Below are positions 1 through 64,000 of a DNA stretch of 64,000 nt, piece by piece (position 1 is the stretch's first letter; each line of letters opens with the position of its first letter). Under the pieces are notes generated by a model. The model saw only the letters and a list, made by a program, of their open reading frames with translations. It had not been told where the DNA came from and did not search any database. Made by a program: the position numbers and the translations under genes. The stretch comes from Prorocentrum cordatum (lineage: Eukaryota), in assembly GCA_963575745.1 (NCBI GenBank), contig CAUYUJ010000262.1, positions 1 to 64,000 of the forward strand, in the 5' to 3' direction.

Positions 1-17
1 ACTACTACTACTACTAG

Positions 18-67
<50 letters not shown>

Positions 68-262
68 TTCATATTACTACTACTACGACGACTACTACTA
101 CTACGACTACTACTACTACAACTACTACTGCTACTAGTACTACTACTACTACTATTACTACTATTACTACGACTACTACTACTACGGCTACTACTACTAC
201 CACTATGCATACTAATACAATAAACTACTACTATTGCTACTACTACGACTACCACTACAACG

Positions 263-309
<47 letters not shown>

Positions 310-335
310 GACTACTACCATCACTATTACTAGTA
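1..335. repeat. Degenerate (TAC)n microsatellite
   Basis: Near-continuous actactact runs. Confidence 0.97.
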
Positions 336-2143
336 CTCTCCGATCGTTTAAATTAGATTTCAGATTGCGACCTAGTTTAGGCGAGATCCATTTTTACCGA
401 GTCTAGTTTTACCGAGCCGGGACTCGAATACTAAACACAACGTTCTGTATGTCTGGGGTCAAACCCGGGTCAGTCCGGGGTCACTCCAGGGTCAGTCCGA
501 AGTCGGTCCGGGGTCAGTTAGGGGTAGGTCGGTCCGGGGTCAGTCCGGGGTCAGTCCGGGGTCAGTCCGGGGTCAGTCCGGGGTCAGTCCGGGGTCAGTC
601 CGGGGTCAGTCCGGGGCCAGTCCAGGGCCAGTCCGGGGTCAGTCCGGGGTCAGTCCGGGGTCAGTACGGGCGTCATCGGGTCAGTCCGGGGTCAGTCCGG
701 GGTCAGTCGGGGGTCAGTCCGGGGGGCAGTCCGGGGTCAGTCCGGGGCCAGTCCGGGGTAAGTCCGGGGTCAGTCCGGGGTTCAGTCCGGGTCAGCGGGG
801 GTCAGTTCCGGGACGGTCCGGGCGGGTCAGTCCGGGGTCAGTCCGGGGTCAGTCCGGGGTCAGTCCGGGGTCAGTCCGGGGTCAGTCCGAGGTCAGTCCG
901 GGGTCAGTCCGGGGCCAGTCCGGGGTCAGTCCGGGGTCAGTCCGGGGCCAGTCCGGGGTCAGTCCGGGGTCAGTCCGGGGTCAGTCCGGGGTCAGTCCGG
1001 GGTCAGTCCGGGGTCTGTCCGGGGTCGGTCCGGGGTCGGTCCGGGGTCCGTCCGGGGTCCGTCCGGGGTCCGTCCGGGGTCCGTCCGGGTTCCGTCCGGG
1101 GTCGGGGTCGGTCCGGGGTCGGTCCGGGGTCGGTCTGGGGTCAGTCCGGGGTCAGTCCGGGGTCAGTCCGGGGTCAGTTCGGGGTCAGTCCGGGGTCAGT
1201 CCGGGGTCAGTCTGGGGTCAGTCCGGGGTCAGTCAGTCCGGGGTCAGTCCGGGGCCAGTCCGGGGCCGGTCCAGGGCCAGTCCGGGGTCAGTCCGGGGTC
1301 AGTCCGGGGTCAGTCCGGGGTCAGTCCGGGGCCAGTCCAGTCCGGGGCCCAGTCCGTCTCCGGGGTCAGTCTGGGGTCAGTCCGGGGTCAGTCCGGGGTC
1401 AGTCCGGGGTCAGTCCGGGGTCAGTCCCGGGTCAGTCCGGGGTCAGTCCGGGGTCAGTCCGGGGTCAGTCAGTCCGGGGTCAGTCCGGGGTCAGTCCGGG
1501 GTCAGTCCGGGGTCAGTCCGGGGTCAGTCCGGGGTCAGTCCGGGGTCAGTCCGGGGTCAGTCCGGGGCAAGTCCGGGGCCAGTCCGGGGTCAGTCCGGGG
1601 CCAGTCCGGGGCCAGTCCGGGGTCAGTCCGGGGCCAGTCCGGGGTCAGTCCGGGGTCAGTCCGGGGTCGGTCCGGGGTCAGTCCGGGATCAGTCCGGGGT
1701 CAGTCGGGGGTCAGTCCGGGGCCAGTTTGGGCTCCGTGCGGGGTCCGTTTGGGCCGGGGTCAGTCCGGGGTTGGTCCAGGGTCGGATCCGGGGTTTGCCT
1801 GAGGTTTGTCCAGGGTCTGTCGGGGGTCAGTCTGGGGCCAGCCTGGGTCAGTCCCGGAGTGACCTGCAGGATTGACCGTGCAGACCGACCCTTGAATGAC
1901 CCGTGCGTATATGGAGCCTGATCGGATCGAATTCAGCGCAGCCGAGCCGACCGCCACATTAGGTGCACGCGTATGTGGGAGCGCCCGAATGGAAAGGAGA
2001 GCGGAGGGTATTTTAATGCATGGGAAATGAAAATGCAAGCGGGCCGATCTAGTTTTCGGAATTGCAGAAGTCGGGGACCGAAACTTCCGATCTAGTTTAG
2101 CCGAGACCTAGTTTCACCGATTCTATTTTTAACGAGCGGAGTG
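336..2143. mobile_element. Non-autonomous TIR element, TA-flanked (Tc1/mariner/pogo-type signature), inserted in TAC microsatellite
   Basis: Left end ctctccgatcgtttaaattaga matches the reverse complement of the right end, cactccgctcgttaaaaataga (18/22). TA lies at 334-335 and 2144-2145. About 15-bp subterminal repeats (ctagtttt/agccgag-like) occur at both ends. No transposase ORF. Confidence 0.7.
449..1855 (+). repeat. 11-bp minisatellite (GGGGTCAGTCC)n inside the TIR element
   Basis: Over 100 tandem copies of cagtccggggt. The 490-aa ORF 449..1921 is just its translation. Confidence 0.97.
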
Positions 2144-2197
2144 TACTACTGCTACTACCACTGCTACCACTACTACGACGGCGACTCCTACTACTAT

Positions 2198-2228
<31 letters not shown>

Positions 2229-2258
2229 TCTTCTACGACTACGACTACTACTTCTGCG

Positions 2259-2338
<80 letters not shown>

Positions 2339-2634
2339 CTCATGCCATTACAAAAACTATTATAGCTCTGCTACTACTACTATGCTTACAAACTACTACT
2401 TGTATTTACTACTGCTACTACAACTACCACTACTAATATTAGTACTGCTGCTGCTACTAACTACTACTAATACTACTACTACTACTACCTACTACTACCA
2501 GCACGACGACTACGACTACTACTACTACTACTACTACTACTAATACTACTACGACTAACTACGACTACTACTACTACGACTAGTGTCGCGAGTATTGTTT
2601 TTACTACTACCACTACTACTTACTACTTACTACT

Positions 2635-2690
<56 letters not shown>

Positions 2691-2779
2691 TCTAACCAGT
2701 AATACTCGACGACGACGACCGACGACCACTGAACCACTACTATACACTACTACTACTACTTCTACTAACTACTACTACA

Positions 2780-2824
<45 letters not shown>

Positions 2825-2964
2825 ATACTACTGCTATACTACTACTATCTACTACTACTACTACTGACTACTACACTACTACTGCTGTGGTGTTACTACT
2901 CTACTACAGCTACTACTACTAGTACTACTGCCACTACTACTACCAGTACTCTTACTACTACTGT

Positions 2965-3003
<39 letters not shown>

Positions 3004-3008
3004 TAACT

Positions 3009-3040
<32 letters not shown>

Positions 3041-3262
3041 TACTTAACTACTACTACTCTACTAATACTTACTACTACTTCTAGTATTACTTACTACTGC
3101 TACTACTACCACTACTACTACTACTACGGCGACGGCTCCGATTACTGTCATGATTATTTCTACTACTACTACTACTACTACTACGACTACTACTACTACT
3201 GACTACTACTACTACTACTACTACTACCACTGATACTTCTACTACGTCTACGACTACGAGTG

Positions 3263-3307
<45 letters not shown>

Positions 3308-3365
3308 TTACCACTACCACGACCACTACGACTGCTACCACTACTACTACCACTACTACGGTTAT

Positions 3366-3410
<45 letters not shown>

Positions 3411-4481
3411 GACTGCTACTACTACTAATACCACTACTACTACCAGTACTATTACTATCACTACGTCTACTACCACTAGTGTCATCACGATTTTTACCAC
3501 TCTTACTACCACTACCACGGCGAATGCTACTGCTACTGCTACTACAACTACTACTAGTACTACCACGACTACGATTATTATTACTACTACTACTACTACG
3601 ACGACTACTACTACTACTACTACTACTACGACTACCACCACTTCTACCACTATTAGAACTACTACCACGACTACTACTACTACTACTACTACTACTACGA
3701 CTACTACTACTACTACTACGACTACTAACTAACTAACTAACTAACTAACTAACCAACTAACTAATAACAATAATAATAATGCGATTACTACTACTACTAC
3801 TTCTACTATGACTACTACGGCTACTACAACGACCATTACGTCTACGATTACTACGACTACTACCTCTACTATGATTACTACTACGACAACGATTGCTACG
3901 ACGACGACTACTACTACTACTACTACTACTACTACTGCTAGTTTTTTACTACTACGATTACGATTACGACTGCTACTACAACTGCGATGGCTATTATCAT
4001 TATTAATATTGCTTATTGTTTCTATTACGACGACGACTACTACTACTACTACTACTACTACTGTTTCTACTACTACTACTATTACGACTACTACTATTAC
4101 TACTACCACCAGTACTACGACTTCGACTGCTACTAGTACTACTGATACGACTACGAGCACGACTACTACAGGCAATACTACGACTACAACGACGACTACT
4201 ACTACGCTAGTACTACTACTACAACTACTACTACGACTACTACGGCTACTCCTACTATTATTACTATTACTACTTTTATTTATTCGTCTGACTATTACTA
4301 CAACTGCGACTACGATTTCGAGCACTAGTACTAGTAGTACGATTACAACTAATAATACTACTACCATTATTAGTAATACCACAACTACTACTACGATGAT
4401 TTACTACTATTACTACTAGTACGACTACGACTACTCCAATCATCGGCATTACCAATATTACTACTACTACTACTACTACTA

Positions 4482-4528
<47 letters not shown>

Positions 4529-4717
4529 GCTACTACTACTACTACTACTACGAACAATACTAGGACTACCACGACTAATATTATTACTACTACTACGACT
4601 ACTAATACTACTACGACGACTACTACTACTACTACTACTACTACGACAACGACGATGGCGACGAATACAAGCATTTACTACGAATACTATTTTCACTAGT
4701 GTAAGCATTATCATCAT

Positions 4718-4756
<39 letters not shown>

Positions 4757-4862
4757 CACTTTTTCTAAGAGTACTACGATTATTTCTGCTACTACCAGTA
4801 CTACCACTACTACGACTGCCGGTGCTACCACTACCACTACAACCACTACTACTACGACTACG

Positions 4863-4911
<49 letters not shown>

Positions 4912-5014
4912 ATACTATTACGACTACGACTACGACTACGACTTCTACTACTACTACTACTACTACTGCTACTACTACTTGAACAACTTTTATGAATGCT
5001 ACTACTACTACGAT

Positions 5015-5054
<40 letters not shown>

Positions 5055-5204
5055 GTTACTATTACTTCGACTACGACTACTACTACGGCTACCACTGCTG
5101 ACACGACCAGTTACTACTGTCACTACTACTACAGCTTCCTACTACCACTACTAGTACTACTACTACTTCTACGACCACTACCACTACTACTACTACTGCT
5201 GCTG

Positions 5205-5241
<37 letters not shown>

Positions 5242-5302
5242 TACTACTAGCGTGACTACTTCTACTACTACTGCTATACTACTATTATTTCTATTACTAC
5301 TT

Positions 5303-5344
<42 letters not shown>

Positions 5345-5345
5345 T

Positions 5346-5381
<36 letters not shown>

Positions 5382-5416
5382 GACTACTACTACTATTACT
5401 ACTATTATTACTACTG

Positions 5417-5452
<36 letters not shown>

Positions 5453-5472
5453 ATACTACGATTAGTACCACG

Positions 5473-5513
<41 letters not shown>

Positions 5514-5589
5514 GACGACCACGACTCCTAGTATTACAACTACGACTTTTCTACTATTGCGACTACTACTACTACTACTACTACTACTA
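2144..5589. repeat. Long degenerate (TAC)n microsatellite
   Basis: 3.4 kb of TAC with GAC/TAT/CAC variants, giving poly-Y/T/L/V/S artefact ORFs. Confidence 0.97.
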
Positions 5590-6450
5590 GGCATCGGTGC
5601 GTTAGGGGACCCCCGCGAATCGATATGGAAAACAATAAGAAAACTTTACAATGGAAAACAATAAGAAACCCTCACAATCAAAAACAATAAGAAATCAACA
5701 CAATCAAAAGCAATAAGAAATCAACACAATCAAAAGCAATAAGAGAACCATACAATCAAAAACGATAAGAAAACCTTGCAAAGGAAAACAATAACAAAAA
5801 AGACAATGGAAAACAATAAGAAAACGTCTTGGAATCACGATCCCTGTGAGGGTTCCAAAAAATAAAAAAAATAAAAAAATCAAAAAAAAATCCAATAAAA
5901 CCTGTGAGGGTTCCAAAAAATCCAAAAATCAATGGTTTTCGGGTCTCCAGGCTGCCTGGGACGGGCTGGGAGGGGGCCGGAGGGAGCTCGAAGACCCGAA
6001 AACCATTGATTTTTTTATTTTGGTTTTATTTGATTTTTTTTGCTTTTTTTGTATTTTTTGGAACCCTCACAGGGATCGTGGTCCCAAGACGTTTCTCTTG
6101 TTGTTTTTAATTGTCTTTTTTGTTATTGTTTTTCCTTGTAATAAGAAAATATTACAATTAACAACAATAAGAAAACCGTACAAACGAAAACAATAAGAAA
6201 ACATTACAATGGAAAGCAATAAGAAAACCTTACAATGGAAAACAATAAGAAACCCTCACAATCAAAAACAGTAAGAAATCAGCACAATCAAAAGCAATAA
6301 GAAATCAACACAATCAAAAGCAATAAGAGATAAGAGAACCATACAATCAAAAACGATAAGAAAACTTTACAAAGGAAAACAATAACAAAAAAGACAATGA
6401 AAAACAATAAGAAAACGTCTTGGAATCACGATCCCTGTGAGGGTTCCAAA

Positions 6451-6485
<35 letters not shown>

Positions 6486-7051
6486 GTGTGAGGGATCCAA
6501 AAAATCCAAAAATCAATGGTTTTCGGGTCTCCAGGCTGCCTGGGACGGGCTGGGAGGGGTCCGGAGGGAGTTCGCAGACCCGAAAACCATTGATTTTTTT
6601 TATTTTTTGGAACACTCACAGGTTTTATTTGATGTTTTTGTATTTTTTTTGATTTTTTGGAACCCTCACAGAGATCGTGGTCCCAAGACGTTTTCTTATT
6701 GTTTTGATTTGTTTTTTTTCTTAGTGTTTTCCATTGTAATAAGAAAATATTACAATTAACAGCAATAAGAAAACCGTACAAACGAAAACAATAAGAAAAC
6801 ATTACAAGGGAAAGCAATAAGAAAACCTTACATTTGAAAACAATAAGAAACCCTCACAATCAAAAACAATAAGAAATCATCACAATCAAAAGCAATAAGA
6901 AATCAACACAATCAAAAGCAATAAGAGAACCATACAATCAAAAACGATAAGAAAACCTTGCAAAGGAAAACAATAACAAAAAAGACAATGAAAAACAATA
7001 AGAAAACGTCTTGGAATCACGATCTCTGTGAGGGTTCCAAAAAATCAACAA

Positions 7052-7090
<39 letters not shown>

Positions 7091-7706
7091 TGAGGGTTCC
7101 AAAAATCCAAAAATCAATGGTTTTCGGGTCTCCAGGCTGCCTGGGACGGGCTGGGAGGGGGCCGGAGGGAGTTCGAACACCCGAAAACCATTGAATTTTG
7201 GATTTTTTGGAACCCTCACAGGTTTTATTGGATTTTTTTTTGATATTTTGAAACCCTCACAGGGATCGTGGTCCCAAGACGTGTTCTTTTTGTTTTTAAT
7301 TGTTTTTTTTGTTATTGTTTTCCTTTGTAAGGTTTTCTTATCGTTTTTGATTGTATGGTTCTCTTATTGCTTTTGATTGTGTTGATTTCTTATTGCTTTT
7401 GATTGTGAAGGTTTCTTATTGTTTTTGATTGTGTGCTTTCCTTATTGTTTTTGATTGTGTTTGTTTCTTATTGTTTTTGATTGCGTTGATTTCTTATTGT
7501 TTTTGATTGTGAGCTTTCCTTATTGTTTTTGAGTGTGTTGGCTTCTTATTGTTTTGATTGCGACGTGTTCGATTGCAAACGTTACTGCAACAACACAGGG
7601 TCAACATCTACATCAACATATGAACGAACTTCTTCGTTTAAATCCCTGCGGCATCGGTCAAAGCAAAAGTGGATGATTTGCGGGGGTCCACTAACGCACC
7701 GTTGGG
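5590..7706. mobile_element. AT-rich foldback-like non-autonomous TIR element, TA-flanked
   Basis: Left ggcatcggtgcgttaggggacccccgcgaatc matches the right-end reverse complement cccaacggtgcgttagtggacccccgcaaatc (27/32). TA lies at 5588-5589 and 7707-7708. Internal aacaataagaaa arrays on the left are mirrored by ttcttattgtt arrays on the right. Three about 590-bp internally palindromic units have GC-rich cores near 5931, 6515 and 7116. Confidence 0.8.
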
Positions 7707-7741
<35 letters not shown>

Positions 7742-7742
7742 G

Positions 7743-7808
<66 letters not shown>

Positions 7809-7899
7809 GATTGTTACTACTACTAATACTGCTACGACTACTACCACCACTACGATACTACTACTACTACCACCACCACCACCACTACTACTACTACTG

Positions 7900-7938
<39 letters not shown>

Positions 7939-7965
7939 ATTCTACGACTTCTACTACTACGTCTT

Positions 7966-8009
<44 letters not shown>

Positions 8010-8027
8010 GCTACTACTACTACCACT

Positions 8028-8111
<84 letters not shown>

Positions 8112-8185
8112 ACGACTACGACTACTACTGCTATTGCTATTGCTAGTATTTTCGCGAGCACTAATACTTCTCTTCCCCCTTCTAT

Positions 8186-8242
<57 letters not shown>

Positions 8243-8305
8243 GATTGTTACTACTACTACTACTGCTACGACTACTACCACCACTACGATACTACTACTA
8301 CTACC

Positions 8306-8351
<46 letters not shown>

Positions 8352-8384
8352 ATAATAAGTTTACGACTTCTACTACTACGTCTT

Positions 8385-8425
<41 letters not shown>

Positions 8426-8440
8426 GCTACTACTACTACC

Positions 8441-8512
<72 letters not shown>

Positions 8513-8576
8513 ACGACTACTACTGCTATTGCTAGTATTTTTACGAGCACTAATACTTCTCTTCCCCCTTCTATTC

Positions 8577-8610
<34 letters not shown>

Positions 8611-8614
8611 CACT

Positions 8615-8675
<61 letters not shown>

Positions 8676-8712
8676 GTACTACTATGACTACTACTACGAC
8701 GACTACTACTAC
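7707..8712. repeat. (TAC)n microsatellite with an internal approximately 400-430-bp tandem duplication
   Basis: Diagnostic interruptions recur: cgattgttactac at about 7808 and 8242, and gagcactaatacttctcttcccc at about 8156 and 8545. Confidence 0.9.
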
Positions 8713-9246
8713 GAGACGGTTTCCTCCTACTCCCTCCCCCTCGTCATCCTCATCCTCCTCATTCTCCACCTCATGTCCCTCCTCCTCCTCCTTCTCCTCC
8801 TCACCCTTTTTCTCCTACCCTCCTGCTCCAAACAGACGTCGCCCTCCTGTCCCGCATCGTTTCCCCCCCCCCCCCCTCATTCCACAGTTTGCTTCTTCCT
8901 CCTCCAACGAAACGGCCTCCTTGTCCTCCTTCGTCCGATGTTCATCCCCCGACGAGGTGGTCTCATTCCCGTCACGTTCCATCTCCACACTTTTTTCTCC
9001 CACTCATTAGTTCGCCCCTACCCTCAAATTACCTTGCGGCGTACCCAACCCATGTGCATCAAGTGGCAAGAGGAGTAGGCTGACATTTGCAGGAACAACG
9101 ACAGTGTAGACGCGGTGAATTGCTGCGCAAACTACATGGGAGGCGCATGCGTCGCACGACTCACAGGACGACGATCGAAAGAACGAGGGTTGAGGCCCCA
9201 GGCTCGAAGAATAACGGGGACAGGAAAGAAGGACGGAATGGGGGGT

Positions 9247-12200
9247 TAATCTGAATCTGCGTAGGACGTCACTCCGCTGGGCCCCGCAGCAGCCCTCGAA
9301 AGTGGTGACCGTTTCGCAGATTGCAGCCCCCCAGGGATGGCGAAGTCTAATTTGAGTCAGCGTATGACGTCACTCCGCTGGGCCCCCCAGCAGCCCTCGA
9401 AAGTGGTGACAGTTTCGCAGATCGCAGCCTCCCAGGGACGGCGAGGTCTAATCTGAATCTGCGTATGACGCCACTCCGCTGGGCCTCCCAGCAGCCTTCG
9501 AAAGTGGCGACAGTTTCGCAGATCGCAGCCCCCCAGGGATGGAGAGGTCGAATCTGAATCTGCGTATGACCCCACTCCGCTGGCCCCCCCAGCAGCCCTC
9601 GAAAGTGGTGACAGCTTCCCAGATCGCAGCCCCCCAGGGATGGCGAGGTCGAGTCTGAATCTGCGTATGACGTCACGCCGCTGGGCCCCCAGCAGCCCTC
9701 GAAAGTGGTGACAGTTTCGCAGATCGCAGCCCCCCAGGGAAGGCGAGGTCGAATACGAATGTGCGTATGACCCCACTCCGCTCTCCCCCACTCCCCCACC
9801 CCCCAGCACCCCCCGAAAGTGGTGACAGTTTCGCAGATCGCAGCCTCCCAGGGATGGCGAGGTCGAATCTGAATCTGCGCATGACCCCGCTCCGCTGGGC
9901 CCCCCAGCGGCCTTCGAAAGTGGTGACAGTTTCGCAGATCGCAGCCCCACAGGGATGTCGAGGTCGAATCTGAATCTGCGTATGGCCCCACTCCGCTGGG
10001 CCCCCCAGCAGCCCTCGAAGGTGGCGACAGTTTCGCCGATCGCAGCCCCGCAGGGGTGGCGAGGTCTAATGCGAATTTGCGTATGACCCCAATCCGCTGG
10101 GCTCCCCAGCAGCCCTCGAAAGTGGTGACAGTTTCGCAGATCGCAGCCCCCCAGGGATGGCGAGGTCGAATCTGGATCTGCGTATGACCCCACTCCGCTG
10201 GGCCCCCCAGCAGCCTTCGAAATTGGTGACACGTTCGCAGGTCGCAGCCCCCCCCCCCCCCGGGACGGCGAGGTCTAATTTGAATATGCACAGGACTTTA
10301 CTCCGCTGGGCCCCCAGCAGCCCTCGAAAGTGGTGACTTTTTCGCAGATCGCAGCCCCCCAGGGATGGCGAGGTCGAATCTGGATCTGCGTATGACCCCA
10401 CTCCGCTGGGCCCCCCAGCAGCCCTCGAAAGTGGCGACGGTTTCGCAGATCGCAGCCCCCCAGGGATGGCGAGGTCGAATCTGAATCTGCGTATGACGTC
10501 ACTCCGCTGGGCCCCCCAGCAGCCCTCGAAAGTGGCGACAGTTTCGCAGATCGCAGCACCCCAGGGATGGTGAGGTAGGAGACAAACTAGCACGCAGGAG
10601 CGAACGAGGTAGGAAGCAGGGGGGAAGAGGAAAGGAGGAGGGGGCGGGAGAGGGGAGGAGAGGAGAGGAGAGGAGTCGCGACCGCAGCTGCTCTGTTCAA
10701 AACGAGAACCCAACGCAGGAGGGTTGGGAAAAATTACCCTGCGATGCACCCAACCCATGTGCATCAAGTGGCAAGGCAAGCAGGCCAACATTAGCAGGAA
10801 CAACGACAGTGTAGACGCGGTGAATTGCTGCGCAAACTACATAGGATGCGCAGGCGTTGCACGACTCACAGAACGACGATCGGAAGAACGAGGGCTGAGG
10901 CCCCTGGCTCAAAGAATAACGGAGACAGGAACGAGGGGCAGGAGAAGGATGGAATGGGGGTAATCTGAATCTGCGTATGACGTCACTCCGCTGGGCCCCC
11001 CAGCAGCCCCCGAAAGTGGCGACAGTTTCGCAGATCGCAGCCCCCCAGGGATGGCGAGGTCGAATCTGAATCCGCGCATGACACCACCCCGCTGGGCCCT
11101 CCAGCAGCCTTCGAAAGTGGCGACAGTTTCGCAGATCGCAGCCCCCCAGGGATGGCGAGGTCTGCTCTGAATCTGCGTATGACCCCACTCCGCTGGGCTC
11201 CCCAGCAGCCCTCGAAAGTGGCGACAGTTTCGCAGATCGCAGCCCCCCAGGGATGGCGAGGTCGAATCTGAATCTGCATATGACCCCACTCCGATGGGCC
11301 CCCCAGCAGCCCTCGAAAGTGGTGACCGTTTCGCAGATCGCAGCCCCCCAGGGATGGCGAGGTCTAACCTGGATCCGCGGATGACCCCACTCCGCTGCCC
11401 CCCCCCCCCCCCCCAGCAGCCCTCGACAGTGGTGACCGTTTCGCAGATTGCAGCCCCACAGGGATGTCGAGGTCGAATACGAATCTGCGTATGACCCCAC
11501 CCCGCTGGGCCCCCCAGCAGACTTCGAAAGTGGTGACCGTTTCGCAGATTGCAGCCCCCCCAGGGATGGCGAGGACTAATCTGATGTTGCTTATGACCCC
11601 ACTCCGCTGGGCCCCCCCAGCAGCCCTCGAAAGTGGCGACGGTTTCGCAGATCGCACCCCCCCAGGGATGGCGAGGTCTAATACGAATCTGCGTGTGACC
11701 CCACTCCGCTGGGCCCCCAACAGCGTTGAAAGTGGGTCTAATCCGAATCTGCGTATGACCTCACTCCGCTGGGCCCCCCAGCAGCCCTCGAAAGTGGCGT
11801 CAGTTTCGCAGATCGCAGCCCCACAGGGATGGCGAGGTCTAATCTGGATCTGCGTATGACCCCACTCCGCTGCCCCCCCCCCCCCCCAGCAGCCTTCGAA
11901 AGTGGCGACAGCTTCGCAGATCGCAGCCCCTCAGAGATGGCGGGGTCGAATCTGGATCTGCGTATGACCCCACTCCGCTGCCCCCCCCCCCCCCCCTCAG
12001 CCCTCGAATGTGGCGACAGTTTCGCAGATTGCACTCCAGGGATGGCGAGGTCGAATCTGAATCTGCGTATGGCCCCACTCCGCTGGGCCCCTCAGCAGCC
12101 CTCGAAAGGGGCGACAGTTTCGCAGATCGCAGCCCCCCAGCGACGGCGAGGTCTAATATGGATCTGCGTATGACCCCAATCCGCTGGGCCCCCCAGCAGC

Positions 12201-13890
12201 CTCCGAAAGTGGCGACAGTTTCGCAGATCGCAGCCAGGGATGGCGAGGTCTCATCTGAATCTGCGTATGCCCCCACTCCGCTGGGCCCCCCAGCAGCCCT
12301 CGAAAGTGGGGACAGCTTCGCAGATCGCAGCCCCCCAGGGATGGTGAGGTAGGAGACAAAGTGGCGCGCAGGAGCGAGCGAGGTAGGAAGCAGGGGGGAA
12401 GAGGAAAGGAGGAGGGGGCGGGAGAGGAGAGGAGAGGAGTCGCGAACGCAACTGATCGGCGAGGTTTAATCTCAATCTGCGTACGACCCCACTCCGCTGG
12501 GCCCCCCAGCAGCCCTCGAAAGTGGCGACAGCTTCGCAGATCGCAGCCCCACAGGGATGGCGAGGTCTAATCTGAATCTGCGTATGACCCCACTCCGCTG
12601 GGCTCCCCAGCAGCCCCCGAAAGTGGCGACAGTTTCGCAGATCGCAGCTGCCCCAGGGATGGCGAGGTCGAATCTGAATCTGCGTATAACCCCACTCCGC
12701 TGGGCCCCCCAGCAGCCCTCGAAAGTGGTGACAGTTTCGCAGATTGCAGCCCCGCAGGGATGGCGAGGTCTAATCTGAATCTGCGTATGACCCCACTCCG
12801 CTGGCCCCCCCCAGCAGCCCTCGAAAGTGGTGACAGTTTCGCAGATCGCAGCCCCCCAGGGATGGCGAGGTCTAATCTGAATATGCGTATGACCCCAATC
12901 CGCTGGGCCCCCGAGCAGCCCTCGAAAGTGGCGACGGTTTCGCAGATCGCAGCCCCCCAGGGATGGCGAGGTCTAATTTGGATCTGCGTATGACGTCACT
13001 CCGCTGGGCTCCCCAGCAGCCCTCGAAAGTGGCGACAGCTTCGCAGATCGCAGCCCCCCAGGGATGGTGAGGTAGGAGACAAAGTGGCTCGCAGGAGCGA
13101 GCGAGGTAGGAAGCAGGGGGGAAGAGGAAAGGAGGAGGAGGGGGCGGGAGAGGAGAGGAGAGGAGTCGCGACCGCAACTGGTCGGCGAGGTCTAATCTGA
13201 ATCTGCGTTGACCCCACTCCGCTGGGCCCCCAGCAGCCCTCGAAAGTGGTGACAGGTTCGCAGATCGCAGCCCCCCAGGGATGGCGAGGTCTAATATGAA
13301 TCTGCGTATGACCCCACTCCGCTGGGCTCCCCAGGAGCCCTCGAAAGTGGCGAAAGTTTCGCAGATTGCAGCCCCCCAGGGATGGCGAGGTCTAATCTGA
13401 ATCTGCGTATGACCCCACTCCGCTGGGCTCCCCAGCAGCCCCCGAAAGTGGCGACAGTTTCACAGATCGCAGCCCCCCCAGGGATGGCGAGGTCGAATCT
13501 GAATCTGCGTATGACCCCACTCCGCTGGGCCCCCCAGCAGCCCTCGAGAGTGGTGACAGTTTCGCAGATTGCAGCCCCCCAGGGATGGCGAGGTCGAATC
13601 TGAATCTGCGTATGACCCCACTCCGCTGGGCCCCCCAGCAGCCCTCGAAAGTGGTGACAGTTTCGCAGATCGCAGCCCCCCAGGGATGGCGAGGTCTTAT
13701 CTGAATATGCGTATGACCCCAATCCGCTGGGCCCCCCAGCAGCCCTCGAAAGTGGCGACGGTTTCGCAGATCGCAGTCCCCCAGGGATGGCGAGGTCTAA
13801 TTTGGATCTGCGTATGACCCCACTCCGCTGGGCCCCCCAGCAGCCCTCGAAAGTGGCGACAGCTTCGCAGATCGCAGCCCCCCAGGGATG
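9247..13890 (+). repeat. 101-bp satellite, subfamily A
   Basis: Unit gatggcgaggtcgaatctgaatctgcgtatgaccccactccgctgggccccccagcagccctcgaaagtggcgacagtttcgcagatcgcagccccccagg, e.g. starting at 11050 and 11151. Interrupted by a purine-rich tail block at about 10570, 12343, 13066 and 13889. Confidence 0.95.
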
Positions 13891-14239
13891 GTGAGGTAGG
13901 AGACAAAGTGGCCCGCAGGAGCGAGCGAGGTAGGAAGCAGGGGGGAAGAGGAAAGGAGGAGGGGGCGGGAGAGGAGAGGAGAGGAGTCGCGACCGCAGCT
14001 CTTCTATTCAAAACGAGAACCCAGCGCAGGAGGGTTGGGAACAAAAACCCTGGCGACATACCCAACCCCTGCGCAATGCAGGGTATGAGTAGCGTGGGAG
14101 ACTTTATACGGGGGGTTTGACGTGGCATGGAAGGATATGTTTCTGCAAGCGGCATTCGGGAGGCTCGCGGATCCCCGATCAAGGGATAAGGGTTTGGTGG
14201 AAAGCATTACTTGGTTGAGCCCCTGAGTCGTTGGAGAAT

Positions 14240-16805
14240 TGGCAGCCCTCAGGAGCGGCGACGTCTAATTTTAGTCTGCGGCAAGTACCCATGATGCTGG
14301 CCTCCCCAGCGGCCCTCGAAAGTGGCGACAGCTTCTCAAATCGCAATCCCACAGAGACGACGAGGTCTAAGTTGGATCCGTTGTGAGTTCCCACTCTGCT
14401 GCCCCCCCACACCCCCGCAACTCCCGAAACTGGCAACAGTTTCACAGATCGCAGCTCCCCAGGGATGGCGATGTCTACGTTGGGCCCGCCGTGAGTACCC
14501 ACTCTGCTGTGCTAGCATCCCCAGCAGCCCTAAAAAGTGGCGACAGCCTCGCAGACCGCAGCCCCCCAGAGATGGCGAGGTCTAGGTTCGATCCGCGGTG
14601 GGTGCCCACTTTGGTTGGCCTCCACAGCAGCCCTCGAAAGTGGCGACATTTTCGCAGGTCGCAGCCCCCCAGGGATGGCGAGGTCTCATTTGGATCCGCG
14701 GTGGGTACCCTCTCCGTTGGCCTCCCCAGCGGCCCTCGAAAGTGGCGACAGCCTCGCAGATCGCAGCCCCCCAGGGATGGCGAGGTCTACGTTGGATCTG
14801 CGGCGAGTATACAGTCAGCTGGCCTCCCTAGCAGCCCTCCAAAAGGGCAATAGCTTCGCAGATCGCAGCCCCCCAGGGATGGTGAGGTCTACTTTGGATT
14901 TGCGGTGAGTACCCACCCTGCTGGCATCCCCAGCAGCCTTCGAAAGTGGCGACAGCCTCGCAGATCGCAGCCCCCCAGGGATGGCGAGGTCTAGTTTGGA
15001 TCCGCGATGAATGCCCACTCTGCTGGCCCCCCCAGCAGCCATCGAAAGTGGCGACAGTCTCGCAGACCGCAGCCCCCCAGGGATGGTTAGGTCTACTTTG
15101 GATCAGCGGCGAGTGCCCACTCTGCTGGCCCCCCCAGCAGCCCTCGAAAGTGGCGACAGCTTCGCGGATCTCACCCCCCCCCCAAGGGATGGCGAGGTCT
15201 ATTCTGACCCGCGGCGAGTACCCACCCAGCCGGCCTCCACAGCCGCCCTCGAAAGTGGCGACGGTCTCGCGGATCGCACCCCCCCCCAGGGATGGCGAGG
15301 TCTAAGTTGGATCCGCGGCGAGTACCCACTCAGCTGGCCTTCCCAGCAGCCCTCGAAAGTGGCGACAGCTTCGCAGATCGCGGCCCCAGAGGGGTGGCGA
15401 GGTCTAGTTTGGATGCACGGTGAGTACCCACTCTGCTGGCCTTCCCAGCAGCCCTCGAAAGCGGCGACAGTTTCACAGATCACAGCCCCCCAGGGATTGC
15501 GAGCGAGGTTTACTTTGGATCCGCGGTGAGTGCTCACGCTGCTGGGATACCAGGTTCGCAGATCGCAGCCCCCCCAGAGGCGGCGAGGTCCAATGTTTGT
15601 CCGCGGTGAGTACCCACTCAGCTGGCCTCCCTAGCAGCCCTCGAAAGTGGCGACAGTTTTGTAGACCTTAGCCCCCCAGGGATGGCGAGGTCTAATTTGG
15701 AATCGCGGTGAGTACCCACTCTGCTGACCTCCCCAGCAGCCCTCGAAAGTGGCGACAGTTTCGCAGATCACAGCCCCCCAGGGGTGGCGAGTTGGATCCG
15801 CAGTGAGTGCCCCCTGTGTTGGCCTCCCCAGCGGCCCTCGAAAGTGGTGACAGTTTCGCAGATCGCAGCCCCCCCAAGGGATGGCGAGGTCTAGTTCTCA
15901 TCCGCGGTGAGTACCCCCTCAGCTGGCCTCCCCATCAGCCATCGAAAGTGGCGACAGTTTCGCAGGTCGCAGCCCCCTAGGGATGGCGAGCTCTAATTTG
16001 GATCCGCGGTGAGTACCCACTCTGCTGGCCTCCCCAGCAGCCCTCGAAAGTGGCGACAGCCTCGCAGACCGCAGCCCCCCCAGAGGCGGCGAGGTCCAAT
16101 GTTTGTCCGCGGTGAGTACCCTCCCTGTTGACCTCCCCAGCAGCCCTCGAAAGTTGCGACATTTTCGCAGGTCGCAGCCCCCCCCAGGGATGGCGAGGTC
16201 TAATTCTGATCCTCGGGGAGTACCCTCTCTGCTGGCCTCCCCAGCAGCCCTCGAAAGTGGCGACCTTTTCGCAGATCGCAGCCCCCCAGGGGTGGCGAGG
16301 TCTACGTTGGATCCACGGTGAGTACCCTCTCTGCTAGCCTCCCCAGCAGCCCTCGAAAGTGGCGACAGTTTCTCAGATCGCTGCCCCACAGGAGTGGCGA
16401 GGTCTACGTTCGATCCACGGTGAGTACCCTCTCTGCTGGCCACCCCAGCAGCCCTCGAAAGTGGCGACAGTTTCGCAGATCGCGGCCCCACAGGGGTGGC
16501 GAGGTCTACGTTGGATCCACGGTGAGTACCCTCTCTGCTGGCCTCCCCAGCAGCCTTCGAAAGTGGCTACAGTTTCGCAGATCGCGGCCCCACAGGGGTG
16601 GCGAGTTCTACGTTGGATCCACGGTGAGTACCTTCTCTGCTGGCCTCCCCGGCAGCCCTCGAAAGTGGCGACAGTTTCGCAGATCGCGGCCCCACAGGGG
16701 TGGCGAGTTCTACGTTGGATCCACGGTGAGTACCCACTCTGCTGGCCTCCCCAGCAGCCCTCGAAAGTGGCTACAGATTCGCTGATCGCAGCCCCCCAGC
16801 GACGG
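14240..16805 (+). repeat. 101-bp satellite, subfamily B
   Basis: Same cagcagccctcgaaagtggcgacagtttcgcagatcgcagcc core, but the variable half reads ttggatccgcggtgagtacccactctgctggcctcccc. Confidence 0.95.
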
Positions 16806-17074
16806 CAGGATGCATACACAACGGGTACGCACAAAGCAAGAGGAGACAAGAGGGAAGCGGGAGGCGGGAGGAGGAGGACGCGACCGCAGTGCTATATTCA
16901 CAGCGAATACCCAATCAAGGAGGGTTGGGAAAAACATTGGGGCTTCGTTCGTGTCCCTAGCAGCCCGTCCAGGAACGATGTCCATGCGAGTTGTCACGAC
17001 AAGAGAAGCGTAGAAACATAGTGTAGAGCAGAGAGGAGTGCTGCCGTTCTCTTTTGAAGGAGGAAGTAGGAAGT

Positions 17075-17390
17075 AGGCGGTGGAGGTGGAGGAGGAGGAG
17101 GAGGAAGAGGAGCAGGAGGATAAGGGAGGAGGGAGGTGGAGGAGGAGGAGGAGGAGCAGGAACAGCAGGAAGAGGCGGAGTAGGAGCAGGAGGAGGACGA
17201 GGAGGAGGAGGAGGAAGGCGAACAGAAGAAAGAAGAAATTGGCAGGACACCCTCCCACTCAACTGCAGGTGGCCCGAGGTGGGAGATAGGAGGAGGAGAA
17301 GGAGGAGGAGGAGGAGGAGGATAAGGAGGATCAGGAGGGTAGAGAAGATGAGAAGGATAAGGAGGAGGGCATGCAAGGACGATGACGACT

Positions 17391-17449
<59 letters not shown>

Positions 17450-17456
17450 CACGACC

Positions 17457-17491
<35 letters not shown>
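17075..17491. repeat. (GAG)n and (GAC)n microsatellites
   Basis: Direct reading. Similar tracts occur at 18260-18585, 21945-22090, 22211-22748, 24485-24680, 25800-26530, 26790-26940, 47820-48050, 53345-54170 and 56870-57190. Confidence 0.95.
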
Positions 17492-18000
17492 CATAGGAGT
17501 CATCCATACAAGGTCTTCGCGGATCGTTCGCTTTGGCACCTGTCTGGAAGCCTCTCTTGGAGCCCTCCTGGAGGCCGTGGGGGCCCTCCTGGGGCCACTC
17601 TGGAGGACATCCATCACACAGGGGCAGTTTCCGCATGCGTTCACCCACTCATGTCAGCACACCACTCACAAGTTTTCATGCCTCCATATGGAGCTCCAAA
17701 CGAAGGCCCGACTAGCGAAGTCCGTACAGCGTCTCGGGTCCACTTCGGCACACCCATCACGCGTCACACGCTTCGTGGCCCCATAAGGGAGCTCCACCGA
17801 ACACTCCAGTGGCTCCGCTCGCATGAAGTCTCGGCTCTCTCGGGACACCCCTCACACAATTCGTGGCCCCAACCTCCAGGCCGTTTCGGTGGACCGTTTT
17901 CTAGTGCTTATGTGGTTTATTCTTGTTTTTTCTGGATAGATATGTTTTTGTTCAAAACGGCTTCAAAAAATGCTCTGCCGCTTCTGGGGCCAAAACTCAG

Positions 18001-18240
18001 GTCGAAGGACGGGGGGCCCTCCTCCTCCACCACCCTGCCGAGACCTCCGCCACCAAGACGACCACCACGCAGCAGCCGCCGACGGCCGCACCGACGAAGG
18101 CGCCTGCAGCGCCGACGCCGGCGCCGCCGACAGCCGCGCCGACGCAGGCGCCTGCTGCGCCGACGCCGTCGCCGCCGGCGGCCGCGCCGATCCAGGCGCC
18201 GGCGTCGAGCTGCGCCGCCGGCTGCGAGTGGAGCGAGCAG
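18001..18240 (+). CDS. Candidate host exon encoding a Pro/Thr/Ala-rich linker (PTAAPTxAPAAPTP repeats) followed by CAAGCEW
   Basis: Preceded by CAG and followed by AG|GA, a dinoflagellate-type donor. GC3-rich codons give ETSATKTTTTQQPPTAAPTKAPAAPTPAPPTAAPTQAPAAPTPSPP. The first approximately 35 nt may read better in another frame. Confidence 0.45.
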
Positions 18241-18898
18241 GAACGAGGGTGGGGGGAGAAGGAAGGAGGAGGAGGAGGAGGAGGAGGAGGAGGAGGAGGA
18301 AGAGGAACAGGAGGAGGAGGAGGAGCTGGAGGATGAGGAGCAGGAGGAGGAGGAGGAGGAGGAGGAGGAGAGAGGAGGAGGAGGAGGAGGGAGGAGGAGG
18401 GAGAGAGGAGGAGGAGGAGGAGGGGGAGGTGCGGGACGGACGGGACGGACGGGGGAGGGACGGGAGGGGGGGGGAGGGGGCAGGGGGAGGGAGGGAAGGG
18501 GACGGGAGGGGAGGGGAGGGGAGGGGGGGGGAGGGAAGGGGAGGGAGGGAGGGAGGAGGAGAAGGAGAAGGAGGAGGAGGAGGAGTGCGAGGCGCGTGCG
18601 CCAGCGGCTGGCACCGCGCGCCTTGGCCCCGCACGGCGCGTTGGCCGCGACGCGTCGGTGCTTGTTGCGTTTGGGTCGCGCGGCGGTGACGCGTGTTTCG
18701 ATACAGCGAAGCGAAGCGAAGAGGGGAGAAGGAAAGAGAGAGGAGAAGAGGGAGGAGGGATCACCATGTGACGGGAGTTGGGGAGATACGGAAGCCCTGC
18801 ATGCTTTGCGGCAGGATACCTTGCCGCTCACCCACTGCCAGTTCCTCCCGCTCGCGGCCCAAAAACCTCGAGCATGCCGCGCGTTTCCGCGATGGCAG

Positions 18899-19034
18899 GG
18901 CCACGACCATGATCCGTCCAGCGTCATCCACGCAGAGGCCCGTGGCGCCGCCCTCGTCGACCGAGACGATCACCACCTCCAGGCCCAGCCGGGGACGGCG
19001 GAACAACCGAGCTCGCACGCCGACGGACATCGAG
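18899..19034 (+). CDS. Candidate host exon (ATTMIRPASSTQRPVAPPSSTETITTSRPSRGRRNNRARTPTDIE)
   Basis: CAG acceptor at 18896-18898, GAG|GT donor at 19035 and GC3-rich codons. In phase with the next candidate exon across a 66-nt GT-AG intron. Confidence 0.4.
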
Positions 19035-19100
19035 GTGGCCAGACCTTTGTCATTGCCACCGCCACGGCCCGACATGCGCGGCGTGAGAGCGTCTGTTCAG

Positions 19101-19200
19101 GCGTCGTCCCACGACTTCGGCCTCGTCGTCGACCGCCATGCCGCTGCCGTCCGCCCCCGCGTTGCGGAGCTGCGGCCCGCCGCCGCCGCGTTCATCAAAG
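19101..19200 (+). CDS. Candidate host exon (ASSHDFGLVVDRHAAAVRPRVAELRPAAAAFIK)
   Basis: ttcag acceptor ending at 19100, AAG|GC donor at 19201 and GC3-rich codons. Confidence 0.4.
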
Positions 19201-19699
19201 GCTCTAGGAGCGGCCGCAGCGCGGCCAGCGCCGCCGCGCCCTCGGGGCCGCCGCCCGTTCAGCGCTGCGACGGCTGCGCGCAGCACCCGTTCTCCCTTGT
19301 CGGAGCGACCTGCGGCGACGCCACGGGCCGCGTGCCGCGGGCCGCATGCGCGGCCAGTCGCGCGCCCCGCGCGGGGTATCCGCGGTCCAGTGCCTCCCAT
19401 GCGTCGCCACTGGCAGCGGTGCGCCGCGGCAGAGCCAGCGGTGCGAACTCGAACCGACTTGGGCTGAGGAGAAGGGAGGGGGCGGGGACCAGAGTAAGCC
19501 GCGGATGCATCAACGATGTGCACATCCGCCAGAATATCCCTCCACAGGTCTCTACAAGCCCTTCTCTTCAATGCAAGAAGTGCCCCCTTGAGAGGCGAAC
19601 ACACCATGGGCTTGGCGAACTCCGTCTATTGAGAAGGATCTGCGTTGTACTCTTCTAGCGGATTATGAAGAACACGACACGAAAAGCTAGACTCATAAA

Positions 19700-20610
19700 G
19701 TCCAACGATGTGTTCAGCGAGAGCCCCGCTTTGAAAAAGAACAGCCCCCCAGCCGTGCAATCGTTGTGCCAGCTTTCACTGCTGGCAACAAAATCTGAGT
19801 AGAGGAAATGTCAAGCGACGCTCGAGCTTGAAAAGGAACCGCCCTCCATCCGTGCAGCTGTTATGTCTTTGCTAGCTTCCGGCCGTTAGATATGAGGTGG
19901 CTTCCAGCGAGAGCCCCATGTTTAAGAGCAGCCGTCTCCCATCCTTGGAACGGTTTCAAATTTCAAAGCTGGATTTGCACGGCGCTAAAGGCGAGAGCCC
20001 CAGTGCGAAAACGAATTGCGCTCCACCCGCGTAAGAGTCCCAGGCTTTGAAGGCGAATGGGCGCGGTGCTAAAGCGAGGGCCCCACCTTGAAAAGGTATG
20101 TGATTCAAGCTTGTAAGACGAATGTGCGCGGCGCTATTGGGACCTGGAATCGTTGCAGACTCATAAGACGAATGTGCGCGGCGCTAGGACGAGAGCCCGA
20201 TTTAGAAAAGGGCAGCCATCCATCCGTGTAACTCCTTCAAGCCATGGAGACGAATGTGCGCGGCGCTAGGATGAGAGCCTCATTCTGAAAAGGGCCCGCC
20301 CCCCATCCTTGCAGCTGCCGCAAGTTTGAAAGACGAGTGCGCGCGGCGCTAAGAAGGCAAGAGCCCCATGTCGAAACGGGCCCGCCCTCGACCCTCTATT
20401 CTCGTGGGTGTTGCACGTTTGTGTTCTCCCCGCTCCTCCTCTTGCTGCATGGTGGCAGAATTCGCTCCAATGGCATCCTCGCTTATGCATCCCATCGCCA
20501 GCGCAGACGTCCCCTGCCCGGCCGCCGACGCAAAAAATGTTCTTGTTCGACGAATGGAGTGGCGCCCAGGCGAGATCCCCGTTTTGAAAGTGACCTCCCC
20601 CCTCCATCCG
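19700..20610 (+). repeat. Diverged approximately 82-bp tandem repeat, also dispersed elsewhere
   Basis: gacgaatgtgcgcggcgcta occurs at about 20117, 20167, 20249 and 20332, each usually followed by gagagccc...tgaaaa. Related units lie at about 25215-25340, 39320-39600 and 41780-42020. Confidence 0.8.
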
Positions 20611-21152
20611 TGCGTCTGCTGCAAATCTCAGGCTTCCAGGATCCTCAATGGCCCCTCGGGCTGCCCCGAGTTCGTGAGAGCCGCATCTGTCGTGCGGGTG
20701 TCGGCTGCAGCTGCTGGACCCCTTGCTGGGCTGCGTGGACTCCTTGGGGCGGTGGGGATCCGAAGTCTTGGCCGCCTCCTGCATCCTCTGCGCTGCTCCC
20801 TCTCACGACGGGAGGTGTTCCGCTGTGTACGGCCTCCGAGGGGCCCTTCCCGGGCCACGGGGCCGTCTGAAAACGACTCGGGATGAAAGACCGGCCCCGG
20901 GGAAGGGGTCGGACCTCTGGGGGTCGACGTTGCGAAAAAGACACGACGTCGGGGGTCGTGGGCCCCTCGCACTGAGCTGTTCGGGAGCTTCTGCCCCCGG
21001 CGCGGGGCCCCGCTCTCGCCCCACTGGTGCCAGATGGGGCTCCCCAGGCGGGCCGAGGGTGTCCAGGGAGACGCTCGGCCTTGCATGCATCACTGCCCGC
21101 AGGGGCCTTGAGAGCTTAGGCTTGGCCCAGACCAGCCCCCAAAGCACCTTCA

Positions 21153-21328
21153 CAGTGGAAGCCCACGCCAAGAGACACCCTGCTTGCCTCCAGGGTGCTC
21201 TGAGTTCCTTGGGTTTCGACGGTTTTGCTATGGAAAGCGTGACGTTCCCACACCGAAAATCCATGGACGTCCTGGGGTCTCAAGGTTGGGTTTCTCGTGG
21301 AAGGTTTCTTGTGGTCGAGCTTTTATTG
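21153..21328. mobile_element. Approximately 176-bp pogo/Tc1-type MITE, older copy
   Basis: Aligns along its length with 40296-40471 (same orientation) and 23297-23476 (reverse). Ends are degraded (cagtgg...attg, then ta). Confidence 0.75.
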
Positions 21329-22211
21329 TACCTTTTTCACCTCCTCCCGCCCAAACCTCCAACGCTGTCTTCTTTCCCAGTGTGGACCCTCGGATGTCCC
21401 GACCCTTCCCCTGAGACCGGCTTCTCTCGGGCCCCAAGGGCGCGGCTGTGGCCTTTCAGAGACCGAGCGAGCATGACGACAAAAACCTCCGTCGTGATTT
21501 TTGTTTCACGACGCGAGGAAGGCTGGGTCATCCTCCCCCCCAGACCCAGACCCCTCGAGCCATGAAAAAGTATCACAACAGGAGGCATCCCGTCATGTTC
21601 GGCCTCGGGGGGCCTTTGCTGGGCTGCGGGACCGTCAGAAAACGGCCCGGGACAAGAATCCAGACCTCCGACGTCGTCACTGTTTCACAACCTCGACCCC
21701 GGTCTGGACCCCTTCCCCAGGACCGGTTCTTCATCCCGAGCCGCTTTTTGATTGTCCCGAGGCCTGGGAAGGGCCCTCGGAGGCCGAACAGAGCGAAGAA
21801 CCTCCCGTCGTGATTTTTCCACAGCGCGAGGGGGTCTGGGGAAGGAGCCCGCACAGCCGGGGGGGCCGGCGCTGTGAAGAGATCGTGGCGTCGGGGAGCC
21901 GTGCCTGGATCTCGGCGGCGCGCCCCTCGGGAGGGGGTTCCTGCTCCTCCTCCGCCTCCTCCTCGTTGTCGTCCTCCTCCTCCTCCGCCTCCTCCTCCTC
22001 CTCCTCCTCCTTCTCCTCCTCCTCCTCCTCCTCCTCCTCCTCCTCCCCCTCCTCCTCCGCCTCCTCCTCCTCCTCCTTCTCCTCCCCCTCCAGCGAGAGA
22101 GTGGCGGGCGGCAGAGCGTCTCGGAAGGCCTCCGGCCGTCTGAGAAGCCCTCCGCGACTCTGGGCAAGGCTCGGAAGGCTTCTCCGAGACGCCTTCTAAG
22201 CAGCCTCTCCA

Positions 22212-22276
<65 letters not shown>

Positions 22277-22308
22277 CACGGCGGCGGCGGCGGCGGCGGC
22301 GGAAACGG

Positions 22309-22476
<168 letters not shown>

Positions 22477-22511
22477 CACGGCGGCGGCGACGGCGACGGC
22501 GGCGGCGGCGG

Positions 22512-22611
<100 letters not shown>

Positions 22612-22657
22612 CGCGACGGCGACGGCGACGGCGACGGCGATGACGACGGCGGCAGTT

Positions 22658-22693
<36 letters not shown>

Positions 22694-22695
22694 TT

Positions 22696-22751
<56 letters not shown>

Positions 22752-23296
22752 GGCTTAGAGGCCAGAAGCCTTCTGAGAAGCTTCTCCGAGAAGGTCCACT
22801 CAGGCTGCCTTTCCCCTCAGGGGCGCGGCCGAGGAGCCCTCAAGAAAGGGGTGGTCAGCGAGGTGCGGGTGGACCACCTGCCGTGGTTCTTCTTCACGCC
22901 TCGCGTATCCCCGCCAGCCAGTTCAGAAACGTTGCACAAGAGAGCTGACGGGAAAGCAGGCGAAGAGACACCTACAGCGAAACACAGAGGGCAATCAGGA
23001 TGAACAGAGAGATCTATGGGAGCAAGGAGATGACCTTGGAGGGCCTCTTCGGGCCATCCCTGGAGCCCGCGGGGTGGAGGAGGAGAAGGAGGAGGAGGAG
23101 GAGGTAAACCCCTGAGGGGGCCCAACTGGGCCTCCCTGGGGGAACCGGCTGCGTCTGAAGACACTGAAGCCGTTAGGACATAGGAAATAGAAGGCAAACC
23201 GCCTCTTGGGGCCCTTGTGGGACGCTCTTTGGGCCGTCTTGGGGCCCTCCTGGGGCCTTCTTGGAGCTCTCTTGGTGCCCTTGTGGGAGCCCTGTA

Positions 23297-23476
23297 CAGT
23301 GGGGGGCCAGTCCACAACAAGAAGCCTTCAAGAAACCCCACCCTGAGACCCCAGGACGTCCATTGATTTTCGTTGGTGTGGGAACGTCACGCTTTCCATC
23401 GCAAAACTTTCGAAACCCAAGAAACCCAGGGCACCCTGGAGGCAAGCAGGGTGTTTCTTGGCATGGGCCCCCACTG
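23297..23476. mobile_element. 180-bp pogo/Tc1-type MITE
   Basis: TA|CAGTGGGGGGCC ... GGCCCCCACTG|TA, i.e. CAGT termini with TA target duplication. Confidence 0.88.
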
Positions 23477-23479
23477 TAA

Positions 23480-24055
23480 GGCTTCTTGGGGCCATCTTAT
23501 AAGGCGTCGATCAAAGGACGGGGGGTCCCCGATTTCCACCCCCCCAGGGGCCATCAAAATCGTCTCTTGGGGCCCTCTTGCGGCGCTGGTGGGCCGCGCT
23601 TGGGGCCGTCTTGGGGGCGCCTGTTGGACCCCTTTTGGGCCTCTCTCGGGCCATCTTGAGGCTTCGGAAGCGCATCGGAAGCGAGAAGGCGAGAAGGCAA
23701 AAGTCATGAACTGTCTTGGGGTGTTTGAAGGATTGGGGCCTCTTGAGGGATCCTAAGAGGGTTCCGAGAGCACTTGGAACCGTCTTGTGGCCCCCAGCGG
23801 GTCTCTTGGAGGTGTGTCGGGAATTATATTGAACCCTCAATGGCTATCCTGAGCCATCTAGGAGGCGATCTTGGAGCATCGATCGCCCTCTTGGAGCCAT
23901 CTTCGGCCATCTTGGGCGCCCTGACAGCTCACGGAACCCCCCAAACAAAAACCTCAGCGAGGTGAGGGGGAGGGTACTCCTCCCCGGGGGGAAGAGAGCT
24001 TGGGAAGAGAAAAAAGGTGACACTAGACCATCTTAGCCCAAAGGGCTGGTGAGAT
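23480..24055 (+). repeat. Dispersed TCTTGGGGCC-rich repeat element with a 3' hairpin-like end; second copy at about 27970-28700
   Basis: Shared blocks gggccatcaa, agcgcatcggaagcga-aaggcgagaa and ccgagagcacttggaaccgtcttgtggccc. Ends are accatcttagcccaaagggctggtg and accaccttaccccaaacgcctggtgg. Confidence 0.8.
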
Positions 24056-24992
24056 CTGCCTTGCTGTGTGTTCCTGTCGCGGCGCGAGAAGGCCTGGTTC
24101 CTCTTCTTGAAACCCCCAGCCCAGACATCCGACGGCGTGATGTTGTTCCCTCCGCGGCTCCAGAGCTCCCGACCCCTAAACCCCCGGGGCTTGTTCTCGC
24201 CCCGGGGCCGTTTTTGACGGCCCCGGAGACTAGCAACAGGCCCCAGAGGTCGAAACCGAGGGAAAATGCCCGGAGTGCAGAAATCATGTCGTCGGAGATC
24301 TGGGAGAGGAGTGGTCGGCAAAGTGCGCGTGGACCATCTGCAGCGGCTGCCCCAAGTGCACCTGACCGGGCCCTCGGCGCGCGGCAGCAGCGCCCCCCGT
24401 CAGTAGCTCCCCGGCCAAAGTCGTCGGGCGCGGGCCGCACGCGGCGGCTGCCGAGGCGAGCCGCGAATTCCTGACGCACGAGCGGACGACGAGGAGGAGG
24501 AGGAGGAGGAGGCCTTCCGCCTCCTCCTCCTCCTCCTCCTCCTCCTCCCCTCCTCGTCGTCGCCGTCGTCCTCCTCCTCATCCTTCTCCTCCTCCTCCTC
24601 CTCCTCCTCCTCCTCCTCCTCCTCCTCCTCCTCCTCCTCCTCCTCCTCCTCCTCCTCCTCCTCCTCCTCCTCCTCCTCCCCCTCGTCTGGTCTGCTTGTC
24701 ACCTCCATAGTGTCCTACATGTATCTCTCACCAGCAGGCGACCCCTGGAGCGGTGCTCCAGCGGTCACATGCCATTAGTTTGATCAACCCCCCGAGGGCC
24801 GACGGGTCCTGGGGGGTGGAAGGCGGCAATCGACGATTTCTCGCGCCATCGGGAATCAGGAGGAGGATGAAAGCCAGTGCAGACCCAAGGCTCCTCCAGG
24901 CTCCCTCGTCCCAGGTCCCTCCAAGACTATTATCCTCATTGCGGCAAGGACCCTGTGGAAGACAAGTGTCTGAGAATCCCCAACAGTGACAA

Positions 24993-25160
24993 AACACCAT
25001 TCCTGGGACATCAACGCCGCGAATCCGCTTGACTGCTGCGTCCTGACAATCCTAACTCGTGCCAGAACACCAGTCCTGAAACTTCAACACCGCAAATCAA
25101 CGTGACTGCTGCGTCTTGGCATTGCTTGATCGTACCAAAACACCAGTTCTAGGACTTCAC
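24993..25160 (+). repeat. 73-bp tandem repeat (about 2.3 copies)
   Basis: aacacca at 24993, 25066 and 25139. tgactgctgcgtc appears twice. Confidence 0.8.
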
Positions 25161-25917
25161 TATCACGAGTAATTCAAAATTGATGCACAAAAGTTGAGGA
25201 CGATGCTGCATTTGCTTAACAGATGTGCACGGCGCTGAGACCAGAGCCACATTTTGAAAACCGGCCGCATTCCATGTTTGCAACAGCTGCAAGCTTCAAG
25301 CTTCAGATCATACTTGGCGAGGAAGGCCAAGGCCAAACGTCCGGCTCGCCCGACGGGCACGTCTGCGGGCGCGACAGGGAGGAGTTGTTTAAAAGGGAAA
25401 GGGAAAGGGATGGAGGAGGAGGAGGAGGAGGAGGCGGCGGGGGAGGCGGCTGAGGAGGAGGAGGAGGGAGGGGGAGGAGGGGAGGTCCAACCCTGTGATG
25501 CCCCCTCTGCATCCCCATCGATTCGGGTGGGTCCAGGGGCTCTACGAAGTCATGGCCGAGAGAAGTAACATTGCTTAGGAGCTTCACAGTTTCTGGATAG
25601 GGGTGAGGACTCCTGTCCAGTTGTGCCTTTGACTCGTGGTGGATTTCTGGTTTGCGGGGGGGGGGTCCTTCAGAAGCCTTCACCACAGGATCGGACAGCG
25701 GAAAAGAGGAAGAGGGGGGAGGAGGAGGGGGAGGGAGGACGGGAAGAGGGAGGGAGGGGGAAAAGGAGGGATCGAGGGAGGGAGAGAGCGAGCGAAGGAG
25801 GGGAGCGACGATGACGACGAAGAGAAAGAACAAGAAGAAGAGGAAGAATAAGAAGAAGAAGAAGAAGAAGAAGGAGAAGATAAACAATAAGAAGAAGAAG
25901 ACGGCAAAGACGCGGAA

Positions 25918-26047
<130 letters not shown>

Positions 26048-26056
26048 ACGGCGACA

Positions 26057-26091
<35 letters not shown>

Positions 26092-27014
26092 GGGGAAGGA
26101 TGCGAGGAGAGAGGAGGGGCAGGAGGGAAGGAAGAAGAGCAGCAAGAGCAAGAGGAAGGATGAGCGCGGGAGAAATGGAAAGAATAAGGAGGGGAAAGAA
26201 GGGAAGGAGGGAGGAGAAAGCTGGAAGATGAGAGAGAGGGAGGGTGGGCGGTAGGGTGGAGAAGGAGGAGGAGGAGGAGGGCGACGACGACGACGACGAC
26301 GACGACGCTGACGACGACGCTGACGACGGCGACGAGAACAGTGAGGAACACGAGGGAAGGGGAGAAGGGAAAAGAAGGAGGAAACGACGAAGAGGACAAA
26401 GAGGGGCAAGAGCGAGCTCGAGCAGAGATGAGAGGACGGAGGGGTAGCAGAGGCAAGGGCGAGGGAGTCAGGGAGGGAGAGGAGCGAGAGGAGCGAGAGG
26501 AGGAGAAGGAGGAGGAGGAGGCGCAAGCGGAGGGGCAGGCGAGGACGGCGTGAACGCATGAGCCCAACGTGTACCCCTTGGGCCACAATGGCCACGGTGC
26601 CCTGGGGTGGGCTTGCCGTACTGGTCCCCAGTGCCGCGTCCTTGCCCTCGGAGTCTCGGCGTCCTGGAACCGTGCTCTCGCAGCAGACGTTTTCACAATT
26701 TACAAGGTTCGCTTCGGTACCCCGGCCGCCCGACCCGCCCATTTCGTGGGATGGAGGGGAGGAAAAGGAAAACGACGACGACGAGTACAGATGAGGAGGA
26801 GGAGGAGGAGGAGAAGGAGGAAGAGGAAGAGGAGGAGGAGGAGGAGGAGGAGGAGGAGGAGGAGGAGGAGAAGAAAGGCGGAAGGGAAAGAGAAAGACGA
26901 GGAGGAGGAGGAGGAGGAGGAGGAGGAGGAGGAGGTGGAGGTAGAGAGAGACATGGTGTAGGTAGCGACGAAGGAGCGAGGAGGGTAGGGAGGTAGGGAG
27001 GCGAAGAGAGATCG

Positions 27015-27387
27015 GGACGATCGAAATGGGTGCGGAAAGACTGGGTATAAAGATCGACCCTAGAGATCCGACGCTCCGCAGAAATTGGAGCGCACGGTTT
27101 TTGGCCGTTGTCGGCCTCCTGGCGCCCTCTCCGGGACGAAAAGCCGGCCTTAGGGAAGTGGTCCAGACTTATGGGGCTCATGCATCGACAAAAGTGGAGC
27201 AGCAGGATGTCTGGGAAGACTGACTGCGTTTCCTATTCATTTTGAGCCGGGCTCCCTGACCACCTGCCTGCCCAACAGCGACCGCCGTCCGTTTTGGACG
27301 CCTGCCCAACAGCGACCGCCGTCCGTTTTGGACAACATCTGCTGTTGGGCATCCTGCCCAGTTTTTCCGTACCCATTTCGGGCGTCC
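27015..27387. mobile_element. TIR element (MITE-like), same TIR family as 48877-49085
   Basis: Left ggacgatcgaaatgggtgcggaaagactggg versus right cccagtttttccgtacccatttcgggcgtcc. Confidence 0.65.
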
Positions 27388-30184
27388 AAAACTCAGGAGG
27401 GGAAAAAACACACAGACACAATTTATTTTCGATTCCCCAGAAAATATAGGAAAATATGGGACTTGGGGGCAAGACAGAGCCCCAGAAAATACAGGAATCT
27501 ATGGGGAATATGTTTATCTGTGTGTACTTTTTTGTGTGTCCTTGGGCCCCTTCAAAAACAGCTGGCCTCGGCCTGCCGCTGGGCGCCTTCCTCGATGCGT
27601 TGGGGCCTTTTGCGCTTGGGGGGGAGGAGGGGACTTGAGAACCAGCTGAGCTGTTTGAGCCGCCTCGCTAACCCCCCCCACAGCTGCCCGAACAGCCGAC
27701 GATGTGGGATTCCCTTGGCATCGCTCGGACGTGTGCATTTTTCCTTCGGCGAGGACCATCGAGGAGCATCCTTGACCATTTGGCTAAAAAAACACGCACG
27801 GAACCGAAAAAAACACAGGGAATGGACGTCCGAGCGATGGCAGGTTCCCAGTGCGCGGCCCCGGAGATCCCGACCGCACATTTTCCGGGGCAGCCTGTCG
27901 TCCTGAGGAGGAGGAGGAGGAGGAGGAGGAGGAGGAGGAGGATGAGGAGGAGGAGGAGGAGGAGGAGTCATCCCGCCTCTCGGGGCCCTCGTGGGACGCT
28001 CTTGGGGCGCTCTTGGGCGATCTTAGGCCGTCTTGGGGCCCTCTTGTGGTCCTCTTGGGACTCTTAGTGCCCTCTTGGGGCCCCCTTGGGAGCCCCAGAT
28101 GGCCTCTCGAGGCCATCTTGGAGGCTATCGATCCAAGGAGGGGGAGTCCTCGACGTCAGTGTCCCCTTTGGGCCATCAACATCGCCTCTTGTGGCCCTCA
28201 CGGGGCGGACTTGGGCCGCTCGTGGGGCCGTCTGGAGGGCCTCTCGGGCCGCCCTTGGCCCCTCTTAGGCTTGCTTCTCTTGGGCCATATTGAGCCGTCT
28301 TGAGGCCTCAACAGCGCATCGGAAGCGAAAAGGCGAGAATGAAAAAGTCACTGATATTTCAAAGGTTTTTAAGGATTTGGGCCTCTTGGGGGGGGGGTCC
28401 TCAGGGCTCCGAGAGCACTTGGAACCGTCTTGTGGCCCTCGTCGGGCATCTTGGAGGGATGTCGGGAGCTACCTTGAACCATCGTCGGCCATCTTCAGCC
28501 ATTTGCGAGGCCGTCTTGGAGCATCGGAGGCCCTCTTGGAGCCATATTGGACGAAAAAGGACCCTCTAACACATCGCGGTCCGCCCCAAGAAACCTCATT
28601 GAGGGGAGGGGGAGGATACCCCACCCCAGAAAAGCAAAGGCCCTGGAAGAGGAAAGACAGAACTCACTAAACCACCTTACCCCAAACGCCTGGTGGGATT
28701 CATCGTCCAACCTGACCCTAGACATGCGATGCCCTGAGTTTTTGGAATACGGGGTCTGCAAAAGGCCCGACTCTTTGCCCCAGTGCCCTGGAGGCGGCCA
28801 AAAAATTGACCGATCTCATCTTGGGGCCTCCTGCGCAGGGATCCTTTTTGAAGGGGCTCTACGTTCGTGAAGGGCGTTGTTCTTGGCGGCCTTCAGCCCT
28901 GCCACAAGCCCAGACCTCCTCGCCCAGACGACGGGAGGCTGTTGTTGGCCGCGTTCCGCCCCCGGGGGCCCTCAGGAGCCCCAGGCCCCAGGACCGTCAA
29001 AGAACGATTCGGCATGAAAAGCCCGCCCCCTGGGAACTGGTGTGGAATCCTCATGGGGTCCACGTTGTGAAAGTCGGGGGCGGTCAAGAGGGGGTGATGA
29101 CCGGGGAGGAGCGGAAATCGTGGCCAGAGCCGGGAGATCTCCCCAGACTTCACGGCGCCTCCTCGGATTCCCGCACGCCCCGAGGCCCGACGGGGCAGAA
29201 GAGTGGAAGCATCGTGAAAAGTCACGCCCGCAGCCCTGGGCCGCATCCTTCTGCGCCTAATTTCTCGAGCTGGATCGGTCTGCGAGGGTCCCAGGGCCCG
29301 AAGCCTGGCGACAGCGCCCGGCTCGAGAAGAGAGTGGGGTGCCAGGGATCGCAGGACGTCCTCTGCCTCCCCTGGGCCGCGCACATACTCCTCCTCCTCC
29401 TCCTCCTCCTCCTCCTCCTCCTCCTCCTCCTCCTCCTCCTCCTCCTCCACCCCGCCCCCTCCCCCTCCCCCTCCCCCTCCCCCTCCTCCTCCGCCTCCTC
29501 CTCCTACTCCGGGCCACGACTTGCGAGCCATCCTCCTGGACTCGGCTAGACGCAAGAGTGACCTTTGGCCAGAGTGACCTTTGATGCGGGCCCAATGGTG
29601 CCCCCCAACCACCGAATACGATGCGGCAGTAACGTCTTGCGCGCTCGTGTTTGGTCCCCCCGCGGCCCCAAAAAGTCGCGCACCAAAGGTCAGTCTTACC
29701 CAGGGTCACTCGTGGACGCCCTGGAGAAAAACAAAAAACACGACGTCGGGGGCGCCGCGACGCGAGCGAGGGGCCTGGGGAGGGAGGCGTAAGGGAGGGG
29801 GAGGGGGGGAAGGGAGGCGGAAGGGAGGGCGAAGGGAAGGAGGGAGGGAAGAAGGCAGAGAGGGAGGGAGGAAGGGAAGGAAGGGAGGGAGGGAGAGAGG
29901 GCGAAGGGAGGAAGGGAGGGCGAAGGGAGGGAGGGCGATGGAGGCGGCGGAGACCCTGAGACCCCATCACTTGCGATGAGACCCATCACTTGCGAGCCTT
30001 CCTTCTGGACGCCCCCCTCTTTGGACGCCCCCAAAAGAGGCGTCACGACGGCGGGGGCGTCGCCACGCGAGCCAGAGGCTTGTGGCCTTCGACTCCCCGC
30101 GAAAGAGAGAGGGTGGGGGAGAAGGAGGCGTAGGGGAGGGAGGGAAGGAGGGAGGGAGGGAAGAGGACGGGGGCGATGGATCGC

Positions 30185-30371
30185 CATGGGGCAAAGCATG
30201 TCCTGAGGGAAACGGGTCCCGAGGTTTTTCGCTGTTCTCGGGCCCTCGGGGTCCTCCACGGGCCCCAGGGGACTGTCGGAAAGCGACTCGATCGGGATGC
30301 AGATCTCTCGTCGTGGAGAAAGGCCCCCTGGGATCGGGGACCCGTTGCCCTCAGGACATGCTGCACCCATG
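30185..30371. mobile_element. Small inverted-repeat element (about 35-bp TIRs)
   Basis: catggggcaaagcatgtcctgagggaaacgggtccc (30185-30220) versus gggacccgttgccctcaggacatgctgcacccatg (30337-30371). Confidence 0.65.
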
Positions 30372-30836
30372 CTGAGATGGAGGCGGCGGAGACGGCGGGC
30401 AGGAGCATGATGGAGGAGGGAACGCGCCTGCCCCCCAGGGCAGGCGCGTCCGACCAGACCCCGCAGAGCACGGCACCGCGGTCGCGCAAGTGTCGCAGGC
30501 CTAGAGGTTGGCACCAACACCAATTTCGGCGGTGTGCCTCCACCGAGGGAAGAAGATCCCGATCTCGGCGATGGTGGTAATACTTTGGCTTCCAAGGTGG
30601 CCGAATCCTGAACACCAACACCGAAGTCGAGGATCATCTTCCCCCAGTGAAGGCAGCCCCCTTGTGTTGGTGATGGTGCCCACTTCCAGGCCTCCAGAAG
30701 TGGTCGCGGCCCCGAAGGGGCCGCGCCCCGTCGCGGGCAGCCGCGCCAGGGCGGCTGTGCGGGCGGCCCGGGCCGGAGCTGCGGGCGCCGTGCGGGGGCC
30801 AGCAAAGAAAAGGAATGGGAAGGCGACGACGGCGAC

Positions 30837-30870
<34 letters not shown>

Positions 30871-30947
30871 GCGACGGCGAGGGCGACGACGGCGACGGCG
30901 ACGGCGACGACGTCAAAAGGGACCGAGAAGGACGGGGAAAGGGAGGA

Positions 30948-30980
<33 letters not shown>

Positions 30981-31069
30981 CGACGACGATTTCAACAAAG
31001 GGAAAGGAAGACAGGAAGTAAGAGGAGGAGGAGGAGAGCGAGGAGGAGGAATAGGATGGGGATGATTTC

Positions 31070-32778
31070 GATCTTGCTATGACCTCCAAGTCTTTGAGCA
31101 TGCTGTAACCATTTGGCTCAAGTACTCATGACCATCTAAAGCTGGCGAGCTTTCAGCTTCGACTGTGCATTCATGCTTGTCGGTGAGAAAACATATTGCC
31201 ACGCGTACCAGCATCCTTCTAGACGGTTTGCATGGTAGCGGAGCGAGATCCTGGCGAGACCCGCTCAGCAATTATCGGCCGCACGGCAAGAATGGTCAGA
31301 TTTTGTTCCAGGAAATGTTGGAACACAGCCTGGCAGCAGGTCAAGGAGGTGACTATGGTTATGTGAAAGCAGCCCCCCACGCAAACCATGATGGAGCCAG
31401 ACAGAAGTGAGCAGGCACTAGCCAGTAATAGTGAGATGCCAAATTAACACACCTCCACCCTCACGCAGAGACCTGGTAAAACAAACGCGGCGCGACTTAG
31501 CATCATGAACCTTGGACAAAAGCACGAGGCGGAGGCCATTGCAGTCAGAAGCAGACAGAGTTATTGAACTGGAATATATAATTGAGGCACAGTCAAACAC
31601 TGACGACCTGCTCACAAATGCGAACGGCACAGTCAACCCAAACCGCGGACGCAATAGTCAAAGGGCGATCAGCAAATCGGAAGCAACCCACGTAGTAACG
31701 AATTTCATTGGTGGCCGATCAAAGTTTCGAGTGGAACGATCGATTTCGAGGTGCACCAGCTCAGGTAAACGACTGCAGCCGCAAAGCGCTCCAAAACGCG
31801 CAAATTCAAGTTTGATACCACGGGCGGAGATTTACCCGATCCAAGTGAGCATCAACGAGCATCACGCCGACATCGACGTCAAGGACCGTTTCCCCTCCTT
31901 CTTTCCCCCCTCTCCCACGCACACTTCTTGCGTCGGCGGCTGGGCAGAGGGCGACTGCTCCAGCGGAGAGAGAACAGGGGATGCGCTGTACGCAAACTGG
32001 GCCCACAACTCTCCCTCCCACAGAGACACGCACAAGCATGCCGAGCTCCGCGCCGACACCGACCCCAAGGACCTCTCCCCCCTCCCTCCTCTATTCGCTT
32101 CTTGGGCATATCGCATTGCATGTTGTTCAGACACACCAGATTCCTGAGGTCACGGCCTCGACCACCTGGTTTCAGGTAGGCCCTGACGGCGTCCGCAGTG
32201 GTGGTCGTACCGTATCGTAGCGCACTATATCGTAAGTGCGGAAATTGGCAATGTCAGGGTGTTCGACGGGAAGCCGCATGCCGCTGCATATACCAAAGCA
32301 CCGCGAGACCGCCATTTACAACATGACAGCAATGATGATTCAGACAAGCTTGACGAGGATTTGTGGAATATCTTTGTTCGTGAAACTTGAAGGGAGAGAT
32401 GCATTGGGCAAGCTGCATGGGCCACATAGAGGCGGAAGGCTCCTAGCGCGCATGTACACATGGCAGTCGGCCACGTCGGGCGCAACATTGTCAACCAAGC
32501 TGGGTCGGTCGGTGAAGCCCGGGAAGCCCAAGGAGGTAAGTGACATTTCACCGAAACTCCAGTAGCGGCGCGCTGTGGTGGACAAGCTTGCAAAATATGG
32601 AACTTCATGTGCGTTACCGCTGCCATTCAGAATGGGGGGGGTCGCGTCGTAATTCAACCCACGCCTGACATGCGCACGTAACCTTCTCACTCAGTCACAT
32701 CATGGGAAGTCGTTATTTAAGCTAGTTGCGCTGCTGCTCGTGAAAACTTCGACTTGGGCCATCAGCTCAACGGCGCGA
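31070..32778 (-). pseudogene. Degraded coding-like sequence of unknown family, interrupted by the YR retrotransposon; continues at 38979-39125
   Basis: Non-repetitive and lower in GC than its surroundings. Minus-strand peptide fragments with stops, e.g. YFASLSTTARRYWSFGEMSLTSLGFPGF...SLPNASLPSSFTNKDIPQILVKLV. The frame rejoins across the insertion. Confidence 0.35.
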
Positions 32779-32846
32779 ATTAAGCTCTGCAGGAGGCGTT
32801 TGTGGCTTGCGTGCGTGATCCGCCGCCGTTCTCCTCGCTCAAGTCT
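32779..32846 (+). repeat. Split direct repeat A1
   Basis: attaagctctgcaggaggcg...ctcgctcaagtct, 67/68 identical to A2 (38786-38853). Confidence 0.95.
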
Positions 32847-32854
32847 CTCAGGGG

Positions 32855-33265
32855 GTGCAAGCGATTCTCGCCGAGGCATTCCCCGACCTCGTCCGCTCCC
32901 TTCAGGCTGCAGTGATAGTCCGCGCTGCTGCCGATCCCTGCCCAGCCTGCGCGTGCAAGCCGACGCGCGCGTGTCCACCCCTCACTTGCTCCTGTCCGTC
33001 GGGCGAGGGGCACCTGTCGGCGGCGCCTGACCCGTCGGCCTCGAGCTGGTGCTGGGCCTTTGGGTTCCTGCAGGGCTTCGTGGCGGGCGTCTCGGTCGCG
33101 GGTTTCTTCATCGCCCGCGAGCTCAGCCGCGGGAGGACGGCCCCCGCTCCGCCGCCGCGCGCCAGCGCGCAGGCGGACCCCCCCGCGTCGGCGGCGTCGG
33201 AGTTCGAGCATGCGGCGGCGGAGCAGGCGCAGCTGGCTCGGCGCAAGGCGCCGACGGGCCGCTGA
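32855..33265 (+). CDS. ORF0: small Cys-rich protein with a predicted single transmembrane helix
   Basis: CPACACKPTRACPPLTCSCP is followed by hydrophobic WCWAFGFLQGFVAGVSVAGFFIA. The stop lies 4 nt before the gag ATG. The start is uncertain (GTG). Confidence 0.5.
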   Translation: MQAILAEAFPDLVRSLQAAVIVRAAADPCPACACKPTRACPPLTCSCPSGEGHLSAAPDPSASSWCWAFGFLQGFVAGVSVAGFFIARELSRGRTAPAPPPRASAQADPPASAASEFEHAAAEQAQLARRKAPTGR

Positions 33266-33269
33266 GCCG

Positions 33270-34433
33270 ATGGCGCTCCCCCCTGGCAGTTTCTACGCAG
33301 CGCGGTTCAATGTCCCTGGCCGTGAGATCCGGCACGAGCGTTTGGTCATCCTGGGAGCGCGCATCATGACCCCCGACCTCGACGTGCACCCCGAGAACCA
33401 GTTCCTCTCGAGGGACGTCAAGGGCATCAGGCCTCTCGACGGACAGGGAGCCGTCGTGGTCGACGGGGCGGGCGCAGGCAGCGCGCACCGCTTCAGGAGG
33501 TTGCCCACGGCGCAGGAGGCGCGGGATGCTGCGCGCGAGGCGGTCGCGGGCGGTGCTGGTGTTCTTCCTCGGGAAGACTTCGGCGTGCACCTCGGCGAGG
33601 GGAACGTGCTCGGGATGGCCCCTGGGCTCATCTTCCTCCGCGACCCCCAGGCAGCGGCCTCGCCGCCTGCGGGTGGCCCCCTGGTGTCCGCTGCGGCGCC
33701 CGCGCCCGGAGGAGGGCCTCTTCCGCTCGGGCCGCCCGACCCCCTCGGCGACGCGCTGGCCTCTGCCCTCAGGCCTGACGGGCCCCCTGCTGCTCCCGTT
33801 GGCGGCCCGGCCACGCCCCCCGCGCCCGAGGGCCCTGGCGGCGACCCGCGGGTCCTCGTCAGCCAGAGGGACACGCGCGGCCGCCGCGATCGCTCGTTCG
33901 GGGACGCGCTCAAGAAGCAGACTGAGCTCGAGCGCGAGGACTGGCCCGCCCTGGGCCCGCGGACCCTGCTCTGGGTCCTCTCGTTCATGCTCGGGATGGC
34001 GGGGGGGGCCGTGGCGTGGCACACGCGCTGGCTCGCAGTGATGGGCATCGCCGAGAGCGAGGAGGCGGCGAAGCAGCACGAGACGATTTGCCGCATCCTC
34101 GAGACGTCGATGGTGTACGATCAGTTGGTGATCACGGAGCTCGCAAGCTTCGAGTACCTCGCGCGGCAGCTGCAGCTCATCGAGGAGAGGGTCTTCGAGG
34201 AGAAGGCGCGGAAGACGGCTGCCGCGCTGAAGGGTCAGGGCAAGAAGGAGGCGCCTGCCCGGGACTCTCTGTCCACCGAGGTCGGCCACTTCCTCGGGAT
34301 CGGAGAGACGAAAGGCAACCTCTGCATCTGCCCAGCGCTGATGTAGTTCATTGCCGAGCAGATGCGCAACGAGGCCGCGGCATCCAAAGAACGACGCAAG
34401 GCCCGCGAGGAGCGGGCCTTACGGGCGCCATGA
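33270..34433 (+). pseudogene. gag-like ORF1 of the YR retrotransposon (one in-frame TAG at 34344-34346)
   Basis: ATG at 33270, reading MALPPGSFY...RHERLVIL, WPALGPRTLLWVLSFM, YDQLVITELASFEYLARQLQLIEE and LCICPALM*FIAEQMRNEAAASKERRKAREER. Located upstream of RT. Confidence 0.8.
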
Positions 34434-36720
34434 CGCCCCCTGGAGACACGAGCTGGGCGGGGCCAGCCCCAGGGCTGCTCAGCTCGCCGAGCCCCAGGCC
34501 CCCAGGGCCACCACCTGGCCCGGGCCCGCCGCAGGCCCCTCGCCAGCGACAGCGGGATGCTCTGCCGCTACCTCTGCTGGACGTCGACGCGCGGCTGCAC
34601 TCCGTGGCAGGGCGTCGGCCTCGTCAGCGCTCCGGCCGCGGTGCTGCCTGGCGGCGGTGGTGCAACGAGGGTATCGAGGCTCTCAACTGGCTCCACGGCC
34701 GCGCTGCGGGGCTTCCTCTCGCTCACGGGTCAGCGGATCACTCCTTGGCACAGCACGTCGCTGTCGAGGAGCTTTAGGAGCATTACCGCAGTTTTGAGTT
34801 GCCAGCTGGCTACAGTGAGCAACGACAGTTTAGTGAAGCATCCCTCGCAGAGGTGCTCGCAACGACCCCTGGCTACCGGAACAGCGCACGGGTCAGACCC
34901 TACGGCAAGGCCCTCGTGGCCTGGCCTGCTCTGTCGGGGCCGCCCCTGGAGGTCGAGTCCGTCGCGCAGCAGGCCGATGCCGTCCAGTTGCAGGGTTGGA
35001 GGCAGAGTGTGCTGAGATCCGAAGTCGAGGTCGCGGAGCTCCAGGTGTCGCTAGGCGTCCAGCAACCCTATGTTGACCCGCGGTTTCGCGATCCTCGGAA
35101 GTATGCTGAGTTTTAAACACGATGTTGCAGCACCACATGATCGAGTGGACTGTGGCGTCCTCTACTTATCCTTCTTACTCCGTTGGGATTTTCTTTGTCG
35201 AGAAGTCGGGCGGGAAGCAGCGTATAGTATTCGACACGAGGGTGGCGAACACATACTTCAAGTCTCCTCCTAGCACGGTGCTGCCGACGCCATCGGCCTG
35301 GGCTTCTCTCGAGTCGTCAGATGACTTCTACGTGGCCCAAGTCGACATCCAGTGCGCTTTTTACCACATGGCGGTCCTCAGCGACGTGGGGGCATCTTCC
35401 GCTTGCCCTCCATCTCGAACCGCTTCGTGGGCTTGACGAGGGTCGGCACCCAGCTCGTGCGCTCGCACACCGTCCTGCAGCCCGTCGTGCGAGTGATGCC
35501 GATGGGCTGGAACTGGGCGCTCTACTTCTGTCAGTCCGCGCTGGTCCGCGGCATGATCGATGTAGGCGTCCAGCCGAGCCGCCACCTGGCCGATGGCTCT
35601 GCTCCCGAGCCGCCCGTCGGCAAGAGGTACCTGGTGGCCGCGGGGTACGTTGACAATTTCTGCGTCGTGTCCCACACGGCCTCGGTAGCGACCTCGAAGG
35701 CCCGCGAGCTCGCGGACCTGCTGACTTCGAGAGGTCTACCCCTTCACGACTTCACCGAAGCCCAGCTGGAGGGCGTTTCCACTGGCATCCAGTTCTCGGG
35801 CAAGGGTAGGCTGCGGGTGCGACCCGACCGCCTGGCCAGGCTGCGGCAGGCGACCCTTGCCATTCTGTCGCGCGGCTCGGCGTCGCGAGGAGCCATGACC
35901 TCAATAGTGGGTCACGCCACCTGGGCCATGATCATGCAGATAGAGTGCCTGTCGATATTCAACGGTGTTTATCGGTTTATTCAAGTTGCAGGTCCCACTC
36001 CCATGAAGCTTTGGCCATCGGTCCGACAGGAACTCTCAGCCGTGGCCGCACTGTTGCCGATGATGTGGGCGTCGTCTCGCGTCCCGTGGCTAGGCAGCGT
36101 CTACGCATCAGATGCCTCGCCGCACGGGAAGGGAGTGTCTTGAAAAAGCTGGACCCCCACATTGTCGCGTCCACGGGCAGGTTTGCTGAGAAGTGGAGGC
36201 ACAAGCTTTCGGAGGCCATCTCTGCCAGAGCCCATGCGTTCGGAGGAGGAGGAGGAGATGAATCGGGTCATCAAGATGCTGCTGCTGGTTGCGCGCTGCC
36301 ATCGGCTGCGCTGCTCGGGGAGGGGGACATCGCCACCATCTCGGACTGCGTCGAGGTGCCGTCGGTGCTTTACGATTTGGACGAGTGGGTCATCAGTCAT
36401 TCCAGTCGTCATCGCCGTATGGGTCTCAACATCCTGGAGTATGAGGGGGGGGCGCTGTGTTTTGCTATCCGTCACGCAGCTCGGAAGACTGGCAACCATG
36501 GGCGCCGCATCCTGTTTCTCGTCGACAATTTGGCCATGGCTCTTAGTTGCGGCAAGGGCCGCACTGGCTCTCAGCAGCTGCGACACCTCCTTCGACGGAT
36601 TGCCGCTCTCAGCCTCACCACTGGTATCCGAGTTGTCCTGCGATGGATTCCGAGTGAGCGGAACGTTGCCGATGGCCCCTCCAGGTCGGGCTTCTTCCTG
36701 GGGCCGTGGAAGGACTTCGA
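34430..36720 (+). pseudogene. pol: reverse transcriptase + RNase H (stop at 34775; frameshifts near 35115, 35390, 36135)
   Basis: RT motifs GIFFVEKSGGKQRIVFD, VDIQCAFYHM, MPMGWNWA (about 35496) and YVDN (35646). RNase H motifs YASDAS..GKGV (36108), NILEYEG, LVDN and RWIPSERNVADGPSR. The 3' end is approximate. Confidence 0.93.
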
Positions 36721-37857
36721 AGACGAAGCAGGCGAGGAGACCCTCGAGCGCCGACCTGCGTCTCGATGTGCAGCGGACGCTCCCTCACGCTGGCTTCCTG
36801 CAGCTGCTGAACGGCGAGACCTCGTTCCTCGAGAACGCCGCGGTGACTCAGCGGACGTTGGACTCGCACCGCGCTCACGCCGTGCGCTTCCACCAGTTGT
36901 GCTCGTGGACGGCTCAGTCGTTCGGGAGCGCCGCCGAGCTGGACGCCCTGCTGCTGGTTTTCTTCGGGAACCTTTGCCTGGACGGCTTCGACACGGCGAC
37001 GGGGCGCATGACGATGGCGGCCCTGCGCCATCTGCCACCACACCTGTTGCCGGGCCCCGCCCCTTGCCGCGGGCCACGCGAGCTCTCAAGGGCTGGGGGC
37101 GCCTGGTACCCCCTCAGATGCGTCTTCCCCTGCCGCGGCTGGCGATGTTGGCGGCGGTGGGACTACTCACCATGGAGAAGAGGTTTGGAGAGGCCGTCTT
37201 CGTGAGGCTGGCTTTCAACACCTACCTCGGGCCCAGCGAGGCCTATCGCCTGGTGGCAGGCAGTCTGGTGGGGCCGCGGGCGGGGTCGACGGACGGCTAC
37301 CAGCACTGGGTGATGATCGTCAACGATGCGACGACGGGCGGCCCTGGCAAGACGGGGGTGACCGACGAGAGCGTGATCGTCGACAACGCCTGTCTGCGGC
37401 CGCTCCTCCAGGGCTTGAAGCGGCACCGCGCGGCGAGCGATCCGCTCTGGTGCTTCCCACCGTCGGCGATCCGCCAGGCCTTCCGCGAGTCGCTGATCAG
37501 GCTCGGCATATGGGACGGCGTCTCGACCCTCTACACGCCGAGGCATGGGGGGGCGTCCGACGACCTCCTGTCGTGCCGCCGTTCCAGGAAGGGGTGAAGG
37601 ATCGCGGGAGGTGGGCCACCGACGCCTTGCTCAGGCGCTACGCCAACCGGTCCCGCATGCAGCAGCTCATCGCCGCCCTCCCGAAGCACGTCGCGGCGCT
37701 GGGCAGCGCGGTCGACGGGCGGGAGGCCGAGCTCATCTCGACGATGGCGGCGACTGGCGTTTGCCCGCTGCCGCCCCTGCCGCCACACCGACGGGCGCCG
37801 CCGAAGGTCAAGCGGACCTGCCCGCCCCAGCTGAGTCGCAGGTGGCTCTTCGGCTGA
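36672..37857 (+). pseudogene. Tyrosine recombinase (frameshifts near 37060 and 37580; catalytic Arg changed to Gly)
   Basis: The ATG at 36672 overlaps the RNase H end. Motifs are RALKGW...RLPLP, TYLGPSE (from YLRPSE; GGG at 37229), GKTG, YTPRHGGAS (37532), RGRW (37604) and RRY (37633). Confidence 0.92.
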
Positions 37858-38639
37858 CTAGACTGTTCAGGCGTGCCACTCGCCACAGCCAGGCTGCGCC
37901 TCGTTTCATTTTCTTGTTGTGTGGCTCGCACCTCGAGCGTATCGATAAGGCTTGTCGCCAGCAGGGTCTAGGTTGCGTTGTTCTGGGCCCGAGTCGGTGC
38001 CCTACCGACAACCTGGGCATGCCTGGGGCGCCCCTCGTCGTCCACGGTTGGATTCGCGGCCCCTGTGTTGCGGGGTCCTGGTTTCGGCCTGGTCTCCCGT
38101 CCTGGTCCGTGTGCGCCAGGCCCCCAGCCAGGTCGTCGGCTCGGCCCCTCGGGCTCGCCCATCTCAGTTCGATTGTACAGGCTCAGGTCAATGTCGCTAA
38201 TACTGATACTCACAAATTGTTGCAGACGCTTAGAGTGTGCGTCCACTGTAACGTTCCTGCCATTCTCGAGCATCCTGCTAGCAGCGCGCTGTGGCACCAT
38301 CCTCTCGTTCTGCACCTCCTTCGGTACGAATCGTCCGAGGCTGTCTACGATGCGTGTATGTTCGAAGGCCGCGTTCACCGCACCTGGCGCATCGCAGGCT
38401 GGCACGTGAGTGGCTTGCACAAACTCTCTGTTCGATGTGAATGCTCGCGTGCTAGATGTGACAGATCTCGCAAGTTTCATATTGGCTCTCTCGGACTTAT
38501 TCAACTTGACGCGGCCCAAAGGGCCCAAGCTCGAAATACTCCCAAGCATGTTGCGGTTGAAGGTGTGCACGCCGCGCTCGAGAGCGCCCGTCGTTTAGCC
38601 TCGGTCGCGAGGATCTGTAAAGCTATCACGTCTTGTTGA
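37840..38639 (+). CDS. C5 cytosine DNA methyltransferase-like domain with degenerate catalytic motifs, probably the C-terminus of a YR fusion
   Basis: Uninterrupted frame with DNMT-like motif order: FIFLLCGS (motif I-like, 37905), D-N-L, WFRPGLPSWS..AR (in place of PPCxxxS, 38079), ILEHPASSALW (ENP, 38268), YDACMFEG, then a Cys/His cluster and QARNTP. Recognised by eye, not by HMM. Confidence 0.7.
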
Positions 38640-38697
38640 ATGGGTTTTGTTTTGGGGGGCGGCCTCTCGGCCAGTTCACCTAGCTAGCATGTGTGGT

Positions 38698-38978
38698 ACC
38701 GTTTTGTGCCCAGCATGCTTGTGGCCTCGGAGCGCCCTCGGCCCCTTCGCACAAAAAGGAGCGTCTGGTCTGAACCCGCCCCCACATTAAGCTCTGCAGG
38801 AGGCGTTTGTGGCTTGCGTGTGTGATCCGCCGCCGTTCTCCTCGCTCAAGTCTTTCCCTCCCCCCTTTCCCTGCTATTTCTCTCGCTTTCACCGTTTTGT
38901 GCCCAGCATGCTTGTGGCCTCGGAGCGCCCTCGGCCCGTCGCACAAAAAGGAGCGTCTGGTCTCAACCCGCCCCCACA
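38698..38978 (+). repeat. 3' split direct repeats B1-A2-(37-bp pyrimidine spacer)-B2
   Basis: B1 (89 bp) and B2 (88 bp) differ by two substitutions and one indel. A2 directly abuts B1. Confidence 0.95.
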
Positions 38979-40295
38979 GTTGTGTCATAGTTTCTGGGTC
39001 ACTGAGCTTGCTGTCACAATTTGTTGAAGCATGCATCGCCACCGCAAATTTGACGAGTTTTCCGCTTCGACCATAGCTATGTCTGTCGTAGTCATCCTGA
39101 CCAGCATAATGCTTTTGAGAAAAATCCAAGAACGAGCAGGAAAAGAGGAGGAGGCAGCAGCAGCAGGTGGATAGGTGGGAGGAGGGGGGGCAGGAGGCGG
39201 AGATGAAGGAAGAGGAAAACGAAAGAAAAGCCCAGATGCGCCAACGATGTTGCAACACACCTTCGCATGCCAAACCCCTTCCCCAGAGGCCATTCCAGGT
39301 TATTTCACCATGCGCGCAGTGGACACACGAGTGCGCCCTGCGCCTGCCACTTAGGAGAGAGCCCCGGTTTGAAAAGGGATTGCCGCACACCATTTCTAGC
39401 GAATTAGAAGGAATATGAAAAGCTGGGATCATCAATGTTAACGTTGTGTCCAGCGGGAGCTTAGTTTTGTGCAACCAGCGCCCTGCAAAGGTTGAGAAAA
39501 GTTGGAGCCAGAGCCCCAGTTTGAACGAGAATCGCCCTCCATCCAACCTTCTGATCGTTATCGAAAACGCCTACGGCGAACACCGCAGCCCCGTGTCTTT
39601 GGGAAGCGCCACTGCGTCCAAACGCTGGGGCAAAGCTTGGCCAAGGTGTCGAGCTATGGGTCCCCCCAGCCATTTGAGGAAAGAAAAAGCAAACAGCAGG
39701 AGAGGTTGGAGGAGCAGGAGGAGGAGGAGGAGAAGGAGACGGGGTAGGAGGAAGAGGAAGAGAAGAAGGAAAAGGAGAAGGAGGAACAGAAAAACCACGA
39801 GGAGGAGCTGGAGGGGGAGGAGAACAAGAATAAGAAGACGGAGGCCTCCTGGGGGCCTCTCCGTGGCCCCTTGGAGTCATACGGAGCTGCCTTGGAGCCA
39901 TAGTGGGCCGCTTTCGATTCATCCTTGCCGTGTTGGAGGGCAACATGGACCGCATTGGAGGCCATGCGCAGCCATCCTGGACGTCTCGGGGGCCATCTTG
40001 GGCCAGCTTAGCCATCCCGGGCAGCCTTTGCGCAGTCGTGTGGAAATTTTGGGGGTACATTGCGTTGTATTCGGGATGTATTGGAGGCCTTGTCGGCCGT
40101 CTGAGACGAACGGCTCTTTCAACATCGCTTTCGCATTGAGAATGTCTCAGTCCAGGTGTTCATCTCTTAAGATCTGAAGACTTTGCGAGCTCGCTCGACA
40201 TCTCCATGCTCTGGGGATATCTCCAGGCGAAACGCGCGTCCGCCCACCACTCGGAAGATCTTCAAAATGTGGGAGACAAGGTGTTCGAGGAGGTA

Positions 40296-40471
40296 CAGTG
40301 GGGGCCCATGCCAAGAAACACCTTGCTTACCTCCAGGGTGCCATGGGTTTCTTGGGTTCCGATGGTGTTGCTATGGAAATCGTGACGTTCCCACACCAAA
40401 AATTAATGGACGTCCTGGGGTCTCAGGGTTGGGTTTCTTGTGGAAGGTTTCTTGTGGATTGGCCTCCACTG
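40296..40471. mobile_element. 176-bp pogo/Tc1-type MITE (reverse copy of 23297-23476)
   Basis: TA|CAGTGGGGGCC ... GGCCTCCACTG|TA. Confidence 0.88.
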
Positions 40472-40676
40472 TACGCAGCGAGAGCTTCATTGTGTAGTGA
40501 ATGACGTGCGACTGCTTTGGGGGGCGCGGAGGCGGGATTGGCCGAGGCCCCCCCTGGAAACATTTCTTGAGAGGGGTTCGGCTATCATCCAGCACGCCCA
40601 CAGCCCTTCTTACAGGCAGCCGGGGGCGGCCGATCTAGTGGCCTTTTGCTTGTCCCGCCACCATTCCTCGTGACCC

Positions 40677-40898
40677 AAAAGGGGGTCCAGCTGAAAGGGG
40701 GTGGTGCAATAGATTTGGGGTAAGTGTATTGCAGATTTACTGCGCCAGAGAAGTGTTTTGCATTGTAATACAACTACTGTATTGCATGCGAAAACCCATC
40801 CATACATTCGCGCGCTGGAATGTATAGCCTATTGCAACCCTACACATCTACTGCACCAAGTCTGTTGCACAACCCCCTTGCCGCTGGACCCCCCTTTT
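40677..40898. mobile_element. Approximately 220-bp MITE with approximately 42-bp TIRs
   Basis: aaaagggggtccagctgaaagggggtggtgcaatagatttgg versus the right-end reverse complement aaaaggggggtccagcggcaagggggttgtgcaacagacttgg. Confidence 0.8.
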
Positions 40899-42278
40899 AA
40901 GTCAAGCATAGCCGTGCATGGATTATGGCGCAGAGGCCTCGGGTCTATTGGGCTGCTTTCTCGGGGACATCTTGGAGGGCTCTTTGGGGCGTTCGGGGGC
41001 CTCTGGGGGGATCTTGGGGCCATATTCGGGTGAAGGGCTCGAAATTTCAGCTCGTGCGCCCCCTCTTTGGCAGTACTGGGGGCCTCGTGGGCCGTGTTGG
41101 TGACCTCTTCGGCCGCACTAGAGCGATAGTATGGTTTTTGGGGGCCGCGTTTTGTTATTAAACGAAGCCTGCGCAGCCTCAAGTGTGGGGTCGTTTCATG
41201 GGGACCCTTTGGGGGGGGGGGGCGTCTCGGATGCCTTTTAGGCCGTCTCGGAGCCCTCTTGGACCGTCTTGGGAGCCCCTTGGGGCCGTTTTCGCCCAGG
41301 CTCGGAGCCGCCTGGCCTCGGGAGAATGCTTGCGAGGAGCTCCAGGGGGCACGCGACAGACCCCGGGAGCGCCTGGAATTTTGGGGCGACTTGGTCCTCG
41401 TTTCCTATGTTGTAGCCTGCGTTTCAGGCCCTGGGTGTGGCCGCGATGCCCCGCAGAGTCGACTGCCAGGCCGCGTCAGCACAGGCTGGCCGCCCGGCCA
41501 TTCCAGTCGAGGTCTTTCGTGTTGTGAGTGCTTCCCCTCCTCCGCCCTCCGCCGCCGCCCTCCGCCTCGGTCCCCCCATCTTACCGCTGGACCCTCAGTG
41601 CCTGCCACAGCCTGGCTCACTAGAACGCACGTGCGGATCGTTCCTGCCGCGCTACGACGGAAAAATTATGTGGAGGGCGCAGGCCCCTTGGAAAGCCTTT
41701 ACAGTGACGTCGAAGGGACCTGACGGCACAGCACTCAGTGCCTCGCGCCACGGTGGCGGAAACTGAGGGAACTCCCAAGCGAGAGGCGCAGTGTGAAAAA
41801 GAACTGCCCTCCGTCCTTGTAGCTGTTACAAAGGTATAAGACGAATGTGCACGGCACTGAGACGAAAAAACATACTGAAGAAAGCCGCCGCCCATCGTTT
41901 TGTGATGGTTGCAGGTTTTGAAAACGAGTGCGTGCGGCGCCAAGGCGAAAGCCCCCATGTTGAGACGGAGCCGCCCTCCATCTCTGTAACCGCTGCAAGT
42001 TCTCACGACGAGTGCGAGCGGCGGCAGGCGAGAGGTCACGTGTGGAAAAGTAAAACACACAAACAAACAAACAACAATTGTCCACCTGTGTAATTGCTGC
42101 AAGGGGAGGTATCAGACACAGCGCACGGGCCGCCTCACCAACGCGGCCGGGGGCGCAAGGCGTGATCTCCATTGCTCACATATGTGTATGTATATTCCTC
42201 ATCATATATCTCTGTTACCCGGAAGCTCGTATATATGTATGTGAATACCTAATCATAAATGCTTTAACCCGGAAACCC

Positions 42279-42329
<51 letters not shown>

Positions 42330-43098
42330 TGATCCGCGGGTCCAGAGCGCACCTCTTCCGGTCGACACACACACACACACACTCCCTAAACTAGACCCCC
42401 CCCAAGGAGGTCCCGGACACCCTTTCGGACGTCTCGGCGGCCCCCGGGACGCCCTTCCAAAAGGTCCGCTGGCCCTTCCGGGCCTCCCTGGGCGCCTTGC
42501 CGGGCCTTGCGAGCAGATTCAAAACGATCAGAAGGGTCATCGGAGAGGCGCGAGAGAGACCCGAGACAGCGCAAGAGCGCTCCGAGAGGAATTTCGATGG
42601 TCCGAAGACGGCCCACGAGGTCCCCAAGACGCCCCAAGAGGACGTTAAGAGAGCCCCGAAGAAGCAAAAATCGCCCCATCCCCATGGGAAAATGTATACC
42701 TTTAGCATATCCGCTTGTTTGGTATTCGCAGCGTCCTTGACGGCCCGATGGGCCCCCGATATCGCCCCAAGACGGCCCAAGAGGCCCCCCAGAGGGTGTG
42801 AAGACGGCCCGAGAGGGCCCCCAGATTGCCCCAGAGAGCCCCGAGACTGCCCACAAGAAGCCCGAGATGCCCCCGAAGGCTCCCAAAAGATACACGAAAG
42901 CCATGGGAGATTCCCAAAAGGCCACTGGAGGCCCCCAAGAGTGCCCTAAATGGTTTCAGAAGACCTCTGGAGGGCCCCAGCTCCCCAAGACGGCCCAAGA
43001 AGGCCCCAGGACAGCCCAAGAGGGCCCCAGGACGGCCCAAAAGAGCTCAAAAAACGCCCAGATTGCGATATCCGTGCGCTCGTTGTCTCTGTCTCTCA

Positions 43099-43219
<121 letters not shown>

Positions 43220-45507
43220 TCCCTTCCCCCCTGTGACTTTTCATCGACCTCCCTCCACGTTCGTGGCATCCGATTACCATCCTCATTCGCCCGCTCCTTC
43301 TGAACCTTCTCCCCGTTTCTCCCCCCTCCTCCCCCCTTCCGCCTCTTCAGTCCCCCCCTCATCCCTGGTCCCTTCCCGTCCCCCGTTCACGGACAGGTAC
43401 CATCGCAACAGTTTGATGTTGCACCTTCGCGCGAGAAAAAACACCATTCTTTCCCCACTCCTGCGCACATACGTGCGAGCGCATCGGGCGAGCGCGGTGT
43501 CAGCAAGCACCCGGGATATCAGAAAAATAAGCCGATCGCCCGTCCAGGCCTCGAGGTCCCCCCTGCTGAAGCAAGCGATGATTGATTGGTTTGCTGGGGA
43601 AGCGCCCGGAACCAAGCACAGGGCGCGAAGCGCCACTGCAGTCTTGTATAGACATGTGCATACATATACGTATATGCACACATATATATATATTGGATGT
43701 ACACTTACGCATACGTATGCAAATTTATATATATATATATATAGACACGTGCATAAATGCAAACATTCATGCAGGCAGACAGACAGTCACGCGTGCACGC
43801 ATACAAACATACACATGCATAGACATGTGACTATGCATATAGATCATAATATTTCAATATGTGTGTGAGCGTGTAAGCGCATGAAGGACATGCATACCAA
43901 TATACACCTATACAGACATGCAAAGTTGCATACATCCATACATGCATACATGCATACATACGTATCGCGCCATGCACCTGATTGCGGGATTTTCGGATGC
44001 AGGGGAATGGCGTCGTGATTTGGGGCTTGCGTTGGAGAAGACGCGAGCGGGAAAAGAGGAAGGTTTTCTTTCCACCTCGCAGCGAAGATCACCGCCGAAG
44101 ACACCATGCAACCCCACGGGCAGCATCTACCCAAAAAGATTGGAACCAGCAGCGGGCGCAGGGGCGGCGCGGCAGCCCCTGGGGCCCTTGGGCGCCGTCT
44201 TGGGCCCTTTGGGCCGGGCGTGGGGGCATTGTGAATAGCAGGTAATCTCGAGCCCTTTGGGGCCGTCTTGGGGGCATTGTGACCCTTCTTGGTGCCCTTT
44301 GGGGCCGTCGTGGGGCCCTGGGGGGGGGGGTTCTTGGGTTGTATTGGATTAGTTTGGGGCGTTTCTCGGGGCGCCATGGAGTGCTGGAAGCCAAAAACAG
44401 TGAGAACGCTGAAAGGTTAGATAGCCAAAAGAAATGCATTCATTTTGCGTTTTCAGGCCTGTTGGGGGTCCTCTTGGAGCCTTTCTGGGATTTCGATGCC
44501 TCTTGGGCCGCCTTGGTGTCCTCTTGGAGCGCTCTTGGACCTTTTTGGGCCCTGGAGACATCTTGGAACCCCCGTTGGCCCATTTGCACGGCTCGGCCAC
44601 CATTTGAGATGCTGTGGGGGGATCGCGGGGCCCTCTAGGGCAGTCTTGGGGGCAGCTTCGGCAATCCTGGGGCCCGCTTTGGCCTTCGTCGGGCCCTCTT
44701 GGGAGCTTCCTGAGCCGCCTTGGAACAATCTTGGGCGCCTCTTGGGCCGTCCTGGAGCGCCAGAAGCCCGAGAAGGTGAGAATAGGCGAGAATGTTCGAA
44801 TGCTGCACAAACCTGAAAATATGCGCCGTTGGGCCTTCTTGGGGATCATCTTCGAACTCGGGGCGTCTGGAGGGGCCTGATGGGCCGTCTTGGGGCCATC
44901 TTGGGCGTTTTGGTACGCTCTTGGCCGCTTCGGAGCCCTCTTGCACCGTCTTGGGGGCCTCGCGGGACCGTCGCTGGCCATGCTGCGCGGCTCGGCAGAG
45001 ACTCCAGGAGGCCCGGGGCCCGGAAGTCCCAGGCCACCCTTTCCTGAAAGCCAGACAGCTCCTGGAGCCAGGGATGCGGGGGGTCCTGTTTCTGGGGGGG
45101 GGGGGGGGCACGTTCTCGGAAGGGTCCAGGCCACTAATGGCGGAGCCGGGCGGGGCCCGCCGCGGCCGAGACCGAGGCCGGAGCCGGAGCCGAAGACGAG
45201 GCCAGGGCCAGGACCAGGGCCGAGACAGGGGCCGCAGCCGGGGCCGGGGCCGGCGACGGGGCCAGAGTCGAGCCCGAGGCCGAGGCCGTATAAGGAACCA
45301 GGTCCAGAGCGGCGGTCGGGGTTGCCATCGGGGCCAGCGCCGAGGCCGAGCAGGGTCGAGGCCGACCGGGTACGCCCGGGGTGGAGACGAAGCGAGGGAA
45401 GAGGCCAGGGCCGAGGCCAAAGCCGAGGCCATTGCCAATCCCGAAATTGGAACCGATAGAGAAGAAGGAGACGAAGAAGAAGAAGAAGGGACAGAGGGGG
45501 AGGAGGG

Positions 45508-47818
45508 CAAGCTAGGTGCGCTCGCGTCATAGCTGACGTCATACCCCTCCCTCTCATCCCTGACCATGGCGTTGGTCTCTCTTCTGTTCGCACAATCGGA
45601 TGTCGTATGATGGCACAGCATTACATGGCATAGCATGGCGTTGAAGATCAACGCGTAGCATGACGTAGCATGGCGTGGCGACGCCCCAAAGTGGGGGGGG
45701 CTTCTGCGGCACAAAAAATCAACGAATCTACACCGAATGTGGAGTCTCTTCCTATGGTTTCTTCTGGATGCCATTTTTTAGAGTTTGGGGCCAAACGGAG
45801 GGTACCCAAAAAATCAACGAATCGACACCAAGTGTGTAATCACTTCTGATGGTTTTGGGGGGGGGCATTTTCTAGATTTTGGAGCCTATTTGGAAGGACC
45901 GAAAACCATGCCGTGGCATGGCGCTGGAAATAATACCGCCAGCGATGCAGCGGGAGCACGATTCGGAACGAGCGGAAGCGCGGAAATGAGGCCAGCGTTG
46001 CAGTGGGAGCACGATTCGGAACGAACGGTGGCCCGAAAATGAAGCCAGCGCCTCAGCGAGAGCAGCATGTTGAATAAAAATCGAAGTGAAAACCCGCTTC
46101 CCAGGAAAACCGGTACGCGAAGGGGGGCCGGCCATTTCCGGGACGTCACCAGGGGAGAGAGGAGAGTAGTATTCATGGCGTGTCATTGTGAAGGGGGCAA
46201 AAAGGAAGAGGAGGAGGGAGCAGGAGGATTACCAAGTATGGTATGGACCTCAGAGGTACTTGAACCCAGCTTCAGGGATGAGGCGACAAACAGAGAAGCA
46301 CTGGAAACGCGGCAGGTTTAAAAAGGTAAACATCAGCCAGTTCTTGGCCAAGAGTGGGCCACATACTCGAGGTCGAAGTGCGTGGCCGAGACCTGTCTGC
46401 CAGCGGCTGATGGGGGAAGAGATTGATGAAAGGGGGAACACATAGCCTACGTGTCCTGCTGCGGCTGCACGTCAAGGAACGCCGTTGGGCAGCAATCGCG
46501 CCCGTCCACGTGCAGGTGCATCCAGCGGCCGATCGCGGCCTCACCTCGAGAGAGCCCTTGGCGAAAGCTCACCACGAGGCGCCCGATCTGCCCGCGGGGC
46601 GGAGCGGGGCCCACTCCCCGGACACGACAGCCGGGCACCCTGGCTGCCTGCAGGGCAGGGCGCCTGCTTGCCCGACAGCCCCGAGATCCGACGGGGCGCG
46701 AAGAGGCGGAAGCATCGCAGAAAGTCACGACCGGAGCCCCGGACCCCCATCTTCCTGCGCCGTCTTCCGAGCTGGATCGCTCTGTGAGGGGCCCAGGGCT
46801 CAACACCTGACGACCACGTCCGGCTCAAAAATGTCGAGACGCCAGGATCTCAGGCGGCCGTCTTGTCGCGCTGCGGCCCCTCCGGGACCACGGCGCAGCC
46901 CGGCCAGGGGCGGACCGGGCGCGGGGCAGGCAGGGCGCGGCGACCGCCGCGAAGGAGACCCCGCCGTGCTCGAGGCCCCGCGGGGGATCCCTCGAGCTGT
47001 CCCCCTCCTGCCCCTCCTCCCACTGCTCCCTCCTCCCCTCCTCCTACCCCTCCTCCTCCTCCACAATTACTCAATATGAATACTACTCTCCTCCTTCCCC
47101 TGATGACGGGTTGGGAGTGCTCGCCCACCCCCCACCCCCGCGTACTGTTTGTTTACAGGATTCCCCGGAGTTGGGTTTTCGCTTGCATTTTTTTCCCAAA
47201 TGCTGCTCTCGCTGAGGCGCCGGCCTCATTTTCGGGCCCCGCTCGTTCCGAATCGTCCTCCCGCTGCAGCGCTGGCCTCATGTCCGTGCTTCCGCTCGTT
47301 CCGAATCGTGCTCCCGCTGCAGCGCTGGCCTCATTTCCGCGCTTCCGCTCGTTCACGAATCGTGCTCCCGCTGCAGCGCTGGCGTCATTTCCCGTGCCAT
47401 GCCACGGCATGCAATGCAATGCTAGGTTGCGGTCCGTTGCGTGATGCCATGCCTTCAGCTGAAGCTGTGATATGCAGTGTTTAAGTGCCACGTCGTGCTA
47501 TGCCATGCTACGCTTTGATCTGCAACGCCATGGTATGCAATGTTATGTTCGGGGCCGCTGTGCGATGCCATGCTTTGCGTTGCAAAGCTTTGTGATGCAA
47601 TTCTTCACTACGCCACGCCACGCCATGCTGTGACATACTACGCTTTGCGGTGTTCTTCTACGCCATGCCATGCCGTGCTCTACAATGCATCGCGTACCCT
47701 TTCGGGATCATTGCCCTGCTCGACATCCGACTGTGCGAGTAGAGAGGGGATCTACGCCATGGTAAGGGATGGGAGGGAGGGGTAGGATGTCAGATATGAC
47801 GCGAGCGCACCTAGCTTG
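45508..47818. repeat. Long inverted repeat: arms about 45508-46228 and 47015-47818 around an approximately 790-bp spacer
   Basis: caagctaggtgcgctcgcgtcat pairs with atgacgcgagcgcacctagcttg, and ggagagtagtattcat pairs with atgaatactactctcc. Arms contain 53-bp tandem units (2 on the left, 3 on the right). Confidence 0.88.
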
Positions 47819-48523
47819 TCCCCTCCCCCTCTCCCCTCCTCCCCCTCTTCTCCTCCTCCTCCTCATCCTCCTCCTCCTCCTCCTCCTCCTCCCTCCTCCT
47901 CCTCCTCCTCCTCCTCTCCTCTCCTCCTCCTCCTCCTCCTCCCTCCTCCTTCTCCTCCTCCTCCTCCTCCTCCTCCTCCTCCTCCTCTTGCTCCTCCTCC
48001 TCCTCCTCCTCCTCCTCCTCCTCGTCCCCATCCTCCCTCCTCCCCTCCTCTTCCGCGCCCCCTGCCTTCGCCTCTGGGAGTTTCTCCCTTCCACTGCAGC
48101 AAAAGCGCCTAGGGTGCCCCTCGGCTGGATTGCAGAAACGCGCACGGAGCACTTGCGCTACAAGGGCAAAGAATCGTTGCTTCACGTTGGGCCCGCAGGG
48201 GGTCCGCGTCTCTCGGCTCCGCGCCTCGTGCTCCGCACGGTGGTGCCGAATCCCCCCTCTTGCGCTTCGCAGTTTTCCCTGAGATCCTGGCGCTTCGTTT
48301 TTTGTCGGCGTTTTCGTCAGGCTTCGGGCCCTGGGACACTCGCATATCGATCCATGTCGAAGAATGGCGCAGAAGCATTGGGTCCAGAGCTCGGGTCGTG
48401 ATGTTTGACGATGCTTCCATTTTGTTTCCTCCGTCGGATCTCAGGGTAGTAAGGGCAAGCAGCCCCGGGGGGCTCCGCCGAAGACTCCGGTAGCAACGCT
48501 TGCATGCGTCCCCCAGCTCATCC

Positions 48524-49290
48524 CAGACCCCCGACGTCGATATTTGTTCACACTGTCGGCCCCCAGAGGTCTGGACCCCTTCCCGGGACCAGCTTTTCAT
48601 CCTGAGTGGTTTTTGACGCTCCCGAGGCCCGGCAAGGGCCCCCGGAGGCCGAAAATACCGAAAAGCTCCCCGTCGTGATTTTTCCACAGCGCGAGGAGGT
48701 CTGGGCAGAGAGCTCCGCCGAAGGATTTCCAGGGAGGCACGGGGGCATCGCGCGTTCGGGGCGGGTCCGCCAGGCGGCCGCGCGGCGCGGCGTGCCCGGT
48801 CCAGTGGGGCTTCGCCCCAGGCCGCGCGAGGACCCGAGCAGCCCCCCAGGGCCTGCGCCGCCCCCGACGGCGACTGTGGACGCCCGAAATGGGCACGGAA
48901 AGAATGGGTACAGTGCCCAACAACAAATGTTGTCCCAAACCAGCAGCGGCCGCTGTTGGGCCGGCGGCCGTCTGTCTCCAATGGAAACAGGCCGCGGCGA
49001 CACCGACAGCGAGTCCTGTTCGAAATGAACAAGAACTGCTGTTGGGCATGGTACCCATTCTTTCCGTGCCCAGGTCGGGCGTCCAAAGCGACACCAGCAG
49101 GAGGGGCACCCAGCCCCCCTCGCGTCGCGAGAGAACCGTGACGGGTGGTTGTTCGTGGTGTTCGGCCTCCACGAGCCCTCGGAGGGCCTCGGGGCCTTCC
49201 AGAGGCGATGCAGGATGAAAAGCGGGTCCCCAGGAAAGGGTCCAGACTTCTGAGGCTTACGTCACAAAAAATCATGACGTCGGGGGTTTG
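48524..49290. repeat. Inverted pair of a common approximately 180-bp dispersed repeat enclosing a MITE
   Basis: Arms about 48524-48705 and 49108-49290 (cagacccccgacgtc / gacgtcgggggtttg). The same family occurs at about 20805-20960, 21590-21845, 24120-24270, 52020-52185, 53143-53300 and 54615-54780. Confidence 0.75.
48877..49085. mobile_element. 209-bp MITE with approximately 48-bp TIRs
   Basis: tggacgcccgaaatgggcacggaaagaatgggtacagtgcccaaca versus tgttgggcatggtacccattctttccgtgcccaggtcgggcgtcca. Confidence 0.85.
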
Positions 49291-51543
49291 AGGAGTAAGT
49301 GGAGGAGGTTATGATGGTCTCTCCGTTTCTCCCTCCCCCCACGTTGTGTTTGTCTACTCTTGCCAAAGTCTCTTCTCGCAGCCAGTTACAAAAGCTACCT
49401 GGCTGTCTTGCTTGATCATACCCCCTGGCCAGACTGGCCCTGGGGGGGCGGCAGTCGACGGCTTCTCACGCCACCAGGTTCCAGGTTCCAAGTGGAGGAG
49501 GGACGAGGGGTAACGAGGGGAGCGAGGAGGATAAGAAGCGCATCGCCAGCCACGAAAGTCGTCCGTCTCGAAGTGTGGGCCCCTGTGCTCGAGAAGGGTT
49601 GCCCCTGGGCTCAGGACATGGCCCAGGGTAAGTCTGAACTCTGCGCGTTGGCGGCGCTTTAGGTCAGAGGCCACAGGAGCTGCACACAACCAGAAAGGAT
49701 GCACTCGACGCGGAGATTCCCACATCTGCATTTCGTTTCCTGGCACTTCCCCTCTGCGCGCGTCTGGATGAGAGGCCTGTGGCGACTGAGCGATCGGTGG
49801 CGGCTGCCCTTGGAGCGCCCAAATTGTATGGCTGCTGCATCGGGATGCTCTTGGGATTTTGAAACGGGAGGAGCCGGGGGGGGCCGAAATCAGCGTATCG
49901 CTTCAGGCGTCCTCACGATCTGGCCGCGAACAGGAAAGTGTAACGCTCCCTCGCGTCTTCCCCCTGGGGTGTCCAAATGCTTTGCCTGTAGGATCGCGGT
50001 GACCATGGGGCCGTGAGTGGAGAGGAGGTCGGGCGTGCTAAAGCCGACGCCTCGCTCGAGACAGCCCCCGTCCGAGCGCGAACGGGCCCGTGGTATTTAC
50101 CCCGGCCGTTCCCCCTCGTGCTGCCCAGGTGCGATGCTTGCTACACCGCTGCGACCATGGGGCTCTGAAACGACATTCGTCCACTCGGCCAAGCAAGCGC
50201 CTCGCTTGAGACACCCCAATGATCTGGGCGCGAACGGGCCCGTGCTACATCCCCTGACGGTGCCCCTTGGCGTGACAGAGTATGTTGTTTTCTGCATCGT
50301 TGTGACCAAGGGGCTATGAAAAGAGATTTGCCCACTGGGCCAAATGAGGGCCTCGTTTAAGACATCCCAACAATATGAACGCGAACGGGTCTGGGATACC
50401 CCCTGGTGGCTCTGTCTCGGGGTGCCCACATGTAAACCTGCTACATCGCGTGATACATGTGGTATGAGTATGGGTGATTGGGGGCGCACGTGTCTGTGTG
50501 CGAGTGGTTCGCGGTATGAGTGAGTCGGAGTGTGAATGATGAAATTGCGAGTCGCCCCTAAATCGCGCAGCGAGTTTATGGGGGCAGTGAAATTCGAGGA
50601 GTGCACGGACTTCCTTTCCCTTTGGCCTCGTGGCCTCCTCGCATCTTGCCCTCGGGCTCGCGGCTGCGAGCGTTCCTTGCATTATTTCTGGGAGCAGCTC
50701 AGCTTGGGCTTCGCGCGCGTTCTCCCGCGCTCCGTGGCAACTGGGGATTGTTCCCACGCTTCACCTTGCTGAGGTGGCGGCTGTCTGTCGTCGTCGTCTG
50801 TCTGTCTGCCTGCCCGTGTGTCTGTATGTGCATCGGTTCGGGCGTGGCCTGGAGGAGTCCGTCGCTGCCCGAAGAGGCTGGCGAGCGCCCTGGAGGCTGC
50901 GCGACCGCCAGGGAGGCCCCCGGCTGGGGCTCGCGATCCAGATGGGCGAGCGAGGCGCCCCAGGTGGCCGACTGGAACCGCGCTGTCCTGTGGTTGCCGT
51001 TGCGGCGTCTCGGTGGTCGCGCGGTTCCACAGTGCTCGGGGGTGTTTTTTTTGTTCCGCCCACCCTCCCAGCGCGTCGGGTTTCGCTGCCTGGGGCGTTT
51101 GGGGTTCTCCTGGGATTGCCCTTGCCAGCTGCACGGAAGTGGGCTGCCGTGTGAGAGGTCTTCTTGCATGAATACGTACATGATTCAGCTGAGTGTGAGC
51201 GGGTCTGAGTGTAAGTGTGCGTGAGTATGAGTGAGTCTGAATGTGAGTATGTCTCCGCATGAGTGAGTCTGAGTGTGAGCGGGTGTGGGTGTGAGTGGTC
51301 TGCCTATGAGTGAGTCTGAGCCTGAGCGAGGTGAGAAGGGGAGGAGACGGAGGAGGAGGAGGAGGAAGAGAGGAACAGGACGCGGGCGAGCGGAGGAGGC
51401 GGGAGGCGTCACGAAGAACAAGAGCCCCGCACTTGGGGCATGGTAAAAATCAGCGCGAAGCCTGGCCCGGTTCTCGATCCCGCGGGCGGATCCAGCCGTG
51501 CCGACATGGAACTTCGCGGAGCCCCTGAAAAGTGTTGAACCCC

Positions 51544-51609
<66 letters not shown>

Positions 51610-51858
51610 AACAGCATCGATCCTCGATCCCTGAAAAGTCTGGATCCCTAAAAAGTGTTGAACCCCTGAAAAGTCTGGATCCCTCGATCCTCCCGCATCC
51701 AGCTCGCAGTGGACCCTACGAGAGGGACTCGAGAGTGGCTCTTTTCAAGGCGCCTTGAAGGCGCCCCCACGACGGGGCGGCGCCGAGAGGGGGGGCCTCC
51801 GAAGAAGGCGGGGCGCTCACTCGAGGGCACGGGGTGCTCTCGGCCCCCCCGCGGCTTT

Positions 51859-52000
51859 TGAGAAAACTGCCCAGAGGCTCCTGGATCCCGAAGGATTGCA
51901 AAAAAACGAAGGATTGCAAAAAACGAAGGATTGCAAAAAGAAGGATTGCAAAAAAACCCTTCGTTCTTCTGAGAAAACTGCCCAGAGTCTTCTGGATCCG
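51859..52000 (+). repeat. Approximately 30-bp direct repeats flanking 4 copies of gaaggattgcaaaaa
   Basis: tgagaaaactgcccagag-ct-ctggatcc at about 51859 and 51970. Confidence 0.85.
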
Positions 52001-53381
52001 TTCCCGGACCTCCTCTCTTCGTGAAAAATCACGACGGGAGGTTTTTCTTTGCTTTCAGGCTCGAGGGGCCCTTCCCGGGCCTCGGGACCGTCAGAAACGA
52101 CTCGGGATGAAGAACCGGTCCCGAGGAAGGGGTCCAAACCTCTGGGGGTCGACGTTGTGAAAAAATCACGATGTCGCGGGTCTCGGTTATACCCCCCGAA
52201 ATCCAAATTTGGTTGATGTTTTCACACGGGGCGGCCGGCAGCCCCGACCCGCTCCCCAGGTCCAGCTGTCTCATTCCCAGGCCGCGGTTTGACGGCCCCG
52301 CGGCTCTGCGAGGGCCCCCAGAGGCCGAGAACAGCGGGAGAATCTGCGTCGTGAGATTGTTTCACGACGCGAGCATGTCTGGGGACCTTCCTAGGATGGC
52401 CCACGCCTTCTCAGAAGCCCCTGTCCTCTCCCGAAACGTCCTCGGATATGATTTTTCACCGCGCGGCCCCAGTGACATGACTTTTCACCGCGCGGCCCCA
52501 GTGGTCCCGACCCTTTCCCCGGGAGTAGCTTGTCGTCCCAGATCCGTTGCTGATGCTCCCGGCGCCCGATCGTGCGCCCCAGGTGCCGAAGTCGAGGACG
52601 AGCGCCGGGATAGAAAAGGTTCGCCAGCGTGGACCCCAAACGGGAAGTTTCTGCACTGTGGATATGTAAATTGTGTGGTACAAGGTATGTAGTACAGCAT
52701 TCGCGGCGCAAGCTAGAGGCGATAACGAAGCAACAACGGCCTGCCACGTGGCGACACCTCGCCAGACCCACCCAGCGCACGAGGCGACCACGAGGCGGAA
52801 ACGTGGATGATCCTCGCGGGACCCAGCCAATTCCTCAGCGACATAAGCAAGAACCCCTAAGTGCAAGCATTGTTCAGGGAAAGATCTGATCGTCGGAAAT
52901 CTGGGTCCCTGAGGCTTTCGAGCCATAATTCGGACCTTCAGCGACCGTTCGGGACGATCCAGGCACCCCCAGAACGCTCTCGGCAAAGTGAAGCTTCTGG
53001 AGCGCACCCCGAGGCTGGAAGACCGTGGAGAACCACAGGAAATGCTCGAACATCTGCGGGATCTGGGGACGACGACGGCGACCAGCGAACAGCGACAAGT
53101 TCATACCGTCGGAGGTCTGGGCCAGAAGGCCGCCCTGAGCACCAGACCCCCGACGTCACGCGCTTTTCATAACGTGGATCCCCAGAGGTCTCGACCCATT
53201 GCCCGGGACTGGCCTGTCGTCCCGAGTCGTTTTTTTTGGGCACAGAGGCCGAAAATAGCGGAAAGTTTCCCGTCGTGATTATTTCACGATTCGAGGAGGT
53301 TTGAGTCGGAAGGCATTCCGTGACATGCTCATCTGGCCGTTGCACGACGAGGACGACGACGAGGAAGAGGTGGAGGAGGCG

Positions 53382-53502
<121 letters not shown>

Positions 53503-53775
53503 GCTACGACTCGAGGGGCTCCCGGGACGGCAGGCCGCCCCCCTCCGCGCCACCCTCTCGTGCGCGCCGCCTGGGCGGGGGCCTCGGAGGCACGCCTGCG
53601 CGCCCGCCCCCGCCCGGGCGGCGCCGGGGTGGCCCCCCGCGCACGGATGCCGGGCGCCGGGCGGCCCCAGGCGGCCGCCGCCGCCCAGAGGCAGCCTGGC
53701 CGTCGACGACGCCGACGACGCCGACGCCGACGACGACGCCGACGACGACGACGCCGACGACGACGACGACGACGC

Positions 53776-53870
<95 letters not shown>

Positions 53871-53871
53871 T

Positions 53872-53909
<38 letters not shown>

Positions 53910-54925
53910 GCGGCGGCGGCGGCGGCGGCGGCGACCACGACGACGACGACCACGGTGCTTCGACGGCCGACGCCACCCTCAGATGCGGGCGCTGCCGTTT
54001 TTGTCGCAGCCCCGGAAACTGGTGGCGATTCGGAAGGCGGAAAAAATCGAAGGGCTGGCCCTTATGGGTCTCCTCCTCCTCCTCCTCCGCCTCCTCCTCC
54101 TCCTCCTCCTCCTCCTCCTCCTCCTCCTCCTCCCTCCTCCTCCTCCTCCTCCTCCTCCTCCTCCTCCTCCTCCGGGCAGGGGGCGCCTCCCGCCCTGCGC
54201 CCGGGTCGCGGCGCCCTGAGGCCTCCCTTATGCATTGGGCCCTTCGCGAATTCCCAGTGCGGGCCATCCTGGCGGCGCCAGAGTTCCCTGCTCGCCCATT
54301 GGTTGCGGCGGCAACTCCGCCCGAGTCCACGATCCAAGGAACAGCCCAGTATGATCTTCATGGCCCACAAGTCGCGTAGCGAGTTGGAGATGAGAGAATC
54401 TAAGGGCTGGCCTTCATGGGCCTCCTCGCTTCCTGGCCTCGGCGCTTCCTGGCTCCGTCGGGTTCGCTCCACGGCTGGGGGGCTCGGCTTGGCGGCAAGC
54501 GGCCCTCACGGCCGCGGCTGCTTCGCAGCAGGCGGACTCTTCTCACGGCTGGGCGCTGTCTGATTGCAGGCAGACTGCCTTCGGCTGTGCTGGTTCTGTC
54601 CCAGGCCTCCTCGCGTTGTGAAAAAGTCAGGCCGGGAGGTTTTCTACTTTCGGGCTCCAGGGGCCCTTCCCGGGCCTCGGGGCCGTTAGAACACGATACG
54701 GTATAAAAAACATGATCCCCGGGAAGGGATCCCGACCTCTGGAGGTCACGTCATGAAAAAATCACGAAGCCTGGAGTCTGTTCTGTGTGGATGGTTGATT
54801 GGCTTGCCTTCAGCCCGGATTGCCGTCCAGTGTTGAGCTTTGCAGCAACCAGGATGGCAAGCCCGTGGTCAGGCGACCGCCAGCCCCGCCGCGCGAGCCG
54901 CTGCTGGTCGAGCCAAAGGCTACGG

Positions 54926-55417
<492 letters not shown>

Positions 55418-55774
55418 AGATGTCAACGGTGCAAGCTCGTCCTAGAGGTCCCCAAGACCGCCCCGTGGCGGCTCCAGAGGCTCCCAACCGTGCCAGATGA
55501 CGGCACCAGAGGGCACCCTGACGGCTGAAGCGGCGCCAACGAGGAGCCCCGAACACCCCGACAGAGCCGATTAGGGCCACAAGAGAGGCTTGGGGGCCTT
55601 TGCAGTTGCCAGGGCGGTCTCGACACTGCTGATTGCGTCTCGACGTCCCACGACCGAACCAAAGACTTGTCAAAGAGCTCAAAGGACGGGGAGGAGAAGG
55701 AGGACGAGGACAAGGAGGAGGGGAACAACGAGGACGAGGAGGGGGAGGAGGAGGAGGAGGAGGAGGAGGAGGAG

Positions 55775-55874
55775 NNNNNNNNNNNNNNNNNNNNNNNNNN
55801 NNNNNNNNNNNNNNNNNNNNNNNNNNNNNNNNNNNNNNNNNNNNNNNNNNNNNNNNNNNNNNNNNNNNNNNNNN
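55775..55874. other. Assembly gap (100 N)
   Basis: Run of 100 N between (GAG)n and (CCT)n tracts. Confidence 0.99.
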
Positions 55875-56731
55875 CCTCCTCCTCCTCCTCCTCCTTCTCC
55901 TCCTCCTCCTCCTCCTCCTCCTCCTCCTCCTCCTCCTCCTCCTCCTCCTCCTCCTCCCCCTCCTGCTCCTCCTCCTCCTCCTGCTTTTCCTGCTCCTGGA
56001 AGTGGGGTCCTGGGGCCGCACTTTCGGGGCCAAGGAGAGGTCCAGGGACCGTGGAGGATTCCAGGGGCCGAAGATGGGTCCACAAGCGTCAACGCGGGTC
56101 CCCGGAGCCAGGGGCCCAAAGCCCAGGGTCCAGAATCCATCACGGGCGGACGAGAAGGAGGAGGACGAGGAGGAGGAGGAGGAGCAAGAGGTCAGGTAGG
56201 AGACGAAGGCGAACGAGGACGAGGGCGAGCACGAAGACAAAGGGCGAGGAGGAGGCCGACATCGATGACGAGCAGGGGGGGAGTCTGGGCAGTTCTCTGA
56301 TGGGCCTCGGGTTTCGTTCCCCCTTCCCTGGGGTGGATTTACCGCTCCGGTTCGGTCTGTATCGGTCCGATTCGGCCCCATTCGGTCCACAAGCGATCTT
56401 GGTTCGGTTCGGTTTGGGTCTCTACCGCGACCATTCCGGTTCGGTTCGATTCGTCTTGGGGGGGGCGCTGGTTCGCGGCCGTTCGATTCAGCCTAATTCA
56501 GTCCAGGCAGTTCTGGAACCTTCCTGCAATGAAACACTGCGATGGAGTTACGCCACAAAGGAGGCAGCACTGCACAAGATTGTCCAGGTTCCAGGAGGGT
56601 CGGCCGTCAGGACCCTCTGGAAGGAGATCCGCTGCCGATGGTACTGCTTGCCGTGGCATCCTTTGGCGCCATGATGCGGCGACTAGAACCTAAGCGCGCG
56701 CGCGTGGTTCTAGTACACAAAAATTTGTGTG

Positions 56732-56762
<31 letters not shown>

Positions 56763-57404
56763 CGTAGCACCCCGCAATTGCAGATAAGAGTGAGGGGGCG
56801 GGCGCGGGCGACGCGGGCGTCGTCGAGCCGGCGGACCTCGTGGCCCCCACCTTTCTTGTCGATGGCGCTCTCCTCCACCTCCTCCTCCTCCTCCTTCTCC
56901 TCCTCTTCCTCCTCCCTCTCCTCCTCCTCTTCCTCGTCCTCATCGTCATCGTCATTCTCCTCCTCCACCTCGTCCTCCTCCTCCTCCTCCTCTTCTTCCT
57001 CGTCCTCCCTCTCCCCCCCTCGTCTTTTCATCATGGTCCTCCCATTGTCGTCCTCCCCCTCATCGGCCTCCATCATCGTCCTCCCATTGTCGTCCATCAT
57101 CATCATCCTCCCCATCCTCCCCCTCCTCGTCCTCCTTCCTCCCCCTCCTCCCCCTCCTCCCCCTCGTCCTCCTGCTCCTCCTCCTTTTCTTTCTCCACGT
57201 TCTCCTTACATCCTCTCTTCTTCCACGTTCTCCTCGTCCCCTGTTTACTCATCCTGCCTCCCCCTCCTTTCCCAAGATAACTGCAACGCAATCCTTTTTT
57301 CCACTTTATGCTCCCCGCCTTCTCTGATCAAGGCAACTCGCCAGGGCAAAGTTGCTGGACGGGCTGGCGTGGATGTGCGGGGCGTGAAGAGGTCCTTGCG
57401 GGCT

Positions 57405-58260
57405 CAGACGGCATGCAAGAATCCGCCGCCGCGCTTGTGCGGCATTGGTTTGTTCAGTGAACGTGGTTTAGGTCGCGGGTGGGTCGCGGGCTCTCCACCT
57501 CCACCTGGAAGGAATGCAAAAGCAGCCCGCCGCAAGCGCCAAAAAAAATGGTTCGTACACGGAACGAGGTTTGGGTCGCGGGTGGGCCGCGGGTTCTCCA
57601 CAAGGAACGAATGCAAAGGATGCCCGCCGCAGGCGCCGAAAATGTAGTTTGTACCCTGAACGTGGTCGCGGGTGGGCCGCGGGCTCTCCACCTGAAACGA
57701 ATGCAAAATATGCCCGCCGCAGGCGCCGAAAAATGTGGTTTGTACCCTGAACGTGGTTTGGGTCGCGGGTTGGTCGCGAGTTGGTCACGGGATGTGTCGC
57801 GGGCTCTCCACTTGGAAGGAATGCAAAAAAGCCCGCCGCAGGCGCCGAAAATTGTGGTTTGTACCTTGAACGTGGTTTGGGTCGAAGGTGGGTCGCGGGT
57901 GGGTCGCGGGGTAGGTCGCGGGTGGGTCGCGGGTCGCGGGTGGGTCGCGGGTGGGTCGCGGGTGGGTCGCGGGGTGGGCCGCGGGGGGGTCGCGGGGTGG
58001 GTCGCGGGTTGGGTCGCGGGGTGGGTCGCGGGGTGGGTCGCGGGGTGGGTCGCGGGGTGGGTCGCGCGGGTGGGTCGCGGGTGGGTCGCGGGGTGGGTCG
58101 CGGGGTGGGTCGCGGGTGGGTCGCGGGGCGGGTTGCGGGTGGGACGACGACAACAAACAACAACAACAACACAACAACAACAACAAGAATCCGCACCGCG
58201 GAATTCCACATCAGCCACGCACCCAGGGACAGTGAATGACCGTTCGGCCCCTTCACTCTG
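57405..58260 (+). mobile_element. Composite repeat element: about 110-130-bp tandem units, (GGGTCGCGGGT)n minisatellite, (CAA)n and a conserved 75-bp terminus
   Basis: The terminus gaatccgca-cgcggaattccac-tcagccacgcacccagggacagtgaatgacc...tcactctga is shared with the inverted copy at 63631-64000. Confidence 0.75.
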
Positions 58261-58293
<33 letters not shown>

Positions 58294-59509
58294 TATACAT
58301 ACATATATTTATATATATACATACATATATACATGCCTGCATGCATGCATGCATACATACATACATACATATACATACATACATACATATATACATACAT
58401 GCATGCATACATACAAACATACATACATACATACATACATACATACATACATACATACATGCATGCATGCATGCATGCATACATACACACGTACACACAA
58501 TTGCATTAGCTTTTCGCGCCATGCACCTTGGTGCTTGAAGTTTGGCATGCAGGCGGAATGGCAGGAAGGCTAAGCCAACAAATTAGGGATAACTCCTTGT
58601 CGTTTTTTCGGTATCGCCGTTATGAACATTTACAGACGGAGAAAACAATTAGAAATGAGATCCCTCACCTCTCGCATGGAAGAAAAATTTGAGCACGCAT
58701 CATATCAACGGCAACTTCCATCAGCCACATGCAGCGCTGCACGCACGTCGAGCCGACGTGGGCCAGAAGGTTGACTAAAATTCTGCACCGCTTGGATCGC
58801 GCCTGGGCGGCGGCCCCATCCGCTCGGCGGCGGCCCCGTCCGCGCTCGAACCGCCTTGAGACTGTCCGAGTCCCAATTTAGTATTATCAAAGAACGAGTG
58901 TCGAATGAGTCTCAAAAAATCTGCACGACATTGTACAAATTCACACACCGGACGCGTCCGATGGCGATCTCAAAGCGGTTTCAAACAGTCTCAAACAGTC
59001 TCAAAGGGTTTCAAAGTGCCCGAAACCCTCGGCGCCGAACATATGTGTTTCGAAACCCTCGGCGCCGAACGCAGTGGCGCGTCCCAGGACGCCCGCACGA
59101 GACACGCCACCAACCAATCACGCGGGGGTTGGAGCGCAAAGTGCATACTCCACCGCGTGCGCATGTGTGTCTGTCTGCGTGCGTAGTGGTTTGTGGTGCG
59201 CGTGCGTGCGTGGTTGGTGGTATGTGCGTGCGCGTACATACGGCGGCGCGCTGCAATGCGACCACGTACGATGCAACGCAAAGCCATGCAAAGCAATGGG
59301 ACCGAAACGTCCGCACGCATTGGACGAAATGTGGACATCGCGCTTTCGCGCAAGGCATTCAGTACCACTGTAACCTCAATGGCGACGACTCGAAGAACGT
59401 GGCCCACAGGCGAGCGCGAAATCCATTTCCAAGCATTGCTTCTCGGACTGTATTCGTCATCCTTTTCCCACGCTTATTTTTTTCATTATCGCCGTACCCT
59501 GCGTATTCT

Positions 59510-60800
59510 CCCCATCCCCTTCAGCTCTTTTTGCGGAGGCTCCTCCTTGGAGAGCCTCCGGGGGCCCCACACAAATTTGTCAAGCTTTCTTAAGGCCTTC
59601 TGGGGGCCTCCTGGTCGTCTTCTGGGGTCCTCTGGGGGCTTCCTTGGGCCACCTTGCCTTCAACCGCGGCTTCCCTGAACGACCCGGTCACGATTTGGAA
59701 CACTTCGGAGGGCGTCTTGGGGCCATCTTGGGCCGTCATGGGGTTCTCTTAGGCCATCTTGGAACCTTGTTGTGCCGTCTTGGGGTTCTCTTGGACTGCC
59801 TGGAAGACCTTTCGGATGGTTGTGGGACGATGTTTCCACCTCCCCAGGCGGCTTCGGACCGCCAGAAGACCGCCGTCTTGGAGCATCGGGAAGCCGAAAG
59901 AGGGGGAGAACCCCAAAATTCATTAGAAACCACAAGAAAATCAATGAATTTTGACTCCTTGGCCATTCTTGGCAGTGCTTTTGGAAGCCTCTTGTGACGG
60001 TTGGGAGCTGGGAGCCATCTTTGGCGGTGTGACAGTTTCTTCCTTCTTCAGGGTCATCGTGGACCGTCTTGGGGCTCTGTGGGATCGTTTCGGCAGCGCG
60101 CTGGAACGCCTGGAGCCCGCTGGGGCCGTCTTCGGGCTCTCCCGGGTTTCTTCCGGGTCGTCTGGAGGGTTTGCCCGAGAGGCCCACGGTGGGCCAAATT
60201 CGTTAGGGGGCGGAGGGGCGTTTTTGTCCAGGGCCCCTGGCCCTACACAAATCTACGAATAGGAATTTGGCACGCAGAACACAGAATCCGCACACCAGCA
60301 ATGGCGCTTCGTTCCACGCACTTTAGTATTTGAGATCTGACATGCAGGCAGGAGGGCGACAAGGTATAACGTAACATTCAGCGATACTTCGACGTTGTTT
60401 TTTGTGTCTGGGTTCGTCGTTGTAATGATTGCTTTATTTATATGTATGTCATGTTTCTTGCTCCTGTTCCTCATTATTGCCACACCCCGCGAAATTCGCA
60501 CCCATCCTCAGCTCTTGTTTGCGGATGCTCATCCTAAGAGAGCCTCTTGTAGATTTCACGGAAGTTTTACGGGTTTATCGGGGCCTTTTGGAAGCCTCCT
60601 GAGTTCTTTCTGGGGGGCCTCTCGGGGTTTCCTTGGGCCACCTGCTTCCAACCGCGGTCTCCCTGAACGACCGGGTCGCGATCTGGAATGATTCGGGAGG
60701 CGTTTTGGGGCCATTTTGGGCCATCATGGGGCTCTCTTCGGGCCATCTTCGGGCCCTGTTGGGCCGTTTTGGGGCTCCTCTCGGACTGCCTGGAAGCCCT
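59510..60800 (+). repeat. Diverged direct duplication (about 59510-59800 and 60500-60800) in TCTTGGGGCC-rich repeat
   Basis: Shared ttccttgggccacct...caaccgcgg..tccctgaacgacc.ggtc.cgat.tggaa block. Confidence 0.75.
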
Positions 60801-61200
60801 CTTGGTCACATGTGGGGTGATTATCTGGCCTCCTGGGCGATCTCGGACGCCCAGAAGACAAAAGAATTAAGCATTCCAAAAATCAGACAAAAACCATGGG
60901 AAATCAATGTTTGCGTTTCGGCTGCCTCTTGGGGGTCTTCTTTGGGTCGTCTTCGGGCGACTGGTGTTTGTCTAGGGTCTCTGTGGGCTCTTGCGGGGCT
61001 GCCCGGCCGCCCTCCTCACCAATATGCGCCCGGCACCTAGGCCCAGCAGGGGCTTCAGGAGCCCTGGCAAGGGCATCCAGGGTGCCCCCAGGGCCAAGGA
61101 TCCGGAGGAGTCCCGCTTAGGGGGGGGTCGCAGGATCCCAGACTATAGAAATATATAAAAGGGAGTGCATATGCGTATATATATACATTTATATACATAT

Positions 61201-61243
<43 letters not shown>

Positions 61244-61349
61244 CGGAGTGTTGGGCCCCCTGGGCAACCCAATTTGGCCGCCGGGGCCCGGGGCCTGTTT
61301 TCGGTTCTTTGCGGGGCGGTTCCACCCCCGGGAGCGTTCCAAGAACATT

Positions 61350-62392
61350 CACGATCGCCTCCAGACGGCCTAGCTTCCAAGACGACCCCATAGCGCCCCA
61401 AGAGCGCTCGAAGACCGCTTAAGGTGGCCTCAGGACAGCCCAAGAAGCTCCCAAGAGGACCCCCACGAAGCAAAAATCGTCCCATTCCCGGTGGAATACG
61501 TGCAATGTTGCATCATCGCTTGTTTGGTTTCGAGAGCGTCCAAGGTGGCCCACGAAGCCCCCAAGGTCGCTCCAAGACGGTCCAGGAGGCCCCCAAGAGG
61601 GCCCCAAGACGGCCCGAGAGAGCCCCATGACGGCCCAAGAGCGGCTTCAAAGAGGCCCACAAGGCTCCCAAGAGAGCCCCGAGAGCGCCACAGGAGGGCC
61701 ACCACAGAGCCCCAGGAGCGCCCCAAGACGGCCCCGGCCTCCCAAGACTGGCCCAAGAGCGCTCCAGGACGGCCATCGAGGGCCCCAAATGAGCCCCAAG
61801 AGGCCCCAAGAGGGCCGCCAAGAAGGCCAAGTGATGCCATGTTGTGTGATTTTCGGTTGTTCTCGCGTTCTCGCCTCTCCGGTCTCTCAGCAGCTCACGA
61901 CGGCCTCAGAGGCATCCCCCCGATCGCCCAAGATCCCCAAGACAGCCCAGGAGGCGCCCAAGACGACCAATGAGCGCCCGACGAGGGCCCCAAGAGAGGC
62001 CCAAGAGGGGGAGCTCGAACTGACAGTTCGAGCCCTCCGCCCCAAGACAACCCCCGATACTGCCACCAGGCCTCCCAACTCCCCACAGGAGGAGCTCAGA
62101 GGCGCAGGTGACGCCCCCCGAAAGGCCCCAAACGGACACATGGCCCCCAGGAGGCCCCAGGGGATTTCAGAACTGCCGCCACGAGGCTTACCAGAAGCTC
62201 CCGAATGACCCCAACAGGCATCCAAGAGGCTTCTGACACACAACCCATGCACGGTTGCTGGATGGGACGACGAGCACTCGGAGTGGCACACGAACCGAAC
62301 AATCAACTGTTTTTTTCGGTTAGTGATTGATTCCAGCGCTCTCCCAAACCACCCGACGATGACGTCGAAGATAAGAATGACGACGACGACGA

Positions 62393-62444
<52 letters not shown>

Positions 62445-63600
62445 CACAGCGACGACAGCGGGCACGGCGACGACGGCGAGCCCCTCGCCCAGAAAACCCC
62501 AGGGGGCCCCAAGAGGCCCCTCAAGAGGGCCCGAATAGGCAAAACCCATTCCACTCCTGTGAAGCATTTCCGCGTTTGGCATGTTACTTTGTGTCGCTGG
62601 CATTCTTTTTCGGGCCACTTCTGCCAGGATTCCTATTCGGATTGTGGGGCACTTTGGCTTCCGCCGCCATGCCCCTTCTTCGTGGCAGAGGAGGCGGAGA
62701 GGAGGAGACGGAGGATAACGGAGAGGATTTGCATTTGGAAGGGGAAGAGGAACCCGTACGGGGACGGGGATGCCGAGGATTACCCGTCAGGAATGAGTGG
62801 CAGGACGGACGCAAAGGACGAAGGGCGGGGGGAGGATGGCGAAGGACGAAGGACGCAAAGGACGAAGGACGAAGGGCGGAATGGGGAGGGGTCCAGTGGG
62901 CCCCAGGGAACCCTGATTTCAGTACCTGGCCTCTGGCCCCTTCCTTGGGCGGCTCTTGGCCCTCCCAGGTACGTGCGGCAGGCTTTCAAATTGCTCCCAG
63001 GCGGCCCGGGGTCGTTGAACGAACTATTCGTTCCAAGACGCCCAAGACGGCTTCAAGACGGCCCAGGTGGCCCCCAAGATGCCCCAAGAGGATTCCCAAG
63101 AGGGCCTCAAGCGGCAAAAATGGCCCCATTCCGTTTGGAGAAATTGTTAGAACATTCGTCTGTGGAGCTTTCAGAGCATCCAAGACGGCCGGCACGACCT
63201 CCAAGACGGCTGAAGAGAGCCCCAAGAAGGCCCAAAAGGCCGCCAAGACAGCCAATGAATGCCCCAGGACAGCCCCAAGAGGGGGCCCAGAGGGGGTACG
63301 CGAACTGATATTTTAAGTCTTCGGCCCCAAGACGTCCCCCAGGAGGCACAGGAAGCTCCCCCAAAAGCTCCCAAGAGGCCCCCCGAATAGGCTCCCAGGA
63401 AGCCCCAACAGGCCCAAAGGGGCCCCCACGAGCCCCCTGCCCAGACGCCCTGAGGCACTCATGGCGATCCCGAAGCTTCCAGAGAGGAGAGGCGATGAAC
63501 GGCCGTCCTGACGCGATCTTGGACCGTCTTCGAGCTCAAGGTGCCCCCATCGTGGCCCAACAGGTCCCAGAAACGCCGGAAGAGAGCCTCCCTGGGGTTC
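61350..63600. repeat. GGCCCCAAGA-rich dispersed repeat family (reverse complement of TCTTGGGGCC tracts); also about 39840-40100, 40960-41400, 42390-43060, 44170-45000
   Basis: Dense ccaagacggcccaagaggcccc motifs, interrupted by a (GAC)n tract at about 62378-62475. Confidence 0.75.
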
Positions 63601-63630
63601 CCAGGCGACCTTTCAGAAGCAACTGCACTT

Positions 63631-64000
63631 GTCAGAGTGAGGGGGCTGAACCGAAAGGTCATTCACTGTCCCTGGGTGCGTGGCTGAAGTGGAATTCCGC
63701 GATGCGGATTCTTGTTGTTGTTGTTGTTGTTGTTGTTTGTTGTTGTCGTCGTCCCACCCGCGACCCGCCCCGAGACCCACCCGCGACCCACCCGCGACCC
63801 ACCCGCGACCCACCCGCGACCCACCCGCGACCCACCCGCGACCCACCCCGCGACCCACCCGCGCCCCACCCGCGACCCACCCGCGACCCACCCCGCGACC
63901 CGCCCGCGACCCACCCCGAAACCTCCCCGGCGACCCACCCGCGACCCACCGGCGACCCACCCGAGACCCACCCGCGACCCACCCCGCGACCCACCCGCGA
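63631..64000 (-). mobile_element. Second, inverted copy of the 57405-58260 element (runs off the window end)
   Basis: Reverse complement of the terminus, (TTG)n and (ACCCGCGACCC)n. Confidence 0.85.

What the first reader, a model, noticed from the sequence alone, without database searches (positions are those of the whole stretch)
37840..38639. Retrotransposon carries an apparently catalytically dead cytosine-methyltransferase domain on its recombinase
Seen: an open approximately 265-codon frame after the YR keeps DNMT motif order and spacing. The FxGxG SAM motif reads LLCGSHLE, the catalytic PPC reads PGLP (no Cys), ENP reads EHP and the motif VIII-like residues are altered. Codons look less GC3-rich than in the YR. 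Known: C5 DNMT domains occur in Symbiodinium DIRS and LINE retrotransposons (de Mendoza et al. 2018). Inference: the terminal repeats have diverged at only about 4 of 157 positions, too little post-insertion decay to explain multi-residue changes at every catalytic motif. The active parent may therefore already have encoded a pseudo-DNMT, for example a DNA-binding, targeting or anti-silencing module fused to the recombinase (frameshift near 37840).
Basis: partly seen in the sequence, partly recalled or inferred. Interest (0 to 1): 0.75.

Follow-up and report, generated by a model that had tools for sequence, protein, structure and literature searches.

The report
Dead cytosine-methylase domain on retrotransposon polymerase
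A broken copy of a recombinase-type jumping gene ends in a domain that folds like a DNA cytosine methylase but has lost the residues needed for catalysis, a loss shared with its closest relatives; the domain belongs to the polymerase reading frame, not to the recombinase.

Summary

It has 454 relatives (E <= 1e-3) in a large family that Pfam does not detect. With a 56-sequence alignment it models at pLDDT 94.6. The 14 best structural matches are all C5 cytosine methyltransferases (Z 11.2-9.0).

Most relatives keep the motifs: FxGxG, PC (119 of 137), ENP and QxxxxWRKRT. This copy has GSHLE, GL, EHP and MFEGRVHRTWR, so it is predicted to be catalytically dead.

Its three best hits read PQ in place of PC. 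It forms a supported clade with four Cys-less relatives. The repeats have diverged too little for the loss to have arisen after insertion, so it predates this insertion.

The link to the recombinase is not supported. The domain continues the Pol frame (RT, RNase H, linker, domain), and the recombinase gene lies nested in a second frame. The nearest full-length relative reads this path as one 1381-residue ORF.

The copy itself is dead, with one stop and five -1 frame slips.

Selection for a non-catalytic role is inferred from the open frame only. dN/dS could not be computed.

The parts
32779..32849 (+). Terminal repeat A1 of a split-direct-repeat (A1 ... B1-A2 ... B2) element
   Evidence: 97% identical to 38786-38856 over 71 nt.
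33270..34346 (+). gag-like ORF (frame 0), GC3 0.86
   Evidence: Open frame with an ATG at 33270. No Pfam match. GC3. The function is assumed from its position only.
34430..36700 (+). Pol, RT and RNase H part. It is read in frames 2, 1, 0, 2, with -1 slips near 35113, 35385 and 36134 and an in-frame TAG at 34775-34777
   Evidence: Co-linear tblastn to P0002 residues 13-838 at 36-45% identity, with '*' at 34775. Relatives of this length give weak PF00078 matches. The window pieces themselves have no Pfam match.
36672..37857 (+). Tyrosine recombinase gene nested in the Pol ORF. It is read in frames 0, 2, 1 (slips near 37050 and 37585). It has YLGPSE at 37223-37240, TPRHGGAS at 37535-37558, RGRW..RRY at 37603-37641 and TGA at 37855-37857
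   Evidence: Translations. blastp of the pieces matches P0064, P0057 and P0017 (E 1e-3 to 9e-13) and P0033. GC3 is 0.87-0.92 in these frames. No Pfam match. Motif names are recalled.
36700..37841 (+). Pol-frame 'linker' that overlaps the recombinase gene. It is read in frames 2, 1, 0 and is open throughout
   Evidence: The staircase of open frames 35810-37597, 37012-37857 and 37497-38639. P0002 778-864 maps on frame 2, P0002 850-1033 on frame 1 and P0001 38-98 on frame 0. The third frame holds about 10 stops.
37842..38639 (+). C5-cytosine-methyltransferase-fold domain, predicted catalytically dead, 265 codons plus TGA, GC3 0.60
   Evidence: Relatives. Alignments. Model pLDDT 94.6. Fold matches. 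Motif states.
37911..37937 (+). Motif I remnant FLLCGSHLE. F, G, G of FxGxG are replaced by G, H, E
   Evidence: Among relatives, F is present in 96 of 108, G1 in 101 of 108 and G2 in 71 of 108.
38082..38108 (+). Motif IV remnant FRPGLPSWS. PC is replaced by GL, so there is no nucleophile
   Evidence: Cys is present in 119 of 137 relatives.
38262..38285 (+). Motif VI ILEHPASS. Glu and Pro are kept, Asn is replaced by His
   Evidence: Among relatives, E is present in 146 of 149, N in 127 of 149 and H in 8 of 149.
38355..38393 (+). Motif VIII remnant CMFEGRVHRTWRI
   Evidence: Family W, R, K and T (129, 122 and 136 of 147; 137 of 145) are replaced by V, H, R and W.
38433..38480 (+). Cys/His cluster RCECSRARCDRSRKFH. 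Together with C172 these are the family's near-invariant C, C, C, H, all kept
   Evidence: C in 144 of 147, 137 of 137 and 135 of 135; H in 133 of 135. Zinc binding is inferred.
38698..38786 (+). Repeat B1
   Evidence: 96.6% identical to 38891-38978.
38786..38856 (+). Repeat A2
38891..38978 (+). Repeat B2, the right end of the 6.2-kb element

Best explanation
The stretch is the C-terminal domain of the Pol polyprotein of a 6.2-kb split-direct-repeat (Ngaro/PAT-type) tyrosine-recombinase retrotransposon, 32779-38978. The domain belongs to a large family of compact (about 260 residues) C5-cytosine-methyltransferase-fold domains carried by such elements. Standard methylase profiles miss this family.

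Most members keep motifs I, IV (PC), VI (ENP) and VIII and are presumably enzymes. This copy comes from a small sub-lineage that lost the catalytic cysteine before the copy inserted. It has also lost the glycines and acidic residues that hold S-adenosylmethionine. It therefore cannot methylate and probably cannot bind the cofactor.

In the intact parent, Pol ran as one frame of about 1,400 codons: RT, RNase H, a linker of about 365 codons, then the dead methylase fold. The recombinase gene was written in the +1 frame across that linker. The present copy is dead: one nonsense codon and five -1 frame slips, two of which also break the recombinase.

Shown:
- the fold and family membership;
- the motif losses;
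- shared loss in the nearest relatives;
- the frame geometry.

Inferred:
- The lineage kept the domain open and folded under selection for a non-catalytic job.
- That job is most likely nucleic-acid (cDNA) binding through the retained Cys/His module, or partnering with active methylases as DNMT3L and DRM3 do.
For: Family: 454 relatives at E <= 1e-3, the best at 3e-21 and 32-35% identity.

Fold:
- AlphaFold2 on a 56-row alignment gives pLDDT 94.6 and pTM 0.92.
- All Foldseek matches with E <= 1e-3 (5) are DNMT3A/3B or DNMT2.
- VIA-align against 48,161 chains puts 14 C5 methyltransferases on top (Z 11.2 to 9.0). Short-chain dehydrogenases follow from Z 8.9.
- A profile search of PDB sequences puts DNMT2 first (E 0.022-0.035), with motifs I and IV aligned.
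- PF00145 is the commonest weak Pfam match (8 of 56 members, best E 5.7e-4).

Motif states.

Shared loss:
- Hits 1-3 (P0001, P0002, P0003) and P0055 read PPQ and LE(A/G)P.
- With the 48 motif columns removed, the window groups with P0034, P0001, P0002 and P0003, all Cys-less, at 98/86 support. Adding P0008 gives 87/82.

Age of the loss: repeats differ at 4 mismatches and 1 indel in 160 columns, yet 21 of 45 strongly conserved columns are changed.

Open frame:
- No stop in 265 codons, against 4 and 13 in the other frames.
- In a neutral-drift simulation to 47% residue change, only 2 of 400 runs stayed free of stops.
- The four near-invariant C/C/C/H residues are kept.

Pol frame:
- P0002 (1381 residues) maps co-linearly on window frames 2, 1, 0, 2, 1, 0 up to the domain.
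- This path is open throughout.
- The extension of P0001 upstream of the domain reads the same alternative frame across the recombinase RRY motif.
- 11 of the 150 listed relatives are proteins of 1291-1441 residues with the domain at their C-terminus. 8 of the 11 have weak PF00078 (reverse transcriptase) matches near the N-terminus.
Against: - No dN/dS could be computed, and no DNA of any relative was obtained. No genome is held.
- Losses are not significantly concentrated in the motifs: 7 of 18 motif columns are kept against 17 of 27 outside, Fisher p 0.14.
- The end branch is long (1.03-1.15 against a median of 0.6), and GC3 is far below the rest of the element. Both fit relaxed constraint.
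- The Cys-less clade could partly be long-branch attraction. The program flagged query plus P0034, and the bootstrap had not converged (correlation 0.906).
- The single-sequence model was poor (pLDDT 33.7). The confident fold therefore rests on the family alignment and does not prove that this diverged copy folds.
- Pfam finds nothing in the window's own sequence.
- The similarity of the Pol-frame linker to P0002 appears only without composition correction (against 63).
- 108 of the 150 listed relatives are 300 residues or shorter. 55 of these span the domain, so a separate ORF is common in the wider family.
Confidence: 0.6

Rival explanations
1. Vestigial domain. The sub-lineage no longer needs the methylase domain, which is decaying slowly across the lineage. 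The frame is still open by luck, or because decay began recently. It has no present function.
For: - Long end branch.
- GC3 is 0.60, against 0.87-0.92 in the recombinase.
- 21 of 45 conserved columns are changed, with no significant excess in the motifs.
- Clade partners P0034 and P0008 are also heavily degenerate, with different residues at the Cys position.
- Being C-terminal, the domain could be lost without harming RT or RNase H.
Against: - A C-terminal domain that is not needed should pick up stops. The frame has none in 265 codons, and only 2 of 400 neutral simulations at 47% residue change stay open, without even counting indels.
- The four C/C/C/H residues, R97, G104 and E143/P145 are all kept.
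- The PQ relatives keep Q and the surrounding SPPQxxWS between clusters that are 55% and 37% identical.
Confidence: 0.27
2. A pseudo-methylase is fused to the tyrosine recombinase and serves it as a DNA-binding or targeting module. One frameshift near 37840 breaks the fusion in this copy.
For: - The domain starts within 20 nt of the recombinase stop codon.
- Four of the 150 relatives carry recombinase-like sequence in frame upstream of the domain: P0064, P0017, P0057, P0033.
Against: - In three of those four, the recombinase part breaks off into out-of-frame-looking sequence or is deleted before its catalytic half.
- The nearest full-length relative reads RT, RNase H and the domain as one ORF that maps on the non-recombinase frames.
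- P0001 shows the same -1 offset between recombinase and domain.
- Undoing the two slips that break the recombinase puts the domain in the Pol frame, not the recombinase frame (inference).
Confidence: 0.08
3. Copy-specific decay. The parent had an active methylase, and all motif changes arose after this insertion.
For: The copy is clearly damaged elsewhere: one stop and five frame slips.
Against: - Repeat divergence of about 2.5-3% predicts about 8 residue changes in the domain and about 1-2 in the 45 conserved columns. 21 are seen.
- The nearest relatives also lack the Cys.
- The domain itself has no stop or slip.
Confidence: 0.03
4. Not a cytosine methylase relative at all. It could be the Dam-like N6-adenine 'MT' domain known from DIRS1-like elements, or a generic Rossmann fold.
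For: - DIRS1-like Pol ends in an MT domain detected with PF05869 (PMC3783388, passages read; PMC3266345, passages read).
- 4 of 56 family members give weak D12-class matches.
- Rossmann-type dehydrogenases reach Z 8.9.
Against: - PF05869 is not among the 17 families matched by the 56 members at E <= 10.
- The motif order and spacing FxGxG, PC, ENP, QxxxxRKR is that of C5 enzymes (motif names recalled).
- The 14 best fold matches are C5 methyltransferases.
- Profile alignments put the family's PC on the PC of DNMT2 and M.HaeIII.
Confidence: 0.02

Closest known systems
SymbioDIRS-Dnmt3 retrotransposons of Symbiodinium (de Mendoza et al. 2018, PMC5890265; passages and section 7 read)
   Same: - The repeat order A, coding region, B, A, B.
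- A cytosine-methylase domain in the Pol ORF together with RT.
- A separate recombinase ORF.
- A GC-rich protist host setting.
   Different: - Their domains were found with the Pfam methylase profile and group with Dnmt3. They keep their key residues under Ka/Ks < 0.2, and one methylated CG in yeast.
- This domain gets no Pfam match.
- It lacks the Cys, the SAM loop and the motif VIII residues.
- The recombinase is nested inside Pol.
- Whether the family here is a far branch of theirs was not tested. The paper's supplements were not opened.
Catalytically inactive DNMT paralogues DNMT3L (mammals) and DRM3 (Arabidopsis; PMC2965745, search listing and abstract only)
   Same: A methylase fold kept after loss of catalytic residues. 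This is the model for a non-enzymatic partner or regulator role.
   Different: - Those are host genes with shown partner enzymes.
- Here the fold sits on a retrotransposon Pol, no partner is known, and selection is only inferred.
- The properties of DNMT3L are recalled, not read here.
MT domain of DIRS1-like and PAT-like elements (Piednoel et al. 2011, PMC3266345; Muszewska et al. 2013, PMC3783388; passages read)
   Same: - A methyltransferase-type domain at the end of Pol after RT and RNase H, of unknown function.
- Long overlaps between the Pol and recombinase ORFs.
   Different: - That MT is Dam-like (N6-adenine, PF05869). The domain here has the C5 fold and motif order and gives no PF05869 match.
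- In DIRS1 the recombinase lies before Pol and its catalytic part is not overlapped. Here the whole recombinase gene lies between RNase H and the methylase fold, inside the Pol frame.
- Ngaro elements are said to lack both the MT domain and the overlaps.

Membership tests
C5 cytosine methyltransferase superfamily (fold and motifs of PF00145-type enzymes) | Class I methyltransferase fold closest to C5 enzymes | tested here: met
   The model has pLDDT 94.6. The top 14 of 48,161 chains are C5 methyltransferases, Z 11.2-9.0 with 171-212 residues aligned. The best Foldseek matches are DNMT3A/3B and DNMT2.
C5 cytosine methyltransferase superfamily (fold and motifs of PF00145-type enzymes) | Motif I FxGxG (SAM loop) | tested here: not met
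   The window reads G-S-H-L-E. Among relatives, F is present in 96 of 108, G in 101 of 108 and G in 71 of 108.
C5 cytosine methyltransferase superfamily (fold and motifs of PF00145-type enzymes) | Motif IV Pro-Cys with the catalytic cysteine | tested here: not met
   The window reads G-L. Cys is present in 119 of 137 relatives.
C5 cytosine methyltransferase superfamily (fold and motifs of PF00145-type enzymes) | Motif VI ENV-type glutamate | tested here: met
   Glu and Pro are kept (LEHP). Asn is replaced by His, as in 8 of 149 relatives.
C5 cytosine methyltransferase superfamily (fold and motifs of PF00145-type enzymes) | Motif VIII Q/R residues | tested here: not met
   MFEGRVHRTWR against the family QFGxxWRKRTR.
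C5 cytosine methyltransferase superfamily (fold and motifs of PF00145-type enzymes) | Pfam PF00145 match at the curated score | tested here: not met
   No match for the window at E <= 10. 8 of 56 family members match weakly, best E 5.7e-4.
C5 cytosine methyltransferase superfamily (fold and motifs of PF00145-type enzymes) | SAM binding and methyl transfer | not testable with these tools
   Needs expression and assay.
SymbioDIRS-Dnmt3 (PMC5890265) | Repeats in the order A, coding region, B, A, B | tested here: met
   A1 32779-32849, B1 38698-38786, A2 38786-38856, B2 38891-38978.
SymbioDIRS-Dnmt3 (PMC5890265) | DNMT domain in the Pol ORF with RT; recombinase in a separate ORF | tested here: met
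   Frame path and co-linear mapping of P0002. This is inferred for the intact parent, because this copy is frame-broken.
SymbioDIRS-Dnmt3 (PMC5890265) | Domain recognisable as Dnmt3-type by Pfam and phylogeny | tested here: inconclusive
   There is no Pfam match. DNMT3B and DNMT3A are the top fold matches, but only 0.5-0.8 Z above M.HhaI. No tree with canonical DNMTs was built.
Ngaro/PAT-type tyrosine-recombinase retrotransposons (order DIRS) | Split direct repeats, RT/RNase H and a tyrosine recombinase | tested here: met
   Repeats. RT/RNase H: by 36-45% identity to proteins with weak PF00078 matches. Recombinase: by HxxR and RGRW..RRY motifs and blastp to relatives. No Pfam match for any window ORF.
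DIRS1-type MT domain (Dam-like, PF05869) | Match to the Dam profile PF05869 | tested here: not met
   PF05869 is not among the 17 families matched by the 56 members at E <= 10.

The most novel reading that the evidence does not exclude
A lineage of tyrosine-recombinase retrotransposons in marine protists keeps a catalytically dead cytosine-methylase fold at the end of its polymerase, under purifying selection, as a non-enzymatic module. The module could bind cDNA or methylated DNA, or act as a DNMT3L-like partner for the active methylases of sister elements or the host. Its Pol frame overprints the entire recombinase gene, giving about 1.1 kb of dual coding. This would be a pseudoenzyme carried by a mobile element, not by the host.
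Probability: 0.35. Interest if true: 0.7.

Novelty: new variant of a known kind. Interest (0 to 1): 0.55.

Why it matters
Methylase-bearing retrotransposons are known from Symbiodinium and a charophyte. There the enzyme is active and is thought to methylate the element's own cDNA.

The family seen here shows that many more recombinase-type elements carry a methylase fold than profile searches reveal. One branch of it has given up catalysis yet kept the fold.

If that branch is under selection, it would be a mobile-element counterpart of host pseudo-methylases such as DNMT3L. It would also give a direct test of what the domain does for retrotransposition apart from methylation.

The nested recombinase gene is a clean case of long dual coding. 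It also explains why gene callers report fused 'Pol-methylase' or 'recombinase-methylase' proteins for these elements.

Tried and rejected
- Pfam on the six window ORFs gave no match at E <= 1.
- phmmer of the domain against PDB sequences gave nothing at E <= 10.
- The word-indexed protein search with the domain gave none at E <= 1e-3 among 1133 candidates.
- The same search with the PQ alignment gave only P0001, P0003 and one weak hit.
- The single-sequence AlphaFold model was unusable, at pLDDT 33.7.
- The whole genome is not held.
- Three scans found pattern matches but no confirmed relative: two of metagenome contigs and one of viral contigs. The broad alignment A2 was too diverse for a scan. 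So there is no DNA of relatives, no dN/dS and no direct check of the nested recombinase in relatives.
- Sequencing runs: no RNA holder is listed. Laid contigs gave only three well-supported base differences inside the domain, too few for any selection test.
- Introns as the cause of the frame changes are rejected. The alignments to P0002 are co-linear with no skipped stretch.
- A slippery heptamer for programmed frameshifting near 37700-37857 was not seen by eye. No formal search was made.
- Enrichment of losses in motif columns was not significant (p 0.14).
- Literature: one search found de Mendoza 2018. A search for dinoflagellate / retrotransposon / DNMT / inactive / catalytic cysteine returned no paper on an inactive methylase domain in a retrotransposon among the 12 listed of 22. 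This is no proof that none exists.
- Earlier-findings look-ups by place, sequence and relatives returned nothing for this locus.
Full report
**The element**

The finding lies inside a 6.2-kb element bounded by split direct repeats. A1 is 32779-32849, B1 38698-38786, A2 38786-38856 and B2 38891-38978. A1/A2 are 97% identical over 71 nt, and B1/B2 are 96.6% over 89 columns. This A, coding region, B, A, B order is the one described for Ngaro/PAT-type elements and for SymbioDIRS-Dnmt3 (PMC5890265 and PMC3783388, passages read). No second copy lies in the window. No whole genome is held.

**The observation**

- Frame 0 is open from 37497 to the TGA at 38637-38639. The domain is 37842-38636, 265 codons.
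- The other two frames of that stretch hold 4 and 13 stops.
- GC3 is 0.60, against 0.87-0.92 in the recombinase pieces.

**Is it a methylase relative?**

Sequence tools alone say little:
- No Pfam match for the window.
- No PDB sequence match.
- No hit in the word-indexed search.
- The language-model atlas gave a lead: 0.96 to an unnamed-Pfam cluster auto-labelled cytosine-5 methyltransferase family.

The exhaustive HMMER search found 454 relatives at E <= 1e-3 and 53 at E <= 1e-10. The best scored 3e-21 at 32-35% identity.

Alignments of 32 and 56 sequences give a clear consensus: FLELFxGxG ... GTPCxSWS ... LENP ... CQFGxxWRKRTR ... C..C..H ... AxxYP. This is the order and spacing of C5-methyltransferase motifs I, IV, VI and VIII (motif names recalled).

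- With the 56-row alignment the window's sequence models at pLDDT 94.6 and pTM 0.92. Alone it gave 33.7, so the confidence comes from the family.
- All five Foldseek matches with E <= 1e-3 are DNMT3A/3B or DNMT2.
- The Foldseek-independent search of 48,161 chains puts 14 C5 methyltransferases first: DNMT3B Z 11.2, DNMT3A 10.9, M.HhaI 10.4, down to ZMET2 9.0. Generic Rossmann dehydrogenases follow from Z 8.9.
- Profile searches of PDB sequences put DNMT2 first (E 0.035 and 0.022). They align the family's FxGxG and PC on those of DNMT2 and M.HaeIII.
- Eight of 56 members match PF00145 weakly. None matches the Dam profile PF05869 that detects the classical DIRS MT domain (PMC3783388, passages).

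**Motif states**

Among the 150 best relatives:
- The catalytic Cys is present in 119 of 137 that cover the column.
- The motif I glycines are present in 101 and 71 of 108.
- ENP Asn is present in 127 of 149.
- Motif VIII W, R and K are present in 129, 122 and 136 of 147, and T in 137 of 145.

The window has G-S-H-L-E for F-x-G-x-G, G-L for P-C, E-H-P for E-N-P, and V-H-R-T-W for W-R-K-R-T. It also has G and N at two conserved Asp columns between motifs I and IV. It keeps the four near-invariant C, C, C, H residues (144 of 147, 137 of 137, 135 of 135, 133 of 135). It also keeps R97, G104, E143 and P145.

Overall it keeps 24 of 45 columns that are at least 75% conserved in the family: 7 of 18 inside motifs and 17 of 27 outside. 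That difference is not significant (Fisher p 0.14).

**Is the loss older than this copy?**

- The three best hits (P0001, P0002, P0003) and P0055 read SPPQ(E/R/T)(T/S)W and LE(A/G)P.
- A quick tree of 107 rows places the window with P0034, P0001, P0002, P0003 and P0008, all Cys-less.
- The same clade appears with the 48 motif columns removed.
- In the careful tree the five-member clade has support 98/86. With P0008 it has 87/82.
- Caveats: the program flagged query plus P0034 as meeting long branches, and the bootstrap had not settled.
- Sister sequences with intact PC also carry EHP (P0004, P0012, P0103), so EHP is a lineage variant.
- The repeats differ by 4 mismatches and 1 indel in 160 columns. 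That implies about 1.3-1.6% change per copy since insertion, or about 8 residue changes in the domain and 1-2 in the 45 conserved columns. 21 are seen (inference).

**Constraint**

No dN/dS was possible.

Indirect arguments for constraint:
- In a neutral-substitution simulation on the window's own frame, 278 of 400 runs stay stop-free at 3% residue change, 51 of 400 at 20% and 2 of 400 at 47%. Indels were ignored.
- Within the P0001 cluster (3 members), by eye on the alignment, 8 residue differences fall in the roughly 125 residues upstream of the domain and 3 in the roughly 270 residues of the domain.

Arguments for relaxed constraint:
- The long end branch (1.03-1.15 against a median of 0.6).
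- The low GC3.

**Which protein carries the domain?**

P0002 (1381 residues) aligns co-linearly with the window as follows:

| P0002 residues | Window frame | Window coordinates |
|---|---|---|
| 13-206 | 2 | 34547-35113 |
| 194-294 | 1 | 35041-35376 |
| 301-549 | 0 | 35394-36137 |
| 548-838 | 2 | 36131-37018 |
| 850-1033 | 1 | 37048-37599 (composition correction off) |
| 1104-1354 | 0 | 37803-38570 |

The recombinase is read in the other open frame at each place:
- Frame 0, 36672 to about 37050.
- Frame 2, to about 37590 (YLGPSE, TPRHGGAS).
- Frame 1, to the TGA at 37855-37857 (RGRW..RRY).

So two -1 slips break both genes. Without them, Pol (ATG 34430) would run about 1,404 codons to 38639, and the recombinase would lie in its +1 frame. 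At every point both frames are open, while the third holds about 10 stops.

The part of P0001 upstream of the domain reads ..ALRQ..AAAH.., the same alternative frame that the window's frame 0 gives over the RRY motif. This implies the same offset in a relative only 31% identical.

Eleven of the 150 relatives are proteins of 1291-1441 residues with the domain last. 8 of the 11 have weak PF00078 (reverse transcriptase) matches near the N-terminus. Their roughly 400-residue stretch before the domain is richer in R, G, P and A (0.33-0.53) than the rest of the protein (0.26-0.35) and barely conserved, as expected for an overprinted frame.

Four relatives show recombinase sequence in frame before the domain. 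In P0064 and P0017 it breaks off into out-of-frame-looking text. In P0057 the catalytic half is missing. Only P0033 keeps RGRW..RRY in frame.

108 of the 150 are 300 residues or shorter, and 55 of these span the domain. Free-standing ORFs are therefore common in the wider family.

**State of this copy**

- One in-frame TAG at 34775-34777, inside the stretch aligned to P0002.
- Five frame slips on the Pol path, all -1.
- The first recombinase Arg box reads YLGPSE, where P0064 has YARPGE.
- The domain itself has no lesion.

One DNA run holds pieces identical to the window, and pieces about 91% alike over 37944-38348 and 38465-38728. One contig there has an extra G after 36138, at the site of one slip. 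So diverged sister copies exist. The run may be the window's own source and is not independent support.

**Comparison with what is known**

- De Mendoza et al. 2018 describe active, Pfam-detectable Dnmt3-type domains in the Pol of Symbiodinium DIRS-like elements, with Ka/Ks < 0.2. They also describe DIRS elements 'lacking DNMTs' (section 7 read).
- DIRS1-like elements carry a Dam-like MT domain and long Pol/recombinase overlaps. Ngaro elements are said to have neither (PMC3266345, passages).
- The present case is a split-direct-repeat element with a Pfam-invisible C5-fold domain, a sub-lineage without the nucleophile, and a fully nested recombinase gene.
- Two literature searches found no description of an inactive methylase domain in a retrotransposon. 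This is not proof of absence.
- Earlier notes of this scan report a similar Pfam-invisible domain on another element of this genome (e1-7626780) and a dead methylase fold in a diatom element (e1-7505056). These are AI notes, used as leads only.

**Verdict**

The DNMT fold and its catalytic death are well supported. Loss before insertion is supported. The link to the recombinase is replaced by a Pol-frame reading with a nested recombinase. A selected non-catalytic function is plausible but untested.

Noticed in passing
window 36672-37857: The whole tyrosine-recombinase gene, about 395 codons including its catalytic HxxR..Y part, lies inside the Pol reading frame in the +1 phase. Both frames are open over about 1.1 kb, while the third frame has about 10 stops. 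In published DIRS1-like elements the overlap spares the catalytic part of the recombinase (PMC3266345, passages).
   Followed up: partly
window 35113, 35385, 36134, 37050, 37585 (approximate): All five frame changes along the Pol path are -1. That fits deletion-biased decay but also systematic single-base deletions in an assembly. One contig of run X1 has an extra G after 36138, at one of these sites. The TAG at 34775-34777 is a substitution and cannot be explained that way.
   Followed up: partly
window 35646-35657: The reverse-transcriptase catalytic box reads YVDN, not YxDD, both here and in the intact-looking relative P0002. The second Asp seems to be replaced in this lineage.
   Followed up: no
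window 37223-37240: The first conserved Arg box of the recombinase reads YLGPSE (Gly where relatives have Arg or Lys: P0064 YARPGE, P0057 YLKPQE). The recombinase of this copy may be catalytically impaired apart from its two frame slips.
   Followed up: no
window about 2100-8000: A low-GC stretch (0.34-0.38) with strong negative GC skew (down to -0.57). It holds a long (TAC)n-type microsatellite array, for example from about 2150.
   Followed up: no
window 30797-31074 and 39684-39821: Purine-rich GAC/GAG/GGA triplet arrays lie on both sides of the element, in repeat family D1 with 32 copies of a 48-nt register. These look like host low-complexity DNA, not part of the element.
   Followed up: no
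window 55775-55874: A run of 100 N, an assembly gap.
   Followed up: no
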